Below, one piece after another: positions 1 through 64,000 of a stretch of DNA of 64,000 nt (positions are counted from its first letter, which is position 1; every line of letters starts with the position of its first letter). The DNA is from a bacterium (GTDB taxonomy: Bacteria > UBA8248). The notes below the pieces were generated by a model. That model did no database searches. It was not told the origin of the DNA and saw only the letters and a program-made list of their open reading frames with translations. The DNA lies in NCBI GenBank assembly GCA_965221655.1, contig OZ244906.1:18324-82323 (forward strand), read 5' to 3'. The position numbers and the translations under genes were made by a program.

Positions 1-115
1 ATGTCATAGCGCAAGTCCTTCAAGACTTTATCCTTTTCTGTATGTAGCTTGTTTCACTCCCCACAAAAAACCGGCGCGCCTCGTGTGAGGAGACGCGCCG
101 GGTGTGCAGCCTTGC

Positions 116-904
116 CTAGCGGGGGAAGCGGCTGAAGTCGGGGGGTCTTTTCTCCTTGAATGCCGTCATGCCCTCGACGGACTGCTCGTTGTTCCACACG
201 GCGTTGAGCAGTTCGCTGCCGTGCATCCACGAGGGGTAGTGGAGGTCGCCCAGGAAGTTGAGGTTCGTCTTCATGTAGCGCAGCGTGGCCGGGGCGTGGG
301 AGTTGATGGTGGCGCACCACTCCTCGGTCGTCTTCTCGAGGTCCGCGTCGGGCACGACCTCGTTGATGAGGCCGACCTCCTTCGCCTCCTGGGCGGAGTA
401 GCGCTTGGCCATGAACAGCATCTCGCGCGCCCTGCGATCTCCCATGAGGAGGGGGAGGTACTGCGTCGCGCCCACCACGGGGAGTGCGCCCACGCGCGCG
501 CCCGACTGGCCGAACGTCGCGTTTTCGCTGGCGATGCACAAATCGCAATACAGCTGCCACTCGTTGCCCCCGCCGATGCACCAGCCGCGCACCATGGCGA
601 TGGTGGGCTTGCCCGAGTTTCTGAGCGTCATGCACAGGCGGCGCATCTTGTTGTTCCAGATGTGGCCGGTCTGGTAGTTGAGGCCGAGCATCATGTCCAT
701 GTCGCCGCCCGAGGAGAAGTTCCCGTTCAGGCCGTAGAGCACGCCCACGCCGATGTCGGGGTCCTCGTCGAGCCGCGTGAAAGCCTCGATGACCTCGTTG
801 ATCATCTGAAAGTTCATCGCGTTGAGCGTCTTGGGGCGGTCGAGCCCCACCCACAGGGTTTTGTCCCGCACCTCTACGACGGTTGCTTTTTCGGACATCT
901 GCAA
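116..904 (-). CDS. Crotonase/enoyl-CoA hydratase family protein (MenB/BadI-like)
   Basis: FSSGGD and GWCIGGGNE oxyanion-hole motifs; C-terminal EGMTAFKEKRPPDF typical of crotonases. Confidence 0.85.
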   Translation of the reverse strand: MQMSEKATVVEVRDKTLWVGLDRPKTLNAMNFQMINEVIEAFTRLDEDPDIGVGVLYGLNGNFSSGGDMDMMLGLNYQTGHIWNNKMRRLCMTLRNSGKPTIAMVRGWCIGGGNEWQLYCDLCIASENATFGQSGARVGALPVVGATQYLPLLMGDRRAREMLFMAKRYSAQEAKEVGLINEVVPDADLEKTTEEWCATINSHAPATLRYMKTNLNFLGDLHYPSWMHGSELLNAVWNNEQSVEGMTAFKEKRPPDFSRFPR

Positions 905-1021
905 AATCTCCTTCTCGCCCGCGCAAGGGGCGCATCGTTGAATGGAAGCGCTTCGCGTCTCGCTCGCTCAAGAGGCGGCATTCTCACACACGCGCGGCGC
1001 ATTTTCCAGCAAAGGCGCTCC

Positions 1022-1858
1022 TCAGCCCATCCACGCCAGAAAGCCCTTGTAGAGCAGCTGCAGGGAGACGAGCGTGAGCAGCACCGCCAGAACGCGCGTG
1101 AGCGTGGTGGACTTCACCCGGTGCGATATGGCCGCGCCGATTTGCGCCCCCGCGATGGTGCCCACCGCCAGGGGCAGAATCAGGTTCGTCATCGCGTGGA
1201 GGTTGCCGTGGAAGAAGTGCACCACCACGGCGAGGGCGGTGGTGAACAAGAGCTCGCACTGCGAGGTGGCGGTGGCGACGTGGGGGGGGATGCGCAGCAC
1301 CCGTATCATCACGGGCACGTGGATGGGGCCGCCCCCGATGCCCAGAAAACTCGCCAGAAAGCCGATGATCGAACTCAGAAAAACGCCGAGCCGGAACCGA
1401 AAGCCGTATTCGTAGACCCGGCCCGCGCTGTCGACGATGCGCCTGTACGTCAGGGCGGCGAGTCCGCTCTTTTGCTCGCGCGTCGCCTCAAGAGGCGGCG
1501 GCGGGTTGATGATGGAGATGCAAAGCGCGAGCAGGGCGAGGCCGAGCAGTGCGTCGAACGGCCCGCGCGCGACCTCGCTCGTGGCGTAGACGCCGATGAC
1601 GACCCAGGGCGCTCCCGCCAGGGCGAAGATCGCGCTGGTCTTGATGTCGATGCGCCCCATGCGGTAGTAGGCGATGGAGCCCGAAAGTGCGTTCAGGCAC
1701 ACCACGCTCAGCGAGGTGGCGGCGATGACCTCGGAGGGCTGATCGGTGAAAAGCAACAGGAGCAGGGGCGTGAGGATGAAGCCGCCGCCCGCGCCCACCA
1801 GCGTGCCGAGCAGGCCGATTCCCAGTCCTATCGCCAGAAATTGCGTGAAGAAGAGCAT
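1022..1858 (-). CDS. TauE/SafE (TSUP) family sulfite exporter-like membrane protein
   Basis: Repeated GxGGG motifs (GAGGGFIL, GIGGGPIHVP), ATATS, about 8 hydrophobic segments; start trimmed to MLFFTQF. Confidence 0.85.
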   Translation of the reverse strand: MLFFTQFLAIGLGIGLLGTLVGAGGGFILTPLLLLLFTDQPSEVIAATSLSVVCLNALSGSIAYYRMGRIDIKTSAIFALAGAPWVVIGVYATSEVARGPFDALLGLALLALCISIINPPPPLEATREQKSGLAALTYRRIVDSAGRVYEYGFRFRLGVFLSSIIGFLASFLGIGGGPIHVPVMIRVLRIPPHVATATSQCELLFTTALAVVVHFFHGNLHAMTNLILPLAVGTIAGAQIGAAISHRVKSTTLTRVLAVLLTLVSLQLLYKGFLAWMG

Positions 1859-2101
1859 CGACGTTCCTTTCCCGCACACGAAGGGCGTGAGCGCGAGGGA
1901 AGCACCTCGCCCGGGTTCGCGTCGGCTATTGGTTTGGGGGCTGCGCAACGGCGGCGATTCTAGTACAGCGCGCGGACGAAAGAAAGAGACCCAGGCGTGC
2001 GCCGCGCCTCGCGGCGGGTGCGGCTGCTCGCGGGTGGTTTCGCCAAACGGGTGCGGGGGGTGTAGAATGTTCCCCAATTATCCTCTTGGGGAGAGACGCA
2101 C

Positions 2102-3175
2102 ATGACGGTTCCACTCGATACTCCGGTGGTGACGCGGGCCGAGAAGTTTCGCGGCGTTCTGGATTCCGATGAGGCGGCGGCCTACCGCGCACTGCAGGAG
2201 ACAAAACGCGAATACCCCGAAGCACAGCCTCCGCCGCTGCGTCCGCCCCGCCTGGTGCGCGCGGGCAGGAGCCTCGTCGCCATGGTGCGCGCCGAGACGC
2301 GCGAGGCCGCCGTGCGCCTGGCCGTCGAGAAGCTGGGCGGCATCCGGCGCGTCGTGCCCCATCCCGCGCCGGTGCTCCTCAAGCCCAACTTCAATTCGGC
2401 CGACCCGTTTCCGGCCTCCACGCATCCCGACACCCTCGAAACCGTGGTCGCGCTTTTTCAGGAGGCGGGCTGTACGGACCTGGCGGTGGGCGAGATGGGA
2501 GGTCTCCTCTCCCTGCCCGCGCGCGGGAACTTCGAGCGCTGGGGGATGGGCGACTTCCAGGAGAGGACGGGCGTGGGTGTTTTGCGTTTTGATGAGGAAC
2601 CCTGGGTGCGCGCGCGCGTTCCCGAGGCGATTCGCTGGGGCGGGTGGGTGCACTGCATCGAACGCCTTTTGCAGCCTGATCAGCTCGTCGTCAACCTGCC
2701 GACCATGAAGAGCCACGGCGGCGGGCCGCGCTTCAGCCTCTCGCTCAAGAACGTGTATGGCTTCGTGCATCCCAGAGATCGCGTTCGCGCCCACTTCGTC
2801 CCCCAGATGGCGGAGATGATCATGGAGACGAACATGCTCTACTCCCCCGCGCTGATCGTGCTCGACGGCACGAAGTGCTGGGTATCGGGCGGCCCCTACA
2901 CGGGCGAGGAGCGCGCGCCGAACGTCATCATCGCGGGCGACGACCGCATTGCCGTGGATGTCGTGGGGGCGTCGGTGGTGCGCGCCATGGGTTCGGAACT
3001 CCTGCGCGACTATCCCGTCTGGTCGCACCGCCAGATCAGGCGCGCGGTGGAGCTGGGTCTGGGTGCGCGCGAACCGGGCGCGGTGGAGCTTTTGGCGGAA
3101 GACGCGACGGGGAGTGCGGATTTCGCGGCTCTGGCCGAGCAGGTGGAGACGTTCATCCGCGAGCCCGCCGACTGA
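2102..3175 (+). CDS. DUF362 domain-containing protein
   Basis: [26 protein letters not shown] and DRIAVD motifs. Confidence 0.8.
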
Positions 3176-3203
3176 GGAGGACTCGGGGGGCGTTCGGTTC
3201 GCG

Positions 3204-3232
3204 TTGACGCCATTGCGCGGTTCGGCTACATT
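3204..3232 (+). promoter_or_regulatory. Putative sigma70 promoter for tRNA-Ala
   Basis: TTGACG-17 nt-TACATT about 45 nt upstream of the tRNA. Confidence 0.55.
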
Positions 3233-3275
3233 TTTCGTCCGCGCCCCCCGGCGCCAAAAGCGGGGGCTTTTGCAT

Positions 3276-3351
3276 GGGGCTGTAGCTCAGCTGGGAGAGC
3301 GCATGACTGGCAGTCATGAGGTCAGGGGTTCGATCCCCCTCAGCTCCACCA
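3276..3351 (+). tRNA. tRNA-Ala (GGC)
   Basis: GGGGCTGTAGCTCAG...; anticodon arm CATGA-CTGGCAG-TCATG; GGTTCGATCC T-loop; 3' CCA encoded; G3:U70 pair. Confidence 0.97.
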
Positions 3352-3408
3352 GAAAATGGACGGGCTACGGGAGTTTTTGATTCTCCGGGTTCTCTTTGCG
3401 GCCCGCGG

Positions 3409-3918
3409 TCATTTATCGGTATCCGATATTTGCTTTTCTTCTTTTTCCTTTTCCCTTTCCAGTTTTTGAAGCATCTCTTTTTTCAACTCTTGATACTTCC
3501 TCTTGACGTGCTCGGGAGCCGAATCACGAGGCTCCATGATGACGCTTACCTTGCTGGGATATTCTTGCGCCGCTCCACTCGCGATATCGACAAAGATTCC
3601 GATGCCCCCGCCCAGTATGACGTTTCCCAGTGTTGCGGAAGTCATGTTTTCATCAAATGTGTGTGTCGTTTTCTTGAAACCCTTTTTCTCGCAGGTCAGG
3701 ACGATGGGGCCGTCTCCTTTATGCACCGTTGTCGCGGTTGGGGTCTGGGGCCAGTGGTATTTCCTTCCCCTTTTGTCGATCCCTCTGCATGAGGCATTTT
3801 CCGCATTGACCACATCGACGGTAATGCTCTGAGAAGTTCCCGAAACGATGGTTGCACATCCGGAAGCGAGCAAAGAAACAACAAACGACACAGCCAGAAT
3901 TTTACGCGCAATTCCCAT
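3409..3918 (-). CDS. Putative lipoprotein (uncharacterised)
   Basis: Signal peptide with lipobox LASGC, followed by [11 protein letters not shown]; glycine-rich [14 protein letters not shown]; visibly lower GC than the flanks. Confidence 0.75.
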
Positions 3919-4212
3919 TTTTTAACCTCTCTCCCGTTTCTGTCGGTAGCCCTGCTTGGCAGGGCCTCTTCTTACCCATATCTTGCATCTTTTAAGCACA
4001 TAAGGCTCAAATAAATCAACTTTCAGCGCAAATAATGCATGGACGGGAATGAACGGCGCGCAAACCGGGGGCGTCGACGCCTGCCCGTGCGGGAGGCGTT
4101 TTTGCGGGAGCGGTCCAAAAGTGCTACTAATAATCCGTCAACAGGCTCTGCACTCGCGTTGTCTTTCCCCGGAGAAAGCGTCTTCTTCCGGTGAGGAGGT
4201 GCGTACGAACCC

Positions 4213-5181
4213 ATGAACGAAACCGAAAAATTCCACTTCGGCTACCTCCTGCCCACGCGCGGCGTCGTCGTGGCGGCGGGCGGTGCGGCCCCGGATACCG
4301 ACCCCATCTTCTCCCTCGCCCGAAAGGCGGAGGCTCTCGGCCTCGATTCCCTGTGGCTGGGCGACAGCGTGCTCGCCAAGCCGCGCATGGAGAGCTTCAC
4401 GACCTGGGCGGCGGTTCTCGCCTCGACCGAGCGCGTCCAGGTGGGTACGGCGGTGATGCTGGCGGCCCTGCGCCACCCGGTCATGCTCGCCCAGTCGGTG
4501 AGCACGCTCGATTGCATGTTCCCGGGGCGCGTGCTCCCCGGTTTGGGCGTGGGGCGCACCGACCTCAAGTTTGAGTTCGAAACCTTGGGCGTGCCGCTCA
4601 ACGAACGCGCGCGGCGTTTTTCGGAAACCGTGGAGATACTCAAGCTGCTCCTGGCCGAGTCCCGCGCGGACTACGCGGGCAAACATTTCTCCTTTAGCGG
4701 CGTGGAGCTCGAACCGAGGCCACGCACCCCCGGCGGCCCGCCGATTTGGCTCTCCAGCAACCTGGTGGATTCGGGCCTGCGGCGCGTGGCGCGCTTTGCC
4801 GACGGCTGGATAACGAACTCGATTACGCCGGATCTCTACCGCCAGTGCTGGGAGAAGATATGCGCCTACGCCGGGGAGGTGGGCAGGGACGAGGAGATCC
4901 AGGCCATTCCCCAGTGTCTTTACGTCACCATGAACGTCAATCCCGACGGGGCGAAGGCCGAGGCGCAGTGCGGGGAGTTTCTGGCGAAGTACTACCACAA
5001 GACTTTCGATGAGGTGCGCAAGCAGCTGCTCGTCCTCGCGGGCGACGGCGACCGCGTGGAAGAGCAACTCCGCGAATACGTGCGCGAGGGTGCGCGCGTG
5101 TTCATCGTGCGCTTCGCGGGCGGCAGCCAGGAGGAGCAACTCGAGAACTTCGTCTCTGAACTCCTGCCGAGGTTCAGGTAG
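4213..5181 (+). CDS. LLM-class flavin/F420-dependent oxidoreductase
   Basis: GLDSLWLGDS, GTAV, LRHPVMLAQ, GLGVG, PPIW, ADGW motifs; GAGGAGG RBS. Confidence 0.9.
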   Translation: MNETEKFHFGYLLPTRGVVVAAGGAAPDTDPIFSLARKAEALGLDSLWLGDSVLAKPRMESFTTWAAVLASTERVQVGTAVMLAALRHPVMLAQSVSTLDCMFPGRVLPGLGVGRTDLKFEFETLGVPLNERARRFSETVEILKLLLAESRADYAGKHFSFSGVELEPRPRTPGGPPIWLSSNLVDSGLRRVARFADGWITNSITPDLYRQCWEKICAYAGEVGRDEEIQAIPQCLYVTMNVNPDGAKAEAQCGEFLAKYYHKTFDEVRKQLLVLAGDGDRVEEQLREYVREGARVFIVRFAGGSQEEQLENFVSELLPRFR

Positions 5182-6366
5182 ATGGTGCTCGAAAACGGAA
5201 CGGGCGCGTCCCGAGAGGAAATTGCAGGGCGCATCACCGAGGCGCGCGCACTCATGCGCGAGGCGCAGCTCGAGGTTCTCCTCGTCGTGGGCCGCTCGTT
5301 CTACGACCGCATGGGCAGCCTCACCTACCTCACCAACCATTTTCCGCCGTTTCCGCCCGGAGCGTTCAGCGACACCGTGCGCGGCATGGGGCACGGGGTG
5401 CTCGTCCTTCCGGCGGAGGGCGAGCCGCTGCTCTTCGTGGATCACCGCAACTATCGCCGCGAGATGGTGCACGTCGACGCGGTGCAGGTGGAGGCGAACA
5501 TTTCCGCAGGCGTCGTCGCACGGCTCGAACGCCTCGGGGCCGCGCGCGCGCGGGTGGGCATCGCGGGCGAGGACATCATGCCCGCGACGATGTTCATCGA
5601 TCTCGCCACCGCCCTGCCCGAGGCGCAGTTCTCCAACGCGAACGCCCTGGTGGAGCAGTTGCGGGCGCGCAAGAGCGAGACCGAGGTGGCCTACCTCAAG
5701 CGCGCGGCCGAAATCGTCGAGGCGGGCTACGCGGCGATTTTCGGGGCGATTCGCCCCGGCGTGCGCGAGAGCGACCTGTGCGCCGAGGGCCACGCGGCGG
5801 GTATGCGCGCAGGTGCTGACTTCGTTCGCTACGTTCGCGTACACAGCGGGCCTTGGGCGAGCTGGGGTTCGCGCTGGCCGCAGGCGACGCAGCGCAAGGT
5901 AGAGGCGGGCGACCTGATTCGCTTCGACTACGTGGGTGCGGTGGAGGGCTACGGGTTCGACGTGAACCGCACCGCCGTGGTGCCCGGAAAGAAGATCGCG
6001 CGCGAGGTCGAGGAGATGCTCGAACTCACCATCGCCACCTCGGAGGCGGCGATGGGTGCGGTGCGCGCAGGCGCGAAAGCCTTAGACGCCCACGCCGCGG
6101 CGAGCCGCTTTCTCGACGAGAACGCGGAGGGGGCAGGGCGTCACCTCTTCCCCATGGCGGGCCACGGCATCGGGCTCGAAACCGTGGAGGCGCCCATCAT
6201 CCGCCCCGACAACGATATGGTTTTAGAGCGCAACATGGTGCTTTGCGTGGAGCCGCAGTTCGTTCTGCCCGAGGTGGGGGGTACGAACATCGAGCAGATG
6301 GTGCTCGTGACGGAGGCGGGCTGCGAGCTCCTCACCCAGACGACCACGCGCCCCTGGGCGGAGTAG
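5182..6366 (+). CDS. M24 family (Xaa-Pro peptidase/creatinase-like) metallohydrolase
   Basis: RARKSETE; D..D (FDYVGAVEGYGFDVNRT), GHGIGL, VEP and IEQ metal ligands. Confidence 0.88.
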   Translation: MVLENGTGASREEIAGRITEARALMREAQLEVLLVVGRSFYDRMGSLTYLTNHFPPFPPGAFSDTVRGMGHGVLVLPAEGEPLLFVDHRNYRREMVHVDAVQVEANISAGVVARLERLGAARARVGIAGEDIMPATMFIDLATALPEAQFSNANALVEQLRARKSETEVAYLKRAAEIVEAGYAAIFGAIRPGVRESDLCAEGHAAGMRAGADFVRYVRVHSGPWASWGSRWPQATQRKVEAGDLIRFDYVGAVEGYGFDVNRTAVVPGKKIAREVEEMLELTIATSEAAMGAVRAGAKALDAHAAASRFLDENAEGAGRHLFPMAGHGIGLETVEAPIIRPDNDMVLERNMVLCVEPQFVLPEVGGTNIEQMVLVTEAGCELLTQTTTRPWAE

Positions 6367-6478
6367 CGCGCGCAGGCCGTTTTTCTGCGCTTCGTAACGG
6401 GCTCGTAACGTTCGCGTGAGACGCTCCGGGCCGACGCGGTGCTTTCGAAAAGCCGTCTCGTGAAGGGATGGAGGTTTC

Positions 6479-8350
6479 ATGAAGCGGTTCCTGACCCCGG
6501 TTGCGGTGTTGGCCATCGTCTGGTCGGCCATCCAGCTCTACTGGGCCTTTTTCGGGATGTTGCACGTCTTTACGGCGCGGCCGCTTCACTTAAGCTTCGC
6601 CCTGGGCATCGTCTTCCTCACGCGGCCGTTTCGCAAGGGAGGGCAAATCAGCGCGCTCGACTACGCGCTGAGCGCCCTGGCCATGGGCATCGCGCTTCTC
6701 TACCTGTGGGAGTGGAACTTCCTCAACGAGCGCATACGCGACGTGGACGAGGTGCCCCCCCGCTACATCTACCTGGGGCTCGCCTACATCCTGCTCACCG
6801 TCGAGGCTTCGCGGCGCTACCTCGGCTGGGGCGTCACCTCGGTCGCCGTCGTGGCCCTCGTCTACAATTTTCTGGGCCACCTGATTCCGGGCGCACTGGG
6901 GCACCGCTTCATCGCGCTTCCCTCCTTCATCGAGTTTCAAATCCTGAGCGTCGAGGGGCTTTTGGGCGTTCCCCTGGGCGTGAGCGCCGAGGTGGTGTTC
7001 TACTTCGTGCTCTTCTCGGCGGCGCTCGAGGTCTCGGGGGGAGGGCGCATGTTCATCGATCTGGCGATTCGCCTCACGGGCAGGTTCCGGGGCGGGCCGG
7101 CCAAGGCGGCCATCGTGAGCAGCAGCCTCATGGGCACCATCAGCGGGAGTGCGACGGCGAACGTCGTGGGCACGGGCATCTTCACCATCCCGCTGATGAA
7201 GCGCCTGGGCTTCGCCCCGCACTACGCGGGCGCGGTGGAGGCAGTGGCCTCCACGGGGGGGCAGCTCATGCCGCCCATCATGGGGGCCGGCGCCTTCATT
7301 CTCGCCGACCTCACGGGCACCCCCTATCTGCGGGTGGCGGCGGCGGCGTTCATCCCGGCCGTCATCTATTACGTCTCGCTGTTCTGCATGGTCGACCTGG
7401 AGGCGAAAAAGCTGAACCTGCGGGGTCTGACCAAAGAGGAGATGCCCGAACTCGGGGCCATCCTCGCGGAGCGCGGGCTCCTGCTGCTGCCCATCCTCCT
7501 TCTGTTGGGCTACATGGTCGCGGGCTTTACGCTGATGTGGTCGGCCACCTCGGCGGCCATCGGCGTGGTCGTGCTCAGCTGGGTGCGGCAAGAGACGCGC
7601 ATGGGGCTCCACCGCATACTCGAGGCACTCGAGAAGGCCGGGCGCATGACGGTTCCCGTCGCCGTTCCCTGCGCGATCGCGGGCGTGGTGGTCGGCGTGG
7701 TCGACGACACGGGCATCGGCCTCAAGTTCTCGGGCCTCATCGTCAACATATCGGGGGGAGTGGTGCTGCCCGCGTTGGGGCTGACGCTTCTGGGCTGCAT
7801 CGTCATGGGCATGGGGATGCCCACTGCCGCCGCCTACATCATGGCGGGCACGCTGCTGGGACCCGCGTTGTCCAAGCTGGGCATACCCCTTCTGGCGGCG
7901 CACATGTTCATCTACTATTTCGCCATTCTCTCGATGCTGACGCCGCCGGTGGCGCTTTCGGCCTACGTCGCCTCGGGCGTGGCGCGCTCGGACCTGAACG
8001 CCACGGGCTGGAAGGCGTTCCAGCTCTCTTTGGCGGGATTTCTCATCCCCTTTGCGTTCGTATATAATCCCTCGATGCTCTTCCTCGGCACGCTGGGCGA
8101 GACTTTGTGGATATCGCTCACCTGCATCGTCGGCGTGGCGGCGCTGGCGGCGGCGCTCACCGGGCACGTATCCATTCCCCTGGCGGGCTGGGAGCGGGGT
8201 GTGTTTTTCGTTTGTTCGCTGGGGCTGATCGTGCCCGAGAAGCTTACGGACCTGATCGGCTTCGTTTTGTTGGTTGTCGTTTTCTGGCGCCATCTCTCGC
8301 GCGCGCGAAGGAGCGCTCTCGCCGCAGAATCGGCGGGTTCGGTTTCCTGA
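6479..8350 (+). CDS. TRAP transporter fused 4TM/12TM permease
   Basis: GGPAKAAIVSS, SGSATANV, ASTGGQLMPPIMGAGAF, GMGMPT and TPPVA motifs. Confidence 0.93.
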   Translation: MKRFLTPVAVLAIVWSAIQLYWAFFGMLHVFTARPLHLSFALGIVFLTRPFRKGGQISALDYALSALAMGIALLYLWEWNFLNERIRDVDEVPPRYIYLGLAYILLTVEASRRYLGWGVTSVAVVALVYNFLGHLIPGALGHRFIALPSFIEFQILSVEGLLGVPLGVSAEVVFYFVLFSAALEVSGGGRMFIDLAIRLTGRFRGGPAKAAIVSSSLMGTISGSATANVVGTGIFTIPLMKRLGFAPHYAGAVEAVASTGGQLMPPIMGAGAFILADLTGTPYLRVAAAAFIPAVIYYVSLFCMVDLEAKKLNLRGLTKEEMPELGAILAERGLLLLPILLLLGYMVAGFTLMWSATSAAIGVVVLSWVRQETRMGLHRILEALEKAGRMTVPVAVPCAIAGVVVGVVDDTGIGLKFSGLIVNISGGVVLPALGLTLLGCIVMGMGMPTAAAYIMAGTLLGPALSKLGIPLLAAHMFIYYFAILSMLTPPVALSAYVASGVARSDLNATGWKAFQLSLAGFLIPFAFVYNPSMLFLGTLGETLWISLTCIVGVAALAAALTGHVSIPLAGWERGVFFVCSLGLIVPEKLTDLIGFVLLVVVFWRHLSRARRSALAAESAGSVS

Positions 8351-8403
8351 GCGCATCAGGGGCAAGGCACGCAGGCGTTCTTCCCACAGAGGAGTCTTTC
8401 GAC

Positions 8404-9381
8404 ATGAAGCGCACATCCTGGAAAACGGTACTTGTTCTCGCGGCGCTCATCGGAGCGTTCACGGCCACCCAGGTCGAGGCGGCCAAGCGCCTCACCATGG
8501 GCAGTTGGAGAAAGGGCAGCGGCTGGCACGTCTACTCGGCCACGATGGCGAACATCGTGAACAACGCGAAAATCGGCGTGCAGATGGACGCCCTCTCCAA
8601 GGGCGGCGGCGTCGGCAATCCCGTGAACGTCGGCACCGGCAAGTTCAACACCGCGCTCACCTTCAGCGTGGCGGCGGCCTGGGCCCACCAGGGCAAGGTG
8701 GCCTACAAGAAGCCCTACAAGAACCTCCGCGGGCTGATGGGCGGGCTGGATCAGTACTACCTGGGCATCGTCACCACGAACCCGAAGGTGAACATGATCA
8801 CCGACCTCAAGAAGGTGCCCGTCAACTACGTGACGGTGCCGCGCGGCGGGCTGGGCCAGTGGGCCACGCGCGCCATGCTCGGAGCACACGGCGTCACCTA
8901 CGAGGGCATCAAGAAGATGGGTGGTTCGGTCACGCATACCGGTTTCGGGGCGATCAAGAGCCGGATGAAGGACGGCCAGGCCGACATGCTGAGCCACACC
9001 GTGAACGCGGGACACCCCGCGCTCACCTCCATCGCGGTGCAGAAGAAGCTGAAATTCCTCGAAATCGACGACGCCTACCGCGACAAGCTGCTGGGCATCG
9101 GCTTCCTCAAGGCCACCATGCCCGCGAAAACCTTCCCCGGGCAGGAGCAGGCGAGGAAGACGTTCGGCTTCACCACCGCCGTCATCACCTCCACCGCCAT
9201 GGACAACGACACGGCCTACAAAATCGTGAAGGCCCTGTTCGACAACGTGAAGGACCTGCGGGCCGGCCACAAGGGTCTCAGAAACTTCGACCCCGCGAAG
9301 ACGGGCTGCAAACAATCGCAGATGGGCGTGCCGCTCCACGACGGCGCCGCGCGCTACTGCAAGGAGAAGGGCTGGAACTAG
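8404..9381 (+). CDS. TAXI-family TRAP solute-binding protein
   Basis: Signal peptide; GGGVGN; C-terminal PLHDGAARY; adjacent to the fused TRAP permease. Confidence 0.9.
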   Translation: MKRTSWKTVLVLAALIGAFTATQVEAAKRLTMGSWRKGSGWHVYSATMANIVNNAKIGVQMDALSKGGGVGNPVNVGTGKFNTALTFSVAAAWAHQGKVAYKKPYKNLRGLMGGLDQYYLGIVTTNPKVNMITDLKKVPVNYVTVPRGGLGQWATRAMLGAHGVTYEGIKKMGGSVTHTGFGAIKSRMKDGQADMLSHTVNAGHPALTSIAVQKKLKFLEIDDAYRDKLLGIGFLKATMPAKTFPGQEQARKTFGFTTAVITSTAMDNDTAYKIVKALFDNVKDLRAGHKGLRNFDPAKTGCKQSQMGVPLHDGAARYCKEKGWN

Positions 9382-9388
9382 CGCACCC

Positions 9389-9431
9389 CCGCTCCCGTCG
9401 TCCCTCCGGGGGCGGCGGGAGCGGAGTTTTC
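9389..9431 (+). terminator. GC-rich hairpin followed by T-run (terminator or mRNA-stabilising stem)
   Basis: CCGCTCCCGTCGTCCC-TCCG-GGGGCGGCGGGAGCGG followed by AGTTTT. Confidence 0.55.
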
Positions 9432-9462
9432 TGAAACCGGCCGTGCCGCACGGGGGAACGTC

Positions 9463-10254
9463 ATGCCCTACCGCTTCGTCGATCTCACGCTCACCGTCGA
9501 CCCCAAGGACACCTACGTACAGTTTCCGCGCGACGAGATATACGACAAGCCCGCACCGGGCACGACCATCACCCCCATCGCGACGCTCGACGTGGACCAC
9601 ATCTGCAACTTCGGCTTCGCCACCACGACGCAAAGCTACACGCACTACGACGCCCCCTATCACTTCTTCCACGACGGGCTGAAGAACGACGAGCTGCCGC
9701 TCGACCACGTCTGCGGCGACGCCTGCGTGCTCAAGGTGCCGGGCAAGGGCAACTCCGAGGCCGTGACGGCCGAGGACCTCGAGGCCACGGGCGTGGAGGT
9801 GCGCCCCGGCGACATCGCCATCGTCAGCACCGAGTGGACGGACCGGATGTGGGGGTCGCGCGACTTTTGGGAGCACATGGTCTACCTCTCGACCGACGCG
9901 GCGGACTGGCTCATCGACAAGGGCATCAAGGCCCTCGTGCAGGATTTCATGACGTGCGACTCGCCGCTCTACCCGCCCGAGGAGCGCAAGTGGCCCGCCC
10001 CGAACTGGAGCCCCAACCACATCAAGTTTCTTGAGCGCGGCATCTGCCTCATCGAGTGGTGCACGAACATGGGTGCGATTCGCAAGGAGCGCGTCCTGCT
10101 CGTCACGGGTGCGATGAAGCTCAAGGATACCGAGGGCGCGCCCGCGCGCGTCATCGCCATCGAGTTCTGGGACGAGGAGCAGCCCCGCGAGGGCGCCCCC
10201 CCGCTGCCCCCCATCGAGAACCCCTACACGGACCGCGGCTCCTGGGCCAAATAG
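9463..10254 (+). CDS. Cyclase family (kynurenine formamidase-like) metallohydrolase
   Basis: VDLT, THYDAPYH, PGDI, IEW and GAPARVIA motifs. Confidence 0.85.
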   Translation: MPYRFVDLTLTVDPKDTYVQFPRDEIYDKPAPGTTITPIATLDVDHICNFGFATTTQSYTHYDAPYHFFHDGLKNDELPLDHVCGDACVLKVPGKGNSEAVTAEDLEATGVEVRPGDIAIVSTEWTDRMWGSRDFWEHMVYLSTDAADWLIDKGIKALVQDFMTCDSPLYPPEERKWPAPNWSPNHIKFLERGICLIEWCTNMGAIRKERVLLVTGAMKLKDTEGAPARVIAIEFWDEEQPREGAPPLPPIENPYTDRGSWAK

Positions 10255-10265
10255 GGAGACGCGAC

Positions 10266-11657
10266 GTGGCCGACCAGAGCCTGCGCGGTTTCCTCAAGAT
10301 GGTGGAGAAGCGCTTTCCCGAGGAGTTCGTGCGCATCGAGGAGCCCGTCGGCAGAGAAGACGTCACGCCGACGGTCTTCGAGTTCGAGCGCGCGGGCAGA
10401 TACCCCGTCATCCTCTTCAAGCGCGTGGAAGGCTTTTCGGGTTCGGTGGTGACCAACGTCGCGGCGAACCGCAAATTGCTGGCGGCGTGCCTCGACGTGG
10501 CCTCCGGCGACCTGCCGACCGCTTATAAGGATCGCTGCCAGAACTACCGCTCCGTGGAGGTGGTGGAGGAGGCTCCCTGGCGCGAGGTCGTGCTCGAAGA
10601 AGACGAGGTGGACCTCGGCAAGCTCCCCATTCCCTTTCACTTTCCCGTGGACGCGGCCCCCTACATCACGGCAGGGCAAATCGTGGCGCGCGACCCGGAG
10701 ACGGGCGTGGACACCACGGGCTTTCACCGCTTGCAGCTCAAGGGCAGGAACAGGCTCGGCGTCTCCCTCCACTCCAGGCGGCGGATGTACCACTTCCACA
10801 AGAAGGCCGAGGAGGCGGGGCACGCCCTGCCCGCGGCCGTCGTCATCGGGGTCCACCCGGTGCACTACATGGGTTCGATGGCCTACCACTACCCTCCCGG
10901 GGTGCGCAAATACGAGATCATCGGCGCGCTGTTCGGCGAGCCCTACCGCGTCGCCAGGTGCGGGACGGCGGACATCGAAGTGCCCGAGGGGGCGGAAATC
11001 GTGCTCGAGGGCGAAATTCTCGCCGAGGTGCGCGAGCCCGAGGGCCCCTTCGGCGAGTTCACGGGCTATGCGTCGTACCGCAGCACGCAAAACGTTTTCG
11101 TCGTCAAGCGCGTGCAGATGCGCGGGGACGCCATGCTCCACAGCGTGGCCTCGGGCATGTCGGCGGATCACATACTCATATCCTGCGTGAGCCGCGAGGC
11201 GGAAATCCTCAACACGCTGCGGCGCAACCTGCCGGGCGTCTCGGCCGTGCACGTTCCCTCAAACACGGCGGGTGCGCTTTTGGCCATCGTGCAGATGCGA
11301 AAGACCGCCGAGGGCCAGCCGCAGCAGGCCATCATGGCCGCTCTGGGTACGGAGTTTTACTGCAAGTGCGTGGTGGTCGTGGATGAGGACGTGGACATCT
11401 TCAACCTCTCCGACGTCGCCTGGGCGGTCATCACCCGAACGCGGGCGGATAAGGACATCAACTTCATCCACGGGGCGATGGGGGCGATTCTCGACCCTAC
11501 GTCCGACCCCGTCGACCACACCCTCACCAAGGTCGGCATCGACGCCACCAAGCCCGCCGGGCGCGATTTCGCCGAGCGGCTCCACATACCCGACGCCCGG
11601 CGCGAGCGGGTGCGCGGCATACTGGAGAGTGCGGGCATTCACCTCCAGGGTTCCTGA
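10266..11657 (+). CDS. UbiD-family prFMN-dependent (de)carboxylase
   Basis: DAAPYIT, GFHR, EGPFGEFTGY, VVVDEDVD and KVGIDAT; GTG start after GGGAG. Confidence 0.92.
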   Translation: MADQSLRGFLKMVEKRFPEEFVRIEEPVGREDVTPTVFEFERAGRYPVILFKRVEGFSGSVVTNVAANRKLLAACLDVASGDLPTAYKDRCQNYRSVEVVEEAPWREVVLEEDEVDLGKLPIPFHFPVDAAPYITAGQIVARDPETGVDTTGFHRLQLKGRNRLGVSLHSRRRMYHFHKKAEEAGHALPAAVVIGVHPVHYMGSMAYHYPPGVRKYEIIGALFGEPYRVARCGTADIEVPEGAEIVLEGEILAEVREPEGPFGEFTGYASYRSTQNVFVVKRVQMRGDAMLHSVASGMSADHILISCVSREAEILNTLRRNLPGVSAVHVPSNTAGALLAIVQMRKTAEGQPQQAIMAALGTEFYCKCVVVVDEDVDIFNLSDVAWAVITRTRADKDINFIHGAMGAILDPTSDPVDHTLTKVGIDATKPAGRDFAERLHIPDARRERVRGILESAGIHLQGS

Positions 11658-11670
11658 TACGAGGCGGGCG

Positions 11671-12633
11671 ATGGGCGAGAGAAGGGTCAAGCTCGGCGTG
11701 CTCCTCCCCACGCGCGGGGTGTTGCTGTGGAACGAAGGCGCACCCGACGCCGGCCCGGTGCTCGACCTCGCCGTGCGCGCGGAGGAGCTCGGCTACGATT
11801 CGGTGTTCGTGGGCGATTCGGTGCTGGCCAAGCCAAGGCTCGAAGCCCTGAGCGTGCTCTCCGCCGTCGCCGCCGCAACGAGCCGCGTAAAACTCGGCAC
11901 CGCCGTCTTCCTGCCTTGTCTGCGGGACCCCGTTTTCCTGGCCTACCAGGTGGCGACGCTCGACGTCTTATCGGGAGGGCGCGTGATTCTGGGCGTCGGC
12001 ATCGGCCCGCCCAAGCCCCGGGAGTGCGAACACGAGTTCGAGACGATGGGCGTTCCGTTCCGAAAGCGCATGTTCTACATGCAGGAACACATGACGCTCA
12101 TGCGCAGGCTCTGGACGGAGGAGAACGTCACTTTTGAGGGAAGATACTACCGCGTGGAGAACGTAACCCTCGCCCATAAGCCCATCCAGAAGACGGTGCC
12201 CATGTGGATTGCCTCCGCCGTGGTGGAGAGCGCCTGGCGCAGGGTGGCGCTTTACGGAGACGGTTGGTTCCCCAACCGCGTAACGCCCGGGGAATTCCGC
12301 GATACGTGGTCGAAAATCGCCCGTCTCGCGCACGAGAACGGGCGCGAGGCCGGCACCCCCGCCTGGTACATGACGACGTGCCTCGGCGACGACAAGGAGT
12401 CCGCCATGCGCAACGCCGAGGCGTTTTTGCTCGATTACTACTACACCCCCTTCTGGGGCGATTCCATCGAGAAGTGGGGCACCTACGGCCCGGCGCAAGA
12501 CCTGATATCGCGCATCAACGCCTTCATCGATGCGGGGGCGGAGCACGTCTCGCTGCGCTTTACGCACAAAGACCAGATGGGGCAGTTGGAGCGCTTCACG
12601 CACGAGGTGCTGCCCCACCTCAATCTGGGCTAG
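11671..12633 (+). CDS. LLM-class flavin/F420-dependent oxidoreductase
   Basis: LLPTRG, GDSVLAKPR, LDVLSGGRVILGVG and GDGW; paralog of 4213-5181. Confidence 0.9.
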   Translation: MGERRVKLGVLLPTRGVLLWNEGAPDAGPVLDLAVRAEELGYDSVFVGDSVLAKPRLEALSVLSAVAAATSRVKLGTAVFLPCLRDPVFLAYQVATLDVLSGGRVILGVGIGPPKPRECEHEFETMGVPFRKRMFYMQEHMTLMRRLWTEENVTFEGRYYRVENVTLAHKPIQKTVPMWIASAVVESAWRRVALYGDGWFPNRVTPGEFRDTWSKIARLAHENGREAGTPAWYMTTCLGDDKESAMRNAEAFLLDYYYTPFWGDSIEKWGTYGPAQDLISRINAFIDAGAEHVSLRFTHKDQMGQLERFTHEVLPHLNLG

Positions 12634-12699
12634 AGCGACTCTTGCGCTTTTTTCGGTATGGATGCCGCCCGTGCGCCGGGCGGAGGCTCACGACGAACT

Positions 12700-14022
12700 T
12701 TATGCGTCCTCGGCTCCCGGAATCCTGAGCGAGCGGAAGCGGCCTTCCAACTCACCCAGCGGAGCGGTGGCGTCCATGCCCATTTTGGCCGTTACGCCAC
12801 CCTCGGCGGAGGGGTCGAGGCGGCTGCCCCACGCCCCGGGGACGACGAAGAGGTCTCTGTCCGCCTGAAAGCGCGTCGCGAGTGCCCAGTCCACCCGGGC
12901 GGCGTCGTGCGCATCGATGTCGTGGTCCACGCAAATGGCGTGCTTCACGTCGTAGTGTGCGGCGAGGGCGGCCATGAGCGCGCTCTTCGCCTCGCCCTCG
13001 TTGGTCTTGCGCAGGCGAATCACGCAGTGGAAGCGCCCCGCGCCTGAGAGCGGCAGCGCCACGTCCTCAACGGCGGGCACCGCCTTTTGGAGATCGCGCA
13101 GCAGCCCCGCCTCTCGCGGCACAGCACCCATGAGCAGGTGGTCGTAGCCCGCCGCCACGATGGAGTAGAACACAGGGTTCTCGCGCATGGCGATGGATTT
13201 CACCCGCAGCACCTCGCGTTCTCCCGCCGGGCTGTAGTAGCGCGGAAATTCGCCGAAAGGCCCCTCGCGCCTGCGTTCTTGGGGGGGAATTTCGCCTTCG
13301 ATGACGATTTCCGCCCCCGCCGGCACGGGAATGCCCGACCAGGGGGCGGGCGCCACGTCCACCGCACTGCCTTGCAGCCCGCCCGCCGCCTCGAGTTCGT
13401 CTTCATCGGGTGCGAGCACGAGTTGGCTCGCCATCAGGAGCAGGGGGTCGAGCCCCACGCACACGGCGACGCGCAGGGCTTCTCCCCGCTCGGCGGCGCG
13501 CCGCATCATTCCTTTCAGGTGGCGCGGCAGCACGAGCAGCCCGAACAAGTCGGGTTCGAGGGCGTGCATCCGGTGAATCGAGACGTTGCCCGCACCCGTA
13601 TCGGGGTCGCGGGCGACGAACACGCCTGCGGAGATATAGGGGCCGCCGTCCAGCTCGTGGTAGGTAGGCAGCGGGAGGAGCTTCCTCACGTCGAATCCCC
13701 TGGTAACGACGTTGTGCAAAAACGGGGCGTCCGGGGCGAGGCGGGGCGCTATTTTCACCTCCTGTCTGCGTTGCACCTCGCGCAGCAGCTGTTCGGGCGC
13801 GACCCCCATGGTGTCCGCGTACCACGACCTTTGGCAGGCGATGTTGGCGACGACGGGCATGGGCGCTCCGTCGGTTTTCTCGAACAGGAGGGCTGCGCGC
13901 CCGTCCGCCTTTTGGGAGAGGGCGGCGAGTTCGTAGCGCAGCGAGACGCTGTGCGCGACGCGCTCGAGGCGTCCGCTTTCTTCCAGGTGTGCGAGCCAGG
14001 CTTTGAGGTCGCGGGTTTTCAT
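12700..14022 (-). CDS. UbiD-family prFMN-dependent (de)carboxylase
   Basis: DGGPYIS, SIHR, EGPFGEFPRYY, WALATRFQ and KMGMDAT. Confidence 0.92.
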   Translation of the reverse strand: MKTRDLKAWLAHLEESGRLERVAHSVSLRYELAALSQKADGRAALLFEKTDGAPMPVVANIACQRSWYADTMGVAPEQLLREVQRRQEVKIAPRLAPDAPFLHNVVTRGFDVRKLLPLPTYHELDGGPYISAGVFVARDPDTGAGNVSIHRMHALEPDLFGLLVLPRHLKGMMRRAAERGEALRVAVCVGLDPLLLMASQLVLAPDEDELEAAGGLQGSAVDVAPAPWSGIPVPAGAEIVIEGEIPPQERRREGPFGEFPRYYSPAGEREVLRVKSIAMRENPVFYSIVAAGYDHLLMGAVPREAGLLRDLQKAVPAVEDVALPLSGAGRFHCVIRLRKTNEGEAKSALMAALAAHYDVKHAICVDHDIDAHDAARVDWALATRFQADRDLFVVPGAWGSRLDPSAEGGVTAKMGMDATAPLGELEGRFRSLRIPGAEDA

Positions 14023-14070
14023 GTGGCGATCATGGCAAAGGCGGGGGCGGACGTCAAAAGAGCCGCTGCC

Positions 14071-14967
14071 TCATGTCTTCTCCGCGCGGAGCGTTTCGCG
14101 CAGGAGGACGAGGTAGTCGTTGGCGTAGGGGGGGAGGTGGATGTCGGTGCGCCTGAACAGGCCGATGCGTTTTTTCCCGAAGAGGTGGGATGCGTCGCGG
14201 GTCTGCCACCCGGCCCCGGCTTCGGGCCTGGGCCACAGCGCGTTCACCAAGGCGACTCCCGCCCCGCTCAGGACGGCCTCGTTGATGAGGGTGTAGGAGG
14301 AGGTCTCGAAGACGACGTCTATCGGCAGATTCGCGCGGGCGAAGGTGTGCTCGACGTGCTGGCGATCCGCCGTCCCGCGCTCGAGCAGTATGAGCGGATG
14401 GGCGGCGATGCTCCTTAAGCCGATGTTCCGCTCCCGCGCAATCGGGTGTCCCTCGGGACACAGCAGAAGGTATTCCGTCTCCGTCCACTCCTCGAAGGAG
14501 AAGTTTCCCCGCGCTTCGGGTGCGGAGCCGAAGGCAAAATCGACCGCTCCTTCCGAGACGTGTTCGAGCAGGTTCGTCCAGTTGCGCTCGAGGAGTGAGA
14601 CCTGCACGTTCGGGTAGCGCTTGCGGAATTGGGCGAGCGCCGCCTTGTGGCCTTTGAGGATCAGCATGGGGGCGGCCTCCGCCACGACGAGCCGTCCGTG
14701 CGTCTCCCCGCGCAGGTGCCGTTCGAGTCCGTCGAGCGACTCAAAAAAGGGCTTGAGCGCGTCGAAGAGGTATGCGCCGCTCGGGGTTAGCTGAAACTTG
14801 CGGCCTACGACCCGGTAGAGCTTCACGTCGAGGTTTTCTTCCAGGGCCTTCACGCGGATGCTGAGGGCGGGCTGCTGGATGGGGAAGGGCAGTTGCCGCG
14901 CCGCGCGGGTGAAGCCGCCGTGTTTCGCCACGTAGTAGAAGTATTCGAGTTGCCTGAGGTTCAGCAC
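14071..14967 (-). CDS. LysR family transcriptional regulator
   Basis: N-terminal HTH (LRQLEYFYYVAKHGGFTRAA...QPALSIRVKALE, LTPSG); about 300 aa. Confidence 0.93.
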   Translation of the reverse strand: MLNLRQLEYFYYVAKHGGFTRAARQLPFPIQQPALSIRVKALEENLDVKLYRVVGRKFQLTPSGAYLFDALKPFFESLDGLERHLRGETHGRLVVAEAAPMLILKGHKAALAQFRKRYPNVQVSLLERNWTNLLEHVSEGAVDFAFGSAPEARGNFSFEEWTETEYLLLCPEGHPIARERNIGLRSIAAHPLILLERGTADRQHVEHTFARANLPIDVVFETSSYTLINEAVLSGAGVALVNALWPRPEAGAGWQTRDASHLFGKKRIGLFRRTDIHLPPYANDYLVLLRETLRAEKT

Positions 14968-15099
14968 TTCGATAAACCCTCCTGAGTATTGCGTATTTTG
15001 ATGATGTGAGTGGGGAACTCTCCGGCTCCGGATATATGAAAACAGGTGCCGAAACCTCGGCTGTCCTCTCTGGACGCCGAAAAATAATACGCGAAGATC

Positions 15100-15114
15100 A
15101 TTAAATTATTCAAT
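15100..15114. promoter_or_regulatory. Candidate LysR T-N11-A box in the divergent intergenic region
   Basis: ATTAAATTATTCAAT, an AT-rich dyad (ATT-N9-AAT) between lysR and the CoA-transferase operon. Confidence 0.3.
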
Positions 15115-15253
15115 GGAGTGGATTCACGTTTTTTCCGTTGCGCATCCGGGGTCTTGCGGTTAATCTGATGCGCAACGTTCTTTGCGTACGGCGGGATTCC
15201 CCGGGGTGCGCGGAGTCGCTCGACCCTGTCTTTTCCCGTAGTGGAGAGGCGAC

Positions 15254-16207
15254 GTGACGCACGATTACCTTGCGCTCAGAGACCGTACCCAGGCGCGGGA
15301 CCGCAGCCTCAGGGACAAGGTGATGACGCTCGAGGAAGCCTGTGCTTTCGTGGGCGACGGCGAGCACGTCTCCCTGGGCGGCTCCACGGCTTCGAGAACC
15401 CCGTTCGCCATGATCTGGGCGCTCATCCGCGCGCGCAAAAAAAACCTCTCCTTCTCGCGCAGCATCGTCTCCACCGAGGGCGACCTCATATTCGCTTCCG
15501 GCGTGGGAAGCCACATCCTGACCAGCTGGTTCAGCCAGGGAATCGTCTGGGGCGTTTCGCGCGTGATGCGCCATTTTACCGAGAACGGACTCGCGCGCTT
15601 CGAGGAGTGGAGCCACATGTCGATCGGGCTCAGGTACAGGGCGGGGGCGATGGGCGTTCCCTTCATGCCGATGCGCTCGATGATGGGTTCCGACGTGGCG
15701 GGCAGGCTCGACGATCTCGAAGAGATGGCGTGCCCCTTTACGGGCGAGAAAGTTCTTCTGGTGCCCGCGCTGAACCCCGACGTCGCGCTGATTCACGTCC
15801 AGCGGTGCGACCCCTACGGCAACGCCCAGCTCGACGGCCTCACCTTCATGGACGTGGACATGGCGATGGCGGCGAACCGCGTCATCCTCACGACCGAGCG
15901 CATCGTCTCGAACGATCAGATAAGAAGAGCGCCTGATCAGACGAAAATACCCTTCTTCACCGTCGACGCCGTGGTGGAGGCCCCCTACGGCTGCGCCCCG
16001 CACGAGTGCTACGGGGTGTACGAGCCGCTGTTCTCGCACATGGACGAATACGCGGAGCGCACGCGCAAGAACCCGCTGGAGGGTGTTGCGGCCTACCTGG
16101 AAGAATACTACTACGCGCCGAAGAGCTGGACGGAATACCTCGACCTCATCGGGCTCGATAACCTTCTGGATGCGTCCCGCAGGGGGAGGAGCATTTATGA
16201 CGACTGA
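15254..16207 (+). CDS. Family I CoA-transferase subunit A (glutaconate/3-oxoadipate CoA-transferase-like)
   Basis: KVMTLEEA, GAMGVPFMP, CPFTG, PDVALIHVQ and DPYGN. Confidence 0.88.
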   Translation: MTHDYLALRDRTQARDRSLRDKVMTLEEACAFVGDGEHVSLGGSTASRTPFAMIWALIRARKKNLSFSRSIVSTEGDLIFASGVGSHILTSWFSQGIVWGVSRVMRHFTENGLARFEEWSHMSIGLRYRAGAMGVPFMPMRSMMGSDVAGRLDDLEEMACPFTGEKVLLVPALNPDVALIHVQRCDPYGNAQLDGLTFMDVDMAMAANRVILTTERIVSNDQIRRAPDQTKIPFFTVDAVVEAPYGCAPHECYGVYEPLFSHMDEYAERTRKNPLEGVAAYLEEYYYAPKSWTEYLDLIGLDNLLDASRRGRSIYDD

Positions 16208-16970
16208 GACGAAGGACTTCACGGCGTCCGAGCTTTTGTGCGTCATGAGCGCGCGCGCGCTCGAGGACGGCCAGGTCGTCTTCGCCGGCGTGGGGATTCC
16301 TCTGCTGGCCGCCACGCTGGCCCAGCGCCTCCACGCGCCGGGCGTCACCATTCTCTTTGAGGGCGGCACCATCGGCCCCCACGTCGTGCCCGGCCAGCTC
16401 CCCCCGACGACGAACGAGCAGCGCTGCACGCGCAAGGCGAACATGCTGGTGAGCATCACCGAGGTGTTGCTCCTGCTCCAGCGCGGCTACGTGGACGTGG
16501 GCTTCATGGGCGGCGCGCAAATCGACCAGTACGGCAACCTGAACAGCTCCTTCATCGGCAGTGCCGATGCTCCCGCCGTGCGGCTGCCCGGCACGGGCGG
16601 GGGGAACGACATATCGAGCCTCACGAGGATGATCGTGGCGATGCCGCAGGAGGAGCGCCGCTTCGTGGAGAACGTGGACTTCATCACCAGCCCCGGCTAC
16701 CTGCGGGGGGGAGCCTCCAGGCGCGATGCGGGCCTGATAGCGGGCGGCATGTACCGCGTGGTGACCGACCTGGCGATTCTCGGCTTCGACGAGGAGACGG
16801 GCCGGATGCGCGTCGAAGCCCTCCACCCGGGCGTAACGCCCGAACAGGTGCAGGAGAACACGGGCTTCGAGCTCCTCTTTGCGTCCTCGGTTCCGTTTAC
16901 CGAGCCGCCCACGCAAGAAGAACTGGCCGCCCTGCGGCACCTGGATCCGGACCAGGTCTACACCGCATAA
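16197..16970 (+). CDS. Family I CoA-transferase subunit B
   Basis: FAGVGIP, FEGG (catalytic Glu), GGAQIDQYGNLN, LPGTGGGND and HPGV; overlaps the subunit A stop. Confidence 0.88.
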   Translation: MTTETKDFTASELLCVMSARALEDGQVVFAGVGIPLLAATLAQRLHAPGVTILFEGGTIGPHVVPGQLPPTTNEQRCTRKANMLVSITEVLLLLQRGYVDVGFMGGAQIDQYGNLNSSFIGSADAPAVRLPGTGGGNDISSLTRMIVAMPQEERRFVENVDFITSPGYLRGGASRRDAGLIAGGMYRVVTDLAILGFDEETGRMRVEALHPGVTPEQVQENTGFELLFASSVPFTEPPTQEELAALRHLDPDQVYTA

Positions 16971-16982
16971 ACGGGAGCCTCC

Positions 16983-18248
16983 ATGAGCGCAGCGCACAGA
17001 GAGAAAATTCTGGCCCAGGTCGAGGCGCATCGTGAAGAAATCGTCTCTCTGCTCTCGACGCTCGTCCGCATACCGAGCGTAACGGGCGATGAGGGGGAGA
17101 TTCAAAACTACATTGCAGATTTCGTGCGCGAGATGGGCCTGGAGGTGGACGTCTGGGAGTCGGACTGGGAGGAGCTCAAAAAGCACCCCGAATACGTGCC
17201 CGTAACGCGGGGCTACGAGGGGAGGCCGAACGTGGTCGCCGTGCTCAAGGGCGCGGGCGGGGGCAGGTCGCTTCTGCTCAACGGCCACACCGACACTGTG
17301 CCCAACGGCCCCGACGACGCCTGGGAGCACGGCCCGCTTTCGGCGGACATCGAGGACGGACGCCTCTACGGGCGCGGCGCTTCGGACATGAAGAGCGGGG
17401 TGGCGGCCATCATCATGGCGGCCAAGTGCTTCATGGCGGCGGGGCTGAAGCCCGGGGGCGACGTGATTCTCGACTTCGTGGTGGACGAGGAGTTGAGCGG
17501 CCACGGCACCTTGGACACCATTCTCAGAGGCTACTCGGCGGACGCCGGCATTTGCTGCGAGACGAGCGGAAACGCCATCCAGCCCGGCTGCATCGGCAGA
17601 ATCTGGTTCGAGATACTCGTGCGCGGCAAAGCGGCGGGCATCCAGCGCAGGTACCAGGGCGTGAACGCCATAGACCTGGGCTACAAGATCGTCCAGGCCG
17701 TGGCGGAGCTCGAGAAAAAACGCCTGGAGACCGTCTCCCACCCCCTGTACCCCAAAATCATCGATGCGATTCCCTGCATGGTCGGCTCGATGGAGGCGGG
17801 CAGTTTTCCCAGCGCCTTCCCGGACACCTGCGTGCTCAAGGGCAGCCTCGCCACCGTGCCGGGCGAGGATCACGACGCGGCCAAACAAAGTCTGGTCGAT
17901 CAGGTGGCCCAGGCGGCGCAGGAAGACCCCTGGATGCGGGATCATCCCCCCGAGGTTCGTTTCGTGGGGTATTATGCCGAATCCGCCGCGGTCGACGCCG
18001 ACCACCCCATCGTCCACACCGTGGCGAACGCCTACCGGGAGGTGTCGGGCAAAACGCCCGAGATATCCGGACGCCAGGGGGCGGCGGACACGCGCTTTTT
18101 GAACGGCTTCGGCATCCCGACGGTCATTTTCGGGCCGGGTCCCACCACCCAGATGCACGCGAACAACGAGTGGGTGGCGGTGGAGGACGTCATCGACGCC
18201 ACCAAGACGCTGGCCCTCGCCATCCTGGACTGGTGCGGGGCGGAGTAG
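16983..18248 (+). CDS. ArgE/DapE-family M20 deacylase
   Basis: LLLNGHTDTV, GRGASDMKSG, VDEE, FGPG and HANNE. Confidence 0.9.
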   Translation: MSAAHREKILAQVEAHREEIVSLLSTLVRIPSVTGDEGEIQNYIADFVREMGLEVDVWESDWEELKKHPEYVPVTRGYEGRPNVVAVLKGAGGGRSLLLNGHTDTVPNGPDDAWEHGPLSADIEDGRLYGRGASDMKSGVAAIIMAAKCFMAAGLKPGGDVILDFVVDEELSGHGTLDTILRGYSADAGICCETSGNAIQPGCIGRIWFEILVRGKAAGIQRRYQGVNAIDLGYKIVQAVAELEKKRLETVSHPLYPKIIDAIPCMVGSMEAGSFPSAFPDTCVLKGSLATVPGEDHDAAKQSLVDQVAQAAQEDPWMRDHPPEVRFVGYYAESAAVDADHPIVHTVANAYREVSGKTPEISGRQGAADTRFLNGFGIPTVIFGPGPTTQMHANNEWVAVEDVIDATKTLALAILDWCGAE

Positions 18249-18264
18249 GGGCGAGGAGAGCGAG

Positions 18265-19221
18265 ATGGCAGGAGCGGACGTGAAATACGGAATCGCCATG
18301 CGGAATTTTACCGCGTATCCCGAACTCCCCGACGCGGCGGCACTCGTCGAATACGGCGTCGAGATGGAGGAGCTGGGCTTCGAGTCGCTCTGGGTGTGGG
18401 ATCACATTCTCCTGGGCGTGGAGCCGCACTTCCCCATCATCGAGTCGCTCACGCTGCTCACGGCGGTGGCCGCGCGGACGAGCCGCATCAGGCTCGGCAC
18501 GGGCGTGCTCGTCCTGCCGCTGCGCAATCCCCTCGTGGCGGCGAAACAACTCTCGAGCATCGATCAGATATCGAACGGCCGCCTCATCGTCGGCATGGCG
18601 TCGGGCTGGTACAAGCGCGAGTTCGACGCCGTGGGGGTTCCCTTCGAAAAACGCGGCAACATCATGGACCAAAACATCGAGATTCTCACGCGGCTGTGGA
18701 CCGAGGACATGGTGCGCGCGGAATACGGCCCCTACAACCTGAGAAATTCCGTCATGTTCCCCAAGCCCGTGCAGCGCCCGCGCCCGCCGATTCTCATCGG
18801 CGGCTACGTGGACCGCGTGCTCAAGCGCGCGGGCGAGAAGGGAGACGGCTGGCTCACCTATTTCTACACGCCGGAGAGCTTCACGCGCTCCTGGGAGAAG
18901 GTGTGCCGCTTCGCCGAGGAGGCGGGCCGCGACCCCGGCGCGCTCGAGAGCACGAACCAGCTTCCCATCATGGTGGGGGCGTCGCGCGCCGAGGTGGAAG
19001 AGCCCATGAACGAGTGGCTCCGAACGGAGTGGGACTACGCCGCCTGGAGCGAGTCCACGGCCCAGAGCGCCATCATGGGAAGCGTGGAGGATTGCGTGGC
19101 GCAGCTGCAAGAACACGTCGCCACCGGCGTGGACCGGCTCATCTTCGTGCCCTACAAATACGAACGGGCGCAGGTAGAAGCCGTGGCGAAGGAAATCATC
19201 CCCCGCCTGCGGGCGGGCTAG
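18265..19221 (+). CDS. LLM-class (F420-dependent-like) oxidoreductase
   Basis: GFESLWVWDH, RLGTGVLVLPLRNP, PKPVQRPRPPI and GDGW. Confidence 0.9.
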   Translation: MAGADVKYGIAMRNFTAYPELPDAAALVEYGVEMEELGFESLWVWDHILLGVEPHFPIIESLTLLTAVAARTSRIRLGTGVLVLPLRNPLVAAKQLSSIDQISNGRLIVGMASGWYKREFDAVGVPFEKRGNIMDQNIEILTRLWTEDMVRAEYGPYNLRNSVMFPKPVQRPRPPILIGGYVDRVLKRAGEKGDGWLTYFYTPESFTRSWEKVCRFAEEAGRDPGALESTNQLPIMVGASRAEVEEPMNEWLRTEWDYAAWSESTAQSAIMGSVEDCVAQLQEHVATGVDRLIFVPYKYERAQVEAVAKEIIPRLRAG

Positions 19222-19304
19222 CGAGACTCCCGCGCTCGCGCGAAGAGGGCCGAAAGCCCTTCGGGTGGTCGGTGCAACAGGGTTTTTCTTGGCGGAACTT
19301 GATC

Positions 19305-20360
19305 ATGGGCATCCAAAAAAGAGATTGGGATTCCTTCAGGCGCTGCTCGGAGAGCATCTTCGACGCCATCGGCGGCACCCCTCTGGTGCGCCTGAACCGG
19401 GTGGCGGCGGACGTCTCCCCCGACGTCTACGCGAAACTCGAGTGGTACTCGCCCTCGGGCAGCCTGAAGGATCGCATCTACTTCAACATGATCTCCAAGG
19501 CCGAGGAGCGCGGCGACCTGCGGGCGGGCATGACGGTGCTCGAGTGCTCCACCGGAAACGCAGGCATCGCCTGCGCGTTCGTCTCGGCGGTGAAGGGCTA
19601 CCCCTGCATTGTGGTCATGCCCGAGGGAATGAGCGAGGAGCGCAAGAAGCTCATGCGCGCCTACGGGGCCGAGCTGGTGTTCACGCCGGGCGGGGAGAGC
19701 GACGTGGACCTCGCTTTGGAGGAGCTGGAGAAGGTTCGCGCGGCCTCGCCGGAGAGCTACTGGGTGCCCGCCCAGTTCGACAACCTCGACAACAACGAGG
19801 CGCACTACCTCACGACGGGGCCCGAAATCTGGGAGCAGCTCGACGGGCGCGTGGACGCTGTTGTCGCCTCGCAGGGAACGGGCGGCTGGGTGAGCGGTGC
19901 GGGCAAATTCGTGCGCGAGCAAAACCCCGACGTGAAGCTCTACGCGGTGGAACCCCAGGAATGCCCCCTCCTGAGCCAAAGGGGCTGGGGGCCGCACGGC
20001 ATCGAGGGCATCGGGGACGGCTTCGTGCCCAAAGCGCTCGACCTCTCCCTGCTTTCGGGCATCGTGACGACGACGACGGAAGAATCCGTCGAAATGGCGC
20101 AGCGCCTCGCGCGCGAAGAGGGCATCTTCTGCGGCATCTCCTCGGGCTGCAACGTGGCGGCTGCCCTCAAGCTGGCGCGCAGGCACCCCGAACTCGGCAA
20201 CGTCGTCACGAACGTGAACGATACCGGACAGCGCTACTTCACCACCGTCTTATGCGGGGAGGAGAAGCACGTCGATATACCCGAACGCGACCACGAGGTC
20301 GACCCCTACAGCGCAGAGCAGTTGGATCGATACGCGCCGGAGTGGGAAATCATCACCTAG
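19305..20360 (+). CDS. Cysteine synthase family PLP-dependent enzyme
   Basis: IGGTPLVRL, SGSLKDR (PLP lysine), STGNAG, GTGG, IEGIG and GISSG. Confidence 0.9.
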   Translation: MGIQKRDWDSFRRCSESIFDAIGGTPLVRLNRVAADVSPDVYAKLEWYSPSGSLKDRIYFNMISKAEERGDLRAGMTVLECSTGNAGIACAFVSAVKGYPCIVVMPEGMSEERKKLMRAYGAELVFTPGGESDVDLALEELEKVRAASPESYWVPAQFDNLDNNEAHYLTTGPEIWEQLDGRVDAVVASQGTGGWVSGAGKFVREQNPDVKLYAVEPQECPLLSQRGWGPHGIEGIGDGFVPKALDLSLLSGIVTTTTEESVEMAQRLAREEGIFCGISSGCNVAAALKLARRHPELGNVVTNVNDTGQRYFTTVLCGEEKHVDIPERDHEVDPYSAEQLDRYAPEWEIIT

Positions 20361-20381
20361 AGCGCGCGACGAAACCCGTGG

Positions 20382-21257
20382 GTGAGCCACATGATTTATG
20401 TCCAGATTCTGATTAACAGCATCCTGCTGGGCGGTATATACGCCTGTATCGCGGTGGGTTTCTCGCTCGTCTGGGGCGTCATGAACATCCTGAACGTGTT
20501 GCACGGCACGTTCCTCATGCTGGGGGGCTACGTCACCTTCTGGATGTTCAGGCTCTACGGCGTGGACCCGTTTCTCTCCCTGCCGGTTTCGGCCGCCCTC
20601 ATGTTCTGTGCGGGCTACGCGGCACAGCGCGGCCTCATCAACAAAATCGTGCGCGCGCCGATGTTCATGTCGCTCATTCTCACCTTTGGTCTGCAGCTCA
20701 TCGTCGTGCGGCTGGCGATATACTTCTTCACGGGCGATTTCCGCTCGGTGCAGCCCTCCTACGCGAGTTTTTCCATTCCCTTCCTGGGCGCCTCGGTTCC
20801 CTTCGTGCGGGTTTCGATCTTCGTGCTGGGCGTCTTGCTCACGGGAATCCTGTTCTGGTTCATGGGCAGGACGCGCACGGGTCGGGCCATACGGGCGACG
20901 CGCATGGATTTGGACTCCGCCCAGCTCATGGGCGTGGACATCGGCAAGATATACGCCATCACCTACGGCATCGGCGCGGCGGTGGCCGCCGCGTCGGGCT
21001 CGCTCGTGAGCGTGGGCTTCGCCATATCGCCGGTGAGCGACGTGGAGTTTCTCTCAAAATCGTTCATCATCTGCACCATCGGGGGGCTGGGCAACATCAC
21101 GGGCGCACTCGCGGGGGGCCTCATCCTGGGACTCGCCGAGAATTTCGGGGCACTCTATCTCGGCCCCGGGCTGCAAAACGCCATTGGCTACGTGTTGTTG
21201 ATTCTGGTGCTCTTCCTCCGGCCTTCGGGTCTCATGGGCAGAAAGGGCTTCGAGTAA
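20382..21257 (+). CDS. Branched-chain amino acid ABC permease (LivH-like)
   Basis: GFSLVWGV, NVLHG, GRAIRA, GGLG and RPSGL. Confidence 0.92.
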   Translation: MSHMIYVQILINSILLGGIYACIAVGFSLVWGVMNILNVLHGTFLMLGGYVTFWMFRLYGVDPFLSLPVSAALMFCAGYAAQRGLINKIVRAPMFMSLILTFGLQLIVVRLAIYFFTGDFRSVQPSYASFSIPFLGASVPFVRVSIFVLGVLLTGILFWFMGRTRTGRAIRATRMDLDSAQLMGVDIGKIYAITYGIGAAVAAASGSLVSVGFAISPVSDVEFLSKSFIICTIGGLGNITGALAGGLILGLAENFGALYLGPGLQNAIGYVLLILVLFLRPSGLMGRKGFE

Positions 21258-21258
21258 G

Positions 21259-22242
21259 ATGTTCAGACCCTGGTCCATCGTTCAGTGGCTCGCGGCGGGA
21301 GCGGGCGTGTTCGCCCTCGTGATCCTGCCCTCCTTTGTGGAGAACGACGAGATTCGCAAGTGGATGGACATTCTGATGGTGGCCATCCTGGCGACGAGCT
21401 GGAACTTCATCGGCGGGCTGACGGGGTATCCCTCCTTCGCCCCCGCCGCCTTCTTCGGGCTGGGTGCGTACACGACGGCCATCCTGATGAACGCGGGCTG
21501 GAACTTCTTTCTCACCCTGGGCGTGGGCGCGGGTCTCAGCGCCCTGGTGGCGCTCGCCCTGGGAATCCCCATCCTGCGGCTGCGGGGGCACTACTTCGCC
21601 ATCGCCACCTTCGGGGTGGCGGAGTTCTTTAGGGAATTGGCGGACAACCTGCGCATCACCGGCGGGGGAGACGGCATCAACCTGCCCCAGATTACGGGGG
21701 GGCCGGACTACTTTACGCGCTTTTTCTACTTCTCCATGCTCGGGGTGGCCGTGCTCGCCTTTCTGACGCAGTATTTCGTCACGCGCCACAGGCTGGGCTA
21801 CGGACTCGTCGCCATCCGCGAGAACGAGGACGCGGCGGCGATGACGGGGGTGGACACGACGAAGTACAAGATTATCGCCTTTGTCCTCTCGGCCGTCTTC
21901 CCGGCGATGGGGGGCGGCGTGTACGCCTATCGCGCGGCGTTTCTCGAGCCCATCGACGTCTTCGACGTCCTCTTCTCCATCAAGGCGATCGTGATGGCGA
22001 TGCTCGGCGGCGTGGGGACGGTGATGGGCCCGCTCTTGGGCGCGCTGATGATGGAATATGTCACGGACTACCTCTGGGGGGCGTTCACGGAATTCCACAG
22101 CGTGTTCCTGGGAGTCATCATCGTGCTGGTTGTGCTGTTCATCCCCCGGGGGTTGATGGCTCTCGTCCAGGAGGTGCAACGCCGCGGGTGGGGGTCGCTG
22201 GGCCCGATTCTCAAGAGCAACATACAAAGGTTCAGGGTGTGA
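21259..22242 (+). CDS. Branched-chain amino acid ABC permease (LivM-like)
   Basis: LRLRGHYFAIAT, AIRENEDAA and PRGL. Confidence 0.92.
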   Translation: MFRPWSIVQWLAAGAGVFALVILPSFVENDEIRKWMDILMVAILATSWNFIGGLTGYPSFAPAAFFGLGAYTTAILMNAGWNFFLTLGVGAGLSALVALALGIPILRLRGHYFAIATFGVAEFFRELADNLRITGGGDGINLPQITGGPDYFTRFFYFSMLGVAVLAFLTQYFVTRHRLGYGLVAIRENEDAAAMTGVDTTKYKIIAFVLSAVFPAMGGGVYAYRAAFLEPIDVFDVLFSIKAIVMAMLGGVGTVMGPLLGALMMEYVTDYLWGAFTEFHSVFLGVIIVLVVLFIPRGLMALVQEVQRRGWGSLGPILKSNIQRFRV

Positions 22243-23006
22243 GCGAAATACTTCTCGAGGGCAGGGGCGTTACCAAGCGATTCGGTGGACTCACCGCCGT
22301 CTCGGGGGTGGACTTCACCGTCCGCGAAGGCGAGATACTGGGCGTCATCGGCCCCAACGGCGCGGGAAAGACCACGCTTCTCAACTGCATCACGGGCCTC
22401 GACCCGCTGAACGAGGGGGAGATTTTCTTCCGCGGTGAGCGCATCGAAGCGCTCAAGCCCCACGCCATCACGCGCAAGGGCGTCGCGCGGACGTTTCAGA
22501 TCGTGCAGCCCTTTCCGGGCCTTGCCGTGCGCGACAACGTCGTCATGGGCGCGCTGTTCGGCTCCCAGAAATCGAAAAAAGAGGTCAGGCGCGCCCAGCG
22601 CCTCGCCGATGACATGCTCGCGTTCGTGGGGCTGGGGGAGAAGGCCGCGCAGCTCGCCTCCCAGCTCACGCTCGCCGAGCGCAAGCGTCTGGAGTTCGCC
22701 AAGTCCCTCGCCACCGAGCCCGACGTGCTGCTCCTTGACGAGGTGAACGCAGGCCTCAACGCGAAGGAGATCGAAAGCGCCATTTCGCTTATCCACCAGG
22801 TGCGCGAGCAGGGCGTTACCATTCTGGTCATCGAGCATCTCATGAAGGTGATCACCGACCTGTCGGATCGCGTCATCGTCCTCCACCACGGCGAGAAGAT
22901 AGCCGAGGGCACGCCGCGCGAGGTGACGAGCGACGAGCAGGTCGTCAAGGCCTATCTGGGCGAGAAGTACGCGGCGATGATGGCCAAACTGCAGGAGGAA
23001 GCATGA
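22239..23006 (+). CDS. ABC ATP-binding protein (LivG-like)
   Basis: KRFGGLTAV, GPNGAGKTT, ARTFQ, LLLDE, IEH and AYLG; GTG start overlapping the upstream stop. Confidence 0.92.
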   Translation: MSEILLEGRGVTKRFGGLTAVSGVDFTVREGEILGVIGPNGAGKTTLLNCITGLDPLNEGEIFFRGERIEALKPHAITRKGVARTFQIVQPFPGLAVRDNVVMGALFGSQKSKKEVRRAQRLADDMLAFVGLGEKAAQLASQLTLAERKRLEFAKSLATEPDVLLLDEVNAGLNAKEIESAISLIHQVREQGVTILVIEHLMKVITDLSDRVIVLHHGEKIAEGTPREVTSDEQVVKAYLGEKYAAMMAKLQEEA

Positions 23007-23743
23007 GCTTGCGCGAGCCCCATGACGCGGCGAACCTCCTGGAGGTGCGCGGCCTGGCGGGCGGTTATGACGACGTGCAGATTCTCTGGGGGGTCGACCT
23101 CGACGTGCGCGAGGGCGAAATCGTCGCCATCGTGGGCAGCAACGGCGTGGGCAAGACCACGTTCCTCAGGATGCTCTCGGGCGTGCTCGCCCACACCGCG
23201 GGCACCATAACGCTGGCCGGCGAGTCTCTTGGTGGAATGGCGCCCCAGGACGTCGTCGCCAGGGGCATCTCCCACGTGCCCGAGGGGCGCAGGCTTTTTG
23301 CGGCGATGAGCGTGGAGGAGAACCTCCTCATGGGCGCCTACGCCCGCAACATGGCGGATCGGGAACTGGCGGCGGACCTCGAGAGGGTCTATGGGTTTTT
23401 TCCGAGGCTGGCGGAACGCAAGTCCCAGTTGGCGGGCAGCATGTCCGGCGGAGAACAGCAGATGTGCGCGATCGCCCGGGGGTTGATGGCCCGCCCCAGG
23501 CTTTTGCTGCTCGACGAGCTCTCCCTGGGGCTCGCGCCCCGGCTGGTGGAGGAGTTGTGCGGCTTCGTGCGGCAGATCAACGAGGAGGGCGTGGCCATCA
23601 TCCTCGTGGAACAGGACGTGCTCACCGCGTTCGAGCTCGCAAGCCGCGCCTATGTCTTCGAGACGGGGCGCGTTACGATTTCCGGCCCCTCGGAGGAGTT
23701 GCTGGCGAATCCGCAGGTGAAAACGGCGTATCTGGGCATGTAG
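23003..23743 (+). CDS. ABC ATP-binding protein (LivF-like)
   Basis: GSNGVGKTT, VPEGRRLF, MSGGEQQM and SLGLAP. Confidence 0.93.
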   Translation: MSLREPHDAANLLEVRGLAGGYDDVQILWGVDLDVREGEIVAIVGSNGVGKTTFLRMLSGVLAHTAGTITLAGESLGGMAPQDVVARGISHVPEGRRLFAAMSVEENLLMGAYARNMADRELAADLERVYGFFPRLAERKSQLAGSMSGGEQQMCAIARGLMARPRLLLLDELSLGLAPRLVEELCGFVRQINEEGVAIILVEQDVLTAFELASRAYVFETGRVTISGPSEELLANPQVKTAYLGM

Positions 23744-23829
23744 CCCGTTTTGGTATACGGTTTGAGGGCGAGAACGTCAGGTTTATCCATTGCGGCGGGG
23801 GCGCACCCAACCATGGAGGGAGGAAGAAA

Positions 23830-25038
23830 ATGAAGAATCGAAAATGGTTGTTTTTCATCGCGGCAATTTTGTCTTTCACCTTCGGTACAGCGGACCTTGG
23901 GCTACCGGTTGATGCCGGGGCGGCGGAGATCAAGTTCGGCGCCGCCTTGCCGCTCACCGGCCCCTTGGCCACCGAGGGCAAGAAGCAGCAGGCGGGCTAT
24001 GAAATCTGGCGCGAGCGCGTGAACAAGGCGGGCGGCGTCAACGTCGGTGGCAAGAAGATGAAGGTCAAAATCGTCTACTACGACTATGAGAGCAAGACGC
24101 CGACCGCCACCAAGCTCGCCGAGCGGCTCATCACCAAGGAGAAGGTGTCGCTTCTCCTCGGCCCGTTCGGCAGCGGAGCGACGAAGTCCGTCGCCGCCAT
24201 CACGGAGCGCTATCAGGTGCCGCTCATCGCGCCCGTGGCGAGTTCGGAGCCGATCTTCGACCAGGGCTACAAGTACCTCTTCGGCCTGCTGGCGCCGAAT
24301 GCGTATCTGCCGAACAACTTCTTCACGCTCCTCAAGGAGCAAAAGCCCGTGCCGAAGACCATGGCGTTCGTGACGCGCAACGACTTCTTCCCGCGCGCCA
24401 TCACGAAGATGATCCGAAAAGGGGCGAAGGAGCACGGCTTCACGGACGTCTACTACGCCGAGTTCCCCAAGGACTCGAAGGACATGTCTACCTGGCTGAC
24501 CATCGTGAAAGGCAAGAACCCCGACGTGCTCATGGTCGCCGGCTATCTGCCCGACACCCTCCTCGCCACCAAGCAGGCGAACGAACTGGGGGTGAAGCCG
24601 AAAATCCTGTTCACCATGGTCGGCCCGGTGTACGCCCAGTTCACCGATTCGCTCGGCGCCACGGCCAACAACATCCTGACGGCCGCCTGGTGGGGCGAGG
24701 CGCTCGACTACAAGGGCGGCTTCATCGGCTCGGCGCGTGATTTCGGCAAGATATGGCGCGGCAAGTTCAAGCAGGAGCCCGACTACGTCGCCGCCGCGTC
24801 GACGGCCGCGGGCATCGTCGCCCAGAAGGCCATCGAGGCCGCGGGCACGCTGGACAAGAAGAAGGTGCGCGACGCGATTGCGAACATCAACTTGCAGACC
24901 TTCTTTGGCCCGGTGAAGTTCGACAAGCGGGGCATGAACGCCGCGAGCGCCATCGTGTTGTTCCAGGTGCAAAACGGCAAGCGCCGCACCGTGGGGCCGA
25001 AGAGCGTGGCGAACGCGAAGTTCACGTATCCGAGATAG
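23830..25038 (+). CDS. ABC substrate-binding protein (LivK-like)
   Basis: Signal peptide; PLTG, LLGPFGSG and TFFGPVKFD. Confidence 0.9.
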   Translation: MKNRKWLFFIAAILSFTFGTADLGLPVDAGAAEIKFGAALPLTGPLATEGKKQQAGYEIWRERVNKAGGVNVGGKKMKVKIVYYDYESKTPTATKLAERLITKEKVSLLLGPFGSGATKSVAAITERYQVPLIAPVASSEPIFDQGYKYLFGLLAPNAYLPNNFFTLLKEQKPVPKTMAFVTRNDFFPRAITKMIRKGAKEHGFTDVYYAEFPKDSKDMSTWLTIVKGKNPDVLMVAGYLPDTLLATKQANELGVKPKILFTMVGPVYAQFTDSLGATANNILTAAWWGEALDYKGGFIGSARDFGKIWRGKFKQEPDYVAAASTAAGIVAQKAIEAAGTLDKKKVRDAIANINLQTFFGPVKFDKRGMNAASAIVLFQVQNGKRRTVGPKSVANAKFTYPR

Positions 25039-25100
25039 TTTTCGGCCCGGGGGCGTCGCGCGGCCCGCGCGGCGCTCCCGGCACCCGGAGGGTGCGGGCG

Positions 25101-25898
25101 ATGCCGACGATTCGCCAGTTGTCCGACGAGGAAGTGCCCGAGGCGGCGCGCGATTTGGTCGAGCGCATCAAGGCGCGCGAGAAGCGCGTGTTCGGCATCG
25201 ATGGCCTCTCGAACGTCTGGCGCGCCATGACCCACCACCCCGAATACATGCACGCGAGTTGGGCGCGCTCAAGGGCCACGATGCAGCGCGGCGACGTGCC
25301 GCCCCTCGTCAAGGAGATGGTCGCCTCGGCCGTCTCCGTCGTCAATGCGTGTGAATACTGAATCGACTCCCACGTCGCCGCGGTCATGCGGCTGGGAGTC
25401 GACGAGGCGGGTGTTACTGAACTTATCGGGCTGACCGACCACGTGGCGGGGATGAACAAGGTCGCCCTCGGTCTGTTGCTCGAGGGCGAGGAGTCGCCCC
25501 CCCTGCTGCCCGAAGCACCCGAGGCGGAGTGGGAGCCCCTCGTTCGCGCGTCGATGGAGGAGGTCGCGCAGGTCGAATCCGCCCGTCTGGGCGGGGGAGG
25601 CGTTCCGCGCTATTGGCGCTCTTTGGCGCGCAACAGGCACTATTTCGAGTCGACCTGGAACAAGCACAAGGTTCTGCTGGACGGCGGCGTCCTCGACCCG
25701 GACGCCAAGGCGGCCGTCGGCTTCGGCGTGAGTGCGACGAACGGCTCAAAGTACTTCATCCGCTATTTTCATGCGTGCCTGGTGAACATGGGGTGGGACG
25801 CGGGGCGCATTCTCGAGATTCTCGGAGTGGTGGATCACTACAACAGCTTCAACACGCTGGCGACGGGAATGCAGATAGAGTCCGACATCAGGCCGTGA
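25101..25898 (+). CDS. Probable selenoprotein: tandem AhpD/CMD-domain peroxidase-related protein, Sec at TGA 25359-25361 (CEYU)
   Basis: ORFs ending at 25361 and starting at 25386 are in one frame; readthrough gives KEMVASAVSVVNACEYUIDSH, matching the AhpD CxxCxxxH motif; SECIS-like hairpin follows. Confidence 0.88.
25363..25402 (+). promoter_or_regulatory. Bacterial SECIS-like stem-loop
   Basis: TCGACTCCCA/TGGGAGTCGA 10 bp lower stem, CGTC bulge, GCCGC/GCGGC upper stem, apical loop GGTCAT starting 20 nt after the TGA. Confidence 0.8.
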
Positions 25899-25976
25899 GC
25901 CGCGGCCCGCTGTCGGTGGGCACCGGGCGGGTACGACCCGGCCGGGAGAAATGTTCGGAGCGGAGCGAAACGAAAC

Positions 25977-26834
25977 ATGGAATTCCTGCGCGCAGGCTCG
26001 GTGGAAGAGGCCCTTGAGGCCGCACGTGCGGGGGCGGTTTTCGTGGCGGGCGGCACGAACCTGGTGCCCGACGTGCTCTTCGGGCGCAAGAAGGTGGCGC
26101 GCGCGGTCGACATCAGCCGCCTCGATGAGTTGCGCTTCATCGAGGAGGCGCAGGGGCGCATCAGAATCGGGGCGCTGGCGAGCGTCACCGACCTTCTGGC
26201 TTCAGAATCGATTCGCACGGGCGCACCGCCGCTTTATGAGAGCGCAGTCGAGTTCGCGGGGCCTTTGGTGCGAAACCGCGCGAGCGTGGCGGGCAACCTC
26301 ATGGACGCCTCGCCCGCCGCAGACCTCGCTCCTCCCCTGCTCGCCCAGGACGCCGTCGTCGAGTTGGCCTCGGTGGAGGGCGAACGCTCCCTGCCGCTCG
26401 ACGAGTTTTTCGTGGACTACCGAAAGACGTCAGTGCGCCCCGATGAGCTGGTGACGGCCATCGTCATTCGGCCGCTGGCCCCGACCGACCGCTGCGCTTA
26501 CTACAAGCTCCAGCTCAGGCGTGCGATGGCGATTTCCCTTCTGAGCGTGGCCGTTTGCCTGCGGATGGAGGGGGAGGTTTGCACACAGGCGGCCATTGGC
26601 CTGGGGGCAGTGGCCGCCGTGCCGTACCGCGCCCGCACGGCGGAGGCGCACCTGTGCGGAAAACGCATCGGGGAGGCGGAGATAGAGGCGGCGGCGGAGG
26701 CGGCGGCGCACGATGCCCGGCCCATCGACGACGTGCGCGCAACGGCGGCCTACCGGCGCAAGATGTGCGGCGTATTGGTTCGCCGCCTGCTCGGGCGCGC
26801 GCTGGCTGCGCCGCAGGCCGTGGCCGCACCTTAA
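25977..26834 (+). CDS. Xanthine dehydrogenase family FAD-binding subunit
   Basis: AGGTNL, IGA, RNRASVAGNL, ASPAAD and PIDDVRATAAYR. Confidence 0.92.
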   Translation: MEFLRAGSVEEALEAARAGAVFVAGGTNLVPDVLFGRKKVARAVDISRLDELRFIEEAQGRIRIGALASVTDLLASESIRTGAPPLYESAVEFAGPLVRNRASVAGNLMDASPAADLAPPLLAQDAVVELASVEGERSLPLDEFFVDYRKTSVRPDELVTAIVIRPLAPTDRCAYYKLQLRRAMAISLLSVAVCLRMEGEVCTQAAIGLGAVAAVPYRARTAEAHLCGKRIGEAEIEAAAEAAAHDARPIDDVRATAAYRRKMCGVLVRRLLGRALAAPQAVAAP

Positions 26835-26854
26835 GGAGGCGGAACGAGGAGACG

Positions 26855-27337
26855 ATGGACGCCTACGACATCACTTTGCGCGTGAACGGCAAGAGAGAAA
26901 CCCTCTCCGTGCGCGGAGAGGAGACGCTACTGCGCGCTCTCAGGCGTATCGGCTATGTGGAGGTAAAACTCAGCTGCGAGGGGGGCGACTGCGGTGCGTG
27001 CGCCGTCTTGCTCGACGGCGTGGCGGTGAACGCCTGTCTCATGTTCGCCGCCCAGGCCGACGGTGCGGACGTGGTGACCGTGCGCGGCATCGGCACCGAA
27101 GAAGACCTCCACCCCATTCAGGAGCAAATGGTCGAGAAAGGGGGCGTGCAGTGCGGTTTTTGCACGCCGGGAATCGTGGTGGCGGCCAAGGCGCTTTTGG
27201 AGGAGAACCCCGCGCCCACGCACGAGGAAATACGGCGCGGCCTTGCGGGGAACCTGTGCCGCTGCACGGGGTACAAGAAGATTTTCGAGGCGGTCGAGGC
27301 CGCCGCCCGGCAGATGCGCACGGGAGGCGAGGCATGA
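26855..27337 (+). CDS. Xanthine dehydrogenase family 2x[2Fe-2S] subunit
   Basis: CEGGDCGAC, QCGFCTPG and GNLCRCTGY. Confidence 0.95.
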   Translation: MDAYDITLRVNGKRETLSVRGEETLLRALRRIGYVEVKLSCEGGDCGACAVLLDGVAVNACLMFAAQADGADVVTVRGIGTEEDLHPIQEQMVEKGGVQCGFCTPGIVVAAKALLEENPAPTHEEIRRGLAGNLCRCTGYKKIFEAVEAAARQMRTGGEA

Positions 27338-29604
27338 ACGAGCGCGTCGTCGGCAGGCCGCACCCCATCATCGACGCCGTGGAGAAGGTCGCGGGCGCGA
27401 CGGTGTTCATCAACGATCTCGTGCTTCCGGGCGCGCTCACGGGCATGGCGCTCAGAAGCCCCCACCCCCACGCGCGCATCGTAGACGTCGATACCTCCCG
27501 GGCGGAGCGCCTGGCGGGCGTCGCCGCGGTCTTGTCCCGGCACAACACGCCCGATGCGCCATTCGGCATCAACCACAAGGACGAGGCGGCGTTTTGCCGC
27601 GAGAAGGCCCGCTATGTGGGGGACGAAATCGCCGCCGTCGCCGCCGTCGATGAGGACACGGCGCGCGAGGCGCTCTCGCTCATCCGCGTGGAATACGAGG
27701 TCTTGCCCACGGTCGCGGACCCTTTTGCGGCACTCGAGGCGGACGCACCCCTGGTGCACGACTCCGTGCCCGGGAACGTGGCGAACGAGTTCCACATCAA
27801 GCGCGGTGCGGTAGACGAGGCGTTTCGCACGGCAGAGGCCACTTTCGCGGACGAGTTCCACACCCATCTCGCCCACCAGGCCTATATAGAGCCCACGGGC
27901 TGCGCCGCGCAGTGGCACCCGGACGGCAAAATCTCCATCTGGGGTTGCTTGCAGTCGGTGTTCCTGATTCGCACCTTCATGCTCGCGCCCGTCATGGGCA
28001 TGTCTGTTGAGGATTTTCGCGTTACGCAGACCAAGCCGGGCGGAGCCTTCGGCGGAAAGCTCGACGTAAAGGCGGCGCTCATGGCGGCGATGCTGAGCCG
28101 TGCGGCCCAAAGCCCCGTGCGCTTCGTCCTGAGTCTCGAGGAAGACCTGATTGCCATGCGTCCCCGGATGCCGGTGCACATATCCCTCGAATCCGCCTGG
28201 ACGCGCGCCGGCGTGCTGGCGGGCAAGCGGGTGCGCATCGTGGCCGAAAACGGCGCTTACAGTTCGCTCTCCCCGGCGATCATGAGTTCCATCGCACTCA
28301 GGACGGACAACCTCTACAAGACGCCCGCCGCTGAAATCGAGGGAAAACTCGTCTACACGAACGTGATCCCCTCGGGCCAGATGCGCGGGTTCGGCAACGT
28401 GCAGGCGACCTACGCCTGGGAGAGCCACCTCGACAACGTGGCCGACGGCCTGGGCGTGGACCCCGCCGACCTGCGCCTTGCGAACTACACCGAGAAGGGC
28501 GACGTGTCTCTCCACGGCTGGAAGATAGCGAGTTGCGCCGTGGCCGACGCCACGCGCTACGTGGTGGAGAAGATGGACTGGCGCGCCAGGCGCGCCCGGG
28601 GAGGCGAGGGCCGCGGCGTGGGCATGGCCAGTTGCATCCACGTTTCGGGCAACAAGGGTTTTTCGGTGGAACTGGGGCCGGACGACACCGATCCGTCGAG
28701 CGGCGTGGTGCGCATCGACGAGGAGGGCCGGGTGGAAATCTGGTCGGGCGAGTCGGATTTGGGCCAGGGCGCTACGAGCGTGATGGCCTACATCGCCTCC
28801 GAAGTCATGGGCGTTCCGGTGGAGCGGTTTCGGGTGCCGCCGACGGATACGGGCTACATGCCGTTCGGAATGGGGGCGTTCGCGAGCCGCATCACCCTCA
28901 TAGGCGGCAACGCCGTAAAGCTTGCCGCCGAGGATGCGCGCACGAACCTGCTCGCGGCGGCGGCGGAGATTATGGAGATTCCCGCGGAAGAGCTCGACGT
29001 CGTCGAGGGAGAGGTGCGGGCGAAGGCCCTGCCCGAGCGCAAGATGTCGATCGGCGAGGTCGTTCGGGGCGCGGGGAGGGTAATCGAGGGCAACGGCAAG
29101 TGGCTCGCCGGCGGAGAGGTGCTGGATGCGCAAAAGTACGGAAACCCCTCGACCACGTATTCTTTCAGCACCCATGCCGCCGAGGTGGAAGTGGACATGG
29201 AAACGGGTATCGTGCGCGTCCTGCAAATATGCTGCGGGCACGACCCGGGCCGGGTGATCAACAGACTCGGCGCGGAAGGCCAGGTCGAGGGAGGCGCAGT
29301 CCAGGGCATGAGCTACGCGATGATGGAGAGCCTCGCACCCCTGGAGGGTCATCTGCGGGGGAAGAACTTTCACGACTACCTCATTGCCACCTCGATGGAT
29401 GCGCCGCCGATAGAGCACGACTTCTTCGAGTCCATGGACCCCCACGGCCCCTACGGCGCCAAGGGGCTGGCCGAGGTGGCGATCAACCCGATCACGGCGG
29501 CGATCTGCAACGCCATCTATCACGCGACCGGCGGGGCGCGCATACGCACCCTGCCCATCACGCCTGAGCGCGTGCTGGAGGCGATAGAGCAGGCGCGGAA
29601 ATAA
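27334..29604 (+). CDS. Xanthine dehydrogenase family molybdopterin-binding subunit
   Basis: LRSPHPHARI, GGAFGGK, MRGFG, GQG, GQVEGG and GAKGLAE. Confidence 0.93.
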   Translation: MNERVVGRPHPIIDAVEKVAGATVFINDLVLPGALTGMALRSPHPHARIVDVDTSRAERLAGVAAVLSRHNTPDAPFGINHKDEAAFCREKARYVGDEIAAVAAVDEDTAREALSLIRVEYEVLPTVADPFAALEADAPLVHDSVPGNVANEFHIKRGAVDEAFRTAEATFADEFHTHLAHQAYIEPTGCAAQWHPDGKISIWGCLQSVFLIRTFMLAPVMGMSVEDFRVTQTKPGGAFGGKLDVKAALMAAMLSRAAQSPVRFVLSLEEDLIAMRPRMPVHISLESAWTRAGVLAGKRVRIVAENGAYSSLSPAIMSSIALRTDNLYKTPAAEIEGKLVYTNVIPSGQMRGFGNVQATYAWESHLDNVADGLGVDPADLRLANYTEKGDVSLHGWKIASCAVADATRYVVEKMDWRARRARGGEGRGVGMASCIHVSGNKGFSVELGPDDTDPSSGVVRIDEEGRVEIWSGESDLGQGATSVMAYIASEVMGVPVERFRVPPTDTGYMPFGMGAFASRITLIGGNAVKLAAEDARTNLLAAAAEIMEIPAEELDVVEGEVRAKALPERKMSIGEVVRGAGRVIEGNGKWLAGGEVLDAQKYGNPSTTYSFSTHAAEVEVDMETGIVRVLQICCGHDPGRVINRLGAEGQVEGGAVQGMSYAMMESLAPLEGHLRGKNFHDYLIATSMDAPPIEHDFFESMDPHGPYGAKGLAEVAINPITAAICNAIYHATGGARIRTLPITPERVLEAIEQARK

Positions 29605-29687
29605 GGCGCTCCGCGCGTCTGCGCACACCGCCTGCGTCCTCCACGTAACGAATCCCGAAAGCGCCGCCCGAACCCTCGAGTGCGATC

Positions 29688-31328
29688 ATGCGAAATCTCG
29701 CCTGCGACGTGTTGATTCTGGGAGGTGGGCCGGCGGCCATGACGGCGACCATCGCCGCCATGCACTGCGGTGCGGATGCGCTTTTGGTCTGCAAGCAATC
29801 CCCGGGCGGTTCGGGCAACATCGTCCTGGCCCGTGCGGGGCATTCGGCGAACTTCGCCCCCACCGACAGTGCAAATCTGTTTCTGGAAGACACCCTGGAG
29901 GGTGGGGCGTACCTGAACCACCCCGGCGTCGCGCGCGCGATGTGCGCCGATTCCGCCGCGCGCATTCGCGATCTCCACTCCTGGGGCGTTCCCTTCATCA
30001 CGCGCGCGGACGGCTCGTTCGACCTCCATCCCCAAGGCGGGCACAGAGAAGATCGCGGCCTCTACCCGGTGAGAAACTGGGGCGTGGAGGTGGCGCGCCC
30101 CCTGCGCGGCAAGCTCGACGCCGAGGGTGCGCGCATTCTCGAGCACGTCATGGCCGTCGATTTGCTCGTAGAGGACGGCGTCTGCCGGGGCGTCGTGGGT
30201 TTTCACACCCGAAGCGGCGAGGTCTGCGTCATCGCGGCGGGTGCGACCATACTGGCCACCGGGGGTGCGGGGCAGATGTTCGCCGAGAACACGAACGCGG
30301 GCGGCATCACCGGAGACGGCTTCGCCATGGCGTTGCGGGCGGGCCTCGCTCTTTCCGACATGGAGTTCGTGCAGTTTTATCCGGCGGTCATCAAGCGGCC
30401 CGAGAGCAACATGGTGGTCGCGCCGACGCTGTTCCCGCTCGGGGCGCGGTTTTTGAACCGCGAGGGCGAGGACATCCTGCGCAACGTGCCCGGCGGAGGC
30501 GCAGCCACGCGCGACCTCATGGCGCGGGCCGTCTACGTCGAGCTCATGCGCGGCGGCGGGGTGGATGGCGCCGTGCAGATGGACCTATCCGGCATCTCCA
30601 CCGAAGACCTGGAGCACTTCGCGCCCGATAACCTCGAGCTTTTCGCGAGAAGGGGAGTCTCGCCCCACGGCAGCGACATCTACGTGACCCCCAAGGCGCA
30701 TTTCTTCATGGGCGGGGTTCCCATCGACGAGAACGCGGCGACGGCACTCCCCGGCCTGTTCGCCGCCGGCGAGGTGAGCGCGGGCGCCCACGGCGCGAAC
30801 CGCCTCTCGAACAACGCCTTCACCGAGGCGCATACGCTGGGTTGGCGCGCGGGCAAGGCGGCGAGTCTCTTTGCACGCCGCACGGGGGCTGGTGCGCAGG
30901 TTGCAGACCTCGCGCGCCGCGGTGTGGAGAGGGTTGCCGAGCGTGGGCGCAGGGCGCAACGCCCGGTGGAACTCATCCGCGAAATCAAGCGCGTCTGCTG
31001 GGAGGAGGCGGGCATCGTGCGCGAGGGGGAGCTGCTCGAAGGGGCGCGCGGCACGCTCGCAGAGGCGCAGCGTGGTCTGGCCTCGTGCGGAGGCGCAGAG
31101 CCCGCGCGGCTGCTCGAGGCGTTCGAGGCGGAGAACCTTTGCCTGAGTGCGCGGGCGGTCGTAGAAGCCGCGCTCACGAGAACCGAGAGCCGCGGTGCGC
31201 ACTACCGCGCGGATTATCCCGAAACCGACGAGGCGGACTGGCGCATGAACGTGTTCGTGCGCCTGGAGGGAGAGGCCATGCGCGCCCAAAAGCGCTCCGT
31301 GGGCGCACACGCCTGGGCGGACGAATAG
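29688..31328 (+). CDS. SdhA/FrdA/NadB-family FAD-binding oxidoreductase
   Basis: LATGG, TGDG, DMEFVQFYP, TRD, HFFMGG, HGANRL and ESRGAHYRADYP. Confidence 0.85.
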   Translation: MRNLACDVLILGGGPAAMTATIAAMHCGADALLVCKQSPGGSGNIVLARAGHSANFAPTDSANLFLEDTLEGGAYLNHPGVARAMCADSAARIRDLHSWGVPFITRADGSFDLHPQGGHREDRGLYPVRNWGVEVARPLRGKLDAEGARILEHVMAVDLLVEDGVCRGVVGFHTRSGEVCVIAAGATILATGGAGQMFAENTNAGGITGDGFAMALRAGLALSDMEFVQFYPAVIKRPESNMVVAPTLFPLGARFLNREGEDILRNVPGGGAATRDLMARAVYVELMRGGGVDGAVQMDLSGISTEDLEHFAPDNLELFARRGVSPHGSDIYVTPKAHFFMGGVPIDENAATALPGLFAAGEVSAGAHGANRLSNNAFTEAHTLGWRAGKAASLFARRTGAGAQVADLARRGVERVAERGRRAQRPVELIREIKRVCWEEAGIVREGELLEGARGTLAEAQRGLASCGGAEPARLLEAFEAENLCLSARAVVEAALTRTESRGAHYRADYPETDEADWRMNVFVRLEGEAMRAQKRSVGAHAWADE

Positions 31329-31455
31329 ACGAGCGATTTCCCGTCAATTGTTGATGAAGAGTTTTTTCTGCATCCCTGTTGGTTTTCCCGCATTTCCCTG
31401 CATTTTTCGCTTCCCGGGCGAACACGGTGTGCGCCGCTCCTGCCGAAGCGACCCC

Positions 31456-32472
31456 TCAGGGCGTATAGGCGCTGTGCACGGCGCGGCTCGCCCCGTTCCA
31501 GCCGGGCATCACGGCGCCCATCGGCCCGTTTCCGCCTGCGACGAAGAGGTGGAGGTCCTCAGGCTCGTTCACGGCGCGGATGAAGAAGTCCTCATCCCCG
31601 CGGTCCACCGGGTAGTCCCACCGCCCGTTGGGTTTGTCCGCGCGCCAGGGGCCGCCGCGCTTGAGTTCGCCCACCCTGCGGCCCGCGTGCTCGCAGAGAT
31701 AGGCGTGCACGTCCGCGCGCGAGAATCCCGCCCGCGCGCACAGGCGGGCGTGCTCGGGCGACAGGACGACCGCGGTGTCCGTGCGCACCCAGATGGGCCA
31801 CGAACCCATCGCCGCCATGTTGTCCATGTAGGAGACGAGCAGGCGCCGCGGGTCCCTGTCCACGTCGTTGAAGATGATGTGGGGGCTTTCCACCATGACG
31901 GCGGTCACCACGTCCTCATCCGCCGCGTAGCCCCGGGATACGGCCAGCGACTCCCAGGGGCTCTCCTCTTCGTTTTCGGCCACGCAGAAGGTGAAGCGCG
32001 AGGGCTGGCTGAAGATGCTCATGCACGCCACGCGCGCGACGCCGCCTCCTAGGTTCAGCAGCACGAGCCGAATGGCGCGCCCGATGGTGGCGTTCGCCCG
32101 AAAGCCCGGCCCGAAGCATCCCTGTCCGCCCGTTATGCCGATGCGCCTGGCGTAGGGGCCGTTCACGATGAGCAAAGGCGCCACGCTGTGCATGGTCGCC
32201 TGCACGCCGCCGAGGTTGAGCGGTTCTTTGAGCATGAGTTCGAGGCCCGCCAGCACCACGGGCATGTATTCGGGTTTGCAGCCCGCCATCACGGCGTGGG
32301 CGGCCACGCCGCCCACGGTGGCCACCTCGCCCAGGGGCGGCACGGGGCCGATGACCTCCTCGCGTGCGCGCCGCGTCCCGCCGAGCATCCGCGCCACGCG
32401 CTCCTCGGTGGGCGTTACCACGGGCAGTCCGTCGGACCAGGGTTTTTCGAGAAAAAACTCGAATTCATCCAC
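31456..32472 (-). CDS. Conserved hypothetical protein (WSDGLPVVTPT family)
   Basis: Long GC3-biased ORF; clear paralog of 57087-58118 (AVMAGCKP, GCFGPGFRANATIGRA). Confidence 0.8.
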   Translation of the reverse strand: MDEFEFFLEKPWSDGLPVVTPTEERVARMLGGTRRAREEVIGPVPPLGEVATVGGVAAHAVMAGCKPEYMPVVLAGLELMLKEPLNLGGVQATMHSVAPLLIVNGPYARRIGITGGQGCFGPGFRANATIGRAIRLVLLNLGGGVARVACMSIFSQPSRFTFCVAENEEESPWESLAVSRGYAADEDVVTAVMVESPHIIFNDVDRDPRRLLVSYMDNMAAMGSWPIWVRTDTAVVLSPEHARLCARAGFSRADVHAYLCEHAGRRVGELKRGGPWRADKPNGRWDYPVDRGDEDFFIRAVNEPEDLHLFVAGGNGPMGAVMPGWNGASRAVHSAYTP

Positions 32473-32548
32473 TTCTCACACCCTCCGCGCGGGGGTTCGG
32501 GGCTTTTTGCGCCCACCTTATCACGCACCCGCCTCGTGCGGCCACGGG

Positions 32549-32935
32549 CTAGGCCGAGGCGTTTTTCTCGATGGCGTTCTTCGCGGCCTGCAGGGCGTGG
32601 TTCGTCTTCGGAAAGCCGATGTAGGGGCACAGCGAGACGATGGCCTCTATCAACTCCCCGGGCGTCGCGCCCTGGTTGAGCAGGCCCCGGGCGTGAATTT
32701 CCACCTCGCCCGGCAGGTCCTGTGCGGCGGCCGCGGCGACGACGAGCATCTCGCGCGTGCGGTTGTCGAGCAGCGGCTGGTTCCAGCAGGTGCCGAAGCA
32801 GTACTCCACGATGGCGCGGGTGTGGAGGGGGGCGAGTTCGGCCATCTCGCTAAAGGTGCCCGAGAAGCCGTCCTCCCCGTAGATGCCCAGAGATTTCCGG
32901 ATTTCGAGTCCCTGTTCGTATCGCGTTTCACTCAT
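32549..32935 (-). CDS. Carboxymuconolactone decarboxylase family protein
   Basis: FGTCWNQPLLDNRTREM, H..GLLNQGAT..EL.E and YIGFP. Confidence 0.85.
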   Translation of the reverse strand: MSETRYEQGLEIRKSLGIYGEDGFSGTFSEMAELAPLHTRAIVEYCFGTCWNQPLLDNRTREMLVVAAAAAQDLPGEVEIHARGLLNQGATPGELIEAIVSLCPYIGFPKTNHALQAAKNAIEKNASA

Positions 32936-33002
32936 GGCTGGTCTCCTTCTTGGGTTTGCGGACGGCATGGGGATGGTGGTCGAGGTGCCGGAGCCCGCGC
33001 TT

Positions 33003-33425
33003 TTATCGATCTGCGCGGGAGGAGTCGGCTTGTTCGGTTTCCTCTGCCTCGCGAATTTCGCCCGGCCGGGTGAGGATGAAGCAGACGACGCACGCGCAAA
33101 TGGCGGTCAGCAGCGCCTTCGCCCAGGTAGGGACGCCGAGAAAGTAGAGCGAAGGCCCTCCCAGAATCACGATCGACGCGGTGGCGCTCCACTTCACCCG
33201 GGTGCGGATGACGCCGTGTCTTTGCCAGTTCACGACGAGCGGGCCGAAAATTTTGTGGCCCAGCACCCATGCGTGGAGCCTGCGCGAGCTTTTCGAGAAG
33301 GCGAAGGCCGCCAGCAGGATGAACGGGGTGGTGGGCAGAACGGGCAGGAAGACGCCGGCGAAGCCCAGCCCCAGACACACGAACCCCAGTGTGAGGAAGA
33401 GGGGACGGGACAATTTTCGCCACAT
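33003..33425 (-). CDS. YbaN/DUF454 family inner membrane protein
   Basis: GVFLPVLPTTPFILLAAFAFSKSS..LH.W. Confidence 0.88.
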   Translation of the reverse strand: MWRKLSRPLFLTLGFVCLGLGFAGVFLPVLPTTPFILLAAFAFSKSSRRLHAWVLGHKIFGPLVVNWQRHGVIRTRVKWSATASIVILGGPSLYFLGVPTWAKALLTAICACVVCFILTRPGEIREAEETEQADSSRADR

Positions 33426-33569
33426 GGTGATCGTTCCCGCAGTGGGGGCGCGTTTGCCGGGATTTTCTCCCGAAGCGGCGTTTTTCTCAACGCACCCTCG
33501 GCTTTCGCGGGCGGGTGTATTAGAATGCGGGCACCCAACTTACTCTCCAAACCCGACCGGAGCCCCGAT

Positions 33570-35261
33570 ATGTCGACGCAAGTGGACGCGGATTCGTTGT
33601 GGAAGTACCTCGAGGGCATCTGCCGCTGGGAGCGCTACACGGGCGCGCGCGGCGAGAACGAGGCGGTCGCCTACGTCGAGGCGGAGCTCTCCGCACTGGG
33701 CGTGGACGTCGTCGTGCACGAGTTCGCCTCGCTCATCAGCGTACCGGGTGCGGCGTCGCTGGAGGTAGAGGGCGCGCGCATCCCCGCCATCACCGCCGCG
33801 TTCGGCGCCTCCACAGGGGAGGAGGGCGTGCGCGGGAGTGCGGTTTACGTCGGCGAGGCAGGAGCGCCCGACACGCCCTTCACGGCGCCCTTCTACACGG
33901 GCACGGGGGGCGACCCCCCGGTGGCGGGGCGCATCGTCGTGGCGGAGGGCATGTTGAGCCCGGGGCGGTTCCGCCACTTCGAGCGGCGCGGGGCCATCGC
34001 CCAGGTGTATGTGAACAAGGGCGTGGCCCACGAACTCACGGTCTCGACCATCTGGGGTGCGCCCACGCCGGAGAGCGTCTCGCGCCTGCCGCGCACCCCC
34101 GTGCTCACCCTCTCGCGCGCGCAAGGTGCAGAGCTTCTCGAACGCCTGCGCGCGCGGGGCGAGGTCGCCCTGTGCGTGCGTGCGGAGACCGACACCTCCT
34201 GGCGCACGACGCGGATGCCCGTGGCCACCATCGCACCTAGCAGCGGTGCGAATGAATACGTGCTCGTGGGCGGACACATCGACTCCTGGCACGTCGGGGC
34301 GAACGACAACGCGGCAGGCGACGCCACGCTCATGGAACTCGCGCGCCTGGCGCATGCATCCAGAGACACGATGCGGCGCGGCCTCAAGGTCGCCTGGTGG
34401 AACGGGCACTCGCATGGGCGTTTTTCCGGCTCCACCTGGTATGCGGATCACATGTTCGCGGAATTGCGAAAAAACTGCGTCGCCTACCTGAACATCGACC
34501 AGCCCGGCTGCCGGGGGGCGACGCTCTACCGCCCCTTCGCAACGGCTGACGTACGCGGCTGGGTGCGCGAGGTGGTGGAGCGGCTCGGCGGACAGCGTAC
34601 GCAGCCCGACCACCCGCGCAAGATGGCGGATCAATCCCTCTGGGGAGTGGGGATTCCCTCGTTCTCCTTCCTGCCCGTGCTGCCGCCCGACCACCCCGAA
34701 TTGCAGGCGGATCACCCAGAGAGCGGCTTTCCCGAGTACTGGCATCATCCCGACGACACGCTCGACAAGATGGACAAGGAGCTGCTGGCTGCGCACTGCC
34801 GCCTCTACGCGGGCGCACTGGGCGAGCTGTGCGCCATGGAGCGCGTGCCGCTCGACCCGTGCGCGATAGCCGAGGTGGTGACCGAGGAGGTCGCCCGCGT
34901 GGAGACTCTGGGCGGCGGCGCCGTGGAGTTGGACGACCTGCGCGCGGCGGGTGCGCGCTTCGCCGGCGCGTGCGACGCACTGGCCGCTAAGGCACATGCA
35001 CTCGAGGCGGAGGCGGGCAACCGCCTGCTTCTTCGTGTGAGCCAGGCGGTGAACCCCGCCCTCTACACCCTGGCGGGGCCTTTTGATCACGACCCGGCGA
35101 GCGGTGCGTTTCGCCTGCCGGGGCTGCACGCACTCGGCCACTGCCTGGAGAGGGGGCCTGAGAGCGCGGAGGGGAGGGTTATCTACACCCGTTTCCTGCG
35201 CGAGAAAAACCGCGTGATAGCGGCTCTGGAGGCAGTCTGCGCCCTCGCCGCCTCCGCATAG
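33570..35261 (+). CDS. M28 family peptidase
   Basis: GGHIDSW, GANDNAAG, NIDQPG and HHPDDTLDK. Confidence 0.85.
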   Translation: MSTQVDADSLWKYLEGICRWERYTGARGENEAVAYVEAELSALGVDVVVHEFASLISVPGAASLEVEGARIPAITAAFGASTGEEGVRGSAVYVGEAGAPDTPFTAPFYTGTGGDPPVAGRIVVAEGMLSPGRFRHFERRGAIAQVYVNKGVAHELTVSTIWGAPTPESVSRLPRTPVLTLSRAQGAELLERLRARGEVALCVRAETDTSWRTTRMPVATIAPSSGANEYVLVGGHIDSWHVGANDNAAGDATLMELARLAHASRDTMRRGLKVAWWNGHSHGRFSGSTWYADHMFAELRKNCVAYLNIDQPGCRGATLYRPFATADVRGWVREVVERLGGQRTQPDHPRKMADQSLWGVGIPSFSFLPVLPPDHPELQADHPESGFPEYWHHPDDTLDKMDKELLAAHCRLYAGALGELCAMERVPLDPCAIAEVVTEEVARVETLGGGAVELDDLRAAGARFAGACDALAAKAHALEAEAGNRLLLRVSQAVNPALYTLAGPFDHDPASGAFRLPGLHALGHCLERGPESAEGRVIYTRFLREKNRVIAALEAVCALAASA

Positions 35262-35298
35262 GAGGCAGCGCGCGGCTCCATGCGCACTTAGAAGTGGC

Positions 35299-36228
35299 TC
35301 AACGCACCCTGAGGACTATCTTGCCGCGCACGTGGCCCGTCTTGCTGATCTCCTGTGCCGCCGCTGCTTCTGAGAGCGGCATTTCCTGAGTTTGGGGCGG
35401 GCGCACCGCTCCTGTGTGTACGAGTTCGACGATGCGTTCTAAATGCGCGCGGTCGCGCCCTACGTGCGGGCGGATGAGGGAGACGTCCCCGCGCGGCGGC
35501 GTGAAGCCCTCGGGTCCCGCCGCGATGTGCACGAGTCTCCCGCCGGGCTTGAGAACCGCAAAGCTCCGCGCGTGCACCTGCCCGCCGATGGTGTCGAAAA
35601 CCACGTCGCACGGCGGTGCGGCCTCGGCGAAATCCCTCTTTGTATAATCGATGCACCCATCCGCCCCGAGTTCCTCGAGATAGGCGTGGTTCGCGGGGCT
35701 GGCCGTGACGAATACCTCGGCCCCCACGTGTCGTGCGTACTGCACGGCGAAGTTGCCCACACCTCCCGCGCCGCCATGGATCAAAATGGTCTCGCCGGCC
35801 GTGAGCTTCGCCTCGTCTTCTAAGGCGGTCAGAGCCGTCAGCCCCGTGATGGCGAGGGCGGCGGCCTCGGCGTGGGTGAGAAAATCCGGCTTGTGCGCGG
35901 CCAGGGCGGCAGGTATGGCGACCGCTTCCGCGTAGGCTCCCTCCAGACCCCGCTCGATCACGGCGAACACCGCTTCGCCGGGCCGGAAGTCGCGCACGGC
36001 GGCGCCCGCCTCGCGGACGACGCCCGAAAAATCCCGCCCCGGAATATGGGGAAAACGGGCGTGCACGTCGTTTTTGCGCAATCCCTCGCGCACCTTCCAG
36101 TCGGCGGGGTTCACGCTCGCCGCGTGGACTTCGACCACCAGATCGTCCGGCCCCGCCGCCGGGTCGGGAGCGTCCCCGTAGGAGAGCACTTCGGGGCCGC
36201 CGAAGCGGTGCATGAAAACGGCCTTCAT
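35299..36228 (-). CDS. NADP-dependent MDR/quinone oxidoreductase
   Basis: AASVNPAD, GRDFSG, HGGAGGVG and GHVRGKIV. Confidence 0.9.
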   Translation of the reverse strand: MKAVFMHRFGGPEVLSYGDAPDPAAGPDDLVVEVHAASVNPADWKVREGLRKNDVHARFPHIPGRDFSGVVREAGAAVRDFRPGEAVFAVIERGLEGAYAEAVAIPAALAAHKPDFLTHAEAAALAITGLTALTALEDEAKLTAGETILIHGGAGGVGNFAVQYARHVGAEVFVTASPANHAYLEELGADGCIDYTKRDFAEAAPPCDVVFDTIGGQVHARSFAVLKPGGRLVHIAAGPEGFTPPRGDVSLIRPHVGRDRAHLERIVELVHTGAVRPPQTQEMPLSEAAAAQEISKTGHVRGKIVLRVR

Positions 36229-36231
36229 CGC

Positions 36232-36816
36232 CTACTCCCTCACGACGAGGTCCGCGAAGGGCCCTGCGTCCGCTTCGAGTCCCAGATACGCCGTGCGCAG
36301 GTGGTTCCACAGGGCGAGTTTCGTCCAGTCCGGCGTTTCGAGAATGCGGTAATCCGCGGCGAAAAAAGGATTGGGCAGGTGAAAGGTAATCATCTGCTCG
36401 CCGCGCCCGTTCCACAGTACGAGCGAATAGCTCACGGGGGCGTGGCCCGCCTCGGGCGGGTTCAGGCAGGCGCGCTCGAGAGAGGCGCGGGCGCACCTTC
36501 TCCACCGCGCCAGCTCGGGCGGGCAGGGGCGCTGCGCGTCGCCCTTGTGCTCGCCGATGCACAGGTGGAGGTGCCAGTCGCCGAAGTCGACCGTCAGGTA
36601 ACCGTCGAGATAGGAGATTTTGCGCGGAGGTTCCTGTGCGCAGCACTCGAACACCGACCCCTGGATGCAGGGGCCGAAGACGATAGATGCGTGGTGGTTC
36701 TCGAACAAGTCGCGCAGCAGGGATTCCAGCAGCGTGCGCCCGGGTGGAAACTCCCAGACGGCGCAGCGGGTTCCGTCCAGCCGGGTTTCTTCGCGGTAGG
36801 ACACCTGCGCCGACAT
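36232..36816 (-). CDS. Conserved hypothetical Cys/His-rich protein, originally the gene downstream of tonB
   Basis: 194 aa ORF (FGPCIQG, WHLHLCIGEH, LPNPF); ends 3 nt before the MDR start. Confidence 0.75.
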   Translation of the reverse strand: MSAQVSYREETRLDGTRCAVWEFPPGRTLLESLLRDLFENHHASIVFGPCIQGSVFECCAQEPPRKISYLDGYLTVDFGDWHLHLCIGEHKGDAQRPCPPELARWRRCARASLERACLNPPEAGHAPVSYSLVLWNGRGEQMITFHLPNPFFAADYRILETPDWTKLALWNHLRTAYLGLEADAGPFADLVVRE

Positions 36817-36892
36817 GGGGGCTCCCGTTGCGGGCTAACGAGGGTTTCCACCGGAGTATAGCGTATGCGCAGCACGGGAGTCTTGCCGAAAA
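36658..36892. repeat. Imperfect direct repeat, left copy (partner 41673-41909)
   Basis: Shares an identical 50 nt core (AAGACGATAG...GCAGGGATTC) with the right copy; roughly 85% identical overall by eye. Confidence 0.9.
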
Positions 36893-36973
36893 GCGAAAGG
36901 GTGCGGGCTTCCCGCTTACCTGGAAAGGTATGCGCCTCGAGCAGATCGGGCGGCTTCTTGCCCGCCCGCGCAG

Positions 36974-38368
36974 TCAGGAACGCAGGGGGTAGCGTTCTCC
37001 AGCGACGGCAATGCGAAAGCGCTTGTCGGGGCCGGGTCGCGAGAGCATGGTGACGTGCAACGTCTGATCCGCGGGCTGCAGCTGGATATCAAAGTGATGA
37101 AACAGCACGGCGGCAATGAGCACAAACATTACGTCCGCCATATGCTCGCCCGCGCAGTTGTGAGCCCCCAGTCCGTAGGGCGAGTAGGCGTGGGGACGCC
37201 CGTGTTCGTTGCGTTCCGGCGCGTAGCGTTCTATGTCGAAGCGGTCGGGATCCGGAAAAAACTCCGGCAGGAAATGCGTAATCGCATTGGCGACCAGACA
37301 AAGTTCACCGGCTTGAATGCCGAAACCCGCGAACTCAAAATCGGACGTGGCATAGCGAACCGCCACCGGAACCGGAGGATGCAGGCGCAGCGTTTCCATG
37401 ACGGTCCTGCGCGTCTTGTCCATCTGCATCAGTGCATCGAGCGTCGGCACCCCCCCGGCAAAGGCCTCGTCCGCTTCTGCGGTGATTTCCCGCGCCAACT
37501 CCGGGTTCTGGGCAATGTGGAACATGAGAAAGGCGATGGGACTTTCCATGGCGACGACAGCGCCACTCAAAAAGGAATCGACCGCAGCTATCGCGTCGTG
37601 CTTCGTCATGACTTCAGGATGTGCGGCGTAGAAACGCTTGACGTGCTGAATGAAGTAGAGGTCCTCCTCCGGCGCGTCGCTCGCGTCCGGCGCATCCCAA
37701 ATGCTCTGGTACACCTCCAGCATGATCCGCCTCGACTTCCTGGCGCTCGGCAGGTATCGCCACAGCTTGAGCGGTCCGATCCCCCCCCACATGACATATA
37801 CCTGCGCCAACCTTCTGAGGAAGTAGGAGACCTCGGCAGCAAATCCGTCGGGGACCCGACCCAGCGCCAGGCGGAGCGCCAGTGTCGCGATCAACTGCTG
37901 CACGTAGGGAACCGCGGAAAACGCCTCGCCGCGCGGCCAGGCCCTCATGAGGTCCAGCTGCTCGTCAACCAGTTCCCCTATTTTCGTTTGGATGGCCCCC
38001 ACCCCAAAAGCGTCCGCCAGCCCCGCCCGCATCGTGGTGTGCGCCGTCCCGCTCGCCCCGAATATGATGGGGTTGTCGGCGCTGAAGGCCTCTCCCGCCT
38101 GTCGCCACGTCTCCTCGGAAGAAAACAGATCGCCTCTCTCGCGAGCGAGCAGAGCGTTCGCCTCCAGACCCGCTAAAGCGACAGGACGTTTGTTCGGAGC
38201 GGAGAGGCGAAATACAGGCCCGAGCTGCTCGTGCTGTTCGATCAGGAATTGGAGCGGATCCGACAACAAATCACACGTATTCCCCAACAGAGGAATACCT
38301 TTGGCTTCCGGTATTGATTTTGAGCCCGACCCTGTAGACATCGGACAGACACCCCTTTCGAAGTTCAA
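36974..38368 (-). CDS. Cytochrome P450
   Basis: ETLR (ExxR), DIERY and heme ligand YGLGAHNCAG; start may be the ATG at 38341. Confidence 0.92.
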   Translation of the reverse strand: MNFERGVCPMSTGSGSKSIPEAKGIPLLGNTCDLLSDPLQFLIEQHEQLGPVFRLSAPNKRPVALAGLEANALLARERGDLFSSEETWRQAGEAFSADNPIIFGASGTAHTTMRAGLADAFGVGAIQTKIGELVDEQLDLMRAWPRGEAFSAVPYVQQLIATLALRLALGRVPDGFAAEVSYFLRRLAQVYVMWGGIGPLKLWRYLPSARKSRRIMLEVYQSIWDAPDASDAPEEDLYFIQHVKRFYAAHPEVMTKHDAIAAVDSFLSGAVVAMESPIAFLMFHIAQNPELAREITAEADEAFAGGVPTLDALMQMDKTRRTVMETLRLHPPVPVAVRYATSDFEFAGFGIQAGELCLVANAITHFLPEFFPDPDRFDIERYAPERNEHGRPHAYSPYGLGAHNCAGEHMADVMFVLIAAVLFHHFDIQLQPADQTLHVTMLSRPGPDKRFRIAVAGERYPLRS

Positions 38369-38385
38369 GTCCAGTGGCGCAACGC

Positions 38386-40008
38386 TCAGGTCTGCGCGGG
38401 TTGCGGGCGCGTCCGGGGTCCATTCAAGAGCGTGCCCACCCAGGTGTAGCGAATGATGTACTCATAAGAGATCAAGAGAATGCTGGTAACAACGATCACG
38501 ACCAACCCAAACTTGACGATACCGGGCAGTGCCCAATCCAGCATCACCCATTGCGCGAGGAATACCAGCGGAAGGTGAGCCAGATAGAGCCAATACGAAG
38601 AATCAGACACATAGCGGATGTATTTGTTCTCTCGCACCAGCAGCGAGCGGAACATTCCTATCCAGGCGATGGCCATCATCCAAGGGTAGAGTACTTGTAA
38701 TGCATCCGTGATGAGACGCTCGGACGTCCCGCTGAAAAGGTCGCCGGCGAACCCAAAGATACCTGTAGACAACTCCAAACCAAGCGGGAACACGACGAAC
38801 AACGCCACGGGCAGGGTGATGCGCCACCGTTTTCCGAGTTGGCCGGAAACATCGTTGGAATCGTAGTAGCAGGCGCCGAAGGCAAAGAAAAGCCCGAAGA
38901 ACGCCAGGGCATGAAAGCGCGGGAAAAGGACGAATAGTTCAGAAGTATCCACCCCGAACAATTCGGGTATCTTCCAGCCCACGAACCATTGGGGAATCAT
39001 CGTCAGCAGCACCCAGCCAACGAGAGCCACTGGCGACGTCACAAGCCATTTGGCTATGCTTTCCGTCCGCTCCCCACCCCATCGGTCGACGCAATGGGCA
39101 ACGACCGCAAAGGCAAGGACGAACAAGAACAGATACCACAGAAACCACAGATGCATGAAGATCGGAAATGCCTGCAGGAACCGAATCCACCTTACCTTCG
39201 AGAAGGAGTCGGGCATGTTAAAGCGTTTTTGGATCTCGGCTCGGCCGGCTTCGAGTTGCTGTTGGTCGAGCTTGATGTTCATCCAGTTTGCAATTGCGTT
39301 CGTGAAGGACCAGCTCATTTGTATTCTGATCTGCGGAAGCTGGCCCCTCTTGTTCTGCGCGTCCGGGTCCGCGCCCTTGCGAATCAGCAGGTCGAATATG
39401 TCGTTTCGTCCGAAGAATGCCGCGTCGTGCAGCGGCGTCCCGCCGTCGCGGTTGCGCGCCTTGATGTCGGCCCCTTGCTCCAGAAGCAGCTCGACCATTG
39501 CACGATGACCCGCCAAAGCCGCCAGCGACAGGTACGTCCTGCCGAACTCGGGATGCACTGCATGGATGTTCGCGCCGTCGGCAATGTGCTTCTTCACGGC
39601 AGGCCCATCTCCACGGCGTACCGAGGTCCAAAGCGGGTCGCTGTATGCGCGCTCGCGCGGCGGTTGCCTGAAACTCAGGAGAACTGCGAACGTGGGTGGA
39701 ATAATGACTACCAGACTCAACATGCAGGGAAGAAACACCCGGCGGAATCGGTGATTCACCAGGGCCTTCAGGCCTCTCCTGCGCCAGAGCATCGCGGTAA
39801 AGAACCCGCTTACCACAAAGAAGAGCGGCATGCGGAAGCCATGCGTAAAGTCCATAAAAATGTGCAATAGCGGGGTGCGCGCACCATCCAAAACGAACCA
39901 AGGCCCCCCGACCGAGAACGAACCCGCAGCGTGGTAGATAATGCCCAGAAGCATCGCAACTGCCCGCAAGGCGTCCAGGTCGTGCCGACGGGTGGACTGC
40001 TCAGTCAT
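38386..40008 (-). CDS. Acyltransferase-3 (OpgC/MdoC-like) membrane protein with inserted ankyrin repeats
   Basis: LDALRA, HGFRMPLFF..SGFF, HLWFL and SYWLYLAH; internal GRTYLSLAA and GGTPLHDAA ankyrin repeats. Confidence 0.85.
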   Translation of the reverse strand: MTEQSTRRHDLDALRAVAMLLGIIYHAAGSFSVGGPWFVLDGARTPLLHIFMDFTHGFRMPLFFVVSGFFTAMLWRRRGLKALVNHRFRRVFLPCMLSLVVIIPPTFAVLLSFRQPPRERAYSDPLWTSVRRGDGPAVKKHIADGANIHAVHPEFGRTYLSLAALAGHRAMVELLLEQGADIKARNRDGGTPLHDAAFFGRNDIFDLLIRKGADPDAQNKRGQLPQIRIQMSWSFTNAIANWMNIKLDQQQLEAGRAEIQKRFNMPDSFSKVRWIRFLQAFPIFMHLWFLWYLFLFVLAFAVVAHCVDRWGGERTESIAKWLVTSPVALVGWVLLTMIPQWFVGWKIPELFGVDTSELFVLFPRFHALAFFGLFFAFGACYYDSNDVSGQLGKRWRITLPVALFVVFPLGLELSTGIFGFAGDLFSGTSERLITDALQVLYPWMMAIAWIGMFRSLLVRENKYIRYVSDSSYWLYLAHLPLVFLAQWVMLDWALPGIVKFGLVVIVVTSILLISYEYIIRYTWVGTLLNGPRTRPQPAQT

Positions 40009-40044
40009 AGCGAACCTCCGTCCAAGGGCAGTTGGTAGAGGAAA

Positions 40045-41241
40045 TTACCAGTTGCCGGATTGTTCTGCATCCACTTTATCCGGCATTTTGTATGTAATGC
40101 CCTCTTTGTCATACATGGATACGTCCATCACCCCGAGAAACTTGTCTTTTTTGAGCTTTTGGGCAATTCGGGGAAAAATCGCGCCCACAGCGCGCCAAAA
40201 GCGATTCTTGAAGTACATGAATGTGAGCAAGCCCCGCGTCCTGCCTGGGGGATAGCGGAGTTGATCGGCCATCTCGTCGCCAATTTGCGCCCGAGACACG
40301 GAGTAAATGTAGTTCGCCAATCGCCGCCGCTCTCCCGGATCGGTAATGCCGGCCACCACTGGTGCCGAGTTGACCAGGCAATTTGTCAAAATGATAGATT
40401 CGAAACCGGGCGGCGGTTCGCACAGGTGACCGACCTGGTAGAGGTTGTGCGCCTCCTCTTCGTTGCGAAAGAGAATGGTTTCGGGTACGCCCAGCAAATA
40501 GCCCGTATAGCGCCATATCATCATGAAACTCCGGCGCTCCTCGGCATTCAGAATGACGCCAAAGCGGCGGGCCCGGTTCAGTAGCTTTGCCGAGAAAGTG
40601 GCCGTTGCAAAACCAATGTGCGCCGCGCTCAAAGGCATGCCCCATGCTGCGGTGTCCCACGCGGGCGAGTGCACAAGCAACCGTCTGAGTTGTGCATGAA
40701 TCAAGCGGATGCGCACGGACAACTTCCAGCCGTCTCCCTGCCGTTCGAGGCCGCCGGGCAGGAAAATCTCCACGAGATGCCGGTTGTTTTGCTGCAGCCG
40801 CCGCACCCCGAAACTGGTCAGACGTCCCGTCATAAAAAACGACTTGGCGATGAGCGTAGTGAAGCCCTCTATGAGGACCGCCGACACGAAGGCCCCTGTG
40901 AAGAGAGTTGAATCGGCGTGAAAGGCGCGGCAGCCGGGCATGACTGCCTCCGGATCAAACCACGAAGGGGGGGGAGCCTCCAACTGCTCAAAAAAATCCC
41001 GCAACGGCTTTGGCGCATCGTGGGGGATGTCCTGGCGTTGGTCCATCAACGCCTCGATAAACCGGCCCCCTTCTTTTGGCCCCCAGGGGGCGAGCGCCTC
41101 CACGGCGGCATCTGCTTCCGGGTCCCCCAGGAGCGTGTGTGCAATATAATTGTCAGCCGTCTCCGGGTCTTGCTTACGCGCTTTTTCGTAACCCGGCAGG
41201 TACGCAGAAGGTATCGAGTCCGCACTATTCATGGTAGCCAT
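40045..41241 (-). CDS. MpaB/latex-clearing-protein-like (DUF2236) heme oxygenase family protein
   Basis: GDPEAD, RIRLIHAQLR, WG.P and WRYTGYLLGV. Confidence 0.8.
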   Translation of the reverse strand: MATMNSADSIPSAYLPGYEKARKQDPETADNYIAHTLLGDPEADAAVEALAPWGPKEGGRFIEALMDQRQDIPHDAPKPLRDFFEQLEAPPPSWFDPEAVMPGCRAFHADSTLFTGAFVSAVLIEGFTTLIAKSFFMTGRLTSFGVRRLQQNNRHLVEIFLPGGLERQGDGWKLSVRIRLIHAQLRRLLVHSPAWDTAAWGMPLSAAHIGFATATFSAKLLNRARRFGVILNAEERRSFMMIWRYTGYLLGVPETILFRNEEEAHNLYQVGHLCEPPPGFESIILTNCLVNSAPVVAGITDPGERRRLANYIYSVSRAQIGDEMADQLRYPPGRTRGLLTFMYFKNRFWRAVGAIFPRIAQKLKKDKFLGVMDVSMYDKEGITYKMPDKVDAEQSGNW

Positions 41242-41672
41242 AGACCCAATTCATTGCATCAATATGGTTATGCGGATAACCGACGCACAATGACGCCGGG
41301 AGGAAAACCATCTGGAAAATACAGGATAACCCCGCACGCCTCGATAACAAACATATGCGAAACAGGGGAGCGCCTCGAAGCGAACTCCTGTGACGAGGAC
41401 GACGAGCCGCCCACCGGGAGCAGTTTCCCGGATTGCCTGGCGTATGCCCTCGGCGCTGAAATCGCCGCCCAATACCCGGAAGCCCAAGTGTCGACAAGGC
41501 CAGGCACTCCATCCGAACCTGTACGAATATCGTAGGATCCGTTCGAATCCGCACCTTCATACGAAGCTGGGGCGTGTACTCCCCGCCAACCTAGCAGATG
41601 CAAGGGGCAGACACAACGACCCGCACGAGCTCCCATGAGGCCGGGGCAATGATTGCCCCGGAAGCTCTCGCC

Positions 41673-41831
41673 CCCCTGGATGCAGGGACCTAAGACGATA
41701 GATGCGTGGTGGTTCTCGAACAAGTCGCGCAGCAGGGATTCTGAGAACGCGCGCCCTGACCGAAACTCCCGGACGGCGCAGCGGGTTGCGTCCAGCCGGG
41801 TTTCTTCGCGGCAGGACGCCTGCGGCGGCAC
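41673..41831 (-). pseudogene. Truncated 5' duplicate of the 36232-36816 gene
   Basis: Translates to REETRLDATRCAV...LLRDLFENHHASIVLGPCIQG and then loses similarity; ATG replaced by GTG. Confidence 0.75.
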
Positions 41832-41909
41832 GCGAGCCCCGCGTTGCGGGCTAACGAGGCGTTTCCACCAGGGTATAGCGTATGCGCAGCACGAGCGTCT
41901 TGTCGAAAG
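41673..41909. repeat. Imperfect direct repeat, right copy (tonB 3' end plus 5' remnant of the hypothetical gene)
   Basis: Aligns with 36658-36892. Confidence 0.9.
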
Positions 41910-42255
41910 GCGGGAGGGGTGCTGCCTTGCGCACCGCTTCGAGTGCGGCCTTATCCAGCAAGGCGTTGCCCGAGGTGTGCTTGATGCGCAGCTCGTGCAC
42001 CTGCCCGTTCGGCAACACCCCGAAGCTCACCGTCGAGACGCCCTCCGCCCCCGCTCTGCGTGCGACCTCGGGGTAGAGGTGGTGGCGTTTGACGCGCTCG
42101 ACGATGGCGGCGACGCGCGCGTCCGCCCCCCCGCGCCGCTTCGTGAAGGTGAAGGAGGGGGCCTCCACCCGCGGGGGCGGCGCGCCTGCGTCTTGCGCCC
42201 GTGCGGACGCGGCCAGGAGCAAGACCCCCGCCAAAATGCTCGCGAGGCGCTTCAC
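41851..42255 (-). CDS. Short TonB C-terminal domain protein (energy transducer-like)
   Basis: YPEVARRAGAEG, SGNALLDKAALEAV and APLPPF; GTG start overlapping the ATPase stop. Confidence 0.8.
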   Translation of the reverse strand: MKRLASILAGVLLLAASARAQDAGAPPPRVEAPSFTFTKRRGGADARVAAIVERVKRHHLYPEVARRAGAEGVSTVSFGVLPNGQVHELRIKHTSGNALLDKAALEAVRKAAPLPPFDKTLVLRIRYTLVETPR

Positions 42256-43058
42256 GGCGTGCGTTCCCCCCGTGTTCGTTCTGCGGCCTCGCGTGCGTGC
42301 ACGACGAAGTGGCGCTCCCCGCCCGCCTGGAGAATGCGCGCTTGCACGCCGAAGGCCCGTTCGATGCGCTCGGGCGTGAGCACGCTCCGGGTGTCCGCGT
42401 GGATGAGGGTCTGCCCCTCGTGGAGCAGTGCGAGGTCGTCGCAGTAGCGGTGCGCGAGGTTCAGGTCGTGCACCGATACCACCACCGTGCGGCCCGCGCG
42501 CGCCTGTGTGCGCAGAATGTCGAGAATATCGAGACAATGCTTGACGTCGAGGTTCGCAAAGGGTTCGTCCAGCAGCAGGACGGGTGTGTGCGCGGCCAGC
42601 GTTCTGGCGATCAGCACGCGCTGCAATTCCCCGCCCGAGAGTTCGTTGACGGCGCGGTGCGCGAGGTGTTGCGCGTCCACGTCGCGCAGGGCCTCTTCGG
42701 CCGCGGCGTGGTCGTCCCCGCCCTCGCGCGCGAGTCTGCCCAGGTGGGGGTGTCTGCCCATGAGCACCGTCTCGTCGACGCGAAACGCAAAGCCCGTCTC
42801 TTGTTTCTGGGCGAGGTAGCCCACGCGCCGGGCCGCCTCCTTGCGGGAGAAAGAGGCAATGGGTCGTTCGTCGAGCGTGATCGTGCCCGTGCGTATCGGC
42901 ACGATGCCCGCGAGCGCGCGCAACAGCGTCGTCTTGCCAGCGCCGTTTGCGCCGATGACGCCCGTGAGCACACCCGGACGAAATGCGAGCGACACGCCCC
43001 TGAGCACGTCACGCCCGCCGAGTTCCACGCGCAGATTTTCGGCTTCGAGTTGCATCAA
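42252..43058 (-). CDS. Cobalamin/iron-siderophore ABC ATP-binding protein (BtuD/FepC-like)
   Basis: GANGAGKTT, MGRHPH, LSGGE, LLLDEP and HDLNLA. Confidence 0.9.
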   Translation of the reverse strand: MMQLEAENLRVELGGRDVLRGVSLAFRPGVLTGVIGANGAGKTTLLRALAGIVPIRTGTITLDERPIASFSRKEAARRVGYLAQKQETGFAFRVDETVLMGRHPHLGRLAREGGDDHAAAEEALRDVDAQHLAHRAVNELSGGELQRVLIARTLAAHTPVLLLDEPFANLDVKHCLDILDILRTQARAGRTVVVSVHDLNLAHRYCDDLALLHEGQTLIHADTRSVLTPERIERAFGVQARILQAGGERHFVVHAREAAERTRGERTP

Positions 43059-44083
43059 AACGTCTCCGCGCGGGCGCGATTGCGCACGATCAGGTAGAGG
43101 AAGAACGTCCCGCCCACGCTAGAGGAGAGCACGCCCAGGCGTATTTCCTCGACCGGGGAAATCGTCCGCGCTGCGAGGTCCATCGCCATCACGAAGGCCG
43201 CGCCGGAAACCATGCAAAGCGGCAGGAGGCGGCGGTGGTCCGGCCCGGCCAGCATCCGCACCACGTGGGGGACGAGCAGACCCACGAAGCCGATGACGCC
43301 CGAGACCGCAACCGCCGCTCCCGCCGCTCCCGCCGCGACGATGAGGCACCACGCCTTGGTGCGCGCGGTGTCCACGCCCAGGGCCATGGCGGATTCCTCG
43401 CCCGCCGTCATGAGGTTGAGCTCGCGCCCGAAGAAAAGCGCCGCACACGCCGAGGCCGCGAAGAACGGCGCGACGAGCGCAACGTGTTCCCACGTGCGGT
43501 TCGTCAGTCCCCCCATGAGCCAGAACAGGATCTGCCGGGCGAGTTCAAAATCGCCCACGCTGTGGCTGAGCACGAGCGTGGTGAGCGCACCCGTAACGGA
43601 GTTCATCGCCATCCCGCAGAGAATGAGCGTCCCCAGAGGCGTGTGTCCCTTGTGGGTGGCGACGAGGGCGACGATCAGCACGGTGAGCAGCGCGCCGCCG
43701 AAGGCGCTCAGGGGCACGAGCCATATCGAGGCCGCCCCCCAGCCCAGGGCGATGGCGCTCGTCGCCCCCAGTGCGCCGCCCGTGCTCACGCCGATGACGA
43801 CGGGGCTCGCCAGCGGGTTGCGAAACAGACCCTGGAGCATCACCCCCGAGAGTGCGAGCGAAGCGCCCGCGAAAGCGCCCGTCAACACCCGCGGTATGCG
43901 GATGTGCCAGACGATGGTGCGCTCCTGGGGGGTGAGTCCCTCGGGCGAGAGGAGGCCCGCCTCGGCGAGCACGATTTCGAGAATTTTGCTCCACGAGATG
44001 TCGGCGGCGCCCGCCCCCACGCCCAGAATCGCAACGATGCCCGTGCCCGCCAGGGTGCAGACGGGCAGGGCGCAGCGCCTCAT
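43055..44083 (-). CDS. FecCD/BtuC family ABC permease
   Basis: IRIPR, QGLFRNPLASP, IGFVGLLVPH and GPDHR. Confidence 0.92.
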   Translation of the reverse strand: MRRCALPVCTLAGTGIVAILGVGAGAADISWSKILEIVLAEAGLLSPEGLTPQERTIVWHIRIPRVLTGAFAGASLALSGVMLQGLFRNPLASPVVIGVSTGGALGATSAIALGWGAASIWLVPLSAFGGALLTVLIVALVATHKGHTPLGTLILCGMAMNSVTGALTTLVLSHSVGDFELARQILFWLMGGLTNRTWEHVALVAPFFAASACAALFFGRELNLMTAGEESAMALGVDTARTKAWCLIVAAGAAGAAVAVSGVIGFVGLLVPHVVRMLAGPDHRRLLPLCMVSGAAFVMAMDLAARTISPVEEIRLGVLSSSVGGTFFLYLIVRNRARAETF

Positions 44084-44916
44084 CGGTAGAGTTCCCGCAC
44101 CAGATCCTCGAGCCCGTCCACGAGGTAGTGCGACACGCTCGAGAAGCGGGGCAGCGGAATTTCGACAATTTTTTTCTCCCGCAGGGGGGAGTAGGCCGCA
44201 CTCGCGCGCACAAGCGCCTGCATGCTCTCGCCCGAGAGGGTGTTCACGCCTATGAGAAGAGCGTCGGGGTTCCAGGCGATCGCCTGTTCCGCCGATATCC
44301 TGCGCGCTCCGCGCACCCCCCGCGCGGCGGCCACGTTCACGCCTCCCGCCAGACGGATCATGGCGTCGAGCGAGGTGTCCGCTCCCGCCGTCCAGCCGCC
44401 TTTCATGAGAGGGAGCACGCGCGGCGGCCTCGCCCCCGGGGGGATGCGCGCGCGGATGGCGCGCATCCTCGCGCGCGCGCGCGCCACGAGGCGGCGGGCT
44501 TTTTCCCGCTCTCCGATGAGGCGGCCCATCTTCTCGACGTTCGCCAGTGCGTCCTCCACGCCCGCAAACGCGGAGAAGCGCGCGACGCGCACCCCTGCGG
44601 CGCGCAGGTGTTTTACGAACGCGGCGCTCGAATAAGAGGCGACGAACACCAAATCCGGCGCGAGTGCGATGACGCCCTCGGGCACGCTGCCGAGCAGCGG
44701 AATGCCCCGCACCTGTTCCGCGACGTTTGAGTAGGCGGGGTCGCCCGCCAGCTTGTGGAGACCCGCGATTCTGCTCCGCGGGGCGAGGGCCACGAGCGTC
44801 TCTGCCGCGGCGAGCGTCATGGCGACGATGCGGCGGGGGGGCGCGGCTCCTGCGGGTGTGAAGGCGGCACACACCCACAGGAGAGCCGCAAGCAGGAAAA
44901 CTCTGCGCCTGGGCAT
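44080..44916 (-). CDS. Periplasmic binding protein (BtuF-like)
   Basis: Signal peptide; PRRIV, E.VIALAPDLV, AGGVN and WNPD. Confidence 0.85.
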   Translation of the reverse strand: MPRRRVFLLAALLWVCAAFTPAGAAPPRRIVAMTLAAAETLVALAPRSRIAGLHKLAGDPAYSNVAEQVRGIPLLGSVPEGVIALAPDLVFVASYSSAAFVKHLRAAGVRVARFSAFAGVEDALANVEKMGRLIGEREKARRLVARARARMRAIRARIPPGARPPRVLPLMKGGWTAGADTSLDAMIRLAGGVNVAAARGVRGARRISAEQAIAWNPDALLIGVNTLSGESMQALVRASAAYSPLREKKIVEIPLPRFSSVSHYLVDGLEDLVRELYR

Positions 44917-44947
44917 TCCGCGCCCCTCACAAAAAGCGCCCGTGCGT

Positions 44948-46987
44948 TCAGAAGACGATCCGCAGACCCGCGAACCACTGCACGCCGGGCGCGCTGTAGC
45001 CGAACACGCTCTCGTAGTCCTCATCGAGCGCGTTGTTCACCTTGAGTTCTATCGTCATATCCCGAAAGAGGGATTGGTTCGTCCTATCGAGCATCGAAAC
45101 GTGGTTCTGGACGACTTCGAGCGAAAGAGCCAGGTCCACCCGGGTGTAGGCGGAGTTCTCCACCCGGGGGTAGGGCCACGAGGCGGAGTCGTCGATGTCC
45201 CATTGCTTGCCCACCGTCTGCACCCGCAGGGCGGCGCGCAGGCGGCCGGGGTGGTAGACGAGCGAGCCGCTCCACGAATGCGTGGGCCGCCTGAGGAGGT
45301 CCTCGCCTTTCACGTAATTCGGCGCACCGCTTACGCCGCCCTCGTCCAGTGTCTCGGTGTCCATGGCGTTGAGGCGCGCGTGGATGGTGAAGTCGTGGAA
45401 ATCGATGAGCGAAAGGGCGAGCTCCGCACCCCGTATGCGCGCCTTGCGGATGTTCGCGTAGTTCGTGCCGTTGGCGAACTCCACGGCCGAATAGGCTATC
45501 AGATCGTCGACGTGGTTCTCGTAATACGTGCCGCTCAGCTTCACCTTTTTGCCAAAAAACTGGTCGAAGCCCGCCTCCCAACTCTTTTGCTTCTCGCTCT
45601 TGAGGTTCGGGTTGCCGGGGCCGTAGACGTCGAGCAGCTCACTGAACGAAGGGCGCTTGATTCCCTCGCCCACCGCACCGCGCAGGCGGGTTTGCGTGCC
45701 CGGAATGCGGTAGGAGGCGGAGAGCTTGCCGGTTACCTCGTCCTCGCCGACGTCGAAGTCGTCGAGCCGCACCCCGGCCGCCAGGGTGAAGCCCGCCCGG
45801 AAGAGCAACTGCTGTTGCGCGTAGACCGAGACGGCCCGCCGCGTGCTGTCGTACTCGCTGGCGCCGAAGGCGGAGTCGCTCTTGACGGCGTAGCTCTCCT
45901 CCTCCCATTCGACGCCGAGGGTGGAGACGGACGCGCGCAGCCCCTCCATCCCCAGACGCTCGCCCGGCAGGCGGACGTTGAACTGGTTGTCGAGGCGAAT
46001 TCTCTCGCCCTCGGTGTCCGTTTTGCTGAAGCTCGCATCGAGGGCGTCGGGCTTGTTCTCGTCGCGTGCGTCGCGCAGGTAGAGCGAGACGCGGGGTATG
46101 TATTCGAGCCAGGGGAGGGGGCGCAGGTGCGCGCGCACGCCGATGAGCTGTTCGGTGCTGTCGCGGTATTCGTTCGGTTCGCGGTAGCCCTCGTGGTCGG
46201 GGCCGGGGAGGTCGTAGCGGTTGCGGTTCGCGTGGAAGACGAAGCGCACCTTTGCGTCGTCTGAAAAGAAATGGTCCAGCCCCACCGTGCCGACTGTGCG
46301 GTGGTACCCGTCATTGGGCAGATGTCCGTTCGTGTCGGTGCGGCTGAAAGTAGCGACGTAGCCGCTTCTGGCCGTGCCGCCCTTTATCTTGAGCGTCTCC
46401 TCGTAGGTGTCGAACCCCCCGGCGCGGGTGCGCACGCTTAGTTGCTGTGCTTCGCCGGGCTTGCCGAGGTCGGGCAGGAGGTTCACCACTCCCGCCGCCG
46501 CGTCCGAGCCGTAGAGCGGGCTTTGCGGACCCTTGAGCACCTCCGCCGCCCCCACCCACTCCGGCGAGAGGTGGCCGAAGTCGTAAGCGCTCCCGTCGGG
46601 GAAGGTGAGTTTGAAGCCGTCGAGCATGACGCTGGTGAAGTTGCTTTCGCTGCCGCGCAGGAACAGGCTCGTTTGCCCCCCCCTGCCGTTCGTTTGGGGC
46701 AGGACGACGCCCGCCGCCTCGCCGAGAAAGTCGATGACGTCGCCGGGCAGCAGGCTTTCGATGCGTTCTGAATCGAACGTCTCCAGCGAGTCGGCCACGT
46801 CGCCGAGCCGCTCGGGGGTGCGCGTGGCCGTCACGACGATGGGGTCGGGGTAGACTTCTTCCCCCGCGCTCTGGGCGTCGGCCCGCCCGGTAAGGGCGGC
46901 GCAGACGAGGAGCGCCGCTCCCGCGATGTGCATTGCCTTTTTCCGGAACCGAGAGAGTTTCGAGGGTTTTCCTGCGGGACGCTGCAT
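44948..46987 (-). CDS. btuB: TonB-dependent receptor, probable cobalamin receptor
   Basis: IVVTATR TonB box/plug, EVLKGPQSPLYG, GNPNLKSE, LLRRP and C-terminal Phe; downstream of a cobalamin riboswitch. Confidence 0.85.
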   Translation of the reverse strand: MQRPAGKPSKLSRFRKKAMHIAGAALLVCAALTGRADAQSAGEEVYPDPIVVTATRTPERLGDVADSLETFDSERIESLLPGDVIDFLGEAAGVVLPQTNGRGGQTSLFLRGSESNFTSVMLDGFKLTFPDGSAYDFGHLSPEWVGAAEVLKGPQSPLYGSDAAAGVVNLLPDLGKPGEAQQLSVRTRAGGFDTYEETLKIKGGTARSGYVATFSRTDTNGHLPNDGYHRTVGTVGLDHFFSDDAKVRFVFHANRNRYDLPGPDHEGYREPNEYRDSTEQLIGVRAHLRPLPWLEYIPRVSLYLRDARDENKPDALDASFSKTDTEGERIRLDNQFNVRLPGERLGMEGLRASVSTLGVEWEEESYAVKSDSAFGASEYDSTRRAVSVYAQQQLLFRAGFTLAAGVRLDDFDVGEDEVTGKLSASYRIPGTQTRLRGAVGEGIKRPSFSELLDVYGPGNPNLKSEKQKSWEAGFDQFFGKKVKLSGTYYENHVDDLIAYSAVEFANGTNYANIRKARIRGAELALSLIDFHDFTIHARLNAMDTETLDEGGVSGAPNYVKGEDLLRRPTHSWSGSLVYHPGRLRAALRVQTVGKQWDIDDSASWPYPRVENSAYTRVDLALSLEVVQNHVSMLDRTNQSLFRDMTIELKVNNALDEDYESVFGYSAPGVQWFAGLRIVF

Positions 46988-47058
46988 GTGGTCGGCCTCC
47001 CCGAGTGCCCGAGCACTCGAAAGCGAACCCTTGCCGGGGTCGCGCGGAGAAGCCTACG

Positions 47059-47221
47059 GGCCGGTCTTCTGGCTCGCGCCGATAGCCGCTCTTCATTCCT
47101 TCCCGGGGTCGTTCCCGGTGGATTGCATGAAGAGCGCGTCGCTCACAGCTGCCGGGCAGCTCCGGATTCGCACCGGATTCCCGAACACCCGTCGGCTCGT
47201 TGCGCGGTGGACGTTCCACCG
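47059..47221 (-). ncRNA. Cobalamin (B12) riboswitch
   Basis: Minus strand reads GGGAATCCGGTGCGAATCCGGAGCTGCCCGGCAGCTGTG...CCACCGG...GGGAAGG...GAGCCAGAAGACCGGCC (B12-box); upstream of btuB. Confidence 0.9.
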
Positions 47222-47335
47222 CTATGGAAAACGCCTCCGCACAGAGGCGGGACGTTCATGGCATCTCTTGATGTGCTAAGCGGGCTTCCTCGCCCGCGGC
47301 TCGCACTGGCGCGGCGGTTGCCGCGCCCCGGCCCG

Positions 47336-47839
47336 CTATACGGCCTCGTACTTATCGCGCGTAATAGTGTCCAGGTTGATGCCCTCGATGCGGATGAGGC
47401 GCGTCTCGCCCTCGCGCTTGGGCGAGTGGAACTCTCCCACGTCGTAGGCCTTCGAGAGGCCGGGCGTGAGGTCGTAGCTGCGCACCGCGCGCACCTTGCC
47501 CGGGGCACTCCCGTTGGGGCGTTCGACGAGCTCGTAGTCCGTCATCGTGGTGGTGCCCACCGCCTGGCCGTAGATGGCCCAGGAGGCGCCGTGATCGTGC
47601 GGCGGGCTTCCGGTCGCGCCCTTGTGGACGTGGGCGAAGATGCAAAACCCGAGTTCGGCGTCTTCGTAGAGTACCTTGCGGGGGGAGTCGTTGTCCGGCC
47701 CCAGGTGTTCCTGCACGAACTCTGGTTGTACCAGCACCTCTTCGAGCTTGTCGCTCACCTGCTGGAGACCCGCCTTGCTGGAGTCGTTCTTGAGTATCTC
47801 GTGGCACTCCGCTGCGAATTTGTCGAGTATCTCACCCAT
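47336..47839 (-). CDS. Cupin/cysteine-dioxygenase-like protein
   Basis: SPPHDHG.SWAIY and a later HS motif. Confidence 0.65.
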   Translation of the reverse strand: MGEILDKFAAECHEILKNDSSKAGLQQVSDKLEEVLVQPEFVQEHLGPDNDSPRKVLYEDAELGFCIFAHVHKGATGSPPHDHGASWAIYGQAVGTTTMTDYELVERPNGSAPGKVRAVRSYDLTPGLSKAYDVGEFHSPKREGETRLIRIEGINLDTITRDKYEAV

Positions 47840-47992
47840 GGCTCGCCCCCCCTTTTTGGTGATTGGTTTTTCCGCATTCTAGCGTTATGTCCCGCCCTTT
47901 GTAAATCCGCGGGCGATTTTCCCCAAAACACGCCCCGCGTGTATGATGCGGAGGGAAACCACTACGAGGGGCAACGCTTCGGGGAGCCTCGC

Positions 47993-48769
47993 ATGGATAC
48001 GACGCGTCGACGCAACGTCGCGGCCTTCACGCGCCTCGCCGCCGGCTACGGCGGATACTTCAGCGACGAGGAGCAAGACCGCCTCTCCGCCATGGCGGCG
48101 CGCATCGGCTTCGGCCCCGGCAAGTGGATCGTCGACTTCGGCATGGGCACGGCCACCTCGGCGCGGCCCTTTCTGGTGGCGGGGGGCTGTGCCCTGGGTC
48201 TGGAACTCACCCCCGCCATGGTGCGCAGCGGAATGAAGCGGCTGCGTGAATGGGACCTTGCGGCGAACGCACGCTACGTCTTGGCCGACGTGGCCGCACC
48301 GCCCCTGGCAGAGGGTGCCGCCGACGCCGCCGTCTGCCGCCACACGTTCCACCATCTGGAGAAACCCGCGCACGTGTTTCGCCAAATGGTGCGCGCGGTG
48401 CGCCCGGGCGGCCACATCTTCCTCATCGACTACCACTACCCCGACGAGGAGCGCGAGCGCGCGAAGATCGACGCTCTCGACCGCGTGCGCGAGCCCACCA
48501 TCACGCGCCACCTTTCCCGCAAAGAAATGGAGGGGTATTTTCACGACGCGGGCGTGCGCATCGAAGAGGTCGCCGTGGACAGGCTCCCCTTGCGCTTTGA
48601 GGACTGGATGGACGCCGCCAAGGCCTCGCCCGAGGTGTTCCCGGGTCTCAGGCGCGCTTTCGAGGCGCTGCGCGACGCGGGCGGAAGCTGGTACGAGGAG
48701 CACGGGGAGGGGGCGGATTTTTCGGTCGTCAGAAAACGAATCACCATCCTGGGACGAAAAGCGGGCTGA
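47993..48769 (+). CDS. Class I SAM-dependent methyltransferase
   Basis: VDFGMGT, LELTPAM, FHH and VRPGG. Confidence 0.85.
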   Translation: MDTTRRRNVAAFTRLAAGYGGYFSDEEQDRLSAMAARIGFGPGKWIVDFGMGTATSARPFLVAGGCALGLELTPAMVRSGMKRLREWDLAANARYVLADVAAPPLAEGAADAAVCRHTFHHLEKPAHVFRQMVRAVRPGGHIFLIDYHYPDEERERAKIDALDRVREPTITRHLSRKEMEGYFHDAGVRIEEVAVDRLPLRFEDWMDAAKASPEVFPGLRRAFEALRDAGGSWYEEHGEGADFSVVRKRITILGRKAG

Positions 48770-48778
48770 CGCTCCGCC

Positions 48779-50470
48779 CTACAACTCCCTCGGCGCACCG
48801 CCCAGGGGTGCGTTCTCGATGAGGGCGTCGATGAGAAAGGGCGCGTCCTCGCGCTGCGCGTTCTCGGCCAGACGCGCTTCCAACTCTTCGGACGTATGGA
48901 CGCGGACGGCCTCCACCCCCATGGATGCGGCCATCTTGACGAAGTCGAGCGCGGGTTCGGTGAGGTCCATCCCGACGAAGCGGTGAAACTCCTTCGCCTT
49001 GCCGTCGAGTGCGAGCACGCGCTCTTTCAGGATGCGGTACGCGCCGTTGTTCGCGATGACGAAGACGACGCCTACGCCGTATTTCGCCGCCGTCCACAGC
49101 GTCTGGTTCGAATACATGGCCGAGCCGTCGCCCGAGAGGCAGACGACGGGGCGCTCGGGCGTCGCCATCTTCGCCCCCAGGGCCATCGGCAGGCCGTTGC
49201 CGATGCCGCCGCCTTTTCTGCCAAAAATCTCCGCGGCCCCGGCGCCCACCGCACGGCGAAAGTTCGGCCCGGCGGAGGTGAGGGCCTCATCCACCCAGAC
49301 GGTGCCCGGCGGAGCGCCCGCGCCCAGAGCGCGGTGCAGACCCGCGAGCGTCATGCCGCCTGCGACATTCGCCTCCTCCGCAGGTGCGTTCGCCGCGCGG
49401 GCGGCTCGGTTTTCCTCGGCGATCTGCTGCGCGCGCGATTGCGCCTGCGCCGCCTCTGTCTCGCTCTGCGCGTTCGCCGTCGCCTCGAGGAGGGCAAGCA
49501 GCGTCGTCTTCGGGTCGCCGTAGAGAGAGACGTCCAGCCCGAAGTTCTTGCCCATCTCCCAGGCGTTTAAGTCCAGATGCACCACCGCACAGCCCTCGGG
49601 CAGGGGGCGCACGTCGGCGGGGTAGGAGAACGAGAATGCCTCCGTGCCGATGAGAAACACCACGTCCGCGTCCGCGAGGCGCTCCCGCAGGGGTGCGGCC
49701 AGAATGGGGAGTTTCCCGCAGTAGAGGGAATGGCCCAGGGGGTAGGCGATCATGTTGGCGAAGTTCTCCTCATACGCCCTGGCGCCGATGCGCTCGGCCA
49801 GCCGCGCCGCCTCCGCGTGCGCTCCCGAGCGGGCGACGCCCGCGCCTGCGATGATGGCTGGGCGCTGCGCGCGCGCCATGAGTTCTGCGGCGGCGGCGAG
49901 AGAATCCCCTGAGGCGCAAAACCGCGTCTGGATGCGCGTGGGCTTTTCGCTCATGGGGGGAGCCGGGGCGCGCATCACGTCGCCGGGAAGGGAGAGGAAT
50001 ACCGGCCCCGTCGGCGGGGTGAGGGAGACCTTCACGGCGCGCCGCACGGCTTGTTCCAAATCCTCGGCGCGGCGCACCTCGTAGGCCCACTTGGTGAGAG
50101 GCTCAGCCATGCGCGCCAGGTCGTCGTAGAGGATGATTTCGTGAAAATGTCCGCTCTGGGGCTGGTTGCCCGCCGTAACCAGCATGGGAGCACCCGAGCG
50201 CTTCGCGTTGTAGAGCAGGCCCATCGCGTTGCCCAGTCCGGGTGCAACGTGCAGGTTCACCGCGGCGGGCCTGCCCGTGCTCAGCCCGTAGCCCTCCGCC
50301 GCGGCAATCGCCACGCCCTCGTGGAGGGTGAGGACGAAGGCGAGGCGCTCTTCGTTCACCAGCGCGTCCATCAGGGGCAGCTCGGTCGTGCCCGGGTTGC
50401 CGAACAGGTGGGTTACGCCCTCGTCCAGCAGGGTTTCGAGGAACAGGCTTGCGCCGTCGGTGGTTCTCAT
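48779..50470 (-). CDS. ThDP-dependent enzyme (benzoylformate decarboxylase-like)
   Basis: FGNPGTTELP, NLHVAPGLGN and GDGSAMY...NNGAY. Confidence 0.9.
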   Translation of the reverse strand: MRTTDGASLFLETLLDEGVTHLFGNPGTTELPLMDALVNEERLAFVLTLHEGVAIAAAEGYGLSTGRPAAVNLHVAPGLGNAMGLLYNAKRSGAPMLVTAGNQPQSGHFHEIILYDDLARMAEPLTKWAYEVRRAEDLEQAVRRAVKVSLTPPTGPVFLSLPGDVMRAPAPPMSEKPTRIQTRFCASGDSLAAAAELMARAQRPAIIAGAGVARSGAHAEAARLAERIGARAYEENFANMIAYPLGHSLYCGKLPILAAPLRERLADADVVFLIGTEAFSFSYPADVRPLPEGCAVVHLDLNAWEMGKNFGLDVSLYGDPKTTLLALLEATANAQSETEAAQAQSRAQQIAEENRAARAANAPAEEANVAGGMTLAGLHRALGAGAPPGTVWVDEALTSAGPNFRRAVGAGAAEIFGRKGGGIGNGLPMALGAKMATPERPVVCLSGDGSAMYSNQTLWTAAKYGVGVVFVIANNGAYRILKERVLALDGKAKEFHRFVGMDLTEPALDFVKMAASMGVEAVRVHTSEELEARLAENAQREDAPFLIDALIENAPLGGAPREL

Positions 50471-50488
50471 GCGTGAGGCCTCTCGTGA

Positions 50489-51274
50489 TCAGGTAAAGTG
50501 GATGCCGCCGTTCAAAAGGAGTGTCTGGCCCGTTGTGTAGCCGTTTCGAATCATCATCATGACGGCGTCGACCACCTCCTCGACCGTGCCGAAGCGCTCC
50601 ATCGGCGTGTGCGGGGTGGAGACGCCCATGTCGCGCGTCACCATGTCGGTTTCGACGACGGCGGGCGCGACGGAGTTGACGGTAACGCCCTCTTTCACGA
50701 GCGCCGCGGCGTAGCCGTGCGCGAGCCCGTGCATTCCCGCCTTCGAAGCCGCGTAGTGCGGCCCCACGCGCCCGCCGGTGAAGGCGGCGTTCGACGACAC
50801 GTTCACGATGCGCCCCCACCGCGCGCTGCGCATGTCGGGCAAGACGGCCTGGATGAGCAGGAACGCGGAGGTGAGGTTCACGCGCAGCGTCTCGTTCCAG
50901 TCCTCCTCGGTGAGGGCGTCGAGGGGTTTCATGATGGCGACGCCCGCGTTGTTGACGAGAATCGAGACGGGGCCGAGGCGCGCGCGCGTCTCCTCCACCA
51001 GGCGGCGCACCTCGTCTCCGCGCGAGACGTCGGCCTGAGCGGCGAAGGCTTGTCCGCCGGCCTCCTCTATCCGGCGGCAGGTTTCGGCCGCCTCCTGCGC
51101 GCGTTCTTTGTAGTTCACCGCGACGCGGCAGCCCGCGCGGCCGAGAGCCAGTGCGCATCCGCGCCCGATGCCCCGGCTCGCGCCCGTTACGATGGCGACT
51201 TTCCCCTTAAGAGACGTGTCTTCAGCCAACGCGAAGCTCCCCGCTCGTTGCTGTGTCCATGATGTTCCGCGCAT
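50489..51274 (-). CDS. Short-chain dehydrogenase/reductase (FabG-like)
   Basis: TGASRGIG, NNAG and YAASK; start uncertain. Confidence 0.9.
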   Translation of the reverse strand: MRGTSWTQQRAGSFALAEDTSLKGKVAIVTGASRGIGRGCALALGRAGCRVAVNYKERAQEAAETCRRIEEAGGQAFAAQADVSRGDEVRRLVEETRARLGPVSILVNNAGVAIMKPLDALTEEDWNETLRVNLTSAFLLIQAVLPDMRSARWGRIVNVSSNAAFTGGRVGPHYAASKAGMHGLAHGYAAALVKEGVTVNSVAPAVVETDMVTRDMGVSTPHTPMERFGTVEEVVDAVMMMIRNGYTTGQTLLLNGGIHFT

Positions 51275-51341
51275 GGTATTACGTCCCGCTCCGTCTTGGT
51301 ATGCGCGCGGCGGCGCATCGGCGTCTCCTGCGCGGACGCCT

Positions 51342-52223
51342 CTACTTCCCCCAGACGACGGCCCACGCCCCCAGCACGGAGCAGGCTCCGCCTGCCGCCA
51401 CCTGCATGCTGACGCGTTCCTGTTTTCGAAAAAACGCCCACGAAAAAAGAATGACGAGCAGAATCGAGAGCCTGTTGATGGGAACGACCTGGACGACCTC
51501 GCCGTTTTTGATCGACACCCAGAAGCAAAAGGCGGCGAGGAAGTTGCACGCCGCTCCCAGGATGGTGATGAACAATGCGCGCGTGGTGAAGCCGCCGCTC
51601 CCGCCCCTGGGCTGGGCCGGGAAGAGGAAGAAGCTCGCGAACAGTATCGCCAGCGTCGTCAGGTTCGAGATTCCCATCGCCAGCGGCACCGAGGGGATGT
51701 GGACGAAGCCGTACTTGCGCACCACGTGAGAGACGCTCGCAAACGCGGCGCCCACCACGGGAATCAGGTAGTAGGCGAGGGGAATGCGCCTCTCCAGGGC
51801 CTTGCGGTCGTAGAGAAGGAGCGCGCCGCCGCCCATGATGCCCAGAGTCCCGAGCGCGACCATGGGGGTGAGCTGCTCGCCGAGCAGGACGACGGCCAGC
51901 CCCGAAGACCAGACGAGTCCCGTCTGCGAGAGGATGGGCGTGCGCGCGAGCCCCACGAGCTTGATGGAGATCATGCTCATGTAGCGCCCGCCGATTCCGC
52001 CCACCGCGCCCACGAGCATGAACCACAACACCCCGTAGAGCGGCCAGTGCGCGACGCCCGCGCCCGCCGCGTAGAGCCCAAAGGCGAAGGCGGTGGTGAT
52101 GATGGTTGCGGTCATCGTCGTGGCGAGGGGGCTCATGCGCGTGAGGGCGCCCCGGTAGAGAGTTCTGGCGACGGCGATGAACAGCGCCGAGAACAGCGCC
52201 ACCAGGTTGGGATGGAGGGTCAA
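51342..52223 (-). CDS. DMT/EamA family transporter
   Basis: Two hydrophobic repeats; LLGEQL and FFRKQERV. Confidence 0.8.
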   Translation of the reverse strand: MTLHPNLVALFSALFIAVARTLYRGALTRMSPLATTMTATIITTAFAFGLYAAGAGVAHWPLYGVLWFMLVGAVGGIGGRYMSMISIKLVGLARTPILSQTGLVWSSGLAVVLLGEQLTPMVALGTLGIMGGGALLLYDRKALERRIPLAYYLIPVVGAAFASVSHVVRKYGFVHIPSVPLAMGISNLTTLAILFASFFLFPAQPRGGSGGFTTRALFITILGAACNFLAAFCFWVSIKNGEVVQVVPINRLSILLVILFSWAFFRKQERVSMQVAAGGACSVLGAWAVVWGK

Positions 52224-52232
52224 GCGGAGCGC

Positions 52233-52973
52233 TTATCCCGGGATTGCGCTCGTTTGCGCCGCCCCGTTTTTCGTTCGCTGGCTCTCGCCGGAGACTGCCC
52301 CGAGCGGGGAGGAAGCACCCGGGCGCGCCCCCCGCAGCGTCTGCCTGAGGGCGCGCACAGCGCTGTCCGGGCTCGTGAGTACCTCACAAGCCGTGCGGCT
52401 CGCCGCCTGCTCGCGCGCCCGCGCCATGGAGAACTGGGCGAGGAGCACCGCGTCAGTGTCGCAGTGCGCCGCCGCCCGGGCGATGAGGGCGTCGTGGGTG
52501 TCCGCTTGGCCCTCAAGCAGAGCGTCGAGTGCGCCTTCGACGAAAGAGGTCTCTACCTTCACGTCCACGCCGCGCCGCGCGGCCAGGCCTTCAAGCTCAG
52601 CCCGCACCGAGGGCAGCGAGGGGCGAAACGTCGCCAGCAGGTGGAGGCGCTTGCCGAGCGTCAGAGCCTCTTCGAGCATCGCCTCGTTGGGCTTGAGAAC
52701 GGGGAGGGGAAGCCGCGCCCGCGCTTCTTCTATGGCGGCCCCGAACGCGGAGCAGGAGAACAAAACGCCCTCTGCCCCGCCCGCCTGCGCGAAAGCCGCG
52801 AGGCGCGCCACGCGCGCGCGAATGGCGGGCGTGAGGCTGCCTGCGCTCTCCAGCTCGCGCACGAGAGATTCGTCGAGAATCTGGATGGTTTCGGCTTCGG
52901 GCCAATGCCGCGCGAAGGCGGCCTCTATGGGTGCCACGGCCACGCGGGTCGCGTGGACGATGCAGACGGACAC
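52233..52973 (-). CDS. Asp/Glu/hydantoin racemase family protein
   Basis: FSCSAFG, KPNEAM, LAQFSMA and VLTSP. Confidence 0.75.
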   Translation of the reverse strand: MSVCIVHATRVAVAPIEAAFARHWPEAETIQILDESLVRELESAGSLTPAIRARVARLAAFAQAGGAEGVLFSCSAFGAAIEEARARLPLPVLKPNEAMLEEALTLGKRLHLLATFRPSLPSVRAELEGLAARRGVDVKVETSFVEGALDALLEGQADTHDALIARAAAHCDTDAVLLAQFSMARAREQAASRTACEVLTSPDSAVRALRQTLRGARPGASSPLGAVSGESQRTKNGAAQTSAIPG

Positions 52974-53264
52974 GGGCGAATCCTCTCTGGGTGGTGGAGC
53001 ATTATCCGCAAATGCAAAGGCGCGATTCTAGGCGAAAACGAAGACGCATGGCAAACGCGCGCGGGTTGTTCGGCACGCGGCGGGGCAGGGGGGAAAGCCC
53101 CCGTGTCTGCCTCGGGCAAGGGGAACATCGCCGCAACCAGGCCATCGATCCCGGCGAAGTCCGCACCGACGAGGCGCGGCTCGCCCCTGCGGGATTGCCC
53201 GGGCTCCGTCTTGCGGATGTGCGCTCTTTCTTTGGAAAGAGCACCCCGCTCCTGCGCGCCCCTT

Positions 53265-55046
53265 TTACCCCTCCTTCGGCGGGATGATGGGCAGCATGAC
53301 GTAGGAGGGGTGCGCGGAGCCGCAGTGGATCGTCACGTTCTTGCCGAAAATCTCTTCGGGCCTGTCCCTGGGGTCGTTGTGGAGGAAGGGCCCGCAGCCT
53401 CTGAACACGTTCTTCATGTTCGAGAGCTTGTGTGTCGTGGCGCAGCTGTATTCGTAGTCCTTGCCCCGCACGGTAAGGGCAAGGCGGTAGCCCGGCGGCA
53501 CCACGATGCAGGTGGGCCAGACCTCTATGTCGAGCTCGTAGACTTCGCCGGGCGTCAAGGGTTGTTTCTCGTCGTGTGCCTGGTAGGGCTTCCACTCCGT
53601 GGAGAGTTCGGGCACGAGCTTTCGGTGCGACGCGCGCAGCCACCCCTGGGCGATAGGCGTGTTCGGGTCGAGCGTGCCCTGGAAGGTGATTTCCTTCATG
53701 TCGGGCGTGAACAGACGCAGGACGAGAAACAGGTCGGCGTCCTCGGTTTCTGAGGACGCGAAGAGCTTGGAGGCAATCGGCCCGGTAATCTCCGTTTCGG
53801 CCGCAAAGGGCGGGAGCATGAAGGTGGCTCCATCCGAAAAGCCTCCGTAGGTAATGCTGCTTTCCCCTTCCGGCGGAGTGGTGCCGAGGCTCATGTGCTC
53901 GGGGTTCAGGTAAAACTTCGTCCACTGCGTGCGTGCGAGGGGCCACTCGTTCTCGCCGCGCTCCACGAACTTCTCGCCCACGTGGCGCACTTTCAGCATG
54001 ACGCGGGGCTTTTTCTCCCAGCCCGTGTCCTCGCCCTTGAGGTAATGGCCGAAAAACTGCTTCTGGAGCTTCTCGCCGTAGGGGGTATAAAACTCCGTCC
54101 AGTGCTCGAGGCCGTGGACTTCGAGCCATTTCTCCTCCGACGCCGCGCGCATGAAGCCCTCGTAGTTGCCTCTGGGGTGGAGACCCTGCCCGCCCCAGCT
54201 GGCTGCGGAGATGAACGGCGTCTTTATCTTCTCCCAGACGGCGGAGCGTGCGCGATGCCAGTCGTCGTCGAGGGGATGGGCGAACGTCTCCTCGCCGAAA
54301 TCAGAGCGGTTCTTCGCGAGTTCTTCTTCGCTCAGGGTCTCGGGGCCGCACACCAGCCCGCCGTGGACGCGGCTTTTGGGGCCGTTCTCTCCCAGGCCGT
54401 ACTGGACGGTCTTCACCTGCATGTCGTACCAGTTGGCGAGAAACGTCGTGAGAATGCCGCCCTGGTGGCTCATGTCGCGGTAGAAGTCCGCCGCGCCTTC
54501 CCAGATGCACATGGCCGTCAGGTGTTCGGGCTGCAGCCCCGCCACGTGCCACTGGTTGATGGCGTAGTAGGAGATGCCCGTGAGACCCACCTTTCCGTTG
54601 CACCACGGCTGCGTGCCCGCCCACTCGATGCAGGCGGCGAAGTCGTGCGCCTCGCGCAGGGAGAAATGCTCGATGTAGCCCGGCGAGCGGCCCGCCCCGC
54701 GCGAGTCCACGCGAACGCAGACGTAGCCGTCGGGCACCCATTTCTCGGGGTCGACGACCTCCCAGCTCTGGTGGATGTTCGAAGAACCCGCCACGGCGTC
54801 GGGGTGTGCCGCGGAGAACAGCTCCCACACCGTCTCGTAGCCGTCCTGCCAGGCGAGGTCCTTCGCGTAGGGGCCGTAGCTCAGGATGGCCGGGTGGCGT
54901 CCGCCGTCGTCGGGGCGGTAGACGTTCGCGCGCAGCACCAGGCCGTCGTCCACGGGAATGGGGACGTCCCACTCGATCAGAAAGCCATCGCGCTTCTCGG
55001 TGCGGTATTGAGGGTCGGTGGCAAGGTCGATGTCGCTCATCTTCAC
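53265..55046 (-). CDS. CocE/NonD (S15) family hydrolase
   Basis: DSRGAGRSPG, GISYY nucleophile elbow, EITGP and GWLRASHR. Confidence 0.92.
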   Translation of the reverse strand: MKMSDIDLATDPQYRTEKRDGFLIEWDVPIPVDDGLVLRANVYRPDDGGRHPAILSYGPYAKDLAWQDGYETVWELFSAAHPDAVAGSSNIHQSWEVVDPEKWVPDGYVCVRVDSRGAGRSPGYIEHFSLREAHDFAACIEWAGTQPWCNGKVGLTGISYYAINQWHVAGLQPEHLTAMCIWEGAADFYRDMSHQGGILTTFLANWYDMQVKTVQYGLGENGPKSRVHGGLVCGPETLSEEELAKNRSDFGEETFAHPLDDDWHRARSAVWEKIKTPFISAASWGGQGLHPRGNYEGFMRAASEEKWLEVHGLEHWTEFYTPYGEKLQKQFFGHYLKGEDTGWEKKPRVMLKVRHVGEKFVERGENEWPLARTQWTKFYLNPEHMSLGTTPPEGESSITYGGFSDGATFMLPPFAAETEITGPIASKLFASSETEDADLFLVLRLFTPDMKEITFQGTLDPNTPIAQGWLRASHRKLVPELSTEWKPYQAHDEKQPLTPGEVYELDIEVWPTCIVVPPGYRLALTVRGKDYEYSCATTHKLSNMKNVFRGCGPFLHNDPRDRPEEIFGKNVTIHCGSAHPSYVMLPIIPPKEG

Positions 55047-55085
55047 CTCGTTCGTCTCAGGGAAACGAAGCGGCCGATGCGCCGC

Positions 55086-56840
55086 TTATTTTTCGGGAAT
55101 CACGGGCAGCATCACCCAGGACTCGTGCTCCCCGCCGCAGTGGAGCGTGACGTTCTTGCCAAAGACCTCGGCGGGCCTGTCCTTCGGGTCGTTGTGAATG
55201 AAGCAGCCGCAGCCCGTGAACTCGTTCTTCATGTTCGAGAGGCCCGCCCCCGAGATGTCGGCGGGGTACTCGTAGTCCTTCCCCCGCACGGTGAAGGCGA
55301 TGCGGTGGCCCGGCGGCACGACGATGCAGGTGGGCCATATCTCGACGTCGACCTCGTAGACGGCACCCGGCGTGAGGGGCTGCTGCTCGTCGTGTGTGTG
55401 GTAGGGCCGGTAGGGGAGCGTCTTCTCGGGGTCGAGCTTTCTGTGCGACGCCCGCAGCCAACCCTGTGCGATCGGGGTATGGGGGTCGAGTGCGCCCTGA
55501 AAGACGACCTCCTCCATGTTCGGCGTGAACACGCGCACCACGAGAAACAAGTCGGCGTCCTCGGTCTCTGAGGAGACGAAGAGCTTCGCCGCCATGGGGC
55601 CGGTAATCTCGGTTTCGGTATCGAGCGGCGGGGTGAGGAAGGTCACGCCCTCGCTGAAGCCCGCGTAGGTGAGGGACCCGCCTTCGGCCACGGGTGCGGC
55701 CTCGAGGGTCTGGCCCTTTGCGTTCAGGTAGTACTTTGTCCACTGCGTGCGCGCGAGGGGCCACTCGTTCTCCGCGCGCTCCACGAACCGCTCGCCGGGG
55801 TGGCGCACCTGGAGCAGCACCCGGGGCTGCTCGGGCCAGCCCGTGTCCTCGCCCTTGAGGTAATGCCCAAAAAATTTCTTCTGCATGTTGACGCCGTAGT
55901 CGGTATAAAATTCCGTCCAGTGCTCGATGCCGTGGACTTCGAGCCATTTTTCTTCGCACGCCGTGCCGAGGAAGCCCTCGAAGTTGCCCCGGGGGTGGAG
56001 ACCCTGTCCGCCCCAGTTGGCCGAGGAGAGCAGGGGCACCTCAATCTTCTGGAAGTCCGGCATCCGCGACTCCCAGTAATCAGCCGTGGCGAGCTTGTGG
56101 GAGAAGCAGTCCTCGCCGAAGTCGTTTCGGTTCGCGCCGAGTTCCTCCTCGGTGAGGGTGGGCGGCCCCGACACCCAGTCGCCCGTGAAGCGGCTCTTGA
56201 AGCCGCGCGTGCCGCGTCCGTGCTGGACGCTGTAGACCTGCATCTCGGGCCAGTTGCGCGCGAACCCGTTGCAGAAGATGCCGCCGTGGTGGGCCATCTC
56301 GCGGTAGAAGTCCGCCGCTCCCTCCCAGACGCACATGGCGGTGAGGTGCGGGGGGTGGAGGCCGGCCACCTGCCACTGGTTCATGCCGTAGTAGGAGATG
56401 CCGTTGAGGCCAATCTTGCCCGTGCTCCAGGGCTGGACGGCGGCCCACTCGATGCACTGGTAGAAGTCTTGCGCCTCGCGTGCCGACCAGATGTCGATGA
56501 CGCCCGGCGAGCGGCCCGCTCCGCGCGAGTCCACGCGAATGCAGACGTAGCCGTCCGGCACCCATTTCTCGGGGTCGACCACCTCCCAGTTCTGGTATTT
56601 GTTGGTCGAGCCGGCGGGCACGTCGGGGTGCTGCTCGGCCATGCGCGTCCAGCACGTCTCGTAGAGGTCCTCGAAGTGGAGGTATTTTCCGTAGGGCCCG
56701 TAGGTCATGATGACGGGGTATTTCCCCTCATCCTGGGGGCGATAGACGTCGCACCGCAGCACGACGCCGTCTTCCATGGGGATGGGCACGTCCCAGTCGA
56801 TGCGCATTCCGTCCCTGTCTTCGGTCTTGTAGTCGCTCAT
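55086..56840 (-). CDS. CocE/NonD (S15) family hydrolase, tandem paralog
   Basis: Same motifs (GISYYG); start at MSDYKTE. Confidence 0.92.
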   Translation of the reverse strand: MSDYKTEDRDGMRIDWDVPIPMEDGVVLRCDVYRPQDEGKYPVIMTYGPYGKYLHFEDLYETCWTRMAEQHPDVPAGSTNKYQNWEVVDPEKWVPDGYVCIRVDSRGAGRSPGVIDIWSAREAQDFYQCIEWAAVQPWSTGKIGLNGISYYGMNQWQVAGLHPPHLTAMCVWEGAADFYREMAHHGGIFCNGFARNWPEMQVYSVQHGRGTRGFKSRFTGDWVSGPPTLTEEELGANRNDFGEDCFSHKLATADYWESRMPDFQKIEVPLLSSANWGGQGLHPRGNFEGFLGTACEEKWLEVHGIEHWTEFYTDYGVNMQKKFFGHYLKGEDTGWPEQPRVLLQVRHPGERFVERAENEWPLARTQWTKYYLNAKGQTLEAAPVAEGGSLTYAGFSEGVTFLTPPLDTETEITGPMAAKLFVSSETEDADLFLVVRVFTPNMEEVVFQGALDPHTPIAQGWLRASHRKLDPEKTLPYRPYHTHDEQQPLTPGAVYEVDVEIWPTCIVVPPGHRIAFTVRGKDYEYPADISGAGLSNMKNEFTGCGCFIHNDPKDRPAEVFGKNVTLHCGGEHESWVMLPVIPEK

Positions 56841-57086
56841 TCGTTTTCCCTCGATAATGCTGAAATGGTTTCGGAGTTCGAGCGGCGCGCGCCGCCGCCG
56901 TGAAATACGCATGTTCGGTGAACGGGGCGATTATACCGGTTTCACGCCGCGCAATCCAGACAGGAAGCGTTTGTCTCCCGGCGCGCACTGGTTATCCGCA
57001 CGGGGAAAGCCGAGCCGACGAGAACGCCGCTGGTGCAGGCCGCGGCTCCTCTTTGCGAGGGTTTTCGGGAGGAGGGTGCCGCGCCC

Positions 57087-58118
57087 TCAGTCTGTGCGGT
57101 AGGGGCGGATTATCGCCTGGCTTGAGGTGTTCCACCCCGGTATGACGAGACACGACGGCCCCGGCACGCCGCCCGCGACGAGGAGGAGCACGTCCTCCGG
57201 CTCGTGCACCATGGGAACGGGGCAATCCTCGTCGTCGTGGTCTACCCAGTCGGGCCAGCGCGAGAGTGCGGGGCCGCGGTAGCGGCCGCCTTTTTTGAGC
57301 AGCCCCAGGGGCATGCGCGCCCGCTCGAAGAGCTCGCGCTTCACGTCCGCGCGGCCCAGCCCGCCCCGGGCGAGGATTTGTGCGTGCTCGGGGCCGACCA
57401 CGATCACCCAGTTCGTGCGCGTGTAGGCCGTCGTGCTGCCCATGGCGCACATGGTGCTCGCCAGGGTGGTGAGGACGCCCTCGGGTGCGGCGCTCACGTC
57501 GTCCATGGCCATGCGCGGCGCCTCGGCGTTGCAGACGGTGAGCACGTTCTCCCCCGCACCGAAGCCGAAGTCCGCAGGCAGCGGCTCCCAGGGGCTTTGC
57601 TCCTCGTTCTCGCGGACGCAGTAGGTGAACTTCGAAGGGCTGCCGAAGGTGCTCATGTCCGATACGCCCGGCAGGCCGCCGCCGGTGTTCATCATGACGA
57701 GGCGCAGCGCCCGTCCGATGGTGGCGTTCGCCCGAAAGCCGGGGCCGAAGCAGCCCGAGCCCGCGTGCACGCCGATGTCTTTTGCGTAGGGGCCGCTGAG
57801 AATCAGCAGGGGGCCGCCGGTGAACATGGTTCCCTGGATGCCCCCGAGGTTGAAGCGCTCGACGAGCATGGCCTCGAGTGCGCCCAGCACCACGGGCAGG
57901 TATGCGGGCTTGCACCCCGCCATCAGCGCGTGGACGGCCACGCTCTCCACGGTCGCTTCGTTGAGCGAGGGGGGGACAGACCCGAGAACCTCGGCGGGGT
58001 CGCGGCTCGTGCCGCCCAGCATCCGGGCGAGGCGCTCCGGCGTGGGCGTCACCACGGGCAGCCCGTCCGACCAGGGCATCTCGAAAAAGTATTCGAAAGG
58101 GTCGGTCGTCTCGTTCAT
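57087..58118 (-). CDS. Conserved hypothetical protein (WSDGLPVVTPT family)
   Basis: Paralog of 31456-32472. Confidence 0.8.
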   Translation of the reverse strand: MNETTDPFEYFFEMPWSDGLPVVTPTPERLARMLGGTSRDPAEVLGSVPPSLNEATVESVAVHALMAGCKPAYLPVVLGALEAMLVERFNLGGIQGTMFTGGPLLILSGPYAKDIGVHAGSGCFGPGFRANATIGRALRLVMMNTGGGLPGVSDMSTFGSPSKFTYCVRENEEQSPWEPLPADFGFGAGENVLTVCNAEAPRMAMDDVSAAPEGVLTTLASTMCAMGSTTAYTRTNWVIVVGPEHAQILARGGLGRADVKRELFERARMPLGLLKKGGRYRGPALSRWPDWVDHDDEDCPVPMVHEPEDVLLLVAGGVPGPSCLVIPGWNTSSQAIIRPYRTD

Positions 58119-58130
58119 ATCGTCGGTTGC

Positions 58131-59024
58131 CTATAGGGGCAGATCGTAAAAGCGTCTGGCGTTGTCGAACGAAACGCGGCGGATAGCTTCTTCGGCGAGT
58201 CCGGCGTTTCTCATGGCGCGCAGCGTTTTGGGCACCGAGAGGATGTCGATGGGCCGGTAGCCCAGATGGTCGGAGTTGAGCATGATGCGCTCGGCTCCGA
58301 AGGTGCGCACCCACGAGACGACCTGCTCGGGCCGTATGGGCCTCAGAGCACTGCCGATGCTGATGGCGCACATCGCGCGCGTGTGGCGGTGGATGTACTC
58401 GATGGTCGTCTCGTCGGTATGGTCGGCGGCGACGCGGCTTTCGTCAAAACCCGCCCGCGCGAGGGCTTCGAGGTCCTTTTGCAGATAGTGGAGGCGAATG
58501 CGCTCGGGGGGAACGTCCTCCTGCACGGCGACTTTCCCCAAAAAATCCTTGCTCTTCTTGGGCGTGGGCGTGTGGAGGATAATGGGCTTGCCGTATTTTT
58601 GGGCGATGCGCGCCTGGGCTTCCAGACAGGCGGTTTGCTCCTCCATCGGCCAGGTGAGCGAGAAATACTGGGTGGGGTCGAGGCCGACCTCGCCCAGGGC
58701 GACGACGCGGGGGTCTTCGAGAAAGGCGGGCAACTCCTTGAGCAGCCGCTCCCAGTCGTGCACGCGCGTCATCGAGCTGATGCCGACCGCGCAGCGGATG
58801 CGGATGAAGTGCTGCGCCTCGAAGGCCTCCGCCATGGCGACGGGCCCCTCCCAGAAGCGCATGACGTCGTCGAACCCCGGTGCCTCTTCCCACACCTCCC
58901 GGTAGAGGTGGGGGTTGCCGCAGGAGAGCACCGCCGCACGCATCCCCGTCGTGGAGAGCAACTCCCAGTCGTCCCAGCTCAGGGCGTGGATGTGGTTGTG
59001 GCTGTCGATGTATTCGCCGAACAT
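58131..59024 (-). CDS. TatD-like amidohydrolase-fold metallohydrolase
   Basis: IDSHNH, ALGEVGLD, ILHTP, ADH and LNSD. Confidence 0.82.
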   Translation of the reverse strand: MFGEYIDSHNHIHALSWDDWELLSTTGMRAAVLSCGNPHLYREVWEEAPGFDDVMRFWEGPVAMAEAFEAQHFIRIRCAVGISSMTRVHDWERLLKELPAFLEDPRVVALGEVGLDPTQYFSLTWPMEEQTACLEAQARIAQKYGKPIILHTPTPKKSKDFLGKVAVQEDVPPERIRLHYLQKDLEALARAGFDESRVAADHTDETTIEYIHRHTRAMCAISIGSALRPIRPEQVVSWVRTFGAERIMLNSDHLGYRPIDILSVPKTLRAMRNAGLAEEAIRRVSFDNARRFYDLPL

Positions 59025-59088
59025 CGAACCTCTCCGAGGGAGGGGGGCTTGCGTGCTGCGGGTGGGTGCGGGGTGCGTCGCCCGCAAC

Positions 59089-59164
59089 TGGTGCGCGTGG
59101 CAGGAGTCGAACCTGCGACTTCCTGCTCCGGAGGCAGGCGCTCTATCCTCTGAGCTACACGCGC
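59089..59164 (-). tRNA. tRNA-Arg (CCG)
   Basis: Minus strand GCGCGTGTAGCTCAG...CCTGC-CTCCGGA-GCAGG...GGTTCGACTCC...CACGCGCACCA. Confidence 0.96.
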
Positions 59165-59192
59165 ACGAGAAGAGTCCGGCTTTTCGCTGTTC

Positions 59193-59432
59193 CTAGAAGA
59201 ACGAATGGCTGCCGTCGCACATGGGCGCGTTGCCGGTGCGCTTGCAGCCGCAAAATGCGTAGGTTTTGTTCGCCTGGACGTCCAGAACGATGGGGCGAAA
59301 CTCCGTGCCCCGGTGCGAACCGTCGCAAAAGGGCTGGGAGGCGCTTTGTCCGCACGCGCACCAGGCGACTTTCTCGTCTTTTTCGGATTTGTGGATGTAG
59401 GGTGATTTCTGGGCCATGTGGGGTTCGGCCAT
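59193..59432 (-). CDS. CDGSH iron-sulfur (NEET, MiNT/CISD3-type) protein
   Basis: Two motifs: CACGQSASQPFCDGSH and CGCKRTGNAPMCDGSH. Confidence 0.9.
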   Translation of the reverse strand: MAEPHMAQKSPYIHKSEKDEKVAWCACGQSASQPFCDGSHRGTEFRPIVLDVQANKTYAFCGCKRTGNAPMCDGSHSFF

Positions 59433-59552
59433 TCGTCCGGTCTCCTCGTCTGGTGGTCGGAGCGGGTTTCGTTCCGCTATTGTATGTGGAATCGCCGCTC
59501 TTGGGAAGGAGCACGGGAGCGGCCCGCTCCCGAGAAGGCGGAGGCCGGTTCC

Positions 59553-60185
59553 ATGTCCACGCCCGCGCGCTTGCTGCGCACGCTCGAGAAGACTTACCCC
59601 GACGCGCGTTGCGCGCTCGACTACCGCAATCCACTCGAACTGCTGGTGGCGACCATGCTCTCCGCCCAGTGCACGGACAAGCGGGTGAACCAGGTGACGC
59701 CTGCGCTTTTCGCCCGCTATCCGGATGCTGCCGCCTTCGCCGGTGCCGAGCCCGCCGAGCTCGAGAGCCTCATTCGCTCCTGCGGCTACTACCGCCAGAA
59801 GGCGAAGTCCATACGCGCGTGCTGCGAACTGATAGTGGAAGAACATGGGGGCGCGGTGCCCGACGCTCTGGATGCGCTGACGCGCCTGCCCGGCGTGGGG
59901 CGCAAGACGGCCAACGTCGTTCTGAACGAAGCCTTCGGCAGACCGGCCATCGCCGTGGACACGCACGTTCTGCGCACGAGTGCGCGGCTGGGGTGGATAT
60001 CCACCAGGGATCCGGTAAAGGCCGAATTCCTCCTCATGGAGCTGGTGCCCGAGAAATGGTGGGGCCGCGTGACGCTGCTGCTCATCCAGCACGGCAGAAA
60101 CTGCTGTTCCGCGCGCAGGCCGCTTTGCGGGGATTGCCCCCTTTTGGCAGATTGCCCCCACGGCCAGGAGGCGTTGCGCGCGTGA
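59553..60185 (+). CDS. nth: Endonuclease III
   Basis: [28 protein letters not shown] and C-x6-C-x2-C-x5-C cluster. Confidence 0.95.
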
Positions 60186-60197
60186 GGCGTGGCCGAC

Positions 60198-60227
60198 TGG
60201 ACAAGGGAATCGTCGTGTTTCTATAAT
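60198..60227 (+). promoter_or_regulatory. Putative sigma70 promoter
   Basis: TGGACA-18 nt-TATAAT upstream of the GGAGG RBS of the 60274 gene. Confidence 0.5.
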
Positions 60228-60273
60228 CGCAGGTAAGCAATTCGTCCACGGACACGCAACCTGGAGGTCACCC

Positions 60274-61272
60274 ATGGCCCATAGCCCGGCCGTCGGCACC
60301 GACACCATTCTCGACATCAGGGACCTGCACACCTACTTCCACACGCCGGAGGGCACCGTGCGCGCCGTGGACGGCGTGAGCTACAGCCTGAAGGCCGGCG
60401 AGACGCTGGGCGTCGTTGGCGAGTCGGGGTGCGGCAAAACGGTGACGGCTCTCTCGGTGCTGCGTCTCATACCCGAGCCGCCGGGCGAGATATTCGGCGG
60501 GGGCATCTTCTTCGAGGGCAAGGACCTCACCAAGCTCGGCCAGAGGGAGTTGCGCGAGATTCGGGGCAACCACATCTCGATGATCTTTCAGGAACCCATG
60601 ACGAGCCTGAACCCCGTGTTCACGGTCGGCTTTCAGATTGCCGAGGCCGTCATGCTCCACCAGGGGCTCTCGAAGAAGGACGCGATGGACAAGGCCGCCG
60701 AGATGCTCGACCTGGTGGGCATCCCCCTGCCGCGTCAAAGGGTGCGGGAGTACCCCCACCAGCTTTCAGGCGGCATGCGCCAGCGCGCGATGATCGCCAT
60801 GGCCCTTTCGTGCAACCCGAAAATCCTCCTCGCCGACGAGCCCACCACGGCCCTGGACGTCACCATCCAGGCGCAGATTCTCGACCTGATGGTCAAGCTG
60901 CAAGAAGAGCTGGGCACGGCGGTCATCCTCATCACGCACGACCTGGGGTTGGTGGCCGAGACCTGCAAGCGCGTCGTCGTGATGTACGCGGGCAAGGTGG
61001 TGGAGGAGGCTTCTACGGAGGAGATTTTCGGCAATCCGCTCCACCCCTACACGCGGGGGCTGCTCAACTCGATTCCCAAGCTCAACGTCGAGAAGCCCGG
61101 CGCGCGGGTGCGGCTCGAGGAGATCAAGGGCATCGTGCCCAGCCTGAACCGCCTGCCGTCGGGGTGCAGCTTCAACCCCCGGTGTCCCGACGTGAAGGAT
61201 ATGTGCCGCCAGCACGAGCCCGAACTCAAAGAGGTATCCCCCGGGCACTTCGTCCGCTGCCTGCTCTACTAA
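60274..61272 (+). CDS. Oligopeptide/dipeptide ABC ATP-binding protein (DppD/OppD-like)
   Basis: [31 protein letters not shown] and C-terminal Cys domain. Confidence 0.93.
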
Positions 61273-61478
61273 GAGTGCATCCGTCCGGAAGCCCATTCTC
61301 TCCCTTGGTGGAGTAAATCTCGTTTTTGGGATATAGTCGCATCCCTGTAGCGGTTGTTCGCACTGATTGATCAGAACCCGAATCCGTATGCGCGCACCCG
61401 AAGTCGGCGCGGGGGGTTGCCCCGGTCTGCGTCCTTCGGGAGCGCGGCGCCTGCAAAGGTAAGAAAGGAAACGCATTC

Positions 61479-62624
61479 ATGGCTCCGATTCGCATCGCCA
61501 TCGCCGGCGTCGGGAACTGCGCGAGTTCCCTGCTCCAGGGCATCGAGTATTATCGCCACCACCCCGACGAGGAGTCGGGCCTCATGCACCGCGACCTGGG
61601 CGGCTACGGACCTGAGGACGTGCAAGTCGCGGCGGCGTTCGACATCGACGTCCGCAAGGTGGGGCGTCCGCTCCAGGAGGCCGCCTTCGCCAGACCCAAC
61701 TGCACGAAGACGATTTGGGAAGACCTGCCCGACTACGGGGTGAACGTGCGCATGGGCCCGGTTCTGGACGGCGTGGCCTCCCATATGGCGGATTATCCTT
61801 CGGATCGTTCGTTTCTCCCCGCAGAGGCGGAGCCGTGCGACGTGGCGGCGGAGTTGCGCGAGAGCGGCGCGGAAATTCTCCTGAACTTCATGCCCGTGGG
61901 TTCGGAGCAGGCGGCGCGCCACTACGCCGAGGCGGCGCTTGCGGCGGGCGTCTCGTTCGTGAACTGCATGCCCGTTTTCATCGTTTCGGAGCCGGGCATG
62001 GCGGCGCGCTTCACCAAGGCGGGCATCCCCGCGGTGGGCGACGACGTAAAGGCCCAGCTCGGCGCCACCATTTTGCACCGCACGCTTGCCCGGCTGTGCG
62101 CGGACAGGGGCGTCAGGCTCAAGCGCACCTACCAGCTCAACACGGGGGGAAACACAGATTTTCTGAACATGCTGGAAACCTCGCGCCTCAAATCAAAGAA
62201 AATCTCGAAGACCGACGCCGTGCAGAGCCAGTTGCCCGAGCCCTTGGAAGCGGAGGACATCCACATCGGCCCCTCCGACTACGTGCCCTGGCAAAACGAC
62301 AATAAGGTGTGCTTCCTGCGCATAGAGGCCGAGGGCTTCGGCGGCGTGCCGATGGAGATCGAAGCGCGCCTCTCGGTCGAGGATTCACCGAATTCGGGCG
62401 GTGTCGTCATCGACGCCGTGCGCCTGGCGCGCATCGCGCGCGACAGGGGCGAGGCGGGGCCGCTCTATCCGGTGAGCGCCTATCTGATGAAGCACCCCCC
62501 CGTGCAGATGCCCGATTACGTTTCGCGCCAGATGATCGACGAATTCATCGCGGGCGATTTGCGCGCGAGCGATCTGGTCGAGTGGAACGGAAACGGCATG
62601 CCTGCCCGCTACGAGCACGAGTAG
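61479..62624 (+). CDS. ino1: myo-inositol-1-phosphate (inositol-3-phosphate) synthase
   Basis: GVGNCASSL.QG, GDDVKAQLGATI, QLNTGGNTDFLNM, SKKISKT and DSPNSGG. Confidence 0.92.
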   Translation: MAPIRIAIAGVGNCASSLLQGIEYYRHHPDEESGLMHRDLGGYGPEDVQVAAAFDIDVRKVGRPLQEAAFARPNCTKTIWEDLPDYGVNVRMGPVLDGVASHMADYPSDRSFLPAEAEPCDVAAELRESGAEILLNFMPVGSEQAARHYAEAALAAGVSFVNCMPVFIVSEPGMAARFTKAGIPAVGDDVKAQLGATILHRTLARLCADRGVRLKRTYQLNTGGNTDFLNMLETSRLKSKKISKTDAVQSQLPEPLEAEDIHIGPSDYVPWQNDNKVCFLRIEAEGFGGVPMEIEARLSVEDSPNSGGVVIDAVRLARIARDRGEAGPLYPVSAYLMKHPPVQMPDYVSRQMIDEFIAGDLRASDLVEWNGNGMPARYEHE

Positions 62625-62678
62625 GTCTGCACCGCGCGGCCGTTTTCTCCCTCGCGCGCTCCGGGCGAGAGGGTGCGG

Positions 62679-63089
62679 CTAGCCGCCGTCGTATGTCGCG
62701 CCCGCGCGCTCGGAGAGTTCGATGCGCACCCCCTCCGGCCCCCGCACAAAGGCCGTTGTCCTCCCGCCCATGCCCGCCGGCGCAGGCTCGCGAATGAACT
62801 CCGCACCCGCTTCTTTCAGTTCGGCGGAGAGGGCGTGCACGTCGTCCACGGCGAAGGAGAAGTGGTCCAGACCCATCACGGCGTCGGGGTGGTTCTCGCC
62901 GATGGACTCGCCCGGCCGCACCCCCCGCAGGAAGAGCCTGGCCTCGCCGACGCGCACGACGGCGTTGGGCGCACCGTGAAAGTTCTCCTCCCGGTAGACG
63001 ACCGCGCCCCCGAACATTTTTTCGAAATAGGCGACCATCGCCTCGAGGTCCTTGCAGATGAGGTGTGCGTGATCGAACGACAAGCGCAT
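62679..63089 (-). CDS. VOC/glyoxalase family protein
   Basis: FDHAH, GLDHFSFAVDD and FVRGPEGVRIEL. Confidence 0.87.
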   Translation of the reverse strand: MRLSFDHAHLICKDLEAMVAYFEKMFGGAVVYREENFHGAPNAVVRVGEARLFLRGVRPGESIGENHPDAVMGLDHFSFAVDDVHALSAELKEAGAEFIREPAPAGMGGRTTAFVRGPEGVRIELSERAGATYDGG

Positions 63090-63202
63090 GGGCGCCTCCT
63101 TTCGTGGTGGACGAGGGCGATTCTCCGGGTGCCAATGTCCCCCGCGCGGGGGCGTGCGGTCAATCGCGCGGGTGTGTAGAATCCCCGCAGAAGGAGGCGG
63201 CC

Positions 63203-64000
63203 ATGAGCGCGACTCCCCAACAAAGTCCGCCGCGCTGGAAGACGGGGCTGAGGCGTCTCGCCCCGGGCGTTTACGCCTACGTGCAAGGCGGCGGGCTGAA
63301 CGTCTCGAACGCAGGCCTCGTCGTCGGTGCGGCGGACGCGCTCGTCATCGACGCCCTCTACGTGCGCTCGATGACGCGCGCCTTTCAGTGCGCCATCGCC
63401 CGGGCGACGCGCAAGCCGGTGGGCAGAATCGTCTGCACCCACCACCACGCGGATCACACCCTGGGGCTGGCCTGGTTCGAGAGGGAGGTGCCCGTCATCG
63501 CGCACCGCCACATGCGCGAGAGAATGCGCGAGACGGGGCTCGACCTCGCCCACTACCGCAGCGTGAACCCCGAATACGCCGCCGAACTGAGAGGCCTCAG
63601 GCAGCGACTTCCCGACGTTACCTATGAGCGGAAGATGACGCTGCACCTCGGCCGCCGCGTCGTGGAGCTCCACCACCTCGGGCACGCGCACTCAAAGGGC
63701 GACACCATCGTCTACCTGCCCGCGGAGGAAATTCTCTTCACGGGCGACGTGTGCTTTCACCTCGTAACGCCCGCCACCTTCGACGCCCACGTAGGCGGGT
63801 GGATACGGATTGCGGAGAAGATTTTGCAGACTTTTTCGATACGCGCCCTCGTTCCCGGCCACGGGCCGCCGGGGGACGCGGACGCCCTGCGGGCCACCCT
63901 GGGGTATTTGCGCCTCGTGCGCAGAGAGGCGCGAAAGCGCTTCGACGCAGGCACCCCCGCCCGCAGAGCCGCGCGGGAAATTCCGCTGGGCCGCTACGCG
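63203..64000 (+). CDS. MBL-fold metallohydrolase, truncated by the window edge (absent from the ORF track)
   Basis: AGGAGG RBS; translation gives SNAGLVVG, VIDAL, THHHADH, AHSKGD, FTGD and VPGHG; no stop before the end of the window. Confidence 0.88.
   Translation, partial: MSATPQQSPPRWKTGLRRLAPGVYAYVQGGGLNVSNAGLVVGAADALVIDALYVRSMTRAFQCAIARATRKPVGRIVCTHHHADHTLGLAWFEREVPVIAHRHMRERMRETGLDLAHYRSVNPEYAAELRGLRQRLPDVTYERKMTLHLGRRVVELHHLGHAHSKGDTIVYLPAEEILFTGDVCFHLVTPATFDAHVGGWIRIAEKILQTFSIRALVPGHGPPGDADALRATLGYLRLVRREARKRFDAGTPARRAAREIPLGRYA

Follow-up and report, generated by a model that had tools for sequence, protein, structure and literature searches.

A bacterial gene divided in annotation by an in-frame TGA is predicted to encode a tandem AhpD/CMD-family selenoprotein

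Positions 25101 to 25898 (+) of the window, the whole stretch of 64,000 nucleotides analysed here, most probably hold a single gene for a 265-residue protein of the AhpD/CMD family in which an internal TGA would be read as selenocysteine, a reading to which we assign a probability of about 0.93. A preliminary description of this DNA had already read the gene as a 265 aa selenoprotein, and that interpretation was supported by the decoding machinery of the genome, by the conservation of the TGA and of a hairpin core behind it, and by Cys-containing homologues, all of which agree.

Results

A single frame interrupted by one TGA

Under translation table 11, the region was read as one ORF ending at 25361 and a second one of 170 aa at 25386-25898. 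The frame itself runs from ATG 25101 to the terminal TGA at 25896-25898, with the TGA at 25359-25361 as its sole interruption, and when this codon was translated as U a protein of 265 residues was obtained (...VNACEY-U-IDSHVAAVMRLG...), confirming the preliminary description, according to which the ORF track was split at this TGA while the frame continued. The assignment of the start to ATG 25101 is supported by the N-terminus MPTIRQL..., which is kept in orthologues. On re-reading, all coordinates and descriptions given earlier for 25101-25898 were correct. The elements of the gene are the following, with the evidence for each in brackets:

25087-25092, + strand: Shine-Dalgarno-like GGAGGG, 8 nt upstream of ATG 25101 (direct reading of the sequence).
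25101-25898, + strand: complete coding sequence of the predicted AhpD/CMD-family selenoprotein, 265 residues (translation with TGA as U, HMM matches, AF2 model).
25314-25316, + strand: codon of Glu72 (invariant in 31 of 31 sequences).
25350-25352, + strand: codon of Cys84, first residue of CxxU (invariant in the family alignment and in the alignment with distant homologues).
25359-25361, + strand: in-frame TGA, predicted selenocysteine U87 (TGA in the corresponding column of all 32 homologues and at 53 of the 54 loci in a set biased to Sec forms; alignment with 2ouw_A).
25371-25373, + strand: codon of His91 of CxxUxxxH (invariant in the 31-sequence alignment, with synonymous CAC/CAT at 22/9).

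Family, fold and internal duplication

Residues 47-121 matched the Pfam family CMD (PF02627) with 60.4 bits against a cut-off of 23, and the NCBIfam model TIGR00778 (ahpD_dom) scored 42.2 bits against 27.8. The AF2 model (pLDDT 91.6, pTM 0.91) showed two runs of six helices, one of which, helix 85-97, runs across the position of the TGA; this model and the AhpD/CMD structures matched by Foldseek agree on the all-helical AhpD fold. In the 31-sequence alignment the motif C84-x-x-U87-x-x-x-H91 and the upstream E72 were invariant, with U in the place of the second Cys.

The two halves of the protein were delimited as follows:

25101-25490, + strand: N-terminal AhpD-fold half, residues 1-130, with E72, C84, U87 and H91 (Pfam, profile, AF2, hhalign).
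25518-25895, + strand: C-terminal AhpD-fold half, residues 140-265, degenerate (hhalign, repeated helix pattern in the AF2 model).

When residues 1-130 were compared with 140-265 by hhalign, they aligned over 121 columns with a probability of 99.7% and an E-value of 5e-27, so that the tandem architecture proposed in the preliminary description stands: the six-helix AhpD fold has been duplicated within a single chain. The second half has S/F/F at the positions of C84/U87/H91, and Pfam assigned no family to this half when searched alone, recognising just the first. The set E72...C84-x-x-U87-x-x-x-H91 is kept by the first half alone, which makes the protein a pseudo-dimer with a single active site. 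Within the family, the redox motif CxxU favours the AhpD-type branch over the PcaC decarboxylases, and no pca genes were seen by Pfam among the annotated neighbours.

Among full-length structural matches, Foldseek ranked 2q0t highest (E 1.3e-5, TMq 0.64-0.65, 251-267 aligned columns); behind it came 2ouw, a number of AhpD structures and Bmp8, a debrominase. The top match, a putative gamma-carboxymuconolactone decarboxylase subunit of Burkholderia xenovorans (~250 aa), shares only 17% identity with the 265-residue protein, lacks Sec and is functionally uncharacterised; its existence means that two-domain proteins of the CMD family were already known. By sequence, the best solved relative was 2ouw_A, the 'alkylhydroperoxidase AhpD core' of Rhodospirillum rubrum (138 aa), which was matched by a profile of 31 family members with an E-value of 8.5e-20 over residues 1-122 and which placed its CSYCAHSH on CEYUIDSH, as expected from the earlier proposal that the TGA occupies the position of the second Cys of the AhpD motif CxxCxxxH. 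This protein resembles ours in its MxTxRLL start and in its fold (Foldseek TMt 0.77), but it is a single domain in the Cys form, and functionally it is uncharacterised as well.

The AhpD of Mycobacterium tuberculosis (1gu9/1knc/1me5/1lw1) was also matched by fold (TMt 0.68-0.72). Positions 66-121 of the family profile matched residues 112-167 of 1gu9_A weakly (E 0.002) and, as the two spans are of equal length, a gapless match was assumed, which places E72, C84, U87 and H91 on residues 118, 130, 133 and 137. We take these residues, Glu118 included, to be the catalytic ones of M. tuberculosis AhpD, and the title of an H137F mutant entry among the Foldseek matches is consistent with such a role for that residue. 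In contrast to our protein, the mycobacterial enzyme has Cys and not Sec, and its partner AhpC with lipoamide is not indicated here. The 265-residue protein also lies outside TIGR00777, the family of AhpD proper of the mycobacterial type, since it scored 25 bits, far below the cut-off of 191.95.

Conservation of the TGA among homologues

A six-frame search was run on 41 genomes, covering the own genome, its genus, family, order and class and beyond, and full-length matches with exactly one internal TGA were found in 27 of them. In all 32 full-length homologues from these 27 genomes, with identities of 39-100%, the TGA fell in the same alignment column, within the motif N[AVG]C-x-Y-U-[IMVT]DSH[IV]AAV; these relatives, as those in the other conservation counts, are not independent of each other. 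Five class-level genomes carried a second paralogue with about 42% identity. The counts leave out weaker single-domain CMD matches (E 1e-12 to 1e-3) and a 129-aa piece with 27% identity (L054, G029:C399). The orthologue of genome G016 (L043) is frameshifted near its N-terminus and was omitted from the counts of codon variation and residue invariance, being retained in the TGA-column and covariation alignments, and the one of G031 carries an additional TGA in a column of Ala.

A wider scan of one genome per GTDB species, overlapping with the 32-gene set, gave 54 loci in MAGs named as Nitrospinota, Rhodospirillales, Methylomirabilota/Rokuibacteriota, Acidimicrobiaceae and Limnocylindria, taken here as five phyla. 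The TGA was present in 53 of these 54 loci, a proportion that has to be read in a set biased to Sec forms because it was partly baited with DSH[IV]AAVMR, which is encoded by the hairpin described below. The exception (L115, 31% identity) had TGC for Cys at this position and was devoid of the hairpin core CCGC-N6-GCGG.

More distant relatives were taken from a profile search run exhaustively against 1.84 billion representatives, which returned 1542 matches at E <= 0.001. Among the best 150 of the 1542, 11 distant homologues were selected whose alignments spanned both halves; at the U column, these two-domain proteins (22-33% identity) had Cys in 10 cases and Ser in one. Residue 87, at which the preliminary description had proposed looking for Cys or TGA in homologues, is therefore TGA or Cys in the 32 genes, in the 54 loci, in 10 of the 11 distant homologues and in 2ouw_A.

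A SECIS-type hairpin within the coding sequence

Immediately behind the TGA lies the following element:

25363-25402, + strand: predicted bSECIS-type hairpin inside the coding sequence (fold energy, pairing fraction, conserved core, synonymous-site constraint).

The lower stem has 10 bp (25363-25372 paired with 25393-25402) and is followed by a bulge of 4 nt (25373-25376), an upper stem of 5 bp (25377-25381 paired with 25388-25392) and the apical loop GGUCAU (25382-25387). Between the TGA and the first base of the loop there are 20 nt, the loop starting 23 nt after the U of UGA. Folding thus reproduced the 10 bp + 5 bp stem, the loop and the spacing of the preliminary description, with the detail that in the minimum free energy structure an extra G-U pair leaves a loop of 4 nt. 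Over 71 nt the fold energy was -32.3 kcal/mol (z = -3.39), a stability equalled by one of 200 shuffled sequences. In the work on bSECISearch, a bacterial SECIS is described as a stem-loop that directly follows the UGA and carries a G in its apical loop, some 16-37 nt away from the UGA, and the hairpin at 25363-25402 has both this spacing and the apical G. The SECIS of E. coli fdhF likewise lies in the coding region, as a hairpin directly behind the UGA whose apical loop contains G/U and is bound by SelB; this loop is presumably similar to the GGUC of 25382-25387, while the sequences of the stems differ. At the gathering threshold, no SECIS family of Rfam was matched in the window. The only Rfam matches in the window were one cobalamin riboswitch and two tRNAs.

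The core CCGC-N6-GCGG was found at the same offset in all TGA-bearing genes, 32 of 32 in the first set and 53 of 53 in the second, overlapping and baited one. Across the 53 TGA loci the apical loop was GGUCAU in 27, CGUGAU in 25 and GGUCCU in one. Standard pairs occupied 86.2% of the pair cells of the hairpin in 30 distinct sequences, compared to 32-47% when the 3' partner was slid by 1-3 columns. Covariation was not significant in this alignment: the score of 0.130 was reached in 56 of 500 column shuffles, and both partners have changed in no more than two pairs. As the four inner pairs of the apical stem are constant across the 30 distinct sequences, this stem is silent on covariation.

Constraint was also apparent at synonymous sites. 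A93 (GCC) and R97 (CGG), whose codons form the apical stem, showed no synonymous change in 31 of 31 sequences, and they were the only codons of four- or six-fold degenerate, invariant residues without such variation; elsewhere, the codons of invariant G, S, T, L, P, V and R had entropies of 0.55-1.86 bits. Therefore, the structure is backed by conservation and by synonymous-site constraint, and not by covariation.

Selenocysteine machinery of the genome

The genome (2.94 Mb in 2 contigs, 98.7% complete) contains selA (564 bits), selB (389 bits) and selD (330 bits), each above its curated cut-off, and a tRNA-Sec with anticodon TCA (74.8 bits). The set selA/selB/selC/selD, named in the preliminary description as a check on its reading, was thus found with all its scores above curated cut-offs. 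The selD gene itself has one in-frame TGA, giving KAGG-U-GSK. YqeB (344 bits) and two YqeC (157 and 133 bits), which are markers of selenium-dependent molybdenum hydroxylases, were encoded on the same contig at about 365 kb and 1.86 Mb from the gene. As TGA also serves as the stop of three out of nine ORFs in the neighbourhood, this codon is not generally reassigned.

With this machinery, the hairpin at 25363-25402 would act as a bacterial SECIS during translation: SelB carrying Sec-tRNA(Sec) would bind the apical stem-loop, and selenocysteine would be inserted at UGA 25359-25361 instead of termination. Of the other explanations, the one that survives best, though we consider it very improbable, is that the UGA is read through by a near-cognate tRNA as Trp, Cys or Arg, or has been reassigned in this lineage. 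The identity of the inserted residue cannot be read from the sequence alone, which leaves room for this view, but it has to face a genome with complete Sec machinery whose selD is itself a UGA gene, a conserved stem-loop at the distance expected of a bacterial SECIS, a position that corresponds to a redox Cys in homologues, and the use of TGA as terminator by neighbouring genes and by most orthologues.

The gene is split in public protein sets

The preliminary description had anticipated that automatic annotation would yield two fragments, and pieces of 86 and ~170 residues were indeed present among the matches listed from public sets. Among the best 150 of the 1542 profile matches, around 25 begin at profile positions 93-96, mostly at the position of Met96, just after the TGA, and four are proteins of 86 residues covering positions 1-86; fragments of this size in the library of the profile search include P0136 and P0162. 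In a word-indexed search, the 170-aa fragment of the window itself appeared as P0002, and none of the 120 matches listed spanned more than 67% of the query. The filling of protein searches by fragments from either side of the TGA indicates that annotation pipelines split the gene.

Such pieces are exactly what gene callers would predict if the TGA were a true stop separating two genes, one for an 86-residue peptide and another for a 170-residue protein starting at ATG 25386, and the lack of long matches among the 120 fits that view as well. However, the stretch from the TGA to the next ATG (codons 88-95) would then be untranslated, and yet its amino acids are kept while D89, S90 and H91 vary synonymously, from which it follows that this stretch is translated. 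Two genes would also cut the CxxC/UxxxH motif in two and break a helix that crosses the TGA in the model with pLDDT 91.6, whereas the Cys-form homologues are continuous through this point, and we regard this possibility as even more remote than read-through with another residue. Least credible of all is a pseudogene with a nonsense mutation or a one-base error of sequencing or assembly (TGC or TGT read as TGA), for which a single base change would suffice and of which the frameshift in the G016 orthologue offers an example of decay within the family, but which is contradicted by the TGA being shared by all 32 homologues, the most divergent at 39% identity, and by 53 of the 54 loci of the Sec-biased set from five phyla, by purifying selection on the protein on both sides of the TGA, and by contigs of two runs that match the locus with 0 differences, both being of one study, possibly the source DNA, and so not independent.

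The TGC or TGT that the preliminary description had proposed looking for in reads was thus absent from these contigs, in which the TGA was unchanged. No RNA run was listed among the sequencing runs matching the locus, both matches being the contigs of that one study.

Gene neighbourhood

The surroundings of 25101-25898 were annotated with Pfam:

20382-23743, + strand: genes of a LivH/M/G/F-type ABC transporter, ahead of the Peripla_BP_6 gene.
23464-25038, + strand: Peripla_BP_6 solute-binding protein gene, with its true start inside the ORF, upstream of the selenoprotein gene.
25977-26834, + strand: FAD subunit of the xanthine-dehydrogenase/CO-dehydrogenase family (FAD_binding_5, CO_deh_flav_C).
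Within 26555-27337, + strand: 2Fe-2S subunit of the same family (Fer2_2).
Within 26713-29604, + strand: molybdopterin subunit of the same family (MoCoBD_1, MoCoBD_2).

All these genes are on the + strand, in the order PLP-enzyme gene, Liv ABC genes, Peripla_BP_6 gene, selenoprotein gene and genes of the FAD, 2Fe-2S and molybdopterin subunits. A promoter and terminator scan of 24800-26200 revealed nothing on either side of the gene.

The order seen in the window is kept in family-level relatives, with a binding-protein gene upstream in 22 loci and an FAD-subunit gene downstream in 22. The paralogue with 42% identity, from another family of the same class, also has a binding-protein gene upstream, in the order CoxL-BP-Sec, and a paralogue with 57% identity is arranged as CoxL-Sec-PhzF-NMT1-UbiD in most loci; Nitrospinota thus show three gene orders, the first being BP-Sec-CoxMSL. 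In Rhodospirillales loci a full Liv transporter lies immediately downstream, and in Acidimicrobiaceae and several Rokuibacteriota loci LivG/F are just upstream. No consistent partner was found in the Methylomirabilota/Rokuibacteriota and Limnocylindria loci L090-L092, L094, L097, L100 and L103, and a universal operon partner was rejected in view of these heterogeneous neighbourhoods. The association with Liv-type ABC and molybdoenzyme genes is therefore suggestive, being neither universal nor drawn from independent relatives, and it is the only less expected feature of the selenoprotein gene.

Discussion

Selenoproteins of this general type have a long record. The Sargasso Sea study reported AhpD-like (27 sequences) and CMD domain-containing (4 sequences) selenoproteins with CXXU (PMC1088965), and the GOS study reported 'AhpD-like 1' (299 sequences) and 'AhpD-like 2' (pfam02627, 70 sequences) (PMC2398784). 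A 2026 review places CxxU in AhpD-like (TIGR01926), CMD-like (PF02627), distant AhpD homologue (NF041047) and AhpD-related (NF041238) proteins (PMC13188914), and the BSepDB paper counts Nitrospinota MAGs, with their 48-54 selenoproteins, as some of the bacteria richest in such proteins, the database having an AhpD-like family page (PMC13326102). CxxU selenoproteins of the AhpD-like and CMD-like types have been described since 2005 and form an abundant class, a known one also in the preliminary description, and the protein described here thus joins a kind already known (PMC1088965, PMC2398784, PMC13188914).

Within this class, the 265-residue protein shares PF02627, CxxU and a bacterial SECIS with an apical G with the CMD-like/'AhpD-like 2' selenoproteins. 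The 'AhpD-like 1' proteins of the Sargasso Sea and GOS selenoproteomes, also with CxxU, correspond to COG2128/TIGR01926, a model on which our protein reached 42.7 bits, below membership (cut-off 81.8). A similar situation was found for NF041238 (AhpD_rel_CFYUT, 'alkylhydroperoxidase-related (seleno)protein'), which is AhpD-related with CxxU as is our protein, but whose 357-position model gave it just 26.6 bits against a cut-off of 175, so it is not a member. The point in which the protein differs from the AhpD-like/CMD-like selenoproteins is the tandem of AhpD halves, the second of them degenerate. This tandem subfamily is not described in the literature found on AhpD-like and Nitrospina selenoproteins, although supplementary tables or BSepDB may list it.

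Judging from family membership only, the protein is most likely a thiol/selenol oxidoreductase, either a hydroperoxide reductase of the AhpD type or a disulfide reductase. In the cycle of the predicted enzyme, C84 and U87 would form a selenenylsulfide, H91 and E72 would assist as they do in AhpD, and the second AhpD-fold half would serve as a structural pseudo-subunit. From the repeated adjacency of the genes, it might serve a module of Liv uptake and molybdoenzyme. That the two-domain, almost always Sec-containing AhpD subfamily as a whole is a dedicated part of modules of Liv-type ABC transporters and molybdenum hydroxylases of the xanthine-dehydrogenase family, and not a general antioxidant, seems unlikely to us. 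In such a role, the selenoprotein might catalyse a selenol-dependent reductive step on a transported heterocycle, by analogy with Bmp8, an AhpD-fold debrominase that uses a thiol; protection or reactivation of the molybdoenzyme would be another option.

The reading proposed here corrects a recurrent annotation error, by which the gene has been split into fragments of 86 and ~170 residues in hundreds of public predictions, and it extends the AhpD/CMD selenoproteins by a well-supported member whose SECIS is defined. What is known of Sec decoding is left unchanged by the selenoprotein of 25101-25898. The subfamily extends over at least five phyla with very few Cys forms, in a set that is biased to Sec forms. 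As the conserved DSH[IV]AAVMR overlaps the SECIS, it illustrates cleanly how an RNA structure and an active-site helix can constrain each other. Finally, the link to molybdenum hydroxylase and ABC transporter genes gives a testable clue to what AhpD-like selenoproteins do physiologically.

Selenoprotein genes of the genome and its relatives

The selD gene of the window's own genome is a selenoprotein gene too. It carries a single in-frame TGA, which when translated as U gives KAGG-U-GSKLG, and a hairpin is present 3' of this codon.

Contig C1, 2686924-2687889, selD (locus L010), one in-frame TGA

In the orthologue of the window selenoprotein from genome G031 (contig C75, locus L048/L101), an extra in-frame TGA was detected at residue 229, where the relatives encode Ala (GCG/GCC) and which is not the Cys/Sec column; no hairpin of the CCGC-N6-GCGG type was found 3' of this second TGA, the likely origin of which is a nonsense mutation or an error in assembly. 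The orthologue in genome G016 (contig C3, locus L043/L081) appears to contain a frameshift near the N-terminus: the matches to residues 1-53 and 32-265 fall in different frames, and both the TGA and the hairpin are retained.

Gene order and other elements

In a Nitrospinota MAG contig (L080), the molybdopterin-subunit gene lies around 0.7 kb downstream of the selenoprotein gene and no FAD or 2Fe-2S subunit matches were found between them, whereas the other family-level loci do show such matches in this interval. In the window, the same-strand gene array begins with an ORF whose PALP (PLP-dependent enzyme) domain is limited to residues 321-608, and its long N-terminal part may be an ORF-start artefact or an extra domain.

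Window, 18396-20360, +, 654-aa ORF with PALP domain
Window, 3276-3348, +, tRNA gene
Window, 47042-47207, -, cobalamin riboswitch (87.8 bits)
Window, 59092-59164, -, tRNA gene

Homologues of YqeB and YqeC, two proteins that mark genomes with selenium-dependent molybdenum hydroxylases, scored above their cut-offs in the genome (loci L055-L057); the window's xanthine-dehydrogenase-family genes do not adjoin them.

Contig C1, 410740-411522, YqeB homologue (344 bits)
Contig C1, 407330-407986, YqeC homologue (157 bits)
Contig C1, 1905446-1906093, YqeC homologue (133 bits)

Further CMD/AhpD-like matches

The six-frame search of 41 genomes also revealed shorter, weaker CMD/AhpD-like matches in relatives, each with one in-frame TGA (for example, G033:C23:13172-13537, G029:C33, G030:C2:154764-155129 and G026:C6:34991-35320). 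These candidates may be additional AhpD-like selenoprotein genes.
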